Shown in pieces: positions 1 through 64,000 of a stretch of 64,000 nucleotides of DNA. Position numbers and translations under genes: made by a program. Below the pieces are notes generated by a model, which was not told the DNA's origin, searched no databases, and saw only the letters and a program-made list of their open reading frames with translations. Position 1 is the first letter of the stretch. Every line of letters starts with the position of its first letter. Source of the stretch: Octopus vulgaris (taxonomy: Eukaryota); NCBI GenBank assembly GCA_951406725.2, contig OX597818.1, positions 120,280,001-120,344,000 on the forward strand, in the 5' to 3' direction.

Positions 1-1352
1 CACCATGCAATTGAATCTGAAACCAGGGATTTATAATATGTGTTTTTTAGCCACATTCATATGTATGTATTTGACGGCATCTATGCAGTTTTCGTCTACC
101 AAATTCAATGAAAAGGTATTTGGCTGATTTGGGCCTGTATTAGAAGACACTTGCCTAAGCTGTAGCACCAGGCGATTGTATCCGAAAGTAGGAGATTCAA
201 AAAAGTGCTTCTCAGCCACATTCATATATATGTATTAGACGTGTTTCTATGCAGTGTTCTTCTACGAAATTCAATGAAAAGTTTTTTTGCTGATCTGGGC
301 CTGTATTAGAAGACACCTGCCCAAGTTTCAGCAACATGCGATTGAATCCGAAACCATGGTATTACAAAAGGAGCTTCTTAGCCATATTCATATATATGTA
401 TTAGACGTGTTTCTATGCAGTTTTCTTCTACGAAATTCAATGAAGAGTTATTTGTCTTTTCTGGGCCTGTATTAGAAGTCACTTGCCCAAGCTGCAACAC
501 GATGCAATTGAATCTGAAACCAGGAATTTACAATATGTGTTTATTAGCCACATCCATATATATGTATTAGACTGGCTTCTATGCAGTTTTCCTCTACCAA
601 AATCAATGAAAAAGTTATTTTGCTGATCTGGGCCTGTATTAGAAGACACCTGCCTTATTTGCAGCAGCATGCGATTGAATCCGAAACCAGGGTACTGGAA
701 AAGAAGCTTCTTAGCCACATTCATATATACGTATTAGACGTGTTTCTATGCAGTTTTCGTCTAGCACGCTCGATGAATATTTATTTGTCTGATCTGGGCC
801 TGTATTAGAATTCACTTCCCCAAGCTGCAACACGATGCAATTGAATCCGAAACAAAAGGATTAAAAAAAGGAGCTTCTTAGCCACATCCATATATATGTA
901 TTAGACTGGCTTCTATGCAGTTTTCTTGTACCAAAATCAATGAAAACTTATTTAGCTGATCTGGGCCTGTATTAGAAGACACTTGCCCAAGCTGCAGCAC
1001 CATGCAATTGAATCTGAAACCGGGGGATTAAAAATGGGGCTTCTTAGCCACATTCATATATATGTATTCGACGGGTTTCTATGCAGTTTTCTTGTATCAA
1101 AATCAATGAAAACGTATTTTGCTGATCTGGGCCTGTATTAGAAGACACTTGCCCAAGCTGCAGCGCTATGCAATTGTTCTTAGCCACATGCATATATATG
1201 TATTAGACTGGCTTCTACGCAGGTTTCTTCTACCAAATCAAGTAAAAGTTATTTGGCTCATATGGGCCTGTATTAGAAGACACTTGCTCAAGCTACAACA
1301 CCATGCGTTTGAATCCGGAAGCAGGGGATTACAAAAGGAGCTTCTTAACCAC
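1..1352. repeat. Tandem satellite, ~166-bp unit, about 8 copies, runs off the window start; unit homologous to the head of SINE family A
   Basis: Anchor TAGAAGACAC (or close variant) recurs at 141, 307, 473, 640, 806, 973, 1139 and 1274: spacing 166-167, with one 135-bp deleted unit. Confidence 0.95.
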
Positions 1353-1980
1353 ATGTTGCTGTTGTAGCTATAATCATTTTTTTACATAGTACATGAGATC
1401 TTCGACATATGTATAGTGAAGAGCCAGTAATTTTGCATTTATGATACCCAAGTCCTTAATAGCCAAGCAGATCATATGTAATAAAGCAACGGCAAAGAAA
1501 TAACGAGCAATTTGTAAAAGCAATGCAATGAACGTTGTGGAGGGAAGAGAAAGAAAGGCAACGGCTTTTCGAGCGGTAGTCCTTTGTCAAGAGAGAAAGA
1601 GGGAGGCAGGGGGAAAATAGAAAGGGAAAACGAAAAAAAAAAACGCAATTCTTATTCACCCTGCTGGAATGACCGACAGAAAGTCGAGGAGTGAAGTTGA
1701 TTGGTTTGTTTGCTGTAATTTATATTTACTTACATATCATTTTACCACACTGAAATAGATTTAACTCGGATTACTTCTGACTTTTTTATTACTGTTTTTA
1801 TACACTTCTGTCACACTATCAATTTTCTCTCTCTTTCTCTCTCTACGCGCACGCACACACACAACACACAGACACACATACACACACACACACTGTCTCT
1901 CTCCTTACTCTCTTTGTTACTCTCACTGTCCTTCGTTCATTCACTCTCGGCCTCTTTCTTTCTCTTACCTCCTCTCTGTG

Positions 1981-2402
1981 CTTTTCTTTTACTTCTTTTA
2001 CTCTTTTACTTGTTTCAGTCATTTGACTGTGCCATGCTGGAGCACCACCTTTAGTCGAGCAAATCGACCCCAGAACTTATTCTTTGTAAGCCTAGTACTT
2101 ATTCTATCGGTGTGTTTTGCCGAACCGCTAAGTTACACGGACGTAAACACACCAACATCGGTTGTCAAGCGATGTTGGGGGAGGGGGACAAACACAGACA
2201 CACACACACAAACACACACACACATACATACATATATACGATGGGCTTCTTTCAGTTTCCGTCAACCAAATCCACTCACAAGGCTTTGGTCGGCCCGAGG
2301 CTATAGTAGAAGACACTTGCCCAAGGTGCCACGCAGTGGGACTGAACCCAGAACCATGTGGTTCGTAAGCAAGCTTCTTACCACACAGCCACTCCTACGT
2401 CT
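1981..2402 (-). mobile_element. SINE family A (tRNA-like head, CORE-like ACCTTGGGCAAGT, internal CA/TA microsatellite, short-repeat AAGAGTA tail), full length
   Basis: Collinear with about 20 other copies in the window; B-box-like GGTTCAGTCCC on the minus strand. Confidence 0.9.
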
Positions 2403-2673
2403 ACTTATTTATAATTGAGCATCACAAGACATATGATGGAACGTAAGCAAGTAAGAACGCATCGTCGCTATCATAACCGTCGTTGGTTTGCTAGCTCCAT
2501 TAAGGCTTCCCCGAGCAGACCGATGACCAAAAGAGTTCCTGCCATGACCACTTCATCTATTTTATTTATCATGGTTTATATTATTCAATATGTCCTTTCC
2601 TTATTTACAACATTACAGTCTGATCTGAGGGAAGTTAAACAACAACGTAGAGACTACTTTCATTATCGGATGT

Positions 2674-2731
<58 letters not shown>

Positions 2732-2804
2732 TATGCGTGCGTGCATGTGTGGTGGGAATAGAGGCAAATACTGTTTCTGATCTCTATAACAGTTTGGATA
2801 TTCT

Positions 2805-3370
2805 TTTAGTATTTTACTTGTTTCAGTCATTTGACAGCAGCCGTGGTGCTTATTCTATCGCAACTCTTTTGCCGAACCGCTAAGTTACAGGGACGTAAAG
2901 AAACCGACATCGATTGTCAAAAGGGACGGGAACAAACATAGACGCGCACGCGCGCACACACACACATACACACGTACACACACACATATATTAAGGGGTT
3001 TTCACACAGTTTCCTGTTTCTTTATTATCCACAAGGTGCTAAACATAGAGGGGACAAACAAGGACAGACAAATGGATAAAGTCGATTACATCGACACCGG
3101 TGCGTAACTGGTACTTAATTTATCGACCCCCGAAAGGATGAAAGGCAAAGTCGACCTCGGTGGAATTTGAACACAGAACATAACGCTAAGCATTTCGCCC
3201 GGCGTGCTAACGTTTCTGCCAGCTCGCCGCCAGTTTCCGTCAATCAAATTAATTCACAGGGCATTAGTCGGTGCGGGACGATAGTACAAGACACTTGACC
3301 CTGGTACCACGCAGTGAGACTGAACCCAACAACAAGGGACTGCAAATCAAGCTTCATAACCACACAGTCA
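2805..3370 (-). mobile_element. Older SINE A copy with a SINE B copy inserted at ~3015-3231
   Basis: Family A sequence is interrupted after CAGTTTCC and resumes with CAGTTTCCGT after the family B insert. Confidence 0.8.
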
Positions 3371-3779
3371 AATAGACAATTTTCTGATTTGTTTGTTTGT
3401 TTGTTGTCTATCTGCCATGTTTGTGTTTATCTCATAGGTTGGCTATTTCTGTTGAGTAGTGGGTTTTTTTAAAATATTCTTTGTTATCGTGTAGCATTTA
3501 GGATTCAGTTTGTTGTTGATGTTGTGGTTGAAGTATAGGTACTTCTGCACTTATTTTGAGTGTATGGACTGAAGTGTCAATTGCTATTGCTGAATTCTGT
3601 AAAATTCTATTGTCTTTTTGTGGAAGTGTTTCAGCTGAATTTTATTATAATTTTTTAAATTTATACAAATGTTCTTTTATTTTATTTTCCTTCAGTTCAG
3701 TTGTTGTATATATTGTGAAAGACAATATTAGTTGAAAGACAGCTTAAGGGCTGAGAGCAATACGGTTATAGAAGCTAGA

Positions 3780-4012
3780 AGGCGGCGAGCTGGCAGAATC
3801 GTTAGCACGCCGGGCAAAATGCTTTGCGGTATTTCGTCTGCCGTTACGTTCTGAGTTCAAATTCTGCCGAAGTAGACTTTGCCTTTCATCCTTTCGGGGT
3901 CGTTTAAATAGGTACCAGTTACGCACTAGGGTCGATATAATCGACTTTATTCGTGTGTCTGTCCTTGTTTGTCCTCTTGGTGTTTAACGCCTTGTGGGTA
4001 GTAAAGAAATAC
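3780..4012 (+). mobile_element. SINE family B (head GGCGGCGAGCTGGCAGAA, central GTCGACTTTGCCTTTCATCCTTTCGGGGTCGA resembling the MetaSINE domain)
   Basis: A-box/B-box-like head (TGGCAGAATCG, GAGTTCAAATT); many near-identical copies in the window; the Meta-domain label is from memory. Confidence 0.85.
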
Positions 4013-4372
4013 GAAATAATCTTAAAACTTCGGAATTCTTCGTGGAGATAACAGGACAGCCTTGGACATGTAATTCTGCTTCAATAGACGTCATCAACAC
4101 AATTATCCCACCTTAGTTCCAGTAGCCAATGGAATTAGATCAAAAGAGAGTAGAACATGCTTCTGGCCTAGATAATTTCCATAATTTAAATAAGCGTAAG
4201 ATAAGATAAATAAGTCAGAGTGGTCAGAGGCATATATTTGAACAACAAATAAATGCTGGTACATGAATATCAAAAACCATAAAACTTAAGTTTTTGATTT
4301 ATCAACATTATCTTCGCCGCTAGAGGATGACGCCGCTAGAGGATGACGCCGCTAGAATTAGGTCTTCTTGAG

Positions 4373-4732
4373 CCGGAAATTGCCGGGTCATAGTGCTAGT
4401 GCATGCATATACAGCTGCGTGAGTGCGCACATACACGCGAGTACTGTCCAAATCTCCGACCAATCACATACAGTTAGCTGGCATTCATTTGGCGTATCAA
4501 GTTTCGGGCATTTTGACTGGGTTTTGGATAGAAAATTCACAAAAAAGTAACTTCTATTGATTTTTTAATGGCTTTGTGGGGTGACTGGGGAAATGTAAAG
4601 ATGTGCACGACCATCCTTGGACGGTTTTGAATGACCATAGAAAGTGCGAGCCCGCTAACTAAAAAATTGTGGATTTGTATATAGGGTACATACACAGACA
4701 GACAGACATTTTGCCGTTTATATATAGAGAGA
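4373..4732 (-). mobile_element. Non-autonomous Helitron-like element
   Basis: Minus-strand 5' end TCTCTATATATAAACGGCAAAATG; body matches the 25890-26257 copy in opposite orientation. Confidence 0.7.
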
Positions 4733-5164
4733 TACTTGCATACAAGCATCCATGCATACATACATACATGCATATATACATGCATACAACCACACACACG
4801 TTAAGTTGAACTTAATGATTGCTTTTGATATTAATACTGCTTCTGCCACAATCAGTTATTTTGTAACAAGCCTGATGGCTATTTGCGACAGTGCCTTCTG
4901 AAAAGACACTGAAATTCTATATACTGATGATAATGAGAGTTAGCTGGACGTCTGCTACTGAGGAACCAAAAACTGGGCGAAATCATGTGATCTGGCAGTT
5001 CAGTCGGCTGTAGCAGACGATTCTCGTCTGCCAATAATATAAATACGAGTGCTTTTATGCACCGCGAATTCATATGAGAGGTTCTCTCTAGGTAAATATC
5101 ACAGTATTCGATGTCCTAACAAAACAACCACTTTAAGTTGGGCATAAAGAATGGCATATACATA

Positions 5165-5216
<52 letters not shown>

Positions 5217-5445
5217 GTGCCATCCTGCGTCTGCCCACTTCCTTATAAACTACGTTAGTGGTTGCTTGTGGTATTAGTGGTGGTGTTGCCACTGTGTGGG
5301 ATAAAAGTGAAAAGTTATATTAGTTCCACACTAGTTATTAATGCTGCCACTGTGATGGAAATAAGTCAAATAAGCTATGTTTGGTATATCAGTCAACAAT
5401 AGCTATTAATGTTACCATTGTGATAGAAATAAGTCAAATCAACTA

Positions 5446-5510
<65 letters not shown>

Positions 5511-5513
5511 ATG

Positions 5514-5607
<94 letters not shown>

Positions 5608-5609
5608 CA

Positions 5610-5645
<36 letters not shown>

Positions 5646-6593
5646 TATTTGTGTGTATTTATTTATGTATGTATGTATATGTTATAATATCAGTACTCAC
5701 TAGTTCCAAAAATCTATATTGGTTTGATGAGGGGAAAAATCTATTTCGGCAGATTTATCAAACCAGATCGAATTGGCATCAATTTTATTGGCCTGTAGCC
5801 ACAAAATGTTGTATATTTCCTCCGCTGGTGCTATTGTTAGTGCATTAAATGCATGCTATGCAAGACTATTCCGTTAACTATCACAAAAAAATAGAGTTTA
5901 GCCTTGTGCAACCAAGCGTGGCGAAACATTTCTATTATAAACTTTATATTATATTTATTTTACATCATTTCAAAATGTCGGTAAATGTATTTTACATACA
6001 TCCCGCCTAGTAATTTGCTTCTTGTATATGTTTTGTTGTTGGTCTTGTAGTCTAATTTTGGTTAGTTCTGATGAAGCAGGTCTATGATTCCAGGCCTTCC
6101 AATCATGACCATCCTATGTTAAAGATTTTATATGTGCATTTGTGTGCATGTGTGTGTGTGTGTATGTGTTAATTGACGTCATAAGAAGTGCATAAATGTT
6201 CGAGAGAACATGAATAATTTTATTTTGGAAGATTGGACCTCGAAGTACATCATATAAAGCTATAGATAATGGTTTCATTTTTGGCACAGGGCCAACAGCT
6301 TTTGAGGGGAGTGGGAAGTCGATTCATTGATCTCACTACTTGATTTATACTTATTTTATCAATTCTGAGACGATGAAAGACTAAGTCGACGTCGGCAGAA
6401 TTTGAACTCAGAACGTAAAGTTAGACGAAATACCGCTAAGCATTTTGACCAGCGTGCTAATGATTCTGCGAGCTGGCTGGTCGAATTTGCTTTCATCTTT
6501 TCGTGATCGATAGAATTAATACCAGTCAAGTACTGGTATCGATGTAATCGACCTCGCCCACTGATCCTATACCAAAATTTGAAAGCTATAATT

Positions 6594-6882
6594 CAGTGGT
6601 TCTCAAAGTGGGCGGTATTGCCCCTTTTAGGGCAGTAAAAAGATCTAGTGGCGAGGGATATTGAGGACAGGTGGGGCTATAATGGGGTGAACAAAGGGAG
6701 TTATTTATGTAAAAAAAAACAAACAAATAATGGGTTAATTAGGTTTAGTTCTATTTGTGGAATACAGATCTTTTGAATTTGCTGTAGAAAGTGGTCTGTG
6801 TTTATGGCGGTGAGGGATGTGACGCTAGGAATGTGACCTTGGAGCCAAGGGGGCAGTTGCCTGAAACGTCTGGGAACCATTG
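6594..6882. mobile_element. hAT/Charlie-type MITE
   Basis: Ends CAGTGGTTCTCAA and TGGGAACCATTG form imperfect TIRs; flanks CTATAATT / CTATTAAT resemble a decayed 8-bp TSD. Confidence 0.7.
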
Positions 6883-6949
6883 CTATTAATATTGGGTTGA
6901 AATACCGTTTTGGATAGAAAATGCAGAAAGCTGTTATTTATAGCTTTTT

Positions 6950-7280
6950 GTGATGTGCTTCGAGGTAGAATGTTCCAAAATATTACTTGCTGCTTCTGGT
7001 AGCGAAAATGCAGCCACTTTCAAGTCAACCAGGTTATCTTTTGTTTCTGATGCTACAAGCAGAGACAGCAGAGGTCTGCAACGACCATTAATAGTCAACC
7101 CCTGGACGGAGAAAGATCCAGCTCTGTTTTTTTTTTAAAGTCCATAATCAGAATAAGTAGCGACTGACTTCTTTTTATCAGAAGACATCATCTCTTTAAC
7201 AATTCCGTCCAATAGCAGGAGTTCAATACTTTTACCAGCCTCTCGAATGTTACAGGGTGCAGGTAAAATATCTAGATCAA
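6950..7280 (-). pseudogene. Decayed fragment of a second, non-Charlie DDE-type transposase-like ORF
   Basis: Minus strand reads DLDILPAPCNIREAGKSIELLLLDGIVKEMMSSDKKKSVATYSDYG, then after a stop/frameshift AGSFSVQGLTINGRCRPLLSLLVASETKDNLVDLK; protein-like and reminiscent of invertebrate transposase-like proteins, family not assignable by eye. Confidence 0.45.
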
Positions 7281-7775
7281 ATTAATTTCTTTAAGTTTGA
7301 AATATAAATATGCTACGTCACTTTTAAACATCTATATATCGCATTAAAATATCTTTGGTTTTACCAAAATGCCAAACTATCCCTCAAAATACTATAAAAG
7401 CCATTCAGACAAGCTGTAGTGTAGAATAGCCAGCGATTAGATTCGTCATTGTTTTTGTTCGTACACATCTCTGCAGAATAGTTTGTCATTAAGAAATTTG
7501 TTTCTGATTTTATTAATTATCATAATCATGTATTGTAATAAGTGATGTAAATGTTATCGATAAATCACGCAATGCGCCGCAAATTTCTTTTAGGCACTTA
7601 TTTTTTGTAGGAGTGGCTGTGTGGTAAGTAGCTTGCTTACCAACCACATGGTTCCGGGTTCATTCCCACTGCGTGGCACCTTGGACAAGTGTCTTCTACT
7701 ATAGCCTCGAGCCGACCAAAGCCTTGTAAGTGGATTTGGTAGACGGAAACTAAAAGAAGCCCGTCGTATATATGC

Positions 7776-7809
<34 letters not shown>

Positions 7810-8560
7810 CTATATGTTTGTGTGTCTGTGTTTGTACCCCCAACACCGCTTGACAACCGATGCTGGTGTTTTTACGTCCCCGTAACTTAGCGGTTCGGCA
7901 AAAGAGACCGATAGAATAAGTACTAAGCTTACAAAGAATAAGTCCTGGGATCGATTTGCTCGACCAAAGGCAGTGCTCCAGCATGGCCACAGTTACATGA
8001 CTGAAACAAATAAAAGTAAAAGTAAAAGTAATGGATCCACAGAGTGGCAACTCACTGTCGACAGAGCCCCATCACTTACAGCTGTCGTTTATATTTATAA
8101 TAGGAATTTCTTTTTCTTTAAAATGTCTTCCACAAGAAATATCGATCCTCTGTTAGTATATGTTACCAAATGTCTAGCAAATAATAACGCTTGAGTTATT
8201 TTTTCTTTTATAAACCGAATGTAAGCTAACAATAAAGCTACAGTCCTTGGTAGATTTGATTCATCTTGTTATAATGAAAACCAGGCAGACCTCATGAAAT
8301 TGAATATGTTTTCCTCATCCTTGTTTTATTTTGTCACTCTGTTGTGTTTGTGCTCAAAGGAATTTTCTTGATTATGTCAATTGCTATTTTGTGCAAAAAT
8401 GAGACGAAGAATTTCACTTCCAGCTGGTAAGATCAATTATTTGCCAATAGTGAGTGGCTTTCCAGATTTGGTAATCAGCAATACATTTTTTAATATACAC
8501 GTAACCCATCATTTTCTTGTATTTATACGGAATATGACAACGGCTGTTACTACAAAATTG
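7281..8560 (-). pseudogene. hAT (Charlie/Buster, ZBED8/SCAND3-like) transposase remnant, interrupted by SINE A at 7607-8031
   Basis: Collinear minus-strand motifs LLITKSGKPLTIGK*LILPA, IIKKIPLS, DESNLP..ALLLAYIRF, LLFARHL, SDGA, HCVIYR*HL (decayed CxxH), INKIRNKFLNDKLF, KSDVAYL; many stops and frameshifts. Confidence 0.85.
7607..8031 (+). mobile_element. SINE family A, full length
   Basis: GTAGGAGTGGCTGTGTGGTAAG head through AAAAGT tail. Confidence 0.9.
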
Positions 8561-9076
8561 GTCTCCGAGCGCTTTATTTTATTTTGTTAAGATAAATTTT
8601 TTATTTGTTATGTAATATTAACTTTATTCAAGTGCTCTTCTAATATTGGAAATTTCACTGATCCAATGGAAAACATTTTCCCAGGTCAGGTACATCTGTA
8701 TTCGTTTGTTTACAAATGATGGAGTGAAGCTATACTTTTAATATTTGATACCGTACCACTGATATTTCTTCTTTGGTTCAGCAATGTATATGGCTATAAA
8801 AATACATCATTATTCTTTTACTTGTTCCTGTCATTTGACAGGAGCACTGCCTTAAAGGGTTTTAGTCGAAGAAACCGACCCCAGGACTTATTCTTTGTAA
8901 GCCTAGTATTTATTCTATCGGCTCTTTTGCCGAACCGCTATGTTACAGAAACATAATCAAACTAGCATCAGTTGTCATGTGATAGTGGGGGGGGGTAGCA
9001 AACACAGACACACACGTAAACACACACACACACACACACTCATATATATATGCGTGTGTGTGTGTGTGTGTGTGTG

Positions 9077-9218
9077 TATATTAAAAATGGGGAAGGTCGG
9101 TTTATGGGATTACCAAAGGTATTGGGCCAACGGATATTGGGATCTGACGATACACCATCAAGCTAAACCCTTTATGGGCAGGAAACCCCATAAACCGGCC
9201 TTCCCCATTTCTAATATA
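9077..9218. mobile_element. ~140-bp foldback MITE at a TA site, between two oppositely oriented SINE A fragments (~8812-9075 minus, ~9240-9585 plus)
   Basis: TATATTAAAAATGGGGAAGGTCGGTTTATGGG pairs with CCCATAAACCGGCCTTCCCCATTTCTAATATA. Confidence 0.7.
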
Positions 9219-10002
9219 TACTGCTCTTTAAGAGTGAGCTTCTTCTTTGGCCAAGTGTCTTCTACTGTAGCTCCGTAACGTCCAATGCCGTATGAGTGAA
9301 TTTGATAGGCAGAAACTGTGTGAAAACCCGCCTTATGCATGTATAAATCTGTGTCTGTCTGTGTGTATCTATGTTTGTCCCTAACCACAGCTTGACAACC
9401 GATGTTGCTTTGTTAACGTCCTCGTAACTTAGCGGTTCGGCAACAGGTTGCGATAGACTAAGTAGCAGATTAAAAAAAAAACACAATCACTAGGATCGAT
9501 TTGTTCGACGAAAACCTTTTAGGGCAGTGCCCCAGCATGGCCACAGTTCAATGACTGAAATAATTAAAAAGTAAACGATAAAAAAAATCGTGACTTTGTA
9601 GCAAGCATTATTTATGATCACCTATCGTGATAATACAACATCAAATGGTATTTCAGAACCCTTCTATCACGAGATATTTGTTTATCTTACAATATGTGCG
9701 TATGTTACTTTCTGTAAATTGGCATTGTTACGGAAAATAAATTCTATTCGTTTCTGATCTGAGATTAATATAAATTTTCAGACCAACAAAAAAGTGTCGT
9801 TCTTTTCGATTATGCTATACAATTATCATGTACGTATCTTATTTTAGCTGCGGTGTAATGCTCTTGATAAATATATAGGATGGCCGACTTTTGAAAATAT
9901 TCCTGGTATAGCATTTTGACTTACATTACTTTGTTACGATAACTTCTTTTGTGACATCATAATTCTGGATCACTGGCTTTGAAACACACATCAGTTTTAT
10001 AC

Positions 10003-10222
10003 CTATTTCTATTTCTTTACTACCCACAAGGGGCTAAACACAGAGAGGACAAACAAGGACAGACAAACAGATTAAGTCGTAACTGGTACTTATTTAATCG
10101 ACCCCGAAACGATGAAAGGCAAAGTCGACCTCGACGGAATTTGAACTCAGAACGCAGCGGCGGACGAAATACCACAAAACATTTCGCCCGACGTGCTAAC
10201 GATTCTGCCAGCTCGCCGCCTT
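10003..10222 (-). mobile_element. SINE family B
   Basis: Reverse complement of the family B consensus with an internal deletion. Confidence 0.85.
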
Positions 10223-11389
10223 AAACCATCAAACATCTTTTGTATTCGACTCCTGACGATGTGGGATCTGCGCAATGATCGATACATTTCCTATAGAAAT
10301 TAACAAGACATAAAAAAAAATTCTAATTGCTTCTTATCCCTTTGTAGTTTTACATCCATAATTATCACTACTAAGCAATTATCAGGTGATAAACTTCTTT
10401 TGTCAATCTGCAATATCACCAAACGAACAATTCATTAATCTCAAAGAGAGACAGTATGATTGACACCATGCCTGGAACTTTCCAGCCTTTTAATGATCTT
10501 ATCAACTCTGATATGTAGACTTGACTTCCAATAGTTTTAGCATACATACGCATATCATGTTGATAATTAGTAACATTAGCAATGTATTTCCAGCAACAGG
10601 ATTAATTGCTCTCTGAAGCATAGCACTAGCTCTTTTAATTCCATGTCTAGCTTAAAAGATCTATTGGTGTATTTATCGTTGTTAACTTCTCTTGCGTCGT
10701 AATATATTTCTATCTCTTTTAAATCTAATTTAGAAAAATAATTCACTCAAGGGAGAGAACGAAATATTAATTCTGTGTTTGGAATTGAATAAGAATCTGA
10801 ATAAATTGTTTCATTTACACATACTTTTACAGTCTTGACAAATTCTGGAGACTATAGCATACTTACACATAGGCTTACAGCTGTTTCAGATTTGCTTTGG
10901 GTTCAATATTTATGGCCGTCTGTTGAAGTTCACTTCACAACAACGTGGTTTTTGAATTCAGTCCCTCTGCGTGAAACCTTGGGCAAGTGAATTCTGCTAT
11001 GGTCCCAAGGCTACCAATATTTTGTATGAGAATTTAGTGAACAGGAACTGTGAATGTTCCTCTTATAAGTGTATGTAAACGTGTGTGCGTCTTAGTTTTA
11101 TGTTTGAATCCTGCCGCCACTACATGACAACTGGTATTGCTTGTTTAAGTTGCCGAATATTAGTAGTTTGGCACAAAGCGACCTATACAAGAAGTACCAA
11201 ATTTAAAATAAGTACTAGGGCTAATTTCGACATTCAACGCGATGTCCTAAAGAATAAATAACAAGCTTATCACACCTATATATGTTTAAAAACACTGGAT
11301 GGTAACCCCTGGAATGTTTTCGATCACTGATTTGCTCGATTAAGGTCGATTTAAGGTTCTGCAACAACGAACAAATTCTGGAAAATTAG

Positions 11390-11830
11390 CTCATTTTGCT
11401 ATTCCAACTTGCGTCACCGAGAGTTCTAACGAACGAAGGTAAGAATTGCTTTCTCACGGTTGTAGTAATAGCAAAAGAGGCAGTATGGAAGACTAGGGTA
11501 AAAGGAATTAAGACAGGCAACTTTATCTCTGGCCACAATTTACGATCTTTCTTTTCTTTTCATTTAAAAAGGAACCTGTGGCTGGAGAAGAAGTGTCTGT
11601 CGGAGTGTACGTTCCAAAAGAGATGGAAGCACGAGTGTTGGGCGTGCAAGGAACCGTGTGAATAGACTGGTCAAAAAGAAAATATAAAAAGGTACCAGCG
11701 GTAGATCGGGGCTTGTGGGGTCGGAACGTGACCTGATCATCGCTTCATTTGTATTGTCTTTTGTATTGTTTACTTTCATTCGATTTTTATATATTGTATT
11801 AAATTTCAAAACCATATTATATGTAAACTC
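11390..11830 (+). mobile_element. 3' fragment of an L1/Tx1-like LINE (ORF2 C-terminus plus 3' UTR)
   Basis: ORF 11396-11665 contains IAKEAVWKTR..FFSFHLKRNLWLEKKCLSECTFQKRW, resembling the Tx1/L1 C-terminus. Confidence 0.55.
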
Positions 11831-12442
11831 ATACCGTTTCACTGATCCCATCAGTTGTTTTGTCTAATTCTATGTTTGGCCCCTAGTGGGTAATAAAGAA
11901 ATCCAAAGTTATGAGCAACATTAAAATCTGACCAGATAATGTTTTCTAAACAAAATAAATAAATAAACAAATAAAAGAAAAGAAACATTATAAGTGTAAT
12001 GATTTACGATTAAGTTATTCATTTCCTAAGAACGGACGTCACTGACAAACACCTTCCGGAAGATTTATGCAAGTCTGCATTCATCGATCCAGCTTATGTC
12101 GAATAATTTACGAAGGGAAGTAAATCAGAGTTGCCATGAAATGTATTCTTCACAAACCGAGCGCATACTTGAATTGCATGAGATATGCAGAGAAAATATA
12201 CGTAAAATGAGAACATATGACCGAACTTCAGCTATTTACTGGTACTTTATTTCGAGAGAAAAGGGTTTTGTTTGCATAATATGAAGTACTTCCTAGAGAA
12301 ACTAAACCATAGAATGAACACATGCGCGTGCGCACAAACACATACACACATATCTATACATATTCTTACATAAATGCATAAACACACGCACAAATGTATG
12401 TATATACATACATACATACATACATACATACATACACACACG

Positions 12443-12480
<38 letters not shown>

Positions 12481-12720
12481 CCAAATATATACGTTTTATT
12501 TATTATTTTGCACATTACTTAATCATCGGTATATTATTGCTATTTTATATTTAATATTTCTATTATATGTAATTTTCTAGATGGTGTAATTTAATTGTTG
12601 TTTGAATTGATAAAAGGTGGGTTTTTTCTAATTTTTATATGTATATTGTATTTTGTGAAATTTGATTTAGTACTTTTAAATTGAATTTTTCCCTGTAAGT
12701 TAGGAATAATATTCCCTCAA

Positions 12721-12815
<95 letters not shown>

Positions 12816-12837
12816 TATTATTATTATTATTATTATT

Positions 12838-13290
12838 GATGAGAGCAGTTCATGCCATCAAAGTGACACTGGGGTAAAATATACGAAGCCAATATACCCA
12901 TCATGACTACCGTCTGATAAAGGTACACCAGGCACATGCATCACAACCATATGTGCGCGACATGGTGATCTCATATCAAGATAAACAGCACATGACCTTG
13001 CAGGTGGGCCCAGTTATTTTCTTCAGGTTGAGTAGCCCATCCCGCTCAAACGGTCCCTGAATAAGGGTTGTTTAAGGATGTTGAAAGAACCACCCATGTT
13101 TCCAGAGGTGAACTATTCAAACCTAAAGAATCCTCTCAACACATGGCTATGATGCTCCCCACTACTTCTGCTCGTGATCAGAGATGCACATATCGTCAGC
13201 CACTAAGGACATGCTCAACTGGTTAAGGTCAAACAACTGACAAGCAAATCTGTGGTATTGAGCAGAATATTTGCTGTAGCCCATCTTAAC
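12838..13290. mobile_element. Unclassified ~450-bp element embedded in an (ATT)n microsatellite
   Basis: Higher-GC block with sharp boundaries and (ATT)/(ATC) arrays on both sides; no ORF, no tRNA head. Confidence 0.55.
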
Positions 13291-13291
13291 A

Positions 13292-13363
<72 letters not shown>

Positions 13364-13729
13364 GTTCATATTCACGAATATACATATACACACATACTTG
13401 TTAATACAATCCAAAAGAAATATTCAAACTCAAATGGTACACAATTGAGTTAAATATGATAATGGTTTCTGTTTTAGTTTCAAGGACACCAGTTTTGATG
13501 GTAAAAGTTTGAACAGTATCATGGACTTCTACACAAGACTAGTACTGCATATTTTATCGACCATTCGGGTCGACGGTACGTGTGCTCAGACGGTACATAG
13601 GCCCAGAACGGTACATGACCTCGACGGTACATGAGTTTAGAACATAAAGATCTGGAAGAAATACTGCAATCATTTTCCCGACTGTCTACTTATTCTGCCA
13701 GCAGACCGCCTACAGTTAAGCATAATAAT

Positions 13730-14160
13730 AATGGTTTCAAATTTTGGCACAAGGCCAGCAATTTCTGAGGAGGGGTTTTGTCGATTACATCGACCCCAGT
13801 GCTCAACTGGTACTTATTTTATCAACTGCAAAATGATGAAAGACAAAGACAACCTCGGCGGAATTTCAACTCAGAACGTAAAGAGGGACGAAATACTGCC
13901 AAACATTTTACAGGCGTGCTAACAATTCTTATTTCTTTATTGCCCACAAGGGGCTAAACATATAGGGGACAAACAAGGACAGATAAAGGGATTAAGTCGA
14001 TTACATCGACTCCAGTGAGTAACTGGTACTTAATTTATCAACCCCGAAAGGACGAAAGGCAAAGTAGACCTCGGCAGAATTTGAACTCAGAACGTAAAGA
14101 CGAACGAAATACCGCTAAACATTTTTTCCCGGAATGCTAACAATTCTGCCAGCTCACCGA
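13730..14160 (-). mobile_element. Two adjacent SINE B-type units
   Basis: Two copies of CGACCCC..GAAAGGCAAAG..CCTCGGC..GAACTCAGAACG. Confidence 0.75.
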
Positions 14161-14397
14161 TCGAAGTCGATAACTGATACTATGATTCAAATTATTATGG
14201 CGTAAAAAGGAAATAAATCACTACAGTTTTCTTCCTGATTCATTATCATTGGCGGAAATGTAACCTCACAGTAGGTTGCTGCAGTGAAGGATACCAAACA
14301 TACCGCTCAATATTATTATGTACTATAATTGTTTTTGCAGATTAGACTGCTGAAGTATTACAATTCTGACTTTTAGAATTTTGTTAGTGGTAATAGT

Positions 14398-14810
14398 GGA
14401 TCTTTTCGGTTTGAACGGCAGTTTTTAACATAATTTCTAGGTAACTAAAAGATTTAAATCTTCGTATACTGGTAGAATGTGTTTATAAAGCATCTTTTTC
14501 TCTTGGCTTTATTGAGAAATTCTATAGTTTGTAAGATATCTGTTGTTTTTTCTTCAATTTCTGCAATTTCAACCAATCAATGACGTCTATTCAGGTGAAA
14601 ACATTCTGTGCCGTATGAATATGTCCCTCGTTTAAGAAACAGATTGGGTTTATTTACATTTGTGAAGAAAAAAAGATACCCTTCTCCCTACCCCTAACCC
14701 TAACCCTAAAACAGATTGAAATGCAATAGATCGATACTAGGGTCATAATTATGGGTGACAATTTCATATGACACCGCTAGAAAAAACTGCCGTTCAAACC
14801 GAAAAGAGCC
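14398..14810 (+). mobile_element. TIR element (GGATCTTTTCGGTTTGAACGGCAG family) with internal (CCCTAA)3 and a 37-bp flanking direct repeat
   Basis: ~29-bp TIRs; 14361-14397 equals 14811-14847 with 1 mismatch. Confidence 0.9.
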
Positions 14811-15050
14811 CAATTCTGACTTTTAGAATTTTGTTGGTGGTAATAGTTTTTATCTGTTTCTCGATTTAATACCATCACCTAATTTTTGGATAACTTAAAC
14901 AGAATCCATCCTGTTGTATTTCGATCAGGTACCATGTATACCCCCCTAGTCTCGGAGACGCTGTAAACGGTCACAGGCGACTAAACCTTAATAAGAAAAT
15001 TGATATGCAGTTCGAAAATTAATATGCAGTATACTCTTTCAATCAAACTC

Positions 15051-15189
<139 letters not shown>

Positions 15190-15496
15190 CAATATCGAGA
15201 ATAAATCATCTGGTGGTAGAGATTTGGCAAGGCAAGTCTAGAAAAAACATTTTACGCAGAGTTAATTAATTCATATGTTCTGTGGTGTGTAACGTAATTT
15301 TTATAGAAACACTATTATAAGCTAAACACTTGTCAGAATTTTATTGGAAAACCAGCTTTCAGAATATCTTATTTTTACTTTGCACTAATTTCATAATGTC
15401 CAACTCCTACGTCTTTCAGGGCACTCATACTGTTGGCACGACAGTGAAACAACTCTACATAATTCTCTCCTTCGATGGTATACTTCAAGATTGAAA

Positions 15497-16065
15497 AGGT
15501 GGCGAGCTGGCAGAAACGTTAGCACGCCGGGCAAAATGAGTAGCCGTATTTCGTCTGCCGTTACGTTGTGAGTTCAAATTCCGTCGAGGTCGACTTTGCC
15601 TTTCATCCTTTCGGGGTCGATAAATTAAGTACCAGTTACGCACTGGGGGTCGATGTAATCGACTTAATCCGTTTGTCTGTCCTTGTTTGTCCTCTCTGTG
15701 TTTAGCTCCTTGTGGGTAGTAAAGAAATACCTATTTCGTCTGCCCTTACGTTCTGAGTTCAAATTCCGCCGAGGTCGACTTTGCCTTTCATTCTTTCGGG
15801 GTTGATAAATTAAGTACCAGTTACGCACTGGGTCGATGTAATCGACTTAATTCGTTTGTCTGTCCTTGTTTGTCCTCTCTGTGTTTAGCCCCTTGTGGGT
15901 AGTAAAGAAATACGTATTTCGTCTGCCGCTAAGTTCTGAGTTCAAATTCCGCCGATAAATTAAGTAGCAGTTATGCACTGGGGTCGATGTAATCGACTTA
16001 ATACCTATGGCTGTGCTTGTTTGTCCATTCTATGTTTAGCCTCTTGTGGGTTATAAAGAAATAGG
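15497..16065 (+). mobile_element. SINE B trimer (one head plus two headless units)
   Basis: Three tandem bodies; ACTTCAAGATTGAA duplicated on both sides. Confidence 0.9.
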
Positions 16066-16126
16066 TAGACTTCAAGATTGAAGATCACAACAACCAGACG
16101 CAAACTGTCTTCGCTACATTGCATAT

Positions 16127-16551
16127 TTACTCTTTTACTTGTTTCAGTCATTTGACTGCGATCATGCTGGAGCACCGCCTTTTTTAGTCGAGCAAATCGA
16201 CCCCAGGACCTATTCTTTGTAAGTTTAGTACTTATTCTATCGGTCGCTTTTGCCGAACCGCTAAGTTACGGGGACGTAAACACACCAGCATCTGTTTCAA
16301 GCGATGTTGGGGCGACAAACACAGACACACAAATATATACACACATACATACATATGTAAGTATGTGTGTGTGTGTATACATATATACGACGGGCTTCTC
16401 TCAGTTTCCGTCTACCAAATCCACTCACAAGGCTTTGGTCGGCCCGAGGCTATAGTAGAAGACACTTGCCCAAGGTGCCACGCAGTGGGACTGAACCCGG
16501 AACCATGTGGTTGGTAAGCAAGCTACTTACCACTCAGCCACTTCTACGCCT
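16127..16551 (-). mobile_element. SINE family A, full length
   Basis: Near-consensus copy. Confidence 0.9.
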
Positions 16552-16589
16552 ATGCGTATGTCAATGTTATTACAATGTGAAGTCAATGT

Positions 16590-17060
16590 TGGTTTCAAAT
16601 TTTGGAACAAAGCCGGCAGTTTTGGAGGAGGGGGTAAATTGCTTACATCAACACCAGTACTGAACTGGTACTTATTTTATCGACTCCGAAAGGCTGAAAG
16701 GCAAAGTCGACCTCGGCGAATTTGAACTCAAAATGTAAAGACAAACGAAATGTCGCTAAGTATTTTACTCTGCATGCGAATGATTCTGTCAGCTCGCCAC
16801 CTTGATGTGAAGTTAATATTGAAAGGTCATAGGGCGGCGAGCTGGCAGAAACGTTAGCACGCCGGGCGAAATGCGTTGCCGTATTTCGTCTGCCGTTACG
16901 TTCTGAGTTCAAATTCCGCCGAGGCTGACTTTGATTTCATCATTTCAGGGTCAATAAATTAAGTAGCAGTTACGCACTGGAGTCGATGTTATCGACTTAA
17001 TACCTATGTCTGTCCTTGTTCGTTCCCTCTCTGTTTAGCCCCTAGTGGGTAATAAAAAAC
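16590..17060. mobile_element. Divergent (head-to-head) pair of SINE B-type copies: ~16590-16803 minus and 16831-17060 plus
   Basis: Plus copy has TSD AATATTGAA(A/C)GGTCATA. Confidence 0.8.
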
Positions 17061-17390
17061 AAATATTGAACGGTCATAAAAAGGAGGTCGAGTGTAATGT
17101 AACGTAATGGAATGTAATTTTGCTTCACTTAGAGAAGTCACTCCAAAAACAAACACGTTTCGTTAAATCTATCTAGAGTGTTGCGTCTTTCAAGAAAATA
17201 CTCCGTAGTTGTAGCTGTTTCCCAGAGTTACGCGAGTGGAAAAAAAAAAAAAATTAAAACTGCTTCTTTTTTACACATCACACAATCCATGCTTTAAATG
17301 TCTGATATATTGAATCTCAGTTACAATGTTCTGAGATAATATGTATGCATATGAAAGTGTGTACTATACACATAAGCACACACACACACG

Positions 17391-17478
<88 letters not shown>

Positions 17479-17528
17479 TAGACATACATACATACAAACA
17501 TATATACACACACACATATATATATGAC

Positions 17529-17601
<73 letters not shown>

Positions 17602-18072
17602 TTATCTGTATCATAAAAGAAGCAGACAAAAGTTGTAGCATCGCCTGCAGGCTTCAAACGTCGCGTTTTGAGTTCAGGTGCTGGTTTACCATATTTAATC
17701 ACATTACACTTTTTCCAGATAAAACAACTGAAAAAAATTTCCTTTAAATCTCGTTCTTTATATTAAAAAAAAAAAAATAAAGTGTTAAATTTTGAAATAA
17801 ATCTGTCTCTAAAAATTAGTTTAATCACCAGAGGCAAACGATGTAACTGGTGAATGAAAACAACTGAAATGTCTGAAGTATTCAATAATAAACTATTAAA
17901 CAATGAAAGTATTGAATAACAAGAATATCTTTCCAGTCGTTATCGATTGTTTATAACCGCCGCCACCACCACCACCACCACCACCATAACCACCATTATC
18001 GTATCACTACATGCTATAATTAAAGAAGCATAGTTATGATCAAGACTTTATATTCAGAATTACAGTTTATAA

Positions 18073-18835
18073 CTCTTTTACTCTTTTACTTGTTTCAGTC
18101 ATTTGACTGTGACCATGCTGGAGCACCGCCTTTGGTCGAGCAAATCGATCCCAGGATTTATTCTTTGTAAGCCTAGTACTTATTCTATCGGTCTTTATTG
18201 CCGAACCGCTAAGTTACGGAGACGTAAACACGCCAGCATCGGTTGTCAAGCGATCACAAACATATACACACACATACATATATATACATATATACGACGG
18301 GCTTCTTACAGTTTCCGTCTACCAAATCCACTCACAAGGCTTTGGTCGGCCCGAGGCTATAGTAGAAGACACTTGCCCAAGGTGCCACGCAGTGGGACTG
18401 AACCCGGAACCATGTGGTTCGTAAGCAAGCTACTTACCACACAGCCACTCCTACGCCTGGCTTTTTTTCTTTGTTCCAGACATTGGTCTGCGGCCATGTT
18501 GGGGCACTGTCTTGAAGGGTTTTAGTCAAAACAACCACGGTACTTACTATTAATTCTTTAAAATCCGCTAATCATTCTATTGGTGTCTTTTTGCCGAACC
18601 ACTAAGTTATGGGCACATAAACAAACCGACACCGGTTGACAAGCTGTGATGGCGAGAGAAACGCAAAAACACACACACGTGCATGCGTGCACACACACAC
18701 ATATATATACGACGAACTTCCACAGTTCCTGTCTACCAAATTCACTCATAAAGCTCTTCCCCCAAGGTGCCGCACGTTGGAACTGAACCGGAAACCAAGT
18801 GGTTGCAAAGCGATCTTCTTAACCATACAGCCATG
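18073..18835 (-). mobile_element. Two SINE A copies (18073-18457 near consensus; ~18470-18835 diverged)
   Basis: Collinear with the family A consensus. Confidence 0.85.
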
Positions 18836-20069
18836 GATATTCATTCATTATCTTTTTTTAAATGTAAGTGAATTATTTTCGCGACGCTCCTAGCTCTCAC
18901 GATACACTATAATGAGGCAGTGCATCATTTCAGAATTTCTATCCTCTTATAACAGGAAGGATGCAGACGATAATTTGATCTTAAATACATCACTATATCT
19001 AAAAACATTGACTGCGTTGTCTCTCTGATCAAGAAAACATTTGTCACACGAAGGCCCAGCCCGCACAGCTGCAAATGGGTATAACAGAGTAGGAATGTTA
19101 ACAGTTGCTCTAAGTACCTTGTAGTGCTGAGGTCCAGTTGTCCTGTAGGTCTGGAAAGACACTTCAATCCACAGACTAAGACTAACAATGATGCACAATC
19201 GTCTGGGCTAGCTTTGACATTAGATTCACGCTCTCATTCAGATTAAGTTTTTCTTTTATGACTTGAAGATGTGACATGAGACAGTTCCACACTCATGAAC
19301 ATCTTGTCTCTTTGTTTTCTCTCCGTGTTGATATATGGACAATTAAGGTGGTTTTAGAGTCAGATCATGGCTGCTATTTTCAGCGTGGTGGTATCTCGTA
19401 GATACCCTAATTTATAATTTTAATAATTATTGCCTTAGAAGGTTATTTTTTCCATGCTGACCACTTGATAAAATCGTTATTTTATTTTTAAATTAACAAT
19501 CCTATCCTTATTTATATATATATATGTAAATATGTATTTTAATGTCAAGAATTTTTGCTTATAAGTTATTTAACATATTGGTATTTGTTATTGGTATTTG
19601 CCAATGGCCACTTCGAGTTATTTCATTTAGCTCATTTTTGTTGAAGTCATGAAAATTACCATAACCATAATTATTTTCCATTCTATTTTGAATAAGTCTA
19701 AGTCTGTTGGCAGCTGGAGGTATTCTTTTCTACTCTAGGCACAAGGCCCGAAATCTTTGGCGGAGTATCAGTCAATTAGTTCGACCCCAGTATGCAACTG
19801 GGGACAATTGTGCTGATAAAGGCTATTGAACCAGGAACATGTGTCACCGGTTGCCCCCTTATCTCCTAAGCCAATCCTTTTCCTTCAGAAATATTTGGTC
19901 CTTGAGATTGTTTACACTTCTCAAGTAGAACTGACCATAATTGCTATTTAGCAATTGTCATACATTCTCATAAAGCGGAGATAGTTATTCTATTTAAAAT
20001 ACGTATCGTGAATTTTGCTGTAATGTATTTAGCATACCGGTATTTGTCTATGTTATTCAAATACATATA

Positions 20070-20930
20070 TAGGAGCAGGAGTGGCTGTATGGTAAGAGGC
20101 TTGCTTACCAACCACATGGTTCCGGGTTCAGTCCCACTGCGTGGCACCTTGGGCAAGTGTCTTCTACTATAGCCTCGGGCTGACCAAAACCTTGTGAGTG
20201 GATTTGGTAGACGGAAACTAAAAGAAGCCCGTCGTGTATATATATATATATATATATACTCTTTACTCTTTTACTTGTTTCAGTCATTTGACTGTGGCCA
20301 TGCTGGAGCACCGCCTTTTGTCGAGCAAATCGAACCTAGGACTTATTCTTTGTAAGCCTAGTACTTATTCTATCGGTCTTTATTGCCGAACCGCTAAGTC
20401 ACGGGGACGTAAACACACCAGCATCGGTTGTCGAGCGATGTTGGTTGGGGGGGGGGGGCAAACACAGACACACAATCATATACATACACACATATACATA
20501 CATATACATACATACACATATATACGACGGGCTTCTTTCAGTTTCCGTCTACCAAATCCACTCACAAGGCTTTGGTCGGCCCGATGCTATAGTAGAAGAC
20601 ACTTGCCCATGGTGCCACGCTGTGGGACTGAACCCAGAATCATGTGGCTGGTAAGCAAGCTACTTACCATATAGCCACTCCTACGCCCCTATATTTTATA
20701 TGTATGTATGTGTGTTTGTGTTTATCCCCCCCCCCAACATCGCTTGACAAACGATGCTGGTGTGTTTACGTTCCCGTAACTTAGCGGTTCAGCAAAAGAG
20801 ACAGATAGAATAAGTACTAGGCTTACAAAGTATAAGTCCTGGGGTCGATTTGCTCGACTAAAAGATATAAAAAAAAAGGTGGTGCTCCTGCATCACCACA
20901 CCCTTTGCTCGAAACATAAAAGAATAAAAG
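20070..20930. mobile_element. SINE A (plus) split by an antisense SINE A (20258-20688)
   Basis: 5' half 20070-20250 and 3' half ~20700-20930 flank a full reverse copy. Confidence 0.85.
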
Positions 20931-21257
20931 ATTTTATTGTTAATGCTTGTTTTTATGTTTAGTTATTTACATTAACGTGACGAGTTAATGTTAAACATTG
21001 ATGTTATTGTCAGTGAGTTCGAAGATTCCGACGATAGTTTAATTGTCCGAAACTTCGAAATCACTGTTTACGTCTACCAAATCTACCCACAAGGCTTTGG
21101 TCGGCCCAAGGCCGTAGCAGTACAAGACACTTGTCCAAGGTGTCACACAGTAGGAGCGAAATCGGAACCGTGTGGTTCGGAAACAAAGTTCTTATCACAC
21201 ACCCACGCCTAAACATACATGCATATATGTGTGTGTGAGAGAGAGAGAATGCGTGTA

Positions 21258-21324
<67 letters not shown>

Positions 21325-21331
21325 TTAATCG

Positions 21332-21375
21332 TTACAGTTGAAAAGGTCTCAAAATGACCGAAACCGGTACTGAAA
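21332..21375 (+). ncRNA. Minimal Penelope-type type I hammerhead ribozyme, U3-A8 core variant
   Basis: cag-TTGAAAA-ggtc(tcaaaat)gacc-GAAA-ccgg-TA-ctg; palindromic stem III ACCGGT; GUA triplet; followed by an AT-rich tail and (TA)n. Confidence 0.6.
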
Positions 21376-21416
21376 TGTTCTTTATAAAATTATTTTAGCA
21401 ATTTCTATTTTGACTT

Positions 21417-21459
<43 letters not shown>

Positions 21460-21856
21460 TGTGAGTAGGTGTATATCTAAGTGAGTGTATATGTTTAGAC
21501 ACAATAAATTGTTTCTAACATAAGTTTTCACTTTTTTTGAAACACGTATACACACATATACACACACACACTTCGTTCTGTCTGCGAATATTTGTGACCT
21601 GGTATCTCTGTTGACGTGCGTAATATTGCATATGACCTACATCTGACTTTGTGATGATCACTTTTACATACCAGGAGGAGTGGTTTACTTAGAAGTAGAC
21701 CTATTGTCAAATGGTTCGTCAGCTGTCTTTCAAAAGGAAGCGAAGAAATGTCATACGAGATACACGCGCGCACGCACATTCGCACATACTCACAAGCATT
21801 GCGTGTGTTCGCGTATATGAATGTATAGTAGTGGCTGTATATTATAATCACAGTAA

Positions 21857-22460
21857 AGGCGTTAGCACGCCGGGCGATTTGCGTAGCCGTATTTCGTCTG
21901 CCGCTACGTTCTGAGTTCAAATTCCGCCAAGGTCGACTTTGCCTTTCATCCTTTCGGGATCGATAAATTAAGTAGCAGTTACGCACTCGGGTCGATATAA
22001 TCGACTTAATCCGTTTGTCTTTCCTTGTTTGTCCTCTCTGTGTTTGGCCCCTTGTGGGTAGTAAAGAAATAGGTATTTTATGTCTTTACGTTCTGAGTTC
22101 AAATTGCGCTGAGGTCGACTTTGCCTTTCACCCTTTCGGGGTCGATATATTAAGTACTAGTTGCGTACTAGGGTCGATCTAATCGACTTGCCCCCTCCCC
22201 CCAAATTTCGGGCCTTGTGCTTTGAATAGAAAATAATATAAGTAAACTGATAAGGCTGCGAGCAGGCAGAAACGTTAGCACGCCGAGCGAATTGCTTAGC
22301 GATATTTCGTCTGTCTTTACGTTCTGCGTTCAAATTCTGCCGAGGTCGACTTTACCTTTCATCGTTTCGGAGCTGATAGATTAAGTACTGAGGTAGACCT
22401 AATCGACTGGCACCCCCGCCCTCAGAAATTTCGGGCCTTGTGCCTAGATTAAGAACGAAT
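21857..22460 (+). mobile_element. Cluster of three SINE B-type units
   Basis: Three GAGGTCGACTTT-type blocks, with two different tail types. Confidence 0.8.
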
Positions 22461-22489
22461 ATTATAGTCACAGTTATTAATTTACTTAG

Positions 22490-22681
22490 CTCTTTTAATC
22501 TTTAACTTGTTTCAGTCATTTGACTGCGGCCATGCTGGAACACCGCCTTTAGTCGAGCAAATCGACCCCGGGACTTATTCTTTGTAAGCCTAGTACTTAT
22601 TCTATCGGTCCCTTTTGCCGAACCACTAAGTTACAGAGACGTAAACACACCAGCAAACACAGACATATACACACAACACAG

Positions 22682-22712
<31 letters not shown>

Positions 22713-22868
22713 CATATATACGACGGGCTTCTTTCAGTTTCCGTCCACCAAATCCACTCACAAGGCGATAGTAGAAGATACTTACCCAAGGTGCCACGCA
22801 GTGGGACTGAACCCGGAACCATGTGGTTCGTAAGCAAGCTACTTACCACACAGCCACTCCTACGCCTA
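22490..22868 (-). mobile_element. SINE family A with internal deletions
   Basis: Head and tail both present. Confidence 0.85.
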
Positions 22869-23104
22869 CATATATATATATATATATCTTAGATATACAT
22901 AAATATACATATAATTACGTGTGTGTGTGAATTATTTTACGCCTGCACAACGGAAGCAGGAAGAGTACGTTTATATTTGTGTTATGACGACAGTGATTTA
23001 CGACAAATAACTTCAAACATTACGTTCATTGAAGGATTGTCCAGAAGATGTTACGCTTGGTTTACAGCAGTTTTTACTGATTCCTATTAATAATCATAAT
23101 ACAT

Positions 23105-23490
23105 GGGAGGCGCAATGGCCCAGTGGTTAGGGCAGCGGACTCGCGGTCATAGGATCGCGGTTTCGATTTCCAGACCGGGCGTTGTGAGTGTTTATTGAGC
23201 GAAAACACCTAAAGCTCCACGAGGCTCCGGCAGGGGATGGTGGTGATCCGGGCTGTACTCTTTCGCCACAACTTTCTCTCACTCTTTCTTCCTGTTTCTG
23301 TTGTACCTGTATTTCAAAGGGCCAGCCTTGTCACTCTCTGTGTCACGCTGAATATCCCCGAGAACTACGTTAAGGGTGCACGTGTCTGTGGAGTGCTCAG
23401 CCACTTACACGTTAATTTCACGAGCAGGCTGTTCCGTTAATTCTAATCAACCGGAACCCTCGTCGTCGTAACCGACGGAGTGCTTCCATC
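23105..23490 (+). mobile_element. SINE family C, tRNA-derived head (possibly Arg, OR-SINE-like), tail type 1
   Basis: GGAGGCGCAATGGCCCAGTGGTTAGGGCAGCGGAC head with A/B-box-like motifs; ends CGTCGTCGTAACCGACGGAGTGC. Confidence 0.8.
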
Positions 23491-23634
23491 CTAATACATG
23501 GCTTTTCCACAAAGCAAATAATCTTTCATAATATAGCAAGGATGATGTCTGCATGGTTGTGATACCAGCTACAAATGTAGAGAAATTTCGGCTCAAATTT
23601 ATGTCTTCTCATATTAGTGCCTAGAATATTATCT

Positions 23635-24045
23635 CTCTTTTACTCTTTTACTTCTTTCAATCATTTGACTGTTGCCATGCTGGAGCACCGCCTTTTTTAG
23701 TCGAGCAAATCGACCCCCAGGACTTATTCTTTGTAAGTCTAGTACTTATTCTATCAGACTTTTAAGCTTAACCGCTAGGTTACAGGGACGTAAATGCACT
23801 AACATTGGTTGTCAAGCCATGGTGGGAAGACAAACACAGATACAAAAATAAATACACACACACAGGCAGACAGACATATATACGATGGTCTTCTTTCAGT
23901 TTCCGTCTACTAAATCCACTCACAAGGCTTTGGGCGGCCCGAAGCTATAGTAGAAGACACTTGCCCAAGGTACCACGCAGTGGGACAGAACCAGGGACCA
24001 TGTGGTTCGTAAGCAAGGTACTTAGCACACAGCCACTCCCTGCTT
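23635..24045 (-). mobile_element. SINE family A
   Basis: Collinear with the consensus. Confidence 0.85.
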
Positions 24046-24134
24046 GTCCATTTATTCACCTTGTTTTCCATAATTCTTTCTGACTCTGCCTGCCTCCTCA
24101 CTCCCCTGTCTCCCCCGATGTATCTCTCTCTCTC

Positions 24135-24186
<52 letters not shown>

Positions 24187-24807
24187 TCTCTCTCTCTTCC
24201 CAACTAAACTGCTTATATATTTTGTCTCTCTGTCCACTTACCTATGCTCACGTTTGTTAGTCTGTTATTTTGTCTGTTTGTCGGTCTGTGTCTGGCCGGC
24301 TTGCTGGTGGCTGGCTGGCTGGCTAGTTGGCTTACTGGTTGGGTGACTGGCAGTTTTTTCCGCCTACCCGGCCACATCTCTTTGTGCGTTTGTCCACCTA
24401 CCAGTCTACATTTTTCTGTCGCTCTGTCTGTGCTGATGGGTTATATATCGCTATACAAAATTACTAACCAACCCACTGACTAGAAATTTTAAGAACTTTG
24501 GTTTAATAACCAAAAAGTCAAAAAAATACGTGTATTCTATGCATCTCTTTCCTTACAATTCTTTAATTTCAAATTCAAACTTCTAATCCCACCGAATATT
24601 ATGTAAAAGTAATTGTCTCCCTTGAATTTACTGTCCGTTAGGGAAAACCACATGCTTGAATAACAACCATATCTTCTTTAAATCACACTCTACTGTTCTA
24701 TGGAAGAAAAAACACATTGTACAAGGTTATCTTAGATAGCACTATGTCTCCAGGTATAGTGTGAAAGATAGTATTCTTTTGCTTGTTTCAGTCAGTTGAC
24801 TGCAGCC

Positions 24808-25340
24808 AGGACAGACAAACGGATTAAGTCGATTATATCGACCCCAGTGCGTAACTGGTACTTATTTAATCGACCCCGAAAGAATGAAAGGCAAAGTCTA
24901 CCTCGGCGGAATTTGAACTCAGAACGTAGCGGCAGACGAAATACTTGTTTCTTTATTACCCACAAGGGGCTAAACACAGAGGGGACAAACAAGGACAGAC
25001 AAACGGATTAAGTCGATTATATCGACCCCAGTGCGTAACTGGTACTTATTTAATCGACCCCGAAAGGATGAAAGGCAAAGCCGACCTCGGCGGAATTTGA
25101 ACTCAGAACGTAGCGGCAGACGAAATACTTGTTTCTTTATTACCCACAAGGGGCCAAACACAGAGGGGACAAACAAGGACAGACAAACGGATTCAGTCGA
25201 TTATATCGACCCGAGTGCGTAACTGGTACTTAATTAATCGACCCCGAAAGGATGAAAGGCAAAGTCGACCTCGGCGGAATTTGAACTCAGAACGCAACGG
25301 CGGACGAAATACCGCTAAACATTTCATCCGGCGTGACAAC
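24808..25340 (-). repeat. Tandem array of SINE B bodies, period 184 bp, about 3 units
   Basis: AGGACAGACAAACGG at 24808, 24992 and 25176. Confidence 0.9.
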
Positions 25341-25889
25341 TTTATCTTTATACCATATGAATATAAGCAATTTTTGCTAACTCAGCAGCCCACCATTACC
25401 TGCTCCTTGCTCTAGATTCTGGGGTTTTTTTTTTTCCAACTCTTATTATCATTACTTACAATGGTAATAATTACTAATATGCTTCAGGGAATTCCCTGGA
25501 AACATTTTGTTTCTTTCTCTCTCTCTCTCATCTTTTCTTTTCTGTTTTTTTTTTTTTTTAGATACAAGAACTCTAGTATGTAAAGCGAATCAATAACCTC
25601 TAATCTATGATTTGATAAATAGTAGAGAGCTGCAGAATCTTAATGGTCGCCCCAATAAATTGATAGCTTTAGCATCATGATATATGTTTTGTTGTTAAAC
25701 TTACTGTTATGAATATAAATAATATACATCATTGAGAAACTATTTTTTACTGCTTCAGCAGAACTTATTGCCTTCCTTATTTTTTCCTGTTGCGGAAAAT
25801 TTTTGCATTTGAATGCTATGTTTTACACAATCGCAAAAATCATTTCGATCAATTTCAAGTTACATGATTTATACATATATATCTATATC

Positions 25890-26257
25890 TATATATCTAT
25901 ATATATATAAACGGCAAAATGTGTGTGTGTGTGTGTGTGTGTGTCCTTTATACAAATCCACAATTTTTCAGTTAAAGAGCTCGCACTTTCTATGGTCATT
26001 CAAAACCGTCTAAGGATGGTCGTGCACATCTTTACATTTCCCCAGTCACCCCGTAAAGCCATTAAAAAAATCAATAGAAGTTACTCTTTTGTGAATTTTC
26101 TATCCAAAACCCAATCAAAATGCCCGAAACTTGATACGCCAATTGAATGCCAGCTAGCTGTATGTGATTGGTCGGAGATTTGGACAGTACTCGTGTGTAT
26201 GTGCGCACGCACGCAGCTGTATATGCATGCACTAGCACTATGACCCGGCGTTGCTAG
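25890..26257 (+). mobile_element. Non-autonomous Helitron-like element
   Basis: 5' TCTATATATATAAACGGCAAAATG; 3' GACCCGGCGTTGCTAG followed by T; inserted in a TA-rich site without a TSD. Confidence 0.75.
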
Positions 26258-26385
26258 TATATATATGTATATGAAATAAATTCCATGTGGTTAAAAAAAG
26301 TTCGAGTCATGTGGTTTCAGCTTAAGTCTCACTGCGTAACATCTTAGGTGATTATTTTCTTCAGTAGCTTGGGGCTTACACATGC

Positions 26386-26434
<49 letters not shown>

Positions 26435-27049
26435 CGTGCAAGTGTGAGGGCGTGCATGTGTGTGTATGTACGCGTGCTTAGTGCTTGTGCCCTGCCGTTT
26501 TACAATCGTTTTATAACCGGCATCCGTTTATTATGTCCTCTTTGCCCTTGTATATCAAGAAAAAAAGACTGATAGAATAAGGGGACACGGCTTTAAAATA
26601 TAAGTGCTACAGTCGATCGATTCGTATCACCAAACCCTTTGAAATGGTACCCCATCATGGCTGCTGTCCAATGACTGAAACAAGCAATAAAAAGATGAAA
26701 GATGCGGAAAAAAATGTGTTTGGTAATAATAAAAATCAACATCTCGTAGCTACAATGAAAGTACATTTTTCGTGTAAAGTATTTGTATGTAAACTAATTT
26801 TCTGTTATGGTCACTTTTTTTACTGCCTTCTTTTGACGGTATCATATTCATTATTTTACTTCTGCGAATGCTACAAACATGAACTGGAGTCAGAAAAATC
26901 ATAGTTAATGCGTGAACATATTACCATAGTATATTTATGGCGTGATTTTTTTTCTCGTTTTTAACCATAATATTATTTCATTACATTATTTGCTTTCAAC
27001 CAGAATTCATTTCATATCTATTGAGCTCTTTACAAAGATACTTTATATG

Positions 27050-27800
27050 AGAACGATATTTTCACAGTTGTTCACTCAACCACTCGAATGCTGAAATGAT
27101 CCTTCGATTATTCTGCAGTCTAGTTCGCCGCCTCTTAAACGGATATAGTGGTTAGCTTCTTTCTGCTATTGCCGTCTGATAATGATAGAAATTGTTGGTA
27201 TCACATAGCATGAATTATGCCTTGGCTGATAAGGTCCTTCAGTCAGCCTTCTGTTAATTTTGAAGCCGAAGTTTGTTTGTTTGTTTGTTTGTTGAGCGAA
27301 GCGGTCTTCGTCCTGTAGTGGGAGAAGTCCGAAACGTGGTCCTATTCGTAAGACCCCGCAGAAGAGAAAGCAGGTCAACCCCCGACACCGAGAGCATCGA
27401 CGGATGGATGAATGCGCATCCAGGCTCAGCGGTTGCGTAGGAAGTCGGGGACCAGAAACAGGAAGAAAGAGTGAGAGAAAGTTGGAGCGAAAGAATACAA
27501 CAGGGGTCGCTTCCACCCCCTGCCGGAGTACGTGGAGCTTTAGGTGTTTTCGCTCAGTAAACACACACAACGCGCGGTCTGGGAATCGAAACCGCGATCC
27601 TCCAACGGCCAGTCTGCTGCCCTAACCAGTGGGCCATTGCGCCTCCGAAGCCGAAGTATCCACATTTTGCTTCATATCGTCTGCGGTATGGATTACAAGC
27701 ATACAATCATTAGCAAAGGCCACCGATTTCACTAGCGTATGTGTGGTCTAGGTCTTGATTTTAAGTCTTATTAGCATCAAGTAAGACAAGTGATGCACCA
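27050..27800 (-). pseudogene. Decayed RTE (BovB-like) reverse-transcriptase fragment split by a SINE C copy
   Basis: LVKSVAFANDCMLVIHTADDMKQNVD then FGFKINRRLTEGPYQP, matching the RTE pattern LLFADDCAL..FGLTISLKKTEVLYQP. Confidence 0.6.
27273..27646 (-). mobile_element. SINE family C head with tail type 2, ending in (AAAC)n
   Basis: Same head and middle as 23105; TSD GAAGCCGAAGT at 27262-27272 and 27647-27657. Confidence 0.85.
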
Positions 27801-28038
27801 CATCAGTCTCTGTTACTGTGTGATGGCTTGTGTATCTCAATGGCCTTGAGATCTACGTCAGCGGAGCGCAAACGCCTGGTAGGGACTCCCATGCTGGACA
27901 TGTCAAAGTACAGACGCCAAACTAATATGGACCATCTCTTCTCACTCCAGTGTGTAGAGATTCTATCCTACGGAGAAACTCTTCATTAAATCGAAACATC
28001 GATACCAGCCACACACTAATACGCACGCTCGCACACAT

Positions 28039-28117
<79 letters not shown>

Positions 28118-28151
28118 TGTGCCTTTAATCATACACATATATGTAATACGT

Positions 28152-28440
28152 GAAGGCGCGTGGCTAAGTGGTTAGGGTATTCGGCTCACGAGCGTAAGGC
28201 CGTGAGTTCAGTTCCCGGTGACGCGTTGTGTCACTGAGCAAGACATTTTATTTCACATTGCTCCAGGCCAATCAGCAGCAAAAATCAGTAGCACCTGTAT
28301 TTCAAAGGACCAGCCTTGTCACGTTGAATCTCCCTGATGTGTCTGTGGAGTGCTCCGCCACTTACACGTTAATTTCACGAGCAGGCTGATCTGTTCATCA
28401 GATCAATTGGAACACTCGTCGTCGTAGCTGACGGAGTGCC
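28152..28440 (+). mobile_element. SINE family D (different tRNA head, CORE-like middle, tail type 1)
   Basis: GGCGCGTGGCTAAGTGGTTAG head; tail matches 23305-23485. Confidence 0.75.
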
Positions 28441-29239
28441 ATTTGTTTTTATATAATACGTATAGATTATGTTAGACTTTAAACTTCATCATAATAGATT
28501 TAGGAGAGTTATTGATCCAAACAAAACGTAAATGGCCAATATGAAAACATGAAAAATAATTTAATAAAAACAAAATCTAACAAGAACATAATTCGTGTGT
28601 TTAATATAACATATCTGAAATAAAACCTGTTCCCTAACTGCACACACACACACACACACACACGCACGCATACACAAATGCATGCATACACAAATGCATG
28701 CATACACAAATGCATGCACACACAGCTGCATACTCACATACACACATACACATGCTTTATATTTAGAAATTACTAAAGATCTATCTATATATATATATTA
28801 TTATTCACCGCCTTCAACGGAGAATTTGTATTCGTACATTAAGAAATAGCAACCAAATTTCCCTCAAACCACATCCTACTGTCTGTAAAAAAGTGGGTGA
28901 AGCAACATAGGCGGAGGTGTGGGGAACAGAAAAATACAGAAAAGCCAAAAAGAGTAATAGTGGGAGAAAGAAAAAGTACAGAGATTTGAAAAAAGATGTT
29001 GGTCGGAGACGGAGAAGAAACGTTCTATAATACAATGGCAATTGTATAATTTTGTGTAACGTCAAACTTTCTGTTTTTTTCATCCTTATTCTCATTTCAG
29101 TCTTTCATTCTCCCCTCTTTTGTCTCTTTCTCTTTCACTCATTTCTTCCTATCCTCCTGGTTACGATTCATTCTTAGGCTACCTTCTAGACCTTACTCTA
29201 CCTATTTTTATGTGAACAAAAATGGTCGTTTTTGTGATA

Positions 29240-29322
<83 letters not shown>

Positions 29323-29361
29323 TTATATATAATGTATATATACTCACATATATATATGTTC

Positions 29362-29407
<46 letters not shown>

Positions 29408-29502
29408 ATTATATAGATTCTATATACTGTGAGAAATCTTCAGAAGCTATTTCTCTTGCAGTACTAGTGGATGAAATGTGGTTAACCCCGAATCAACCCG
29501 GG

Positions 29503-29563
<61 letters not shown>

Positions 29564-29574
29564 TAGATAGATCA

Positions 29575-30630
29575 ATAAATGGTAGGGTTGTGTTGACCGC
29601 ACGTGGAGAAATGATAAGCAAGGAAAAATTGTAAAAATGCAGAATGCTAAATTGAAAGAAAATTTTAATGTAAATTGATAAAATATATAAATATATATTA
29701 ATTCAAACCGGTTTTCGTCATAATGTGACTTTTCAAGAATTGTAAAGTAAAAAAAAAAATTTTAAGTGAGAAAGGGGAGAAAAGAAAATTGCATTGTTTT
29801 TTGTAAAAAAATAATGATAAATATGTACAAAAATTAAAAAATAAGTATTCCGATACATTGTGAAGTCTTTGTGTATCTTGAGTTTAATGATTGTTCACGA
29901 AAAAATTACCTTGAAGTATTAGGATCCAATGGGATTAAAACCATGTGTTGTTTAGTTTAATTAAGGGTGTTCGCAAAACAGGAAGTAGTAGTAATTGTAG
30001 TTCTTCAGTTCCTGTGTTGTGAATAAGCGGAGACAACTCTATGGGTTTTGAGCTCTTCAATTTGTGTTTTTCAATTTTTTGTGATAAAGGGTGTTAATAA
30101 ACCTTAAATTATAAAATTATCATTTTAGCTTCATTTGCATTATCTTTTTTATATAATTGTTTGCTAACTTAACATTCAGATTTTAACACTTTATTTATAT
30201 TATTTTCTAATTATATAAATTTGTATAGTCCAATTTATAATTACATTTCAGATTGTTATGTCATATATAATAAAAATGATAGTAATAATGACAACAATAT
30301 TAATAATGATATTTAAAAAATATAAGTTTTAGTTTGAAGTGATGAATGCATGGTATCCTTATATATTTGTGTTAGTCCATCCATGAATAATGAGGTAGAA
30401 AAAGGAAGTATGATCAACGAGGAGTTTGCATATTAAGTTGCGTTTTGAATTTTTCAATAAAGAGATTCTACTTGTTAATTCTCTCCTGTGTGGTGATCCC
30501 ATCTTTACATTGGTCGAAGGGGAATATGTAGAATTTGGGATTTATGTCTTTAGCGCATGAGTCTATGTGGTCACTCAGTGGAATTTGTCGGTATTCCGGG
30601 AGATTTATTTGTTCTTTATGCACCGCTACT
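29575..30630 (-). mobile_element. Penelope-like element 3' fragment: GIY-YIG endonuclease C-terminus, long AT-rich UTR and terminal hammerhead, embedded in (TA)n
   Basis: VAVHKEQINLPEYRQIPLSDHIDSCAK..FYIFPF..ERINK*NLFIEKFKTQLN resembles the PLE endonuclease tail. Confidence 0.75.
29700..29741 (-). ncRNA. Minimal hammerhead ribozyme, U3-A8 core variant, in the PLE 3' region
   Basis: Minus strand aattc-TTGAAAA-gtca(catta)tgac-GAAA-accggt-TT-gaatt; weak UUU triplet. Confidence 0.5.
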
Positions 30631-30897
30631 ATATATATATATATAGTAAATCCGAAAAAAACGAAGAACAAATACAAAAAGCAATAACGCGAGTACGTGA
30701 TACATAAAAAGTATTAGCAGACGCTCAGGGAAGGACAGAAAGATGGTTTAACGTTTCGAGCAGAGGAAAGTCCAATAGAAAAGGAAGACAGAGGAGAAAA
30801 TGATCAACGATTTACATGTGGTTACATTTTGAAAATGTATATATATATACATGAACATAAATATATGTGAGTATATATACATTATATATATGAGAAC

Positions 30898-30947
<50 letters not shown>

Positions 30948-31182
30948 ACATATACATCTGCTGTAATGTTCGTTTGTTAATAGGTTCAACAAAATAAAGC
31001 ACTCAGTAGATTTAAAAGCTCTTAATATTTTATATACAGTCTCTTATTTGCAACAAATTACTTAGTTTCATGTTGGGGGTAAAATGCGTGGCCCAGAGTA
31101 GTTAAAAAATATCTGTCTTCTTAGTTTTCAGGTTTGTTCACAAATTTACTTACAAAATGGCCTCCAGTGCCTCTCTCTCTCT

Positions 31183-31224
<42 letters not shown>

Positions 31225-31230
31225 AGAGAG

Positions 31231-31262
<32 letters not shown>

Positions 31263-31283
31263 TAGATAGATAGATAGATAGAT

Positions 31284-31351
<68 letters not shown>

Positions 31352-31353
31352 CA

Positions 31354-31395
<42 letters not shown>

Positions 31396-31396
31396 T

Positions 31397-31650
31397 ATGA
31401 TGGGACTTGATTATTGGGCTCGACTTAAACAGCTGAAACTCTATTCTCTGCAACGCCGCCGTGAGCGATACATTATTTGCAACATGTGGAAAATATATTC
31501 CAGCAATATTATCCAAATGATATCAGTATTGTGTTCAGAATTAACCCAAAACTAGGCCTCCGTGCAATGCGTCCCCTACAAAGATCGAGATCACATCACA
31601 TAAGAACATTGCGACACAACTTCTTCACTGCAAATGGTCCTACTCTCTCT
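31397..31650 (+). pseudogene. CR1-clade LINE ORF2 C-terminal fragment
   Basis: [30 protein letters not shown], a frameshift, then ..[13 protein letters not shown]. Confidence 0.8.
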
Positions 31651-31675
31651 CTCTTTCTCAATCTATCTATCTCTT

Positions 31676-31815
<140 letters not shown>

Positions 31816-31866
31816 GTGAGGGAAGAAATGGGGCTGAACGAAGATTTTACAAAATTCCTTTTTATT

Positions 31867-31952
31867 ATTTTCTACACATGTTTCAAAGGCTGCAAATTCC
31901 CTAATTCGCATTGAATAAGGAGACTATTTTGCAGCATTCTCTTCAGGAAAAT
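31867..31952 (-). ncRNA. Type I hammerhead ribozyme with long stem II, inside a ~320-bp element (31813-32130) flanked by (TA)n
   Basis: Minus strand attttc-CTGAAGA-gaatgctgcaaa...tttgcagccttt-GAAA-catgt-GTA-gaaaat; 6-bp stem I, palindromic ACATGT. Confidence 0.7.
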
Positions 31953-32123
31953 CCAGGAACTTAAATCTCCAAACAAAAGCGCCGCAAATCTTTTCGAACA
32001 AACGCTCCCTAGGAGCCCATGGTATGAATGGCACAAAACTGTCTTTCTGTTGTGATTTTTGCTACCCAGGTATCGGTTATAATTTGAATAATCCGTAACA
32101 AGATAATTCATTTATCCATTTCA

Positions 32124-32176
<53 letters not shown>

Positions 32177-32184
32177 CATACATG

Positions 32185-32255
<71 letters not shown>

Positions 32256-32947
32256 ACGCCGAAAAATCATTGTGGAACAACTTTATTAATTAGTTTCAAT
32301 TATTTATAAACCATTCCATTTCTAAAGCCCATAGCACGTAAATGATCCCATTGAAATGTTACGAAATATGTGTGGTTGTTGATATAGCAGTGATAGTTTA
32401 TCGTATTAGCGTCAAGTCGCGCATGCAAAAACATACGGGAATCAGAAACGGAATTGTACATAAGCAACTGTAACTAATAATAAAGTTGTGCTAAAACTTA
32501 CGCTTTGCTTTTACCAGTGATATACCTGAAGTTTCTGTACCAGTAAACCTGGAATATTTCTCATAGCTACAATATGACAATATAAACAGCCAAGAGTTTG
32601 GACTGAATGCTTCATTGGAAATACATCGATTTTCTACTATTTTTATGAAAATCTTGCCACTAGCGTGACGCATGCATTATTACACCAACGCCCTCTTATT
32701 CTGGGTCTTTAGCCTTTTCTTTGTTTGATACCTCAATGACTATGTCATGTTTGTGGACATCAGGATTGTTAGAATCAACGAAGTTCTCTGAGAGGTTTAT
32801 TATATATTTATAAACATTTCGAAGGTTTTCAATATCATTGTATGAAGACTATTGGTTATGCGACAATGAGGCAAGTTTATTTCTGAGCAGCTAATTGCGA
32901 CGTCTTACATGTGGTTGAGAAAAACAGTGTATGATATTACAATGATA

Positions 32948-33203
32948 AGGCGGCGAGCTGGCAGAAACCTAAAGCGGCGAGCTGGCAGAAACGTTAGCAC
33001 GCCGGGCGAAATGCGTCGCCGTATTTCGTCTGCCGCTACGTTCTGAGTTCAAATTCTGCCGAGGTTGACTTTGCCTTTCATCCTTTCGGGGTCGATGAAT
33101 AAAGTACCAGTTACGCACTGGGGTCGATATAATCGACTTAATCCGTTTGCCTGTCTTTGTTTGTCCCTTCTGTGTTTAGCCCCTTGTGGGTAGTAAAGAA
33201 ATA
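32948..33203 (+). mobile_element. SINE family B with a duplicated 5' end
   Basis: TSD GATATTACAATGATA on both sides; GCGGCGAGCTGGCAGAAAC occurs twice. Confidence 0.9.
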
Positions 33204-33252
33204 GATATTACAATGATAGCTCTAGACTGGTGCAATTTTCTACCGTGCTTTT

Positions 33253-33288
<36 letters not shown>

Positions 33289-33394
33289 TTTTGTAGTACA
33301 TTAATATTTCTAAGTCGTTGGAAGATAATTTTCCTTTATAAAGATTTAACAAATCCCGTAAGCCTGCAGTTTTGCAATTTCCATGTTTTATCGC

Positions 33395-34260
33395 TTTCTA
33401 TCTGGATAGCATTATTAGTAACAATGGCGATATTGAGACTGTCGTCAACCGTAGATTTGGCTAAGCCGCGACCGTATTTCCTCCAACACCATCGGCTTAC
33501 TCACAAAGATCCAGCTCTATAATAGCCTAACTCTCCCAACAGTTCTCTATGACACTTTGTTCCTTTTCGAGCCATGCATGGCTCATAAGGGCCGGTTTCC
33601 CGCTTTCCTTGGCGTATAGGTTCCCCACCTGGACAGGACGCCGGTCCGTCGCAGGTGAGCTGCAAGATGCAGGAGGAAAGAGTGAGAGAAAGTTGTGGCG
33701 AAAGAGTCAGCAGAAATTCGCCGTTACCTTCTGCCGGAGCCGCGTGGAGCTTAGGTGTTTCGCTCGTAAGCACACACATCGCCCGGGCTGAGATTCGAAC
33801 CTGCGATCCCTCGACCGCAAGTCCGCTGCTCTAACCACTAGGCCGTGTGCCTCCTCTCTATGACACTGAGGATAGGAAGCGCACTGTGAAAATGGACAGG
33901 AAGCTGTGTTCTATCAAGATGCGTAAGGATTTTGTGAATGCCTTGGCAAGACGAATTCTAAAGAAAACCAAGAAAACCAAGAAAAGACCACTTTGTGAAA
34001 TCAACACAGAACGAAGATTAAAACCAGCGGGTCACATACTCCGGCTTCCAGAAGAACGCCATTCTAAAACAGCTTTCAAATAAGCATTATCGGAATAAAA
34101 AAGGAGATTGAAAAAAATTACATGGCCCAAAACATTCATAACCGATCTGCAGGAAGCCAATATGACAGCCGGATGTAAAGAAAACCGCAACCAATTGAAA
34201 CCAGTGGTGTCAGCTTAATGTCCAATATGATGTAGAGCACAGGAAGAGTTGATAATGACA
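33395..34260 (+). pseudogene. Decayed RTE-type LINE 3' fragment, interrupted by a SINE
   Basis: YLDSIISNNGDIETVVNRRFG*AATVF and ERRLKPAGHILRLPEERHSKTAFK. Confidence 0.7.
33557..33854 (-). mobile_element. SINE family C head with tail type 3 (V-domain-like)
   Basis: TSD TCTCTATGACACT; minus strand CCTGCGACGGACCGGCGTCCTGTCCAGG resembles the V-SINE core. Confidence 0.8.
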
Positions 34261-34276
34261 CTGATAGTACATATAT

Positions 34277-34692
34277 ATTTCTTTACTATCCACAAGGGGC
34301 TAAACACAGAGAGGACAAAAAAGGACAGATAAAGGGGTTAAGTCGATTACATCGACCCAGTGCGAAACTGGTACTTTATTTATCGACCCCGAAAGGATGA
34401 AAGGCAAAGTCGACCTCGGCGGAATTTGAACTCACAACGTAACGACAGACGAAATACCAATTTCCTTATTACCCACAAGGGGCTAAACATAGAGGGGACA
34501 AACAAGGACAGACATAGGTATTAAGTCGATTACATCGACCCCAGTGCGTAACTGGTACTTAATTTATCGACCCCCGAAAGGATGAAAGGCAAAGTCGACC
34601 TCGGCGGAATTTGAACTCACAACGTAACGACAGACGAAATACCGCTAAGCATTTCGCCCGGAGCTCTAACGTTTCTGCCAGCTCGCCGCCTT
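34277..34692 (-). mobile_element. SINE B dimer
   Basis: TSD of about 16-17 bp (ACTGATAGTACATATA) encloses both units. Confidence 0.9.
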
Positions 34693-35312
34693 CACTGATA
34701 GTACATATAACAGAGTGCTCTTTATGCTATTATTCTCGTGCGTATTTTTGCTATGAAAACATTTTGTTTCATTAAGTTCCGCAGTAATAGGAATAATAGC
34801 AAGTCAGTCTTATCCATCCATCTACGCAGTATTGTCACACATCTCTGTACAGCATGCAATACGCAGAAAATCATACGAATGTACTGCTGTCTGTGTATCA
34901 TTCACACCTTACTTTTTCAACTCTATGTAAGACATCTCAGTCAGCCGCTCAGAAATAAATTTAATCAATAATTTTTGCTATTTGTAAGAAACTATTTGAA
35001 AAAAAAAAAACACACACACACACGAAATATAAAGAAAACCAAAAAAGGTTATTCACAATTACAGAAATAAACTGAATAAATATAAAATACATACGGAAGC
35101 TGATTAAACAGCAAATAATTTTGATCTCACAAACAGAGACAAGCATGAGTGTGTAGCAAAGAAGCAAACATCTGAACTGAATCTGAAAGCATGTGGTAGG
35201 ATCGCAACCATATGGTTTCGGGTTCAGTTCCACTGTGCGGCACCTTGGACAAATGTCTTCTACTAATCCCAGGACGATCAATGCCTCCTGAGTGAAATAG
35301 GTAGACGTAAAC

Positions 35313-35348
<36 letters not shown>

Positions 35349-35349
<1 letters not shown>

Positions 35350-36387
35350 TAGCAGTATCGCCCGGCGTTGCTCTGGTTTGTAAGGGAAATAACTATAAAG
35401 CATTTTTAGAGAGTTATAGCCAAAAAATAGCAAAAAAATGGAAAAAAATGATGGTAAATTTTTTTGAGAGTTAAAAAAGGTCGAGTTGCGTCCCCTAGAC
35501 AGTCTGTGGTTTGTGTTTCTGATTCTCGACCCCATGTCGAATTTATCGATTTTTTTCAGAACTGGGGGAACTTTTCAAAATTTTCGCTGCGTTAGTTTTG
35601 AATTATGACATTGGGCTATGTGTGTGTCAAGTTTCATCAGAATCGGTTGAAAGCAGTGGTCAGGGTGAGGGTACAACCAAACAGACACACAGAAACACAC
35701 ACAGACATTGTAGGTACTAAAGAAATATATATATATAATATTCGTAGCCACTTTAACATGGCTGCCCGTTCGAGCGGACTCTACTGTGAATTTTTAACCA
35801 CAATAGGACATCTCCTCTAGCTGGTTAACGGTGCACAGCTGCATCCGATAAAACTGTAAGCAAGGGAGCGAACCCCTACCATCTCCTAGCGACGGGACCA
35901 GTACACCAGTCCTGGTTTCGGGCTATATACGTCTGTTTCCTGTAGTTGTAGGTATGTTATATCTGGAAAAGATGGTTACGAGTGGGGATCCAGTTTTGCG
36001 TGTCATTCATTACTAGCAGTATCGCCCGGCGTTGCTCAGGTTTGTAAGGGAAATAACTATAAAGCATTTTTAGAGAGTTATAGCCAAAAAATGAAAAAAA
36101 AAATGATGGTAAATTTTTTTTGAGAGTTAAAAAAGGTGGAGTTGCGTCCCCTAGACGGTCTGTGGTTTGGGCTTCTGATTCTCGATCCCATGTCGAATTT
36201 ATCGATTTTTTTCAGAACTGGGGGAACTTTTCAAAATTTTCGCTGCGTTAGTTTTGAATTATGACATTGGGCTATGTGTGTGTCAAGTTTCATCAGAATC
36301 GGTTGAAAGCCGTGGTCAGAGTGAGGGTACGAGAAAACAGACACACAGAAAACGCACAGACAAACTGCCGTTTATATATAGAGAGAT
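35349..36387 (-). mobile_element. Two non-autonomous Helitron copies (35349-35706 5'-truncated; 36014-36387 complete) flanking an unrelated ~270-bp block
   Basis: Minus-strand 3' hairpin (GAGCAACGCCGGG) plus CTAG; 5' TCTCTCTATATATAAACGG; the two copies are near-identical. Confidence 0.8.
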
Positions 36388-36630
36388 AAGTAGGTCAATT
36401 CAAGCCGTGTGAGTAAAATTAGGTTGCGGAAACTGTACGGATGCCCGTTGGCTGGATCATGTCCGTAATTCAGATACGGCCCTGATACTATGCCTCAGTA
36501 ATTCAGCTTGCAGATTATCGAAAGAGTACACATGTCTGCTGTGGAATACTCAGTTATTTAGTCATTCAATGAGTGCAACTGTTTGAACATTTGAATATTC
36601 ATCGTCGAAGAAGAAGAAGATCCATTTAAC

Positions 36631-36945
36631 GGATCTTTTCGGTTTGAACGGCAGTTTTTTCTAGCGGTGTCATATGAAATTGTCACCCATAATTATGACC
36701 CTAGAATCGATCTATTGCATTTCAATCTCTTTTAGGATTAGGGTTAGTTAGGGTTAGCTAGGGTTAGGGTTAGGGTTAGGGTTAACTGAAGAAAAAAAAG
36801 CAACAAATATCTAACAAACTATAGAATTTTCTCAATAAAGCCAAGAGAAAAAGATGTTTTATAAACACATTCTACCAGTATACGAAGTTTAAAAGTGTTA
36901 CATGGAAATTATTTTAAAAAGCTGCCGTTCAAACCGAAAAGACCC
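36631..36945 (-). mobile_element. TIR element (same family as 14398) with internal (TTAGGG)n and a 215-bp flanking direct repeat
   Basis: TIR GGATCTTTTCGGTTTGAACGGCAG; 36416-36630 matches 36946-37160. Confidence 0.9.
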
Positions 36946-37374
36946 AAAATAGGTTGCGGAAACTGTACGGATGCCCGTTGGCTGGATCATGCCCGTAATT
37001 CAGATACGGCCCTGATACTATGCCTCAGTAATTCAGCTTGCGGATTATCGAAAGAGTACACGTATCTGCTGTGGAATACTCAGTTATTTAGTCATTCAAT
37101 GAGTGCAACTGTTTGAACATTTGAATATGCATCGTCGAAGTAGATGAAGATCCATTTAACATTTACTACAGTGACTTGTGCGCATTTTGTGTATGTTGGT
37201 AGCTTTTAATTGCTAGCAACCTTACAGGTAGGTATTTAACGTATGCAGTCAGTGTTTGCTGTGATACTCCATCCGCCCTAACCTACAAACAATCTAGATG
37301 TCGTCTGCCTGCCTCTACTGCTCTGTTCTGTTCTGATTATATAAATCTTTAAAACTACAATGTGTGAGCGCGTT

Positions 37375-37443
<69 letters not shown>

Positions 37444-37959
37444 CCACTCCGTTATCGATTATTTGACGTCTCTAAGGCTGTAACAGTCTACGGTCTGTGG
37501 GCCTTTGTAGCTTGCATAACTGAGAGAGAGAGAGGAAGAAAGATAGAAAGACAGAAAGACAGAGAAAAAGACAGTCAGACAGACAGACAGACAGACAGAC
37601 AGGCAGATTGTCAGACAGACACACAGACATAAAAAGACAGGAGACAAATGCATATACAGAGGGAGAGAGAGTTTGAAGAAAAGTGAGGTTTAAAATGTCA
37701 GTGAAATATGAAAATGGAGTACGGTAACAATTGATAAAAGAACCATGTTTGTAAATATAAATAGTGGTGGTCTTGCTGATGGCGGCGGACGGGTGGAATG
37801 GGGAGATATTAATGGTGACGGGTAGAGATGATAGTTGTAGCATTATGAGATGGATGATAATGATGTAAAAAAAAAATACACCAACATACGCATTCATGAA
37901 TAATAATGCACACGCATGTATACATATTAACAAAACAAACAAACAGGTACACACATCAT

Positions 37960-37995
37960 GTAGATAGATAGATAGATAGATAGAAACAGACAGAC

Positions 37996-38040
<45 letters not shown>

Positions 38041-38064
38041 GAGAGAGAGAGAGAGAGAGAGAGG

Positions 38065-38130
<66 letters not shown>

Positions 38131-38190
38131 ACAGACAGACAGACAGATAGACGGGCAGACAGACCGATAGATAGAAATATATATATATAT

Positions 38191-38225
<35 letters not shown>

Positions 38226-38323
38226 TATAAACAGACAGACAGACAGATAGACAGGCAGACAGATCGATAGATAGAAAGATAGATATATAGATAGATAGAT
38301 AGTTATATAGATAGATAGATAGT

Positions 38324-38394
<71 letters not shown>

Positions 38395-38961
38395 TACAGA
38401 TAGACAGAAGGCAAACAGACAGATAGACAGACAGATAATGAGAAAGAGAAGTATGAAAGCCGGGTGCTTTCACACAGCGGTGGTCGGACCTGTTGTATCG
38501 GTGCTGTTTGAAGTGTTATAATAGAAGATGAGGAAGGAGGTAATTCTGGGAGGTGATGTTTAAGAAGAGATAGAAATCGATATGAAATGACTGAGAGAGA
38601 GAAAGGGAAGGGGGGTGGTGAAACGGAGAGAGAAGAACAGACAGAAAAAGAGACAAACACAGAGACTGAGAGGCAGAAAGAAGGTGAGGTAGAGACAGAG
38701 TGATGATGATGATGATGATGATGATTATGATAATGATGGCGATGATGTTGACGGCGACGGGGATGATAACGATGACGACAACGACGATGACACTGCTGCT
38801 GCTGCTGATGACGATAACGACGATGAAGATGACGATGGTGATGATAACGATGAATGACGGTGATGACGATGATGGTAATGATAACGATGACGATGATGAT
38901 GATGACGACGATGATGATGACAGTGATGATGATAAGATAAAGATGTTGATAGAGGAGAGAT

Positions 38962-39004
<43 letters not shown>

Positions 39005-39655
39005 ATGATAATGATGATGATGACGATAATTGCAAAGTCTCTAAGAAATACATAGGTTATAGTGAAATGCGTGCATCTGTGATAAACATCAATGAAAATT
39101 TCTAGACATCATACTGTACTGTACATCATTGTACTATGACGTGTACAATGAGTGTATGGGTAGTAGTTTTAAGGTGGTGGTAGTGTTAGTGATGGTTCGA
39201 AGTGGTGGCATACTGATGGAGGTAGTAGGGTGGTGGTGGTGGCGGTGATGGTACTGTAGTTGTCGTAGTGGTACAGTGGAGAGGCTAGGGTAATGGTGGT
39301 GTGGTAGTAGTGGTGATGTAGTAGTAGGAGTGGTGCTATAGTGTTGTGGTGTATGTGGCGGTAGTAGTTGAGCTACAATGGTATAGTGATAACGGTGAGA
39401 TATTGGTTGTGGTGATAGTATAGGTGTAGTGCTAGTAGTGATGCTACAGTAGTATGGTGGTGGTGGTAGTAGTAGAAGCAATAGTAGCAGTAGTAGCAGC
39501 AGCAGCAGTAGTGGTAATATGGTGGTAGTAGTAATTGTAGTAGCAGTAGTAGTAGTAGTTGTAGTAGTAGTAGTAGTAGTAACCGCAGCAGCAGTAGTAG
39601 TCTTAGTTGAAGCAACATTAGTAGTAACAACAGCAGCTGTAGCAGCAGCAGCACC

Positions 39656-39726
<71 letters not shown>

Positions 39727-40145
39727 CAACAGCAGCAGCAGTAGTAGTAGCATACTGTAGTGTATTAGTTGTAATGATAGTGGTAAGAGTAGAAATAGTC
39801 GGGGTAGAGGTGGTAGTGGTGTTATTGTAGTGTAATAGTGTTAGTGATGGAAGTAGTGGTAGTTGTAGCGGTAGTAGTTGTGTTATTTACATTGTTATTT
39901 AGCCCCAGGACAGGCCTATGAGCAAACACTTTCTAATCACGATTGTCTTTTATATATATCTACGACTAAACTTCACAATATGTCCCTTTTTTTAAGGCCC
40001 ATAAACTGTGATTTAGGGAGAATTAGATATAGGTTTGCAGTGGCTGAGATGATGTGCTATTGATTTGGTGATGGTCATGGTGTTGGTGGTATGATGGTGG
40101 CCGTAAGATTGTTTTGTTGTTGAGGGGCTAGAAGTGTTTCTAGTT

Positions 40146-40216
<71 letters not shown>

Positions 40217-40262
40217 TGTAGTAATAGTAGTAGTAGTAGCGGTAGTAGTAGTAGTTGTAGCG

Positions 40263-40302
<40 letters not shown>

Positions 40303-40320
40303 CAGCAGCAGCAGCAGCAA
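37960..40320. repeat. Compound microsatellite/low-complexity tract (GATA, GACA, GAT, GTA, GCA, GTG)
   Basis: Directly visible; source of the long homopolymeric ORFs. Confidence 0.95.
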
Positions 40321-40369
40321 AAGAAGCTTCTCGCAGTTGTTTATGGATCTTGGAGATATTTTAGGAGAA

Positions 40370-41340
40370 AAGACTTACTGATATTGTGACCTTCGTGCAA
40401 TTTGCCCCAGCATAATTGGTGTTTAAATTTGCCAGCTCCGCTTTGGATTAGAAACTTGATCGCAGTAACCTTCGTCACAAAGTCAAGTTGTAGAAATTGG
40501 CCTCTTTCTTTCGTGCCCAATAATCTTGTAATTCATAAGAGAATAATGCATGAGATTTGTACAGTAAAGTTGTTCAGATAAGAATAAATGTCCTTAACGT
40601 TATTAGCGTTGAAGAGTTTACTGCGTTTATGTATAGGTGGGAATTGTCTTACTAAGGATAAAAAATCCCAGGCTATGTCGGTAACGGGTTGATATTGCAT
40701 GATCGTTTGAACCAGATTACCTTCTGTATCCTGGGTCTAATGTCGTATGGGAAATGTTCTTTGTACACAATGGCTTCCTCCAAAACTCCTCTTAAATGTT
40801 ACGGCTCAATGTATCGAGAACAGCTATAACATATTGTACTAATACTGATAGATATTACACTGGGCTACCACAAACACCTTCAAGAACAAGTATTATCCGC
40901 ATTTACACCCATTCAGATCAACAAGCAGGGAGAAATACGCCACTTTGTTCCAATTGATTTGGAGAGTGAGAAACCACAGATCTGAACATACTCTAATAGC
41001 ATAGAAATCATAGACTGAGTTACTCCATTTAACAACTGACAGCAAAGCTGCGGACTATGCTTGACTGAGACTTTTTCACAGATGGTTATGCTTGACTGAA
41101 CCATTTTAACATCAACCACTTATCTGATATATCAGAACCAGCTGATACGCTATGAGTGTAGCAAAGTTGCTTCTCCTGACAATCTTTACATCACAGCAGC
41201 TAAAACCAGCTGCAAGAATCTCATATGCAAAGTTGCACCAGAAACAGCCACCTAACTGGCCATGATCAATGAGAATAGAGTCAACTAATACCATATCGAT
41301 GCAGCTCTCCCTACAGTTCAGTTCATCGGGATTTGCCTGA
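40370..41340 (-). pseudogene. Highly decayed RTE-like AP-endonuclease region
   Basis: Scattered motifs ELHRYGI, CGFSL, QLDFV and YAGANC in the expected order. Confidence 0.35.
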
Positions 41341-41397
41341 AGGAATCGGTAACTGATTTCTACTAATAAGCTCTATGGTGTTAATTATTAATCACAC

Positions 41398-41631
41398 GGC
41401 GGCGAGCTGGCAGAAACGTTAGCACGCCGGGTGAAATGTGTAGCCGTATTTCGCCTGCCGTTGCGTTCTGAGTTCAAATTCCGCCGAGGTCGACTTTGCC
41501 TTTCATCCTTTCGGGGTCGATTAAATAAGTACCAGTTACGCACTAGGGTCGATATAATCGATTTAATCCATTTGTCTGTCCTTGTTTGTCCTCTCTGTGT
41601 TTAGCCCCTTGTGGGTAGTAAAGAAATAGGT
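41398..41631 (+). mobile_element. SINE family B, full length
   Basis: Near-consensus copy. Confidence 0.9.
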
Positions 41632-41883
41632 ACTAATTATTAGTCCATCATTTCGTTTATCTAATTAGGGGAAAGTTCATATTGAAATTCTCTCTTTTCT
41701 TTTATTTTTTCTTTCTTTAGTAAATATCATTATATGTAGACACGTACGTACAGACACACCTCACACACATATACATATATATGCATACACATACATATAG
41801 ATAGATATTATTTATGTACATATTCCTAACCACATACCCTTTCTGTGCCTTCAACTGCTGCTCTGGCTCTGTCTCTCTGTCTC

Positions 41884-41932
<49 letters not shown>

Positions 41933-42077
41933 GCCCTCTGCTATACTCCATTCTAAACACCTCTCTTATCTGCTATCATTCTCAATGCTTTCTCATGTCT
42001 ACCATGATGACCCACCTTCTATCACCCCATGTGTATCCCAGTAGCTCCCTCTCCATTGCATATGCGTCTTGCACATA

Positions 42078-42551
42078 CCTATTTCTTTACTACCCACAAG
42101 GGGCTAAACACAGAGAGGACAAACAAGGACAGACAAACGGATTAAGTCGATTACATCGACCCCAGTGCGTAACAGGTACTTATTTAATCGACCTCGAAAG
42201 GATGAAAGGCTAAGTCGATCTCGGCGGAATTTGAACTCAGAACGTAACGGCAGACGAAATACGGCTACGCATTTCGCCCGGCGTGCTAACGGTTCTGCCA
42301 GCTGTGTTCTGTTAGCCTTCAGGCGTCGAGCTGGCAGAATCGTTAGCACGCCGGGCGAAATGCTTAGCGGTATTTCGTCTGTCGTTACGTTCTGAGTTCA
42401 AATTCTGCCGAGGTCGACTTTGCCTTTCATCCTTTCGGGGTCGATAAATAAAGTACCAGTTTCGCACTGGAGTCGATGTAATCGACTTAATCCCTTTGTC
42501 TGTCCTTGTTTGTCCCCTCTATGTTTAGCCCCTTGTGGGTTGTAAAGAAAT
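42078..42551. mobile_element. Head-to-head inverted SINE B pair (42078-42303 minus, 42321-42551 plus)
   Basis: Two near-complete copies separated by about 20 bp. Confidence 0.9.
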
Positions 42552-42919
42552 ATATATCTACCACCTTACCTCTCTCCATACTGGTATGTCCCATCAAATG
42601 CACGCCCACCCTTGTTCATCACTCACCACATTAACTTCTACCTCCACCAGTTTGCTTCACCTTCACACTTATGAAAACATCCACTATCTCATCGCTTCCA
42701 ACGATCCATGGTTCCTATCCTTTGTTATACTCACCTTCTTACTCTTTGAGAGTTTACTCTAGCACCCAATCACTATCTTCCTCTAATCTCCTTCGGTCAT
42801 GTATTTCCTCTATGGCAAGACACCTGTCTTTCAACACTTGGCATAAAACCACTCACCTCAACTTTCTCCTCCCAAATACTTCCTTTTTGTAGTGGGAGTT
42901 TTTCCATTTCCCTATGTTC

Positions 42920-43305
42920 TTTTCTGTCTTGCAAGTTACATAGCAACTTCACTAATGCCTGTGATACAAAAAAAAAAAATACCCAGTAGACTGTGTAAAG
43001 TGGTTGGCATTAGAAAGAGCTTCCAGCCGTAGAAACTATGTCAAAAGTCACACCGGAGCGCGATGCAACCACACATCTCATCGCAACCCTACAGCAAGCC
43101 GCATCCCTGCAGTTCGCCGCAACCCTGCAGCTCGCCGCAACCCTGCAGCTCGCCGCAACTCTGCAGCACGCCGCAACCCTGCAGGTCGCCGCAACCCTGC
43201 AGCTCGCCGCAACATTGCAGCTCGCCGGTTCCCTGTTAAACCATCCAAACCATGCCAGTATCGAAAGCGAACGTTAAATAGTGATGATAATGATGATGAT
43301 GATGC
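42920..43305 (+). mobile_element. SINE 3' part with RTE-like tail, containing an 18-bp minisatellite (GCAACCCTGCAGCTCGCC, about 8 units, 43083-43227)
   Basis: GGTTGGCATTAGAAAGAGCTTCCAGCCGTAGAAAC block, CCATGCCAG..ACGTTAAA and (GAT)n tail. Confidence 0.7.
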
Positions 43306-43353
43306 ATGTGAACACAAATTTTTGTCTGCCCGGTGTGCAGTTACCATGGATAC

Positions 43354-43403
<50 letters not shown>

Positions 43404-43790
43404 TAGAGACAGGGACAGAGAGTGAACGAAATAAGAGACGGGAAAAAAGCAAAGAAAGAAAATGAAATGTCACGCTGCCAAAACATCAACAACAACCAGA
43501 AATCCGTGAAGAACTCGATAAAATATTAAACCAAAGACAACATGAGTATTAACACAAGAAATTATTAAAACATTTATTAAAACTGCTAAAATATATATAC
43601 AAAATACATACGATAGACATTCTGATATTTGTACCATGAGAATTAAGGCAATGGGAGATGTTGTCCTTTTGGATTTTGGTATATTTTATGGAATGGAAAA
43701 CGAAAGAAAAGAAGTATTGACTTACCAAACTCAATGAGATTTGTATAGACGAGAACAATGATCTATATGTGTAAGTATGTGTGAGTACAA

Positions 43791-43881
<91 letters not shown>

Positions 43882-44131
43882 TGTGTTAATTATATATAAT
43901 GTAGCCGTATAATAGATTATTTTGTAATTTATAGTATAGACCCAGTTATCTATTTGAAAGCCTTAACTGAGAAAATTGCTGACAAAGTGAAGACATTTTA
44001 TTGTTCTCGTGTATAAACAGAAAAATTACGCACTCACACACATACACATGCACGCCCGCTCGCACTTATACATACACAAATGCATAGAAGCACATATACA
44101 TACATATATACATACATACATACATACATAT

Positions 44132-44172
<41 letters not shown>

Positions 44173-44200
44173 CATACAAACGTACCTATATAAACACATA

Positions 44201-44367
44201 TAGGCACAGGAGCAGCTGTGTGGTAAGTAGCTTGCTTACCAACCACATGGTCCCGGACTCAGTCAGACTGTGTGGCACCTTGCGCAAGAGCTTTCTACTA
44301 TAGCCTCGAGCCGACCAAAGCCTTGTGAGTGGATTTGGTAGATGGAAACTGAAAGAAGCCCTTCGTA

Positions 44368-44402
<35 letters not shown>

Positions 44403-44660
44403 TGTATGTATGTATGTATGTATGTATGTATGTATGTATGCAGGTATGTATGTATTATGTGTGTGTATATATTTGTGTGTCTATTTTTGTACCTCAAACA
44501 TCGCTTGACAACCGATGCTGTTGTGTTTATGTCCCCGCAACTAAGCGGTTCGGCAAAAAGAAGCCGATAGAATAAGTCCTGGGGTCGATTTGCTCGACTA
44601 AAGGCAGTGCTTCAGCATGGCCGCAGTCATATGACTGAAACAAGTATAAGAATAAAAGAA
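44201..44660 (+). mobile_element. SINE family A
   Basis: Head to tail collinear, with a (TATG)n middle. Confidence 0.85.
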
Positions 44661-44849
44661 TACATATAAACACACACATATATATGCATAGACATACATA
44701 TATGCGTGTATGCGTGTGTGTGTATGCTATAGTGTCTATCAGTGTGACAGTATAGAAAACACAAATAGAACTAGTGTTGAGGAATATGTGTGTATATGTG
44801 TTTTTCCGTACGTGTGTGCATAAGTGTGTGTGTGGTGTCTATGTGTGTG

Positions 44850-45144
44850 CAGTGGCGGACTGGGCCTAGAAATATTGGTTGCCAGGAGACTAAGGCGGCC
44901 CACCCGCAACTACAGTGCGATCATTTAATTGTTTTATTATTTATTTTTAAAGCATTCTTTTCAACTGTCTACAAACACAGCCAGGCTGAAATAATCAATG
45001 CATTCTTCCAGGAGTGAATAAAAAAATTCTCAAACTTGAATGGATGGACATCTTAGATACTAACATGGCCCCCATATATGGATTTTAATGGTGCAGGGGT
45101 CCACTTGCATCGGGCAACCTGGCAACCTGGCTAGTCCGCCACTG
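44850..45144. mobile_element. hAT-type MITE
   Basis: Perfect 12-bp TIR CAGTGGCGGACT / AGTCCGCCACTG; 8-bp TGTGTGTG on each side. Confidence 0.85.
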
Positions 45145-45544
45145 TGTGTGTGTGGTGTCATGCGTGCGTGCGTGCGTACATGTGTGTGTGTGTGTGTGTG
45201 TGCGTGTGTGTGCGCGCATTAAAACGTAAAGTAGGTTAGTTATACTTCCATTACTGCACAGTTTCACTGTTGTGGAATTTCGATGTGTACGTTGCCTTTA
45301 GTGAAATCTTGTGTCGTGACCAACAAAAAGGATTACGTCAGGATCTTTTAGTGTTAGCTTTCCTTGCATGTGCTGTACAAGTAATTAAATTAAAATGCGT
45401 GGTGAATGTTCGAAGTTTCTCGTGTAGAATGAAAGTTTATAAAAAAACAGAGAATTGGTGAGTATAAGCTCGAAATGAAGATGCTTGGCAACATGATAAA
45501 AAAAAGAAGAAAGCAACAAACAAAACTGTATATCAATATCTAAC

Positions 45545-45870
45545 AGGCACTCCGTCGGTTACGACGATGAGTGTTCCAGTCAATTCAATAAACAGAACAG
45601 CCTGGTCGCGAAATTACAGTGCAAGTGGCTGAATGCTCCACAAACACGCGTGCCCCTGACGTAGTTCTGAGGGAGATTCAGCGTGACACAGAAAATCTAT
45701 CAAGCCTGGCCCTTTGAATTACAGGTACAAGTCATTTTTGCCAACTGTAAGGTCTGAAGCTTATATGAAATAAAGTGTCTTGCTCTGGAGGCACCATGCG
45801 CCACCAGGAGCCGATCTAACGACATGACGATCGTGAGTTGAATGTTCTAACTACTAAGCCGCACGCCTTT
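45545..45870 (-). mobile_element. SINE family D, diverged
   Basis: Reverse-strand homolog of the 28152-28440 element. Confidence 0.7.
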
Positions 45871-46358
45871 ACAAATCAATATCTAGAAAAGAAATATGAA
45901 GCTTAATTATTCTATTTTTTTTTTCTTTTAGAACTCATTAACCGATCGTGCAAACGATCTTGCGATCTTAAAATTACAAAGCGAACTTAATAACTTCATA
46001 ACGACATCGTTATGCCTGAGCCCTTGGATAAAAATCTATTTTAAACGCCATCTGCTTCATTATCAGCATTCATGCCTTATTCGATATTGTATTTTTTATC
46101 ATGATATCTTCGTTAAAATTGAATAAATTATGCTACATAGTTTTATGAAATGTGAATGATAAAATCAAGTACATGAAAATAGATTGCTTCAGTTGACTTT
46201 GTCAATACTGATACGCTAATTTCAACGATGTGATTTAACTCCAGGTCATTTTAGTTAAAAGATTTTTCAATTGTAACTGACCCATAATTTTTCCTCTTTT
46301 CTTACAATCAGCCTGTCCATTACAACACAATGAGTCCTGTGTTTCTAAGACAGTACAG

Positions 46359-46802
46359 GGATCTTTTCGCTTTGACCGGCAGATTTTTTAAATAATTTCT
46401 TTGTAACTAAACACTTTTAAACTTCGTATACTGGTAGAATGTGATTATAAAAGATCTTTTTCTCTTGGTTTTCTTGAGAAAATTCTGTAGTTTGCCGGTC
46501 AAAGCGAAAAGATCCCTGTACTGTCTTAGAAACACAGGACTCATTGTGTTGTAATGGACAAATTATTGTTGTTGACAAAGATCCGGAGAAATTATAGTCA
46601 CCTCAATAGATGTCATTGATTGGTTGAAATTGCCGAAATGCAGGAGATTAAACAACAATTAACTTACAAACTACAGAATTTTCTCAAGAAAGCCAAGAGA
46701 AAAAGATGTTTTATAAACACATTCTACAAGTATACGGAGTTTAAAAGTGTTTAGTTACAAAGAAATTACTTTTAAAATCTGCCGGACAAAGCGAAAAGAT
46801 CC
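46359..46802. mobile_element. TIR element related to 14398/36631, with 8-bp TSD, ~130-bp inverted arms and an internal inverted copy of its left flank
   Basis: CAGTACAG at 46351-46358 and 46803-46810; TIR GGATCTTTTCGCTTTG. Confidence 0.9.
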
Positions 46803-46960
46803 CAGTACAGTGTAATTTGAGCGAGATTTACTTGCTATTTCTAGCAGCTCGCGTGACTGTAGATTATTAGTTCTTAATAAATGAGTCATTGTATAATTAT
46901 GAAAGGGTTGCAAAAGCAAAGCCACTTACTTTCAGGATATTTAATACAAAGTAAAATGTT

Positions 46961-47370
46961 AGGCGTAGGAGTGGCTGTGTGGTAGGTGGCTTGCTTACGA
47001 ACCACATGGTTCCTGGTTCGGTCCCGCTGTGTGGCACCTTGGGTGGGTGTCTTCTACTGTGGCCTCGAGCCGACCAGTGCCCTGTGAGTGGATTTGGTAG
47101 ATAGAAACTGAAAAGAAGCCCGTCGTATATATGTATATATACATATGTATGTGTGTGTCTGTGTTTGTCCCCCCCCCACAACATCGCTTGACAACCGATG
47201 CTGGTGTGTTTATGTCCCCGTAACTTAGCGGTTCGGCAAAAGAGACCGATAGAATAAGTACTAGGCTTACAAAGAATAAATCCTGGGGTCTATTTGCTCG
47301 ACTAAAGGCGGTGTCCCAGCATGGCCACAGTCAAATGACTGAAACAAGTAAAAGAGTAAAGAGTAAAGAG
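46961..47370 (+). mobile_element. SINE family A with clustered A-to-G substitutions in its head
   Basis: Full-length copy; 9 A>G changes relative to sibling copies within 46985-47077. Confidence 0.9.
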
Positions 47371-48654
47371 TATGTTATACAATATATGATTGGAACATAA
47401 AATCTTAGACTTTACATTCAGACTTAGACTTAGGGTTTCCTGTAATTTGAGAAACATGAAGTAGCAATCTTCCTTCACTTTGGTCGATCTGCCGCAGTTG
47501 CTTCCACTCCTGTCCAACCGGCTCGTTTTCGGTTTTCTTTCTTCGAGTGTCCAACACAATATTTATCGCAGACAAAAAGAAACTTGGGAAATATCTCCCC
47601 AAGTATCCGATATAAATATATCGTGTTTACGTCAGAAGAATTTAGAAACTTCGAGAGATTTGAAATAGTGAAAACTATAAATAACAGCGCGAAAATATTT
47701 AGTAAATATTTAACCCTTCGAGTAAAAAAGGTTGAAGGCTGCTCGTGGGACATGAGCAGCAATCGACATTTTTTATCAAAAGAGTCGAAGAGTTTTTAGC
47801 CCAATATTTACTTTTATTTATAAATGTATTAATTCATTTGAAAATTGATTTTCAAAAAATTCAATTAAGCTATTTTTTTAATAAAAGAAATGGTTGGGGT
47901 GTTGTGGTTTCTTGAGTTCTCAAATTAGGTCGCAATAGTCGTAAGATAAGATTTCCCGGCATTAGGGACTCATTTATTGGCTCGTTTAAGAAGTAGAAAT
48001 GTCAACGAAACTCTTTTCTATTAAAACACAATGAGATAACTATATTTTTTCTCCACTCCCATATTTTTTACGTTTCCCATTTAGAAATTTGTTCTTGCCT
48101 TCTATTCCAGAATAAACGGGCATCGATTTTACGGCGAGAAAACATTATTTTTTGCTGCTTTAGTAAGTCAATAATCGAGACATTTTGGACTAGCAATTAT
48201 AGGTAAAACGATACGATGCACTGAATTGACAGACAGATCAGAAGCGTTCCATTGAAAGGAAAATATATTTCTTTACATATGAATTTGAATTGTGTGAATG
48301 GAATCAAGTACAATAGAATAGGTTTAGATCTGATAATAAATTATCTATACATAGTCATATATACAATTAGTTATTCAAACACATATATTCTTGCCTACAT
48401 TCATGTGTGTGTGTGCATATGTGTGTGTGTGTGTTCATTATACCAATGTATTTTATGTTATACATGTCTGTAAAGATATATATTCTGTCTTACGTATTAA
48501 GTTCTGCCATTTGTAAAAAAAACAACAACCATACTAAGATAAATGTATGTGCATGTATACATACATACATACATACATACACACACACATACATACATAA
48601 ATACATACATACAGATATATATATATATACACGCGCACGCATACACACATATAA

Positions 48655-48689
<35 letters not shown>

Positions 48690-48879
48690 GTTGACTAAAA
48701 ACTTTGACAGCTGTACACACACACATACATGTATGTGCGTTTGTGTGTGTGTGTGTTTGTATGCATGTGCGTGCATGATTGTTTATTTGCGTATGAATGT
48801 CTATACATAATGTAAAAAAGAACTTTAGATGTATAACATAGAATACAGTGGTATAATGTGCAGTTATACACACATACAG

Positions 48880-48924
<45 letters not shown>

Positions 48925-48969
48925 AACAAACACAGATATTGTTTACAGATGCATTCAAAAACATTGATT

Positions 48970-49035
<66 letters not shown>

Positions 49036-49115
49036 ACACACACACACTCACACGCACGCAAACAAACACAGATATTGTTTACACATGCATTCAAGAACAT
49101 TGAATGCACACACAA

Positions 49116-49146
<31 letters not shown>

Positions 49147-50188
49147 CACACACAGCTGTAGTACCATTCGTAGAAAGTCACATACATATATTAATGATCT
49201 TTTTTTTTCCCGTGTGTTTTTCCATCGTTTTTCCCATCACCAAGAGACTTTAGTGTCGTTCTAGCAAGTCGTTTGGTATGGTTATCTTGGCTAAACTTAA
49301 TCTACTTAAGTGGACTTTCTACCAGTTTGCCAAATATCGAAAGACAAAAATTTAATTAATAATGACTGCTTTGTTCAGCAAATAACAATTGATGAGAACA
49401 AAAGTATATTTTCAGTAGAAAGACTTAGCCAATGTTGGATTTGGTAGAATTACGAATAGTTTTTAGTTATTATATTATATCATAGACCACAAACAATGCA
49501 ATGAGTATTTGAAATAAAAGATACAAGGATCGATTTTACGATAAATATAGTTAATCTGAAAATGCCGATATATTGAATATTCCTAGTCAACGATTTTTGT
49601 TTTCTATATTAAAAAGCATTTTTTAAATATAAAATTTATGTAATTGATCATAAAACAAGTGAAATCTCCAACGGATATTATTACTTATGTAACACAAGCC
49701 AAAGAGAGAGGGAGATTCTGCGTAGTCGGATGGTATGCGAGAAAGAGCAATCTAGTGTCTGCCAATCTTACCCTACTGTACAGAAATGTGAAGGACACAT
49801 GTAACAATATATCTATTTAAAATGGGTTCGACTGAGAACTTTTGATTATTGGTTCATGTAATCAGTTCTGGTGACAATTAAAGCAAGAACAGTAGAAAGT
49901 GAAAGTAGAATCGATACCCTATTCTATGAGATGAACCAGCTTTAGATGCCCAAGGCGCATCACATTTCACAACTGTGCTCTTGCGACTCTATCAGGATTT
50001 GAAGGTCCAAGTCATTTATGTATGTATGTATGTATGTATGTATGTATGTATGTATGTATGTATGTATGTATGTATGTATGTATGTATGTATGTATGTATG
50101 TATGCATGTATGTATGTATGTATGTATGTATGTATGTATGTATGTATGTATGTATGTATGTATGTATGTATGTATGAATGTATGTATG

Positions 50189-51108
50189 TGTTGTGGCGAG
50201 AGTCATTGACACCCCAATAGGATTGGAAACTGGAATTGCCGAGCTACTTTTATAAAAGTAGCGTATTGGTTGAGACAAGAGAGACGTCGTAGAAGTCGCT
50301 GAGATTTCGTGGAAGTCGTAAGAAGTTGTTGAGATCGTTGAGAGTTTGATCGTGTTTAGTGGAGTAATTTGAAGAACGTCGTCTGAAGACAGTTGTATCT
50401 ATCCCTGCTCCGTTAAATCTGTATGTCCAACGTAGAGAAGGATATAAAAGTGGCGACGAGGATATCCGCTTATAAAAGTGGTGACGAGTTTATTAGAAGC
50501 TGACGTTGGATACTCTTTTACTCTTTTACTTGTTTCAGTCATTTGACTGCGGCCATGCTGGAGCACCGCCTTTAGTCGAGCAAATCGACCCCGGGACTTA
50601 TTCTTTGTAAGCCCAGTACTTATTCTATCGGTCCCTTTTGCCGAACCGCTAAGTGACGGGGACGTAATACACCAGCATCGGTTGTCAAGCAATGCTAGGG
50701 GGACAAACACAGACACACAAACATATACACACATACTTATATATATATGCATATATACGACAGGCTTCTTTCAGTTTCCGTCTACCAAATACACTCACAA
50801 GGCATTGGTCGGCTCGGGGCTATAGCAGAGGCACTTGCCTAAGATGCCACGCAGCGGGACTGAACCCGGAACCATGTGGTTGGTTAGCAAGCTACTTACC
50901 ACACAGCCACTCCTGCGCCTGATGTTAACGTTTTCTTTTGATACAAAAATCAAAGATAAATCAGTTAACATGAAAGACTTATTAGTCTCCGTGGTGCAGT
51001 TGCAACAGCAGCGGCGGCAACAGCAACAACAGTTTCAGCAGCAATTACGAACAACGGTCTCCAAGAGTCGATCAACAGCTCGCAAGAGTCGAACAACAAT
51101 ACCAACAG
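50189..51108 (+). mobile_element. Gypsy (Mag-like) LTR retrotransposon 5' fragment: LTR, tRNA-Ser primer-binding site and start of a Q-rich Gag; interrupted by SINE A (50511-50920, minus)
   Basis: Begins TGTTG; TGGCGACGAGGAT at 50451-50463 is complementary to the tRNA-Ser(GCU) 3' end; ATG at 50970 gives MKDLLVSVVQLQQQRRQQQQQFQQQ. Confidence 0.7.
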
Positions 51109-51140
<32 letters not shown>

Positions 51141-51227
51141 TGTATGTATGTATGTATGTATGTATGTATGTATGTATGCATGTATGCATGTATGCATGTA
51201 TGTATGTATGCATGCAAATGTATATTT

Positions 51228-51790
51228 AGGCGCAGGTGTGGCTGTATGGTAAAAGGCATCACGGGCCGACCAAAACCTTGTGGATGGATTTGATAGAGAG
51301 AAACTGAAGACGTCCGTCGTATATATTTCTTTACTGCCCGCAAGGGGCTAAACATAGAGGGGGCAAACAAGGACAGACAAGGGAATTAAGTCGATTACAT
51401 CAACTCCAGTACGTAATTGGTACATTATTTATCGACCCCGAAAGGATGAAAGGCAAAGTCGATCTCGGCGGAATTTGAACTCAGAACGTAACGGCAGACG
51501 AAATACCGTAAAGCATTTCGCCCGGCGTGCTAACGTTTCTGCCAGCTCGTCCGTCGTATATATGCGTGTGTATGTCTTAGTGTTTGTGCTTCTCCTCCAG
51601 CACCGTTTGACAACCGGTGTTGGCTTGTTTCCGACCTCGTAACCTAGCGATACGGCAAAGAGAGGCCGATAGAATAAGTGCCTGATTTTTAAAAATGTAG
51701 TGGAGTTGATCTATTCGACCAAGCCTCCAAAGCGGTGTCCTAGCATGGCTGCAATCCAATGACTGAAACAAGTAAAACATAAAGAATACG
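51228..51790 (+). mobile_element. Diverged SINE A with an antisense SINE B inserted (~51325-51550)
   Basis: CGTCCGTCGTATATAT duplicated around the family B insert. Confidence 0.8.
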
Positions 51791-52534
51791 TATTATCTTT
51801 TATCGCTTACATGTAAATTTCTAAAATAAAATCAAAAAATATAATTGTTACAATTTTTTCTTTATTTAAAAGTAATAATTCCTTGATTCTTTTGTGTCGT
51901 CTCCTTTTTATAAAGAAATTAAAAAAAAAAAATACTTGATGAAATTGATAAAGAACAATAAAAATTCAGTCATATTATCTTGATATAGTTAGAATATTTA
52001 TCGACCCGTTGGATAGCCACCTAAACACTCAGCATTCAATATTGAACGCTTTACCGACACTCTGGCTAAATAAAATGAATGAACCTGAATCTTGAAATTA
52101 TTTTAAACTACAAAGGCTGTTATTAAAGACTATTGTGAAAAAATAGTAACACCCCTGACTGCAAAATCCGTTAATATCGATAATAGTGTCAGTTCTGTGA
52201 TAATATATATAATTAATAACCATACAAGACTGTTCCACTCTTGGCGTCATCTCTTCTCAAAGCTGGCAAGAAGAAAAATAAAACAACAAATATAGAACGA
52301 TAGTTGTTGGCATCTGATGACAGATTTGTAATTAGTTTACCATATCATTATATATGTTTACTTATTTGGCTACATACACAAATGAATATAATTATTTTTT
52401 TCTTATAAAACCTCGTCTTCAAACCTGAAGGTGATTGACTATCGTCATTGACAGCATTATGACTGAAATGGAAACTAGTAAAGCAGTCTTTGTGAATTAC
52501 GACACCTCTAAAATTAAATGAATGAATCGTGTCT

Positions 52535-52950
52535 GTATGGAAGAAGCTTCCTTCTCAACCACGTGGTTCCGGGTTCAGTCCCACTGCGTAGCACCTTGGG
52601 TAAGTAGTCTTGTACTATGGCTTCGGAACAACCAAAGCCCTATAACTGGATTTGGTCGAAGGAAACTGAAAGAAGCCCGTCGTGTGTACCTACATCTAAA
52701 TCTATATCTATATATGAGTGTGTGTGTTTGTGTCTGTGTTCCTACCCCGCCAAATCACTGCTTGACAACCGGTGTTGGTTTGTCTACGACCTTGTGACTT
52801 ACCGGTTCGGCAAAAAGAGATCGATAAGATAAGTACTTGTCTTTAAAAAATATAAGTACTGGGGTCGATTCATTCGACTACAAGTTCTTCAAGTAGGTGC
52901 TCCAGCATGGCCGCAGTCTAATGACTGAGAAACGCAAACGATAAAAAGTA
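52535..52950 (+). mobile_element. Diverged SINE family A
   Basis: Collinear with the consensus. Confidence 0.8.
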
Positions 52951-53180
52951 AGTAAATAAATAAATGGATAAATAAATAAATAAATATATTAATAAACAGA
53001 TAAATAATTTTTTTCTCATATAAGCACAAGGCCTGATATTTTCGTTTCATTTTCTTCGAGAAAACGAGGAAATGAAACTATATAATTAAGTTCAACAGTT
53101 GCGAAGTGATTGATACATTTTCAAGTCTATTAAATCCTATACCGTTAACACAAAAAGAAAGGTGCCATATATATCTCTTA

Positions 53181-53817
53181 CTAGCAGTATCGCCCGGCGT
53201 TGCTCGGGTTTGTAAGGGAAATAACTATATAAGCATTTTTAGAGAGTTATAGCCAAAAAATAGCAAAAAATGCATTAAAAATGGAAAAAATATGATGGTA
53301 AATTTTTTTTTAAATCGTTGACTCATCGTAGACATTTTTAGAGAGTTACTTCCCTTATATAATAGCGAAAAAATGCATTAAAATGGACAAAAAACGATGG
53401 TAAATTTTTTTTTAAATCGTAGACTCATGTAGACGCTTTCTTAGCCATTTCTGTTTTGGTGTCTTGAAGCCATGAAGTCGTTGTTCTAAAAGAACACTGG
53501 TCTCCTTGACAACGCATTACGACGTTGATTTCCTTACACTTCCTTCCCCACAGGTGCAGATGTGAGCGTGGACGCCAACTCCGCCGCCATCGACACACGA
53601 AAAATTATGCATTAAAATGGAATAAAAAATGATGTTAAATTATTTTTAAAATCGTAGACTCATCGTAGACGCGCGCTAATATTCAGACGGGCTCGATATG
53701 AATCACGACTATAAGCTACCCGAATTTGGTTAAACTGTACCGCAAAATGTAGGAGTAGTTAGGAATCTAAATCGAAGGGGACAGACACTCACACAACTAC
53801 AGTTTTATATATATAGA
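53181..53817 (-). mobile_element. Non-autonomous Helitron
   Basis: Minus-strand 3' end CCCGAGCAACGCCGGGCGATACTGCTAG and 5' end TCTATATATATAAAAC; internal repeats of ATGCATTAAAATGG..AAATCGTAGACTCAT. Confidence 0.8.
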
Positions 53818-53837
53818 TATACATAGCGCAGTAGTGG

Positions 53838-54190
53838 TGAGATATGACAGCAAAGAAAAGCATACATTCACTCTCTGCATGCAATTAGACTCGGAAAGTT
53901 TGTGAGGAACCCATTGACCCAATTTGCTGACTTTTCCGATAGCACACAGGTGTCAATGAATGGTTGAATGACCAAATCCAAGCTTCTCTGCTAGTTCCTC
54001 AACAGTTACGATGATATTTTGTTCCACCAGGGTTTTCAGGATGTCCTTGTCGAGTTCTACAGATCTTTCAGGATGAGGCTCGTCTTCTAGGCTGTAGTTT
54101 ATGGCTCGGGATTTCTGGAACCACCATTGACACTGCCTTACGCTTATTGTCCAATCCCCATATACTGCATTAATATTTTTTGTACTTTGC
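53838..54190 (-). pseudogene. Mariner (Mos1/Hsmar-like) transposase N-terminal fragment
   Basis: INAVYGD..QWWFQK..SLEDEPH..TVEELAEKLGFGHSTIH, then HLCAIGKVSKLGQWVPHKL (WVPHEL motif). Confidence 0.9.
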
Positions 54191-54252
54191 ACACATTTAT
54201 ATTCTGTTATTCTTTTATATGTTTCAGCCTTGAGGTTGTGGCCATGCTGGAT

Positions 54253-54283
<31 letters not shown>

Positions 54284-54433
54284 CTGTCTGTCTGTCTGTC
54301 TGTATGTATATATGTATATGTATGTGTGTGAACAATAATATTTTCAACAGATGTGTTGCAAATGTATCTGATTGTTCTCAAGCTTCAATACTGTGTGTAT
54401 GTGTGTGTGTGTATGTATGTATGTGTATGTATG

Positions 54434-54464
<31 letters not shown>

Positions 54465-54531
54465 GTGTGTGTATGTATGTGTGTGTGTGTATGTATGTAT
54501 GTATGTATGTATGTGTGTGTGTATGTGTGTA

Positions 54532-54564
<33 letters not shown>

Positions 54565-54606
54565 ATGTATGTATGTATGTATGAGTGTATGTTTACTTTA
54601 TTACTA

Positions 54607-55550
54607 ATTACTCTCTTCCAAGAACATTTTCACTCACTCTTAGCTCTTAGCTTCCCATACATTTTACTCATGTATCTATCATCGTCATAGACAGAATACT
54701 TTCACTTTAGTCTTCCTCAAATCACTCTGTCCGCTATTTACTTTCATTTTATTCGTTGCCCACTGTGTGTGTGCGTTTGCGTGTGGTGTAAACCAGACTA
54801 AGAAAAGCATTTGACACACACACCAGAATGTGAGTTTTCTGTAAATTTTGCTTAATTGGAGTTTAAATTTTAAAAACTGGACCTGGCATGACGCGATGCA
54901 TTGTACTCTTAAAAATGCCAGGTAAATTGTAATTGAAGAAATCCTATATTGTAGATTTGTATAACTCCCAAAGGGAGGCAGATAAAATCTGCCTTTTATA
55001 ATAAGAGATTATAAAAGGCAGATTTTATCTGCCTCCCTTTGTAACTTATAGAAATCTACAATATAGGATTTCTTCAATTACAATTTACCTAGCATTTTTA
55101 AGAGTAGAATGCATCGGGTCATGCCAGGTCCAGTTTTTAAAATTTAAACTCCAATTATGCAAAATTTACAGAAAACTCACATTCTGGTGTGTATATCAAA
55201 TGCTTTTCTTAATGTGGTTTACACCACACGCACACGCACACACACACAGTGTGCAACGAATAAAATGAAAGTAAATAGCGACAGAGTGATTTGAGGAAGA
55301 CTAAACTGAAAGTATTTAAACCACTACTCAAAAAATAAAAAAACACAGCAAACAGAAACAAATAAATACATAACGATTTACTCCTCACACAATTTCTTCA
55401 ATTAGAGTTTACCTAAGATTTTTCAAAGTACTCCATTCGGTCATGCCATAATATATTTCTTTCAATTTCACCCCCAATTAAGACAAAATTCAAGAAAACT
55501 CAATATTTTAACATTTCACTCCGAAAGCATTGATGTACATGTGTGCGTGC

Positions 55551-55615
<65 letters not shown>

Positions 55616-57110
55616 ATGGGTTGTGCGACACAGAAAGTGTGGTGTGTAAGTGAAGTGCTTTTGTTAGTGTGTGTAAAGAGACAGACAGAGTGAAAGACAG
55701 AAATAACAACTTTTTTATTCACTTTTTGTAGTGAATGACTGAGAGAGAAAAGAGAGAGAGAGAGGTTATGTATGTATATATGTATGTATGGCTTCAGTGA
55801 CACACACACACAAAAACACATACCTACGTACACCTAAAGCACGCACACACACAAGCGGAGCGCGAACTTCAAAATTTTGGTAGTATTAATTTGCGAGCGT
55901 ACTTCTAAGCGCGCGTAATTGAAAGTTTTCACTATGATATCATCACGTGCGGAAAAATTCGAAGGGTTTTGAACAATTGAGATACACATGTCACGCCTGT
56001 ATTGAAACCATTGCTAAGCTGCCGTAATTGCTTAATTAAGACTTTGTTTAAATTGAAAGGAGCAAATATGTGACGAGGTTGAAAAAAAATACCCCAGAAA
56101 AAAATGTACTGCTGGTATTTATATAATTCACTACTATTTTGCTACAATGTCATGAAAAAGAAAAAATTTAGGTATGTAAATCGAATTCGCCACCCCCTTT
56201 TCCCCGTTCGCGTTTGTGTAAAAAAAATTATTATTTAAGTTTTAAAAATTATTTACTTTGTTCAAGAAATATTAATATTAATTAATTTTCAAGAATTATT
56301 TAATTTTATTCTGTAAAATAGTAATTAATTCATTTATCTGTAAATCCGCGAGGTTGTTACTCAGGCACCTAGAATGGTAACCTTCAACTAACACTATCTC
56401 CTCCGAGACCCTGCGGCGCAAGTTGACCAAAATTGAGAGTATGGTAGAAGAAGGGTTGCTCTTCCTTCCGTAGAACATAAAATTCAAATCGGACCATGTT
56501 AACACCAAAAATTATTTACATCAAAAAGATGCTTTTTTCTATGAAAATCCCTATTTTTTACGATTTTTTCACTGCTGTGTCGCCACTTTTCGGTGTATTT
56601 CGACCAGAAAAATGTTCAAAATTACAAAATTACAATTCCAGCGGGTCGAAACAAACCCGAGCAACGCCGGGCGATACTGCTAGTATATATATATCTCTTA
56701 TTATAAAAGGCAGATTTTATCTGCCTCCCTTTGTCAGTTATAGAAATCTACAATATAGGATTTCTTCAATTACAATTTACCTAGCATTTTTAAGAGTAGA
56801 ATGCATCGGGTTTTGCCAGGTCCAGTTTTTAAAATTTAAACTCCAATTAAGCAAAATTTACAGAAAACTCACATTCTGGTGTGTATGTCAAATGCTTTTC
56901 TTAGTCTGGTTTACAGCACACGCAAACGCACACACACAGTGTGCAACGAATAAAGTGAAACTAGATGTAATATTTGTTTCTGTCTATCACGCTGATAGAT
57001 ACATGAGTAAAATGTATGGCAAGCTAACAGATAAGAGTGAGTGAAAATGTTCTTGGAAGAGAGTAAATAAGCGACAGAGTGATTTGAGGAAGACTAAACT
57101 GAAAGTATGA
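54607..57110. mobile_element. Helitron array: inverted 5' fragment (54607-55008), complete 1.7-kb unit (55008-56683), and a tandem 5' fragment (56694-~57110)
   Basis: Shared 5' TCTCTTATTATAAAAGGCAG; 3' hairpin plus CTAG at 56656-56683. Confidence 0.85.
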
Positions 57111-57431
57111 AACAGTGTTTATGTATAAACAGACGACACTTATATAAACCCTTTCGTTACCAAACCGCCCGAATTTACCTATTCATATTTAAATGAGAAT
57201 ATCAGAGTAAATCTCTTTAGTACATTCGTGAAAACACGTATTATTCTTCGTAAACACTTCAAATACAGTTTTGTACAAAAATCGAAGTGTAATTTTAATT
57301 CCGTGAATTATGGGAGATTTTTTTCCGAAATTTGTTCCTATTGTGTTTTCAAAATTTGTAATTCTGACAAAAAATGGATACGAATTTCATTATATCAAGC
57401 AGCGAGTCAGAATTCGAAGGATTTTCTACTG

Positions 57432-57810
57432 ACAGAATCTTTAGCACGCCGGGCGAAATGCTTAGCGGTATTTCGCCTGCAGCTACTGTTCTGAGTTCAA
57501 ATTCCGCCGAGGTCGACTTTGCCTTTCATCATTTCGGGGTCGATTAAATAAGTACCAGTTACGCAGTGGGGTCGATTTAATCGACTTAATCCGTTTGTCT
57601 GTCCTTGTTTTTCCTCTCTGTGTTTAGCCTCTTGTGGGTAGTAAAGAAATAGGTATTTACGTGTTGAGTCTAAATTCTGCCTAGGTCGACTTTGCTTTTC
57701 GTCCTTTCGGGGTCGATAAATTAAGTACTAGTTGCGTCCTGGGGTCAATCTAATCGACTGGCATCCTCCCCCAAAATTTCGGGCCTTGTGCCTCGGGTAG
57801 AAAAGATTAT
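57432..57810 (+). mobile_element. SINE B plus a second headless unit with the alternative tail
   Basis: Same architecture as 21857-22240. Confidence 0.8.
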
Positions 57811-58097
57811 GGTACATTTCGGTGTAGAATCTGCATTAAACATTGCGTCATAGATATCCGAGTTCACTGCCGAAAAAGCACTGGAGTTAATGCTGTATAA
57901 TTAGTATTATACAAAATACGTCACACAATTTCTTATATAAGTAACTCTATAAGCATTTAGCGGTATAATTCACTATAATTAACATATCGTTGAATAGGTG
58001 TTACCAGAAAATAATGCTTCATCAGACTACATTCCTACGCCTAGAGTAGAAAAGAATTATTATCATTATTATTATTATCATCATCATCATCATCATC

Positions 58098-58148
<51 letters not shown>

Positions 58149-58261
58149 ATCATCATCATCATCATCATCATCATCATTATTATTATTATTGTTATTATTA
58201 TTATTATTCTCATTATTATTATTATTATTACTACTACTACTACTACTACAACTACTACTAC

Positions 58262-58875
58262 CAAGGAAGAGGAAGCACTTGCCTAAGTCTTCTGGGAATT
58301 CTTGATTTACTGTGCGACTTGCACGGTTTTCCCTTGGGAGTTTCCCCACTACTGAGGAATTGTATTTGTTTAATTTTATTGTTACTATTATTTATTGTCT
58401 TTGCACAGATTCTGTCGCTGGAGATGTACTACGGTGTCAGCTGTTCACTACCAGTGAACTAAGGTAACACTCCTTATTTTCGAGCACCATCCGGAGTATT
58501 CGAGCGGTTCCTAGCAGTGCTGTTTTCTGCAAGTGCTCTACCCTTATTGCAGCCCCTATTTGTTCCATTTACGTCTCAAGATTTTTACTTACTCTTCCTA
58601 GGGCTCCGACAATTATTGGTACTACTACCACATTTTTCAACGACTACAACTGCTTAACCTCCCAAGCTAACCTGTCATATCTATCGACTTTTCTTTCTTC
58701 TTTATCGCATACCTTGTTGTCAGCTGAGCATGCTATATCTATGACCCAGCATCGTTTGCTTTCTTTCTTGATTAACACTGTGTCTGGTTTCCTGTTCTCA
58801 ATCTCATGGTCGCACTGGATCATAAAATCCCATAGGATCTTTGCATTATCATTTTCGATGATGCCATCGGGTTCA
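58262..58875 (-). mobile_element. 5'-truncated R4/Dong-clade LINE (restriction-like endonuclease domain plus 3' UTR) within (TAA)n
   Basis: EPDGIIENDNAKILWDFMIQCDHEIENRKPD..WVIDIAC..K..RY; microsatellite on both sides. Confidence 0.9.
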
Positions 58876-58893
58876 TTATTATTATTATTATTA

Positions 58894-58981
<88 letters not shown>

Positions 58982-59940
58982 TACTACTACTACTACTTAA
59001 AGTCCAGAAATACACAGTCCAGCGATGTATAACCAAATGGAAGGTTTTGTTCGGTAATATTTAATGTGCATCGTTATCTAGCTATTGCGCCAAAGGAATT
59101 GGGAAAGAAGGTGAAAACGTTTGTTAAAGACTGTATCAGGAATGGAGAGAAGGAACTTTGTGGCAACGGAATAAAGAATTTGTAACCAAGCAAGAGAGTC
59201 ATTAGGAAAAACAGATCGTAGAACGAGTTAGATAGAGCCTGGAGAAATAAGGAGAAGGGTGCTTTTCGATATGGAACGGATAAAGAACAAGAAACAGATG
59301 ATGAACAAATAGATAAAAGGCACTGTAGCGTAATATCAAAGTAAAGAGATATACTTATGAATAGTAATAACACATTAAGTGAAGATGATTAAAAGATAGT
59401 CGCGTAGAGAGTTGATGTTATGAAAACAATGACTTTGGTGTTTACAGATCTTACAAAAACGTTGAATGCGGTTACATTAAATGAGATTACAAAGAAGATA
59501 GATTGAGTTATCAATCATATTATCACCCACAAAGTAACAGAAACAAACAATTTGTTAAGAACTGCAAGAACATACTGAGCGATATAAGCCTGGAGGAGAG
59601 AAGGAAGTACGGTAAAAAGAATCATGGTGAAAAATAAGAATGTTAGTGAAGACAGAGGGGAAATAAAAAATGATATTGAAGATAGAGGTAATAAAAGGAA
59701 GAATTGCTGTTTTAGAAATATAAAAAATAAACCAGAAAGATCGATTCAAATCAATGGGAAATGTTGTGAAGTTGATAGGAAGTATAACACAATCAATATA
59801 AATGTATAAAGGGTCTAACAATGGTTATAGAGGAATTAAACTAATTACAAAAACAGTTGAGGTGAAACAGTATGAATAACCAATAAATCAGAATAGGCCA
59901 AAGTATGTGTTTCATCGTGGACTTAGGAAAAAACTCAATA

Positions 59941-60161
59941 CCTATTTCTTTACTACCCACAAGGGGCTATACGCAGAGGGGACAAACAAGGAAAGACAAA
60001 GGGATTAAGTCGATTACCTCGACCCCAGTGCGTAACTGGTACTTAACTTACCGACCTCGAAAGGATGAAAGGCAAACATTTGAATTCAGAACGTAACGGC
60101 AGACGAAATACGGCTACGCATTTCGCCCGGCGTGCTAACGTTTCTGCCAGCTCGCTGCCTT
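59941..60161 (-). mobile_element. SINE family B
   Basis: TSD GAAAAAACTCAATACC. Confidence 0.9.
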
Positions 60162-61059
60162 GAAAAAACTCAATACCATGAGTTGAACGAAACTATTTGA
60201 TATGTAGGGGCGATTTCTGATGTAGAAGTAAGTAATAGGGTTCAAATAGTATTTGAGGACAGGAAAAAGAGCATGATGTGTAGGTTGAACGGCAAACAGA
60301 ATTAAAGCAGAAAATTGTAATTACAACTAAAAACGATGAACAATTGAAAAGATGATGGTTAGTAAACGATGCAGAAGAATCCCCAACTGGAAGGTGGTTG
60401 TGTCCGATAGTTTTGAAGGTTAATGGATAAAGAAAGAGAGGACATGGTACGAAAAATATTGTCTTAAAGATAGATAGCGTATTAAATAACTAGCGGGACC
60501 CGTGAATATTTCACAGAATTAATGGTAAACTTTTTGGATTATTTCCGAAAACTGCATCCAAAAAACCTGAAAGCGTAGCTGTGTTGTATCTACTAATCAT
60601 TGAAAAGTGAAGGAAATTGGAATATGATAATTACTTAATGCACTTTATATATATATACACTTTATATACTTTATACACAATTTTATGGACTTAATACACA
60701 ACACTCTCCCTCTTTCTTTCTCACTCTTCGCCTCGCCCTCTTTTTCTCTCTCCTTTTTCTTTCGCCCTTCGTCTTTCCCTTCAATTAATCATGTGAAATC
60801 GTTAAAGACGGGCTAAGTAACGGAGAAAAAGAAACTTAATTAAAAAGGAAATTACATATTTCCCTCATCACCACCTCTCCCTCATCCTCCCTATCTCCCT
60901 ACACCTATCTCCAATCCTTTCCTCGTTTCTCTCCTCCCCTCCCCTTCCTCACCCTCTTCCCCACCCCCTTCAATTAATTTCATGGAAGCATTACGGAAGG
61001 GCTAAGTAACGAAGGAACAAACAAGTATTATAAGTATTATAAAAGTATTTCTTTTATAT

Positions 61060-61267
61060 TTTATTTTTTTACTTATTTCAGCTATTGGCCATGCTGGGGG
61101 TAGTGCCTTGAATCGGGCTAGTGCTTATTTAAGGTCTGATACTTATTTTATCGGCCTCTTTTGCCAAACCACTAAGTTATGAGGACGTAAACAAACCAAC
61201 ACCAGCTGTCATGCTAGGAGGGGACAAACACACAAAGTCAAAGACCAACTCTCACACACACATTGTA

Positions 61268-61342
<75 letters not shown>

Positions 61343-61490
61343 TACAGGCTTCCACATGGTTTCCATCTAATAAATCCACTCCCAAAGCATTGGTCAACTT
61401 GGGGCTATAAGTAGAAGACATTTGTCGAAGGTGCCGTCTAATGGGGGGACCGAACATGAAACCACGCGGTTGCAAAAGCGAGCTTACAAA
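61060..61490 (-). mobile_element. Diverged SINE family A
   Basis: Collinear with the consensus. Confidence 0.7.
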
Positions 61491-61696
61491 TGAAGTACTA
61501 TAAAATTGCACATACAGTGTTCATTGTGAAGTTTGAAACTATATAGATAGGACAGTGCGGATAGGTGAGACGAACATCAACCAAATGGAGTGGAAGAAAA
61601 TTAGAATGTGGACTTTTTATGGGATTTCAACATTGAATGTAATTAAGAGAGCTAATTTAGCTAAGGTGCCAGACATTGTTATCACCGCCAAATGAA

Positions 61697-61862
<166 letters not shown>

Positions 61863-62011
61863 ATCCTTTCTGTTATAGGTTCAAGGGGCCTGAAATTTGG
61901 GTGGGATGGGGGTTAAGTCGGTTACATCGACCCCAGTGCGTAGCTGGTACTTATTTAATCGATTCCGAAAGAATGAAAGACAAAGTCGACCACCTCGCTA
62001 ACTACTGCTGT

Positions 62012-62099
<88 letters not shown>

Positions 62100-62103
<4 letters not shown>

Positions 62104-62321
62104 TTTGTACTCTAGGCACAAGACCCGAAATTTTTTTGTGGGGGGAAGGGGGCCAGTCTATTAGCTCGACACCAGTACGCAACTGGTACTTAATTTATCG
62201 ACCCCCAAAAGGATGAAAGGCAAAGTCGACCTCGGCGGAATTTGAAATCAGGACGTAAAGACAGACGAAATAGCACTAAGCATTTCGTCCAGCGTGCTAA
62301 CGTTTCTGCCAACACGCCGCC

Positions 62322-62322
<1 letters not shown>
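62100..62322 (-). mobile_element. SINE B variant (alternative tail) within (TAA)n
   Basis: Head reverse complement ..CGCCGCCTT; tail TCTAGGCACAAG. Confidence 0.8.
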
Positions 62323-62393
<71 letters not shown>

Positions 62394-62416
62394 TTGATGA
62401 TGATGATGATGATAAT

Positions 62417-62472
<56 letters not shown>

Positions 62473-62485
62473 TAATAATAATAAT

Positions 62486-64000
62486 AAGATCAACTAATGA
62501 TTAATAAAGCCGTAACTGAAGACAGCCACAGAAAGAAGAAAGGCCTCAGTATGGCCTGGATCGACTACAAAAAGGCGTTTTATAGCATCCCCCCACACAT
62601 GGATCCTCGAAACACTAGCCATTAACAAAGTAGCACCAACAATTATAAAATTCATAGGGCTCTCTATGAATAAATGGCAAACAGTGCTACACCTCCAAAC
62701 AAAAGAGGGACTCATGAAAACCAAACCATCCCCATTAGAAGAGGCATATTCCAGGGAGACACGCTCTCTCCACTCCTTTTCTGCTTGGCACTGTCACCTC
62801 TATCTGATATGCTAAATAGAACTGGATGCGGATATAAATGTTACGGCAAAACGATCGGCTACCTTTTATATATGGATGACCTAAAACTATACGCTGCAAA
62901 TGACAAACAGCTGGAAACACTATTAAAGACAGTTCATGGATTTACCAAAGAAATAGATATGAAATTTGGATTAGAAAAATGCGACAAAGTAACCATGAAA
63001 AGAGGAAAACTAGTTAAGAGTAGCAACATCACACTAGATAAAACCAATGAAATAAAAGAATTAGACCAAAGCCAAACTTACAAATCCTTAGGAATCCATG
63101 AACTAGATAAGACACAACACACACAAATGAATGAGAAAATAAAAAAAGAATATTATAGACGAGTTAGATCAATACTAAAAACAGAGCTCAATGCTAAAAA
63201 CAAGATAATAGGTATTAACACTTTAGCTGTCCCAGTTATAAGTTACAGCTACAATATCCTTAACTGGACACTAAATGAACTGACCAAAATAGATAGGAAA
63301 ACAAGAAAAATAATGACAGGATCTAGGAAGCATCACCCAAAATCTGACATAGAAAGACTATATATACAACGTATAGAAGGTGGTAGAGGCCTTATACAGC
63401 TGGAAAACTACTATAAAATAACCACCATAGGACTGCAAAAATATCTACTCCAGAAGGAAGGAAAACTGATACAAATAGCGGCAAAACACGAGCAAAACAA
63501 AAAACTGTTCTCAGTATTTAAGGAAGCTGACTAATACAAACAAGAAATCATACCACCTAATAAATATGAAGAAGAAGAAGAAGAAGAAGAAGAAGAAGAA
63601 GAAGAAGAAGAAGAAGAAGAAGAAGAAGAAGAAGAAGAAGAAACAACAAAAGCTATAAAACAAATGAAATCGAAACTAAAAATAGAACAGCAACGAACCA
63701 TGATAAAACGATGGCAAGAAAAGCCCCTTCATGGCAAATACTGGACTAAACTAAATTTTAAAAAAATAGACAAAGAAAAATCCCAGCAATGGTTGAGAAG
63801 CTCAGGACTCAAAGCAGAGACAGAGGGATTTTTAATTGAAGCACAAGACCAAAGCCTCCCCACCAGAAATTACCAAAAACATGTAATGAAAAGAAATATA
63901 ACAAGTAACTGCAGAATATGTGGAGATGGACAAGAAACAATAAATCATATTATCTCTAGCTGCCCAGTCCTGGCTAAGAAGGAATATATTCACAGACATG
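62486..64000 (+). pseudogene. 5'-truncated R4/Dong-clade non-LTR retrotransposon (RT, thumb, CCHC zinc knuckle); disabled; continues beyond the window
   Basis: AWIDYKKAF, GIFQGDTLSPLLF, YMDDLKLY, KFGLEKC, GGRGL, KPLHG, AQDQSL, CRICGDGQETINHIISSC; two early frameshifts and an in-frame stop at 63532-63534; begins directly after (TAA)n. Confidence 0.92.

Follow-up and report, generated by a model that had tools for sequence, protein, structure and literature searches.

At positions 36416-37160 of the 64-kb window (the whole stretch of Octopus vulgaris DNA analyzed here), a short element with terminal inverted repeats (TIRs) stands between two copies of the same host segment. The locus is made up of the following features.

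36416-36630 (+), left copy of the duplicated target segment, 215 bp
36631-36945 (+), focal element, a non-autonomous, MITE-like TIR DNA transposon of 315 bp, internally deleted relative to the copy at 14398
36631-36660 (+), left TIR of the focal element, 5′-GGATCTTTTCGG...
36732-36784 (+), degenerate TTAGGG tract adjoining a 134-bp internal deletion, from TRF
36916-36945 (-), right TIR of the focal element, 5′-GGGTCTTTTCGG... on the minus strand, 28/30 identical to the left TIR
36946-37160 (+), right copy of the duplicated target segment, 215 bp

The two flanking copies align over 215 bp with exactly eight substitutions and no gaps, in agreement with an earlier note on this DNA that had counted about eight mismatches by eye. 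The differences comprise four transitions (two of them at CpG) and four transversions, and one mismatch falls 4 bp from the end of the repeat. Since the copies differ by substitutions only, two at CpG and none involving a gap, the repeat is best read as an aged duplication and not an assembly echo, as that note had held. Two of the eight differences, at 36607-36618, give the left copy a purer GAA run (GAAGAAGAAGAA vs GAAGTAGATGAA); these are possibly the product of one slippage event, in which case the true substitution divergence would be nearer 6/215. The note had also placed the edges of the duplication at the TIR ends, and they do coincide to the base: the left copy stops at 36630 and GGATCTTTT begins at 36631, while the element stops at 36945 and the right copy begins at 36946. 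Apart from its twin, the 215-bp segment has no significant match in the 64-kb window (nhmmer, next best E=0.03) and no match in Rfam, and its 57-aa open frame has no Pfam match. The TIRs, the short length, the lack of a transposase ORF, and the dispersed copies together identify the element, as judged from sequence, as a non-autonomous TIR DNA transposon of the MITE-like kind.

Family members in the window

The TIR pattern has seven matches in the window, all within three elements (36631-36945, 14398-14810, and 46359-46802), and none in 100 shuffles. The six TIR ends of these elements align with a mean column identity of 87%, and the two TIRs of the focal element match each other at 28/30 positions, as do those of the 14398 copy. 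Element lengths range from 315 to 444 bp, with three copies in 64 kb. The features of the other two members are listed below, where TSD denotes a target-site duplication.

14361-14397 (+), left copy of a 37-bp duplication beside the sister element
14398-14810 (-), sister element of 413 bp in the opposite orientation to the focal one, carrying a native TTAGGG x3 seed at 14686-14709
14811-14847 (+), right copy of the 37-bp duplication, 36/37 identical
46351-46358 (+), left 8-bp TSD, CAGTACAG
46359-46802 (no strand assigned), diverged foldback relative with two right arms as its ends; inverted arms of 136 bp with 9 differences
46493-46560 (-), internal inverted copy of the relative's own left junction (23 bp of TIR and ~45 bp of flank)
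46803-46810 (+), right 8-bp TSD, CAGTACAG, exact copy of the left

With its true right end at 14810, the sister element is bracketed by a direct duplication of 37 bp. The earlier note had described a duplication that precisely brackets one TIR element; the precision is borne out, but the restriction to one element is not, with 37 bp duplicated at the 14398 copy and 8 bp at the 46359 relative. The feature is thus more general than first noted: members of a MITE-like family are bracketed by duplications of 215, 37, and 8 bp, a spread of lengths instead of one short, fixed TSD. Because the 215- and 37-bp segments are unlike in both length and sequence, neither belongs to the element, and the observations support reading the duplication as a target-site feature of the family.

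The right arm of the 46359 relative is 11.5% divergent from the 36631 element. Its internal inverted junction copy is identical to the source at 66/66 tested bases and is therefore younger than the insertion itself. Within 46314-46810, this copy is followed by ~37 bp that match nothing else in the window. The arrangement looks like template-switch filler capture and resembles the cis filler capture by gap repair of animal Pack-TIRs (PMC8277862). This relative demonstrates that secondary rearrangement, with copying of flanking DNA, also occurs in the family.

Stop-to-stop frames overlapping the elements reach 83 aa at most. One right-arm frame is stop-free over 30-44 codons in all three elements (14454-14576 (-), 46620-46754 (+), and 36825-36917 (+)) and encodes a basic KAKRKR stretch. 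Its 44-aa version found no homologue in two protein searches (0 of 1.84 billion in one; longer proteins only in the other), and the open frame is probably due to chance.

TTAGGG tract and internal deletion

An imperfect telomeric tract, placed at 36732-36784 by the earlier note, is called there by TRF. The middle of the 14398 copy, which the note had reported as missing, is indeed lost: in the reverse-complement comparison, the focal copy lacks 134 bp and has 36 additional bp of TTAGGG-type repeat instead. The arm of the foldback relative at 46598 also keeps ~45 bp of this middle, so the loss occurred in the focal copy, in line with the internal deletion that the note had suggested.

The focal tract parses as TTAGGA TTAGGG TTAG TTAGGG TTAG CTAGGG TTAGGG TTAGGG TTAGGG TTA, with proximal units that are degenerate with a 10-bp period and three perfect units at its end. 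At the homologous position, the sister copy carries TTAGGG x3 followed by GTAGGG (tract 14686-14709). Within the window, the 10-mer TTAGGGTTAG or its complement is confined to the focal and 14398 elements; given this confinement and the seed in the sister, the TTAGGG seed is a feature of the element. The 10-bp periodicity suggests that the focal tract expanded from this native seed by slippage. Healing with TTAGGG repeats, the other possibility raised in the note, probably does not account for most of the tract, the seed being native to the 14398 copy and the period 10 bp, but the last three perfect units could also stem from telomerase. Pure de novo telomere healing was rejected because the seed is already present in the sister copy. 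TTAGGG-type tracts occur in many animal non-autonomous transposons; a literature search for native TTAGGG tracts in MITEs found no report.

Frequency of the arrangement

A scan of the window for direct repeats, with a minimum length of 20 bp and a maximum spacer of 3.5 kb, returned 124 pairs. In only two of them, those of 215 and 37 bp, is the spacer bounded by a perfect 20/20 TIR. The next-best TIR, at 14/20, lies in microsatellite DNA. Since only these two pairs bracket a perfect TIR, the long duplication tracks the family and not the repeats of the window in general. With a stricter mismatch penalty and a narrower boundary shift, the scan returned 131 pairs and missed the 215-bp case, the mismatch 4 bp from its end having cut the extension short. 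Of 3000 pairs of positions drawn at random with a spacing of 300-450 bp, 16 have an anchored flank repeat of at least 30 bp and at least 90% identity, against a background that includes the window's own repeats; an anchored exact repeat of at least 8 bp occurs in 5/3000 random pairs.

Long duplications flank 2/3 copies, a fraction with a 95% interval of 0.09-0.99. With the focal copy pre-selected, the probability of a long duplication at one or both of the remaining copies is 0.0008 at an underlying rate of 0.04%, 0.04 at 2%, 0.19 at 10%, and 0.75 at 50%. A rate of 0.04% (3/7611) is reported for maize hAT reversed-ends duplications, a related but different structure (PMC3744419). On these counts, and with n=3, long duplications are probably a trait of the family.

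Age and junctions

Flank divergence amounts to 8/215 (3.7%, 95% CI 1.6-7.2%) at the focal element and 1/37 (2.7%) at the sister, whereas the two elements differ from each other at 4/117 positions in the left arm (3.4%) and at 10/157 positions in the right arm (6.4%), the latter with 5 gaps in addition. The earlier note had tied co-creation of the duplication and the insertion to similar ages of flank and element; run against the sister copy, the comparison of 8/215 with the 4/117 of the left arm gives a Fisher p of 1.0. The divergences are compatible with co-creation, in what is a weak test on two copies with no consensus.

At the four element junctions of the focal and 14398 copies, microhomology is absent between the TIR bases and the sequence expected to follow at the other copy, which favors strand transfer by a transposase over repair. 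The right outer boundary of the 215-bp unit (37153-37166) reads CATTTAAC up to the boundary and ATTTAC beyond it, a 5-bp echo with an empirical null of 0.015 per boundary that is present at 1/5 boundary positions tested. This echo is possibly a remnant of an earlier short (8-bp) TSD and serves as a weak hint. The outer boundaries of the 37-bp duplication have no echo (scores 0 and 1).

Superfamily assignment and comparison with known systems

No transposase for the family was found in the 64-kb window. The Pfam scan covered 150 ORFs (three added by hand, the other 147 drawn from the 150 longest of a filtered set of 215) and gave only a mariner HTH and a reverse transcriptase (RT) above the cut-off, along with three sub-threshold matches; none of the 150 holds a MULE domain. 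Rfam returned 0 matches. In bacterial and archaeal genomes, the TIR matched at three single sites, each lacking both a second TIR and homology to the element body, and these were judged to be chance; plasmids gave one 34-bp match (E=0.009) and nothing meaningful, and phages gave none.

Tc1/mariner, piggyBac, Kolobok, PIF-Harbinger, and Zator elements target and duplicate TA, TTAA, or TWA. The sequences to the left and right of the three elements (TTTAAC and AAAAT, AATAGT and CAATT, GTACAG and CAGTA) have no TA, TTAA, or TWA motif in common, and these five superfamilies were rejected because no such motif is shared at the junction pairs. Of these, piggyBac has a TSD of 4 bp and Zator one of 3 bp (PMC10045372). 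The best lead is MULE, on account of the 8-bp TSD, the foldback arms, and the GGGTCT terminus, with Merlin and hAT as further candidates (PMC5499845, PMC5225508, PMC6446971). MULE/Mutator MITEs such as Muta1 of Aedes aegypti resemble the 46359 relative in its 8-bp TSD and foldback arms of >100 bp, and the Muta1 motif GGGTCTACCC has GGGTCT in common with the right TIR of the focal family, a six-base likeness that is a lead only (PMC5499845). MULE/Mutator TSDs are given as 8-9 bp (PMC5225508). Set against a MULE/Mutator TSD of 8-11 bp, 1/3 elements here has 8 bp and 2/3 do not; against long TIRs of >100 bp, often accompanied by subterminal repeats, the 46359 relative has arms of 136 bp and the other two have TIRs of ~30 bp. 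A subterminal repeat array of the Muta1 type was not called by TRF in any member. Merlin termini are GG. Merlin (PMC10045372) and hAT (PMC3744419) both have the 8-bp TSD that is compatible with the 46359 relative, and Merlin is reported among molluscs mostly from cephalopods (PMC10294476). Long duplications are absent from the descriptions of Merlin and hAT in the extracts of these three papers.

The closest parallel in behavior is bacterial. In IS1549 of Mycobacterium smegmatis and IS1634 of Mycoplasma mycoides, as in the family described here, long and variable target repeats precisely flank a TIR element; their direct repeats span 8-514 bp and, as of 2008, lacked a model for the mechanism (PMC2266710). 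Repeats of this IS1634 type, long and variable in length and known from two members only, are present here at 37 and 215 bp. In contrast, the IS1634 family is bacterial and autonomous, measures 1.5-2 kb, and has ends that start with C (PMC2266710, Table 1), whereas the present family is from an animal, non-autonomous, and starts with GG. Membership in the IS1634 family was rejected given the GG ends and the lack of an ORF or of a prokaryotic homologue. IS1549/IS1634 would accordingly serve as a functional analogue only, no sequence link having been found.

Among eukaryotes, IS481EU of parabasalids is a single DDE family whose members have TSDs of several lengths (PMC10045372). Its TSDs are, however, discrete at ~4/15/25 bp, about one helical turn apart, and come from parabasalids only (PMC10045372), as opposed to the 8, 37, and 215 bp here; membership in IS481EU was rejected because these lengths do not fit ~4, 15, or 25 bp. 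Duplications that are made by a transposase and start exactly at an element end are known from P-element hybrid-element insertion (HEI) and maize Ac reversed-ends transposition. In the Ac case, an element starts each repeat and two elements are present (PMC3744419), unlike the one central element here; a tandem duplication of the Ac type was rejected on the basis of the single element and of outer boundaries without a TIR. In the open-access literature searched, no TIR family of eukaryotes was found to have TSDs that run from tens into hundreds of bases, nor was any eukaryotic TSD above the ~25 bp of IS481EU. Where the extracts of matching papers speak of a "long TSD", the length is 4-10 bp. 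The family may already be catalogued.

Origin of the duplications

Transposition, by one route or another, probably made the duplications. The route preferred here, in which long TSDs of variable length would arise through uncoupled strand transfer and displacement fill-in, is put forward tentatively and by analogy. An autonomous DDE transposase from elsewhere in the genome would mobilize the 315-bp element in trans, and the two element ends would join opposite target strands 215 bp apart. If the two strand-transfer steps are uncoupled, the stagger could range from ~8 bp to hundreds of bp, a variability like that of IS1549/IS1634, and strand-displacement synthesis by the host would fill in the gaps, copying the DNA between the joins. 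Separately, the focal copy would have lost 134 bp internally and its native TTAGGG seed would have expanded, slippage being the probable cause of this expansion. The family could then represent an animal TIR group, possibly of an undescribed lineage, with a transposase that intrinsically makes TSDs of ~8 to >200 bp and forms a eukaryotic counterpart to IS1549/IS1634, a proposal that is plausible but falls somewhat short of even expectation. Both copies of the short-TIR subfamily (36631 and 14398) are flanked by long, precise duplications, of 215 and 37 bp. Against family-wide long TSDs speaks the ordinary 8-bp TSD of the 46359 relative, a member of a diverged subfamily (n=3), and the prior for long TSDs is low, most DDE elements having a fixed or similar TSD length (PMC10045372).

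Long TSDs, HEI, and unequal crossing-over would all give the order unique DNA, copy, element, copy, unique DNA. A single locus does not tell these routes apart, whereas their frequency does. HEI, which Preston et al. reportedly described for P elements in 1996, is a close rival, though somewhat less likely. It would begin with an ordinary element with an 8-bp TSD at one edge of the segment; after replication, a left end from one sister and a right end from the other would insert 215 bp away in the homologue or the sister, with duplicate-element-duplicate as the product and a deletion as the reciprocal product. This anatomy fits, and HEI also predicts precise junctions without microhomology. 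It would likewise suit the clean 8-bp TSD at the 46359 relative, and the original TSD, nibbled back, could survive as the 5-bp echo at the right outer edge, but the outer boundaries in the 37-bp case lack such an echo. HEI is known for P elements, in which it yields flanking rearrangements (PMC3744419, PMC2775673), and one described case retained the element but lost 891 bp of flank (PMC3887531); that it would produce exactly the focal anatomy is derived from the described mechanism. Its frequency would need to be unusually high, two events among three copies in 64 kb being improbable at a rate of 2% or below if the family has no unusual tendency to HEI. Unequal crossing-over would yield the same structure if two haplotypes carried neighboring insertions in the same orientation, each at a different edge of the segment, and ectopic recombination mediated by transposable elements is established (PMC2775673). 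The arms, 3.4% (left) and 6.4% (right) from the sister, are compatible with chimerism, but this contrast amounts to 4 vs 10 substitutions, and the scenario takes two local insertions and a crossover within ~315-410 bp, twice in one window and once with the insertions only 37 bp apart, which makes it improbable.

Repair after insertion, with a break at the element end and adjacent DNA copied by template switching or gap filling, has a precedent in the 66/66 inverted junction copy of the 46359 relative and its likeness to Pack-TIR cis filler capture (PMC8277862). Breakpoints in Pack-TIRs are nonetheless biased internally, and 67.6% have microhomology (PMC8277862), whereas the four direct-repeat junctions here lie exactly at TIR ends, without microhomology and with no surviving 8-bp TSD; the chance that repair accounts for them is slight. 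An assembly artefact, with two haplotypes or reads joined via a repeat, would also leave copies that differ by substitutions if allelic copies were joined in tandem. It is very improbable, considering that the window contains no N, that the copies differ at 3.7% by substitutions only, including CpG decay, and that a second locus has the same anatomy with only 37 bp. Finally, a short interior between two long direct repeats could recall a TRIM or other LTR-type element, with the 215-bp repeats as LTRs and the TIR element as interior. The chance of this is close to nil: the segment has no further copy in the window, the flanking repeat of the sister element is different, and the reading was rejected on account of repeat ends that are AA...AC and not TG...CA and the lack of a 4-6-bp TSD outside the unit.

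Implications

Each superfamily of eukaryotic DNA transposons is regarded as having a TSD length that is all but constant, and in animal cut-and-paste elements it is normally short and fixed. Should long, variable TSDs be genuine in this family, its copies, at three in 64 kb, would offer a large natural length distribution with which uncoupled strand transfer could be tested against hybrid-end insertion. Each insertion would also be a route to small, exon-sized tandem duplications of host DNA throughout the genome, and the family would escape MITE finders that rely on TSDs. If HEI holds instead, the loci would document naturally occurring hybrid-element insertion in an invertebrate, by an otherwise ordinary MITE. 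At the locus itself, evidence for a functional effect is lacking, and no host gene was recognized in the window.

Other repeats in the window

Several other repeats share the window. Two copies of another repeat, 86.5% identical and which we take to be Helentron/HINE-like, lie just upstream of the duplication at 35349-35674 and 36013-36330. Fragments of a mariner transposase HTH and of non-LTR retrotransposons occur at 53956-54384 (-), 58647-59060 (-), and 62674-63531 (+); RT is confirmed in the last, and the frame at 58647-59060 (-), presumably LINE-like, has no Pfam match. Among at least 120 protein matches to the RT fragment, four carry a species name, three of cnidarians and one of a tunicate, at 53-57% identity, which indicates an invertebrate animal as host; the SINE and microsatellite landscape resembles that of an octopus. 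A satellite with a 166-bp unit, together with three arrays in which a SINE-like unit of 183-185 bp is repeated head to tail, occupy 1-1354, 15545-15955, 24808-25312, and 34277-34643. At 54736-56966, inverted arms of 239-274 bp share 95% identity, and one pair, only 5 bp apart, forms a near-perfect palindrome.
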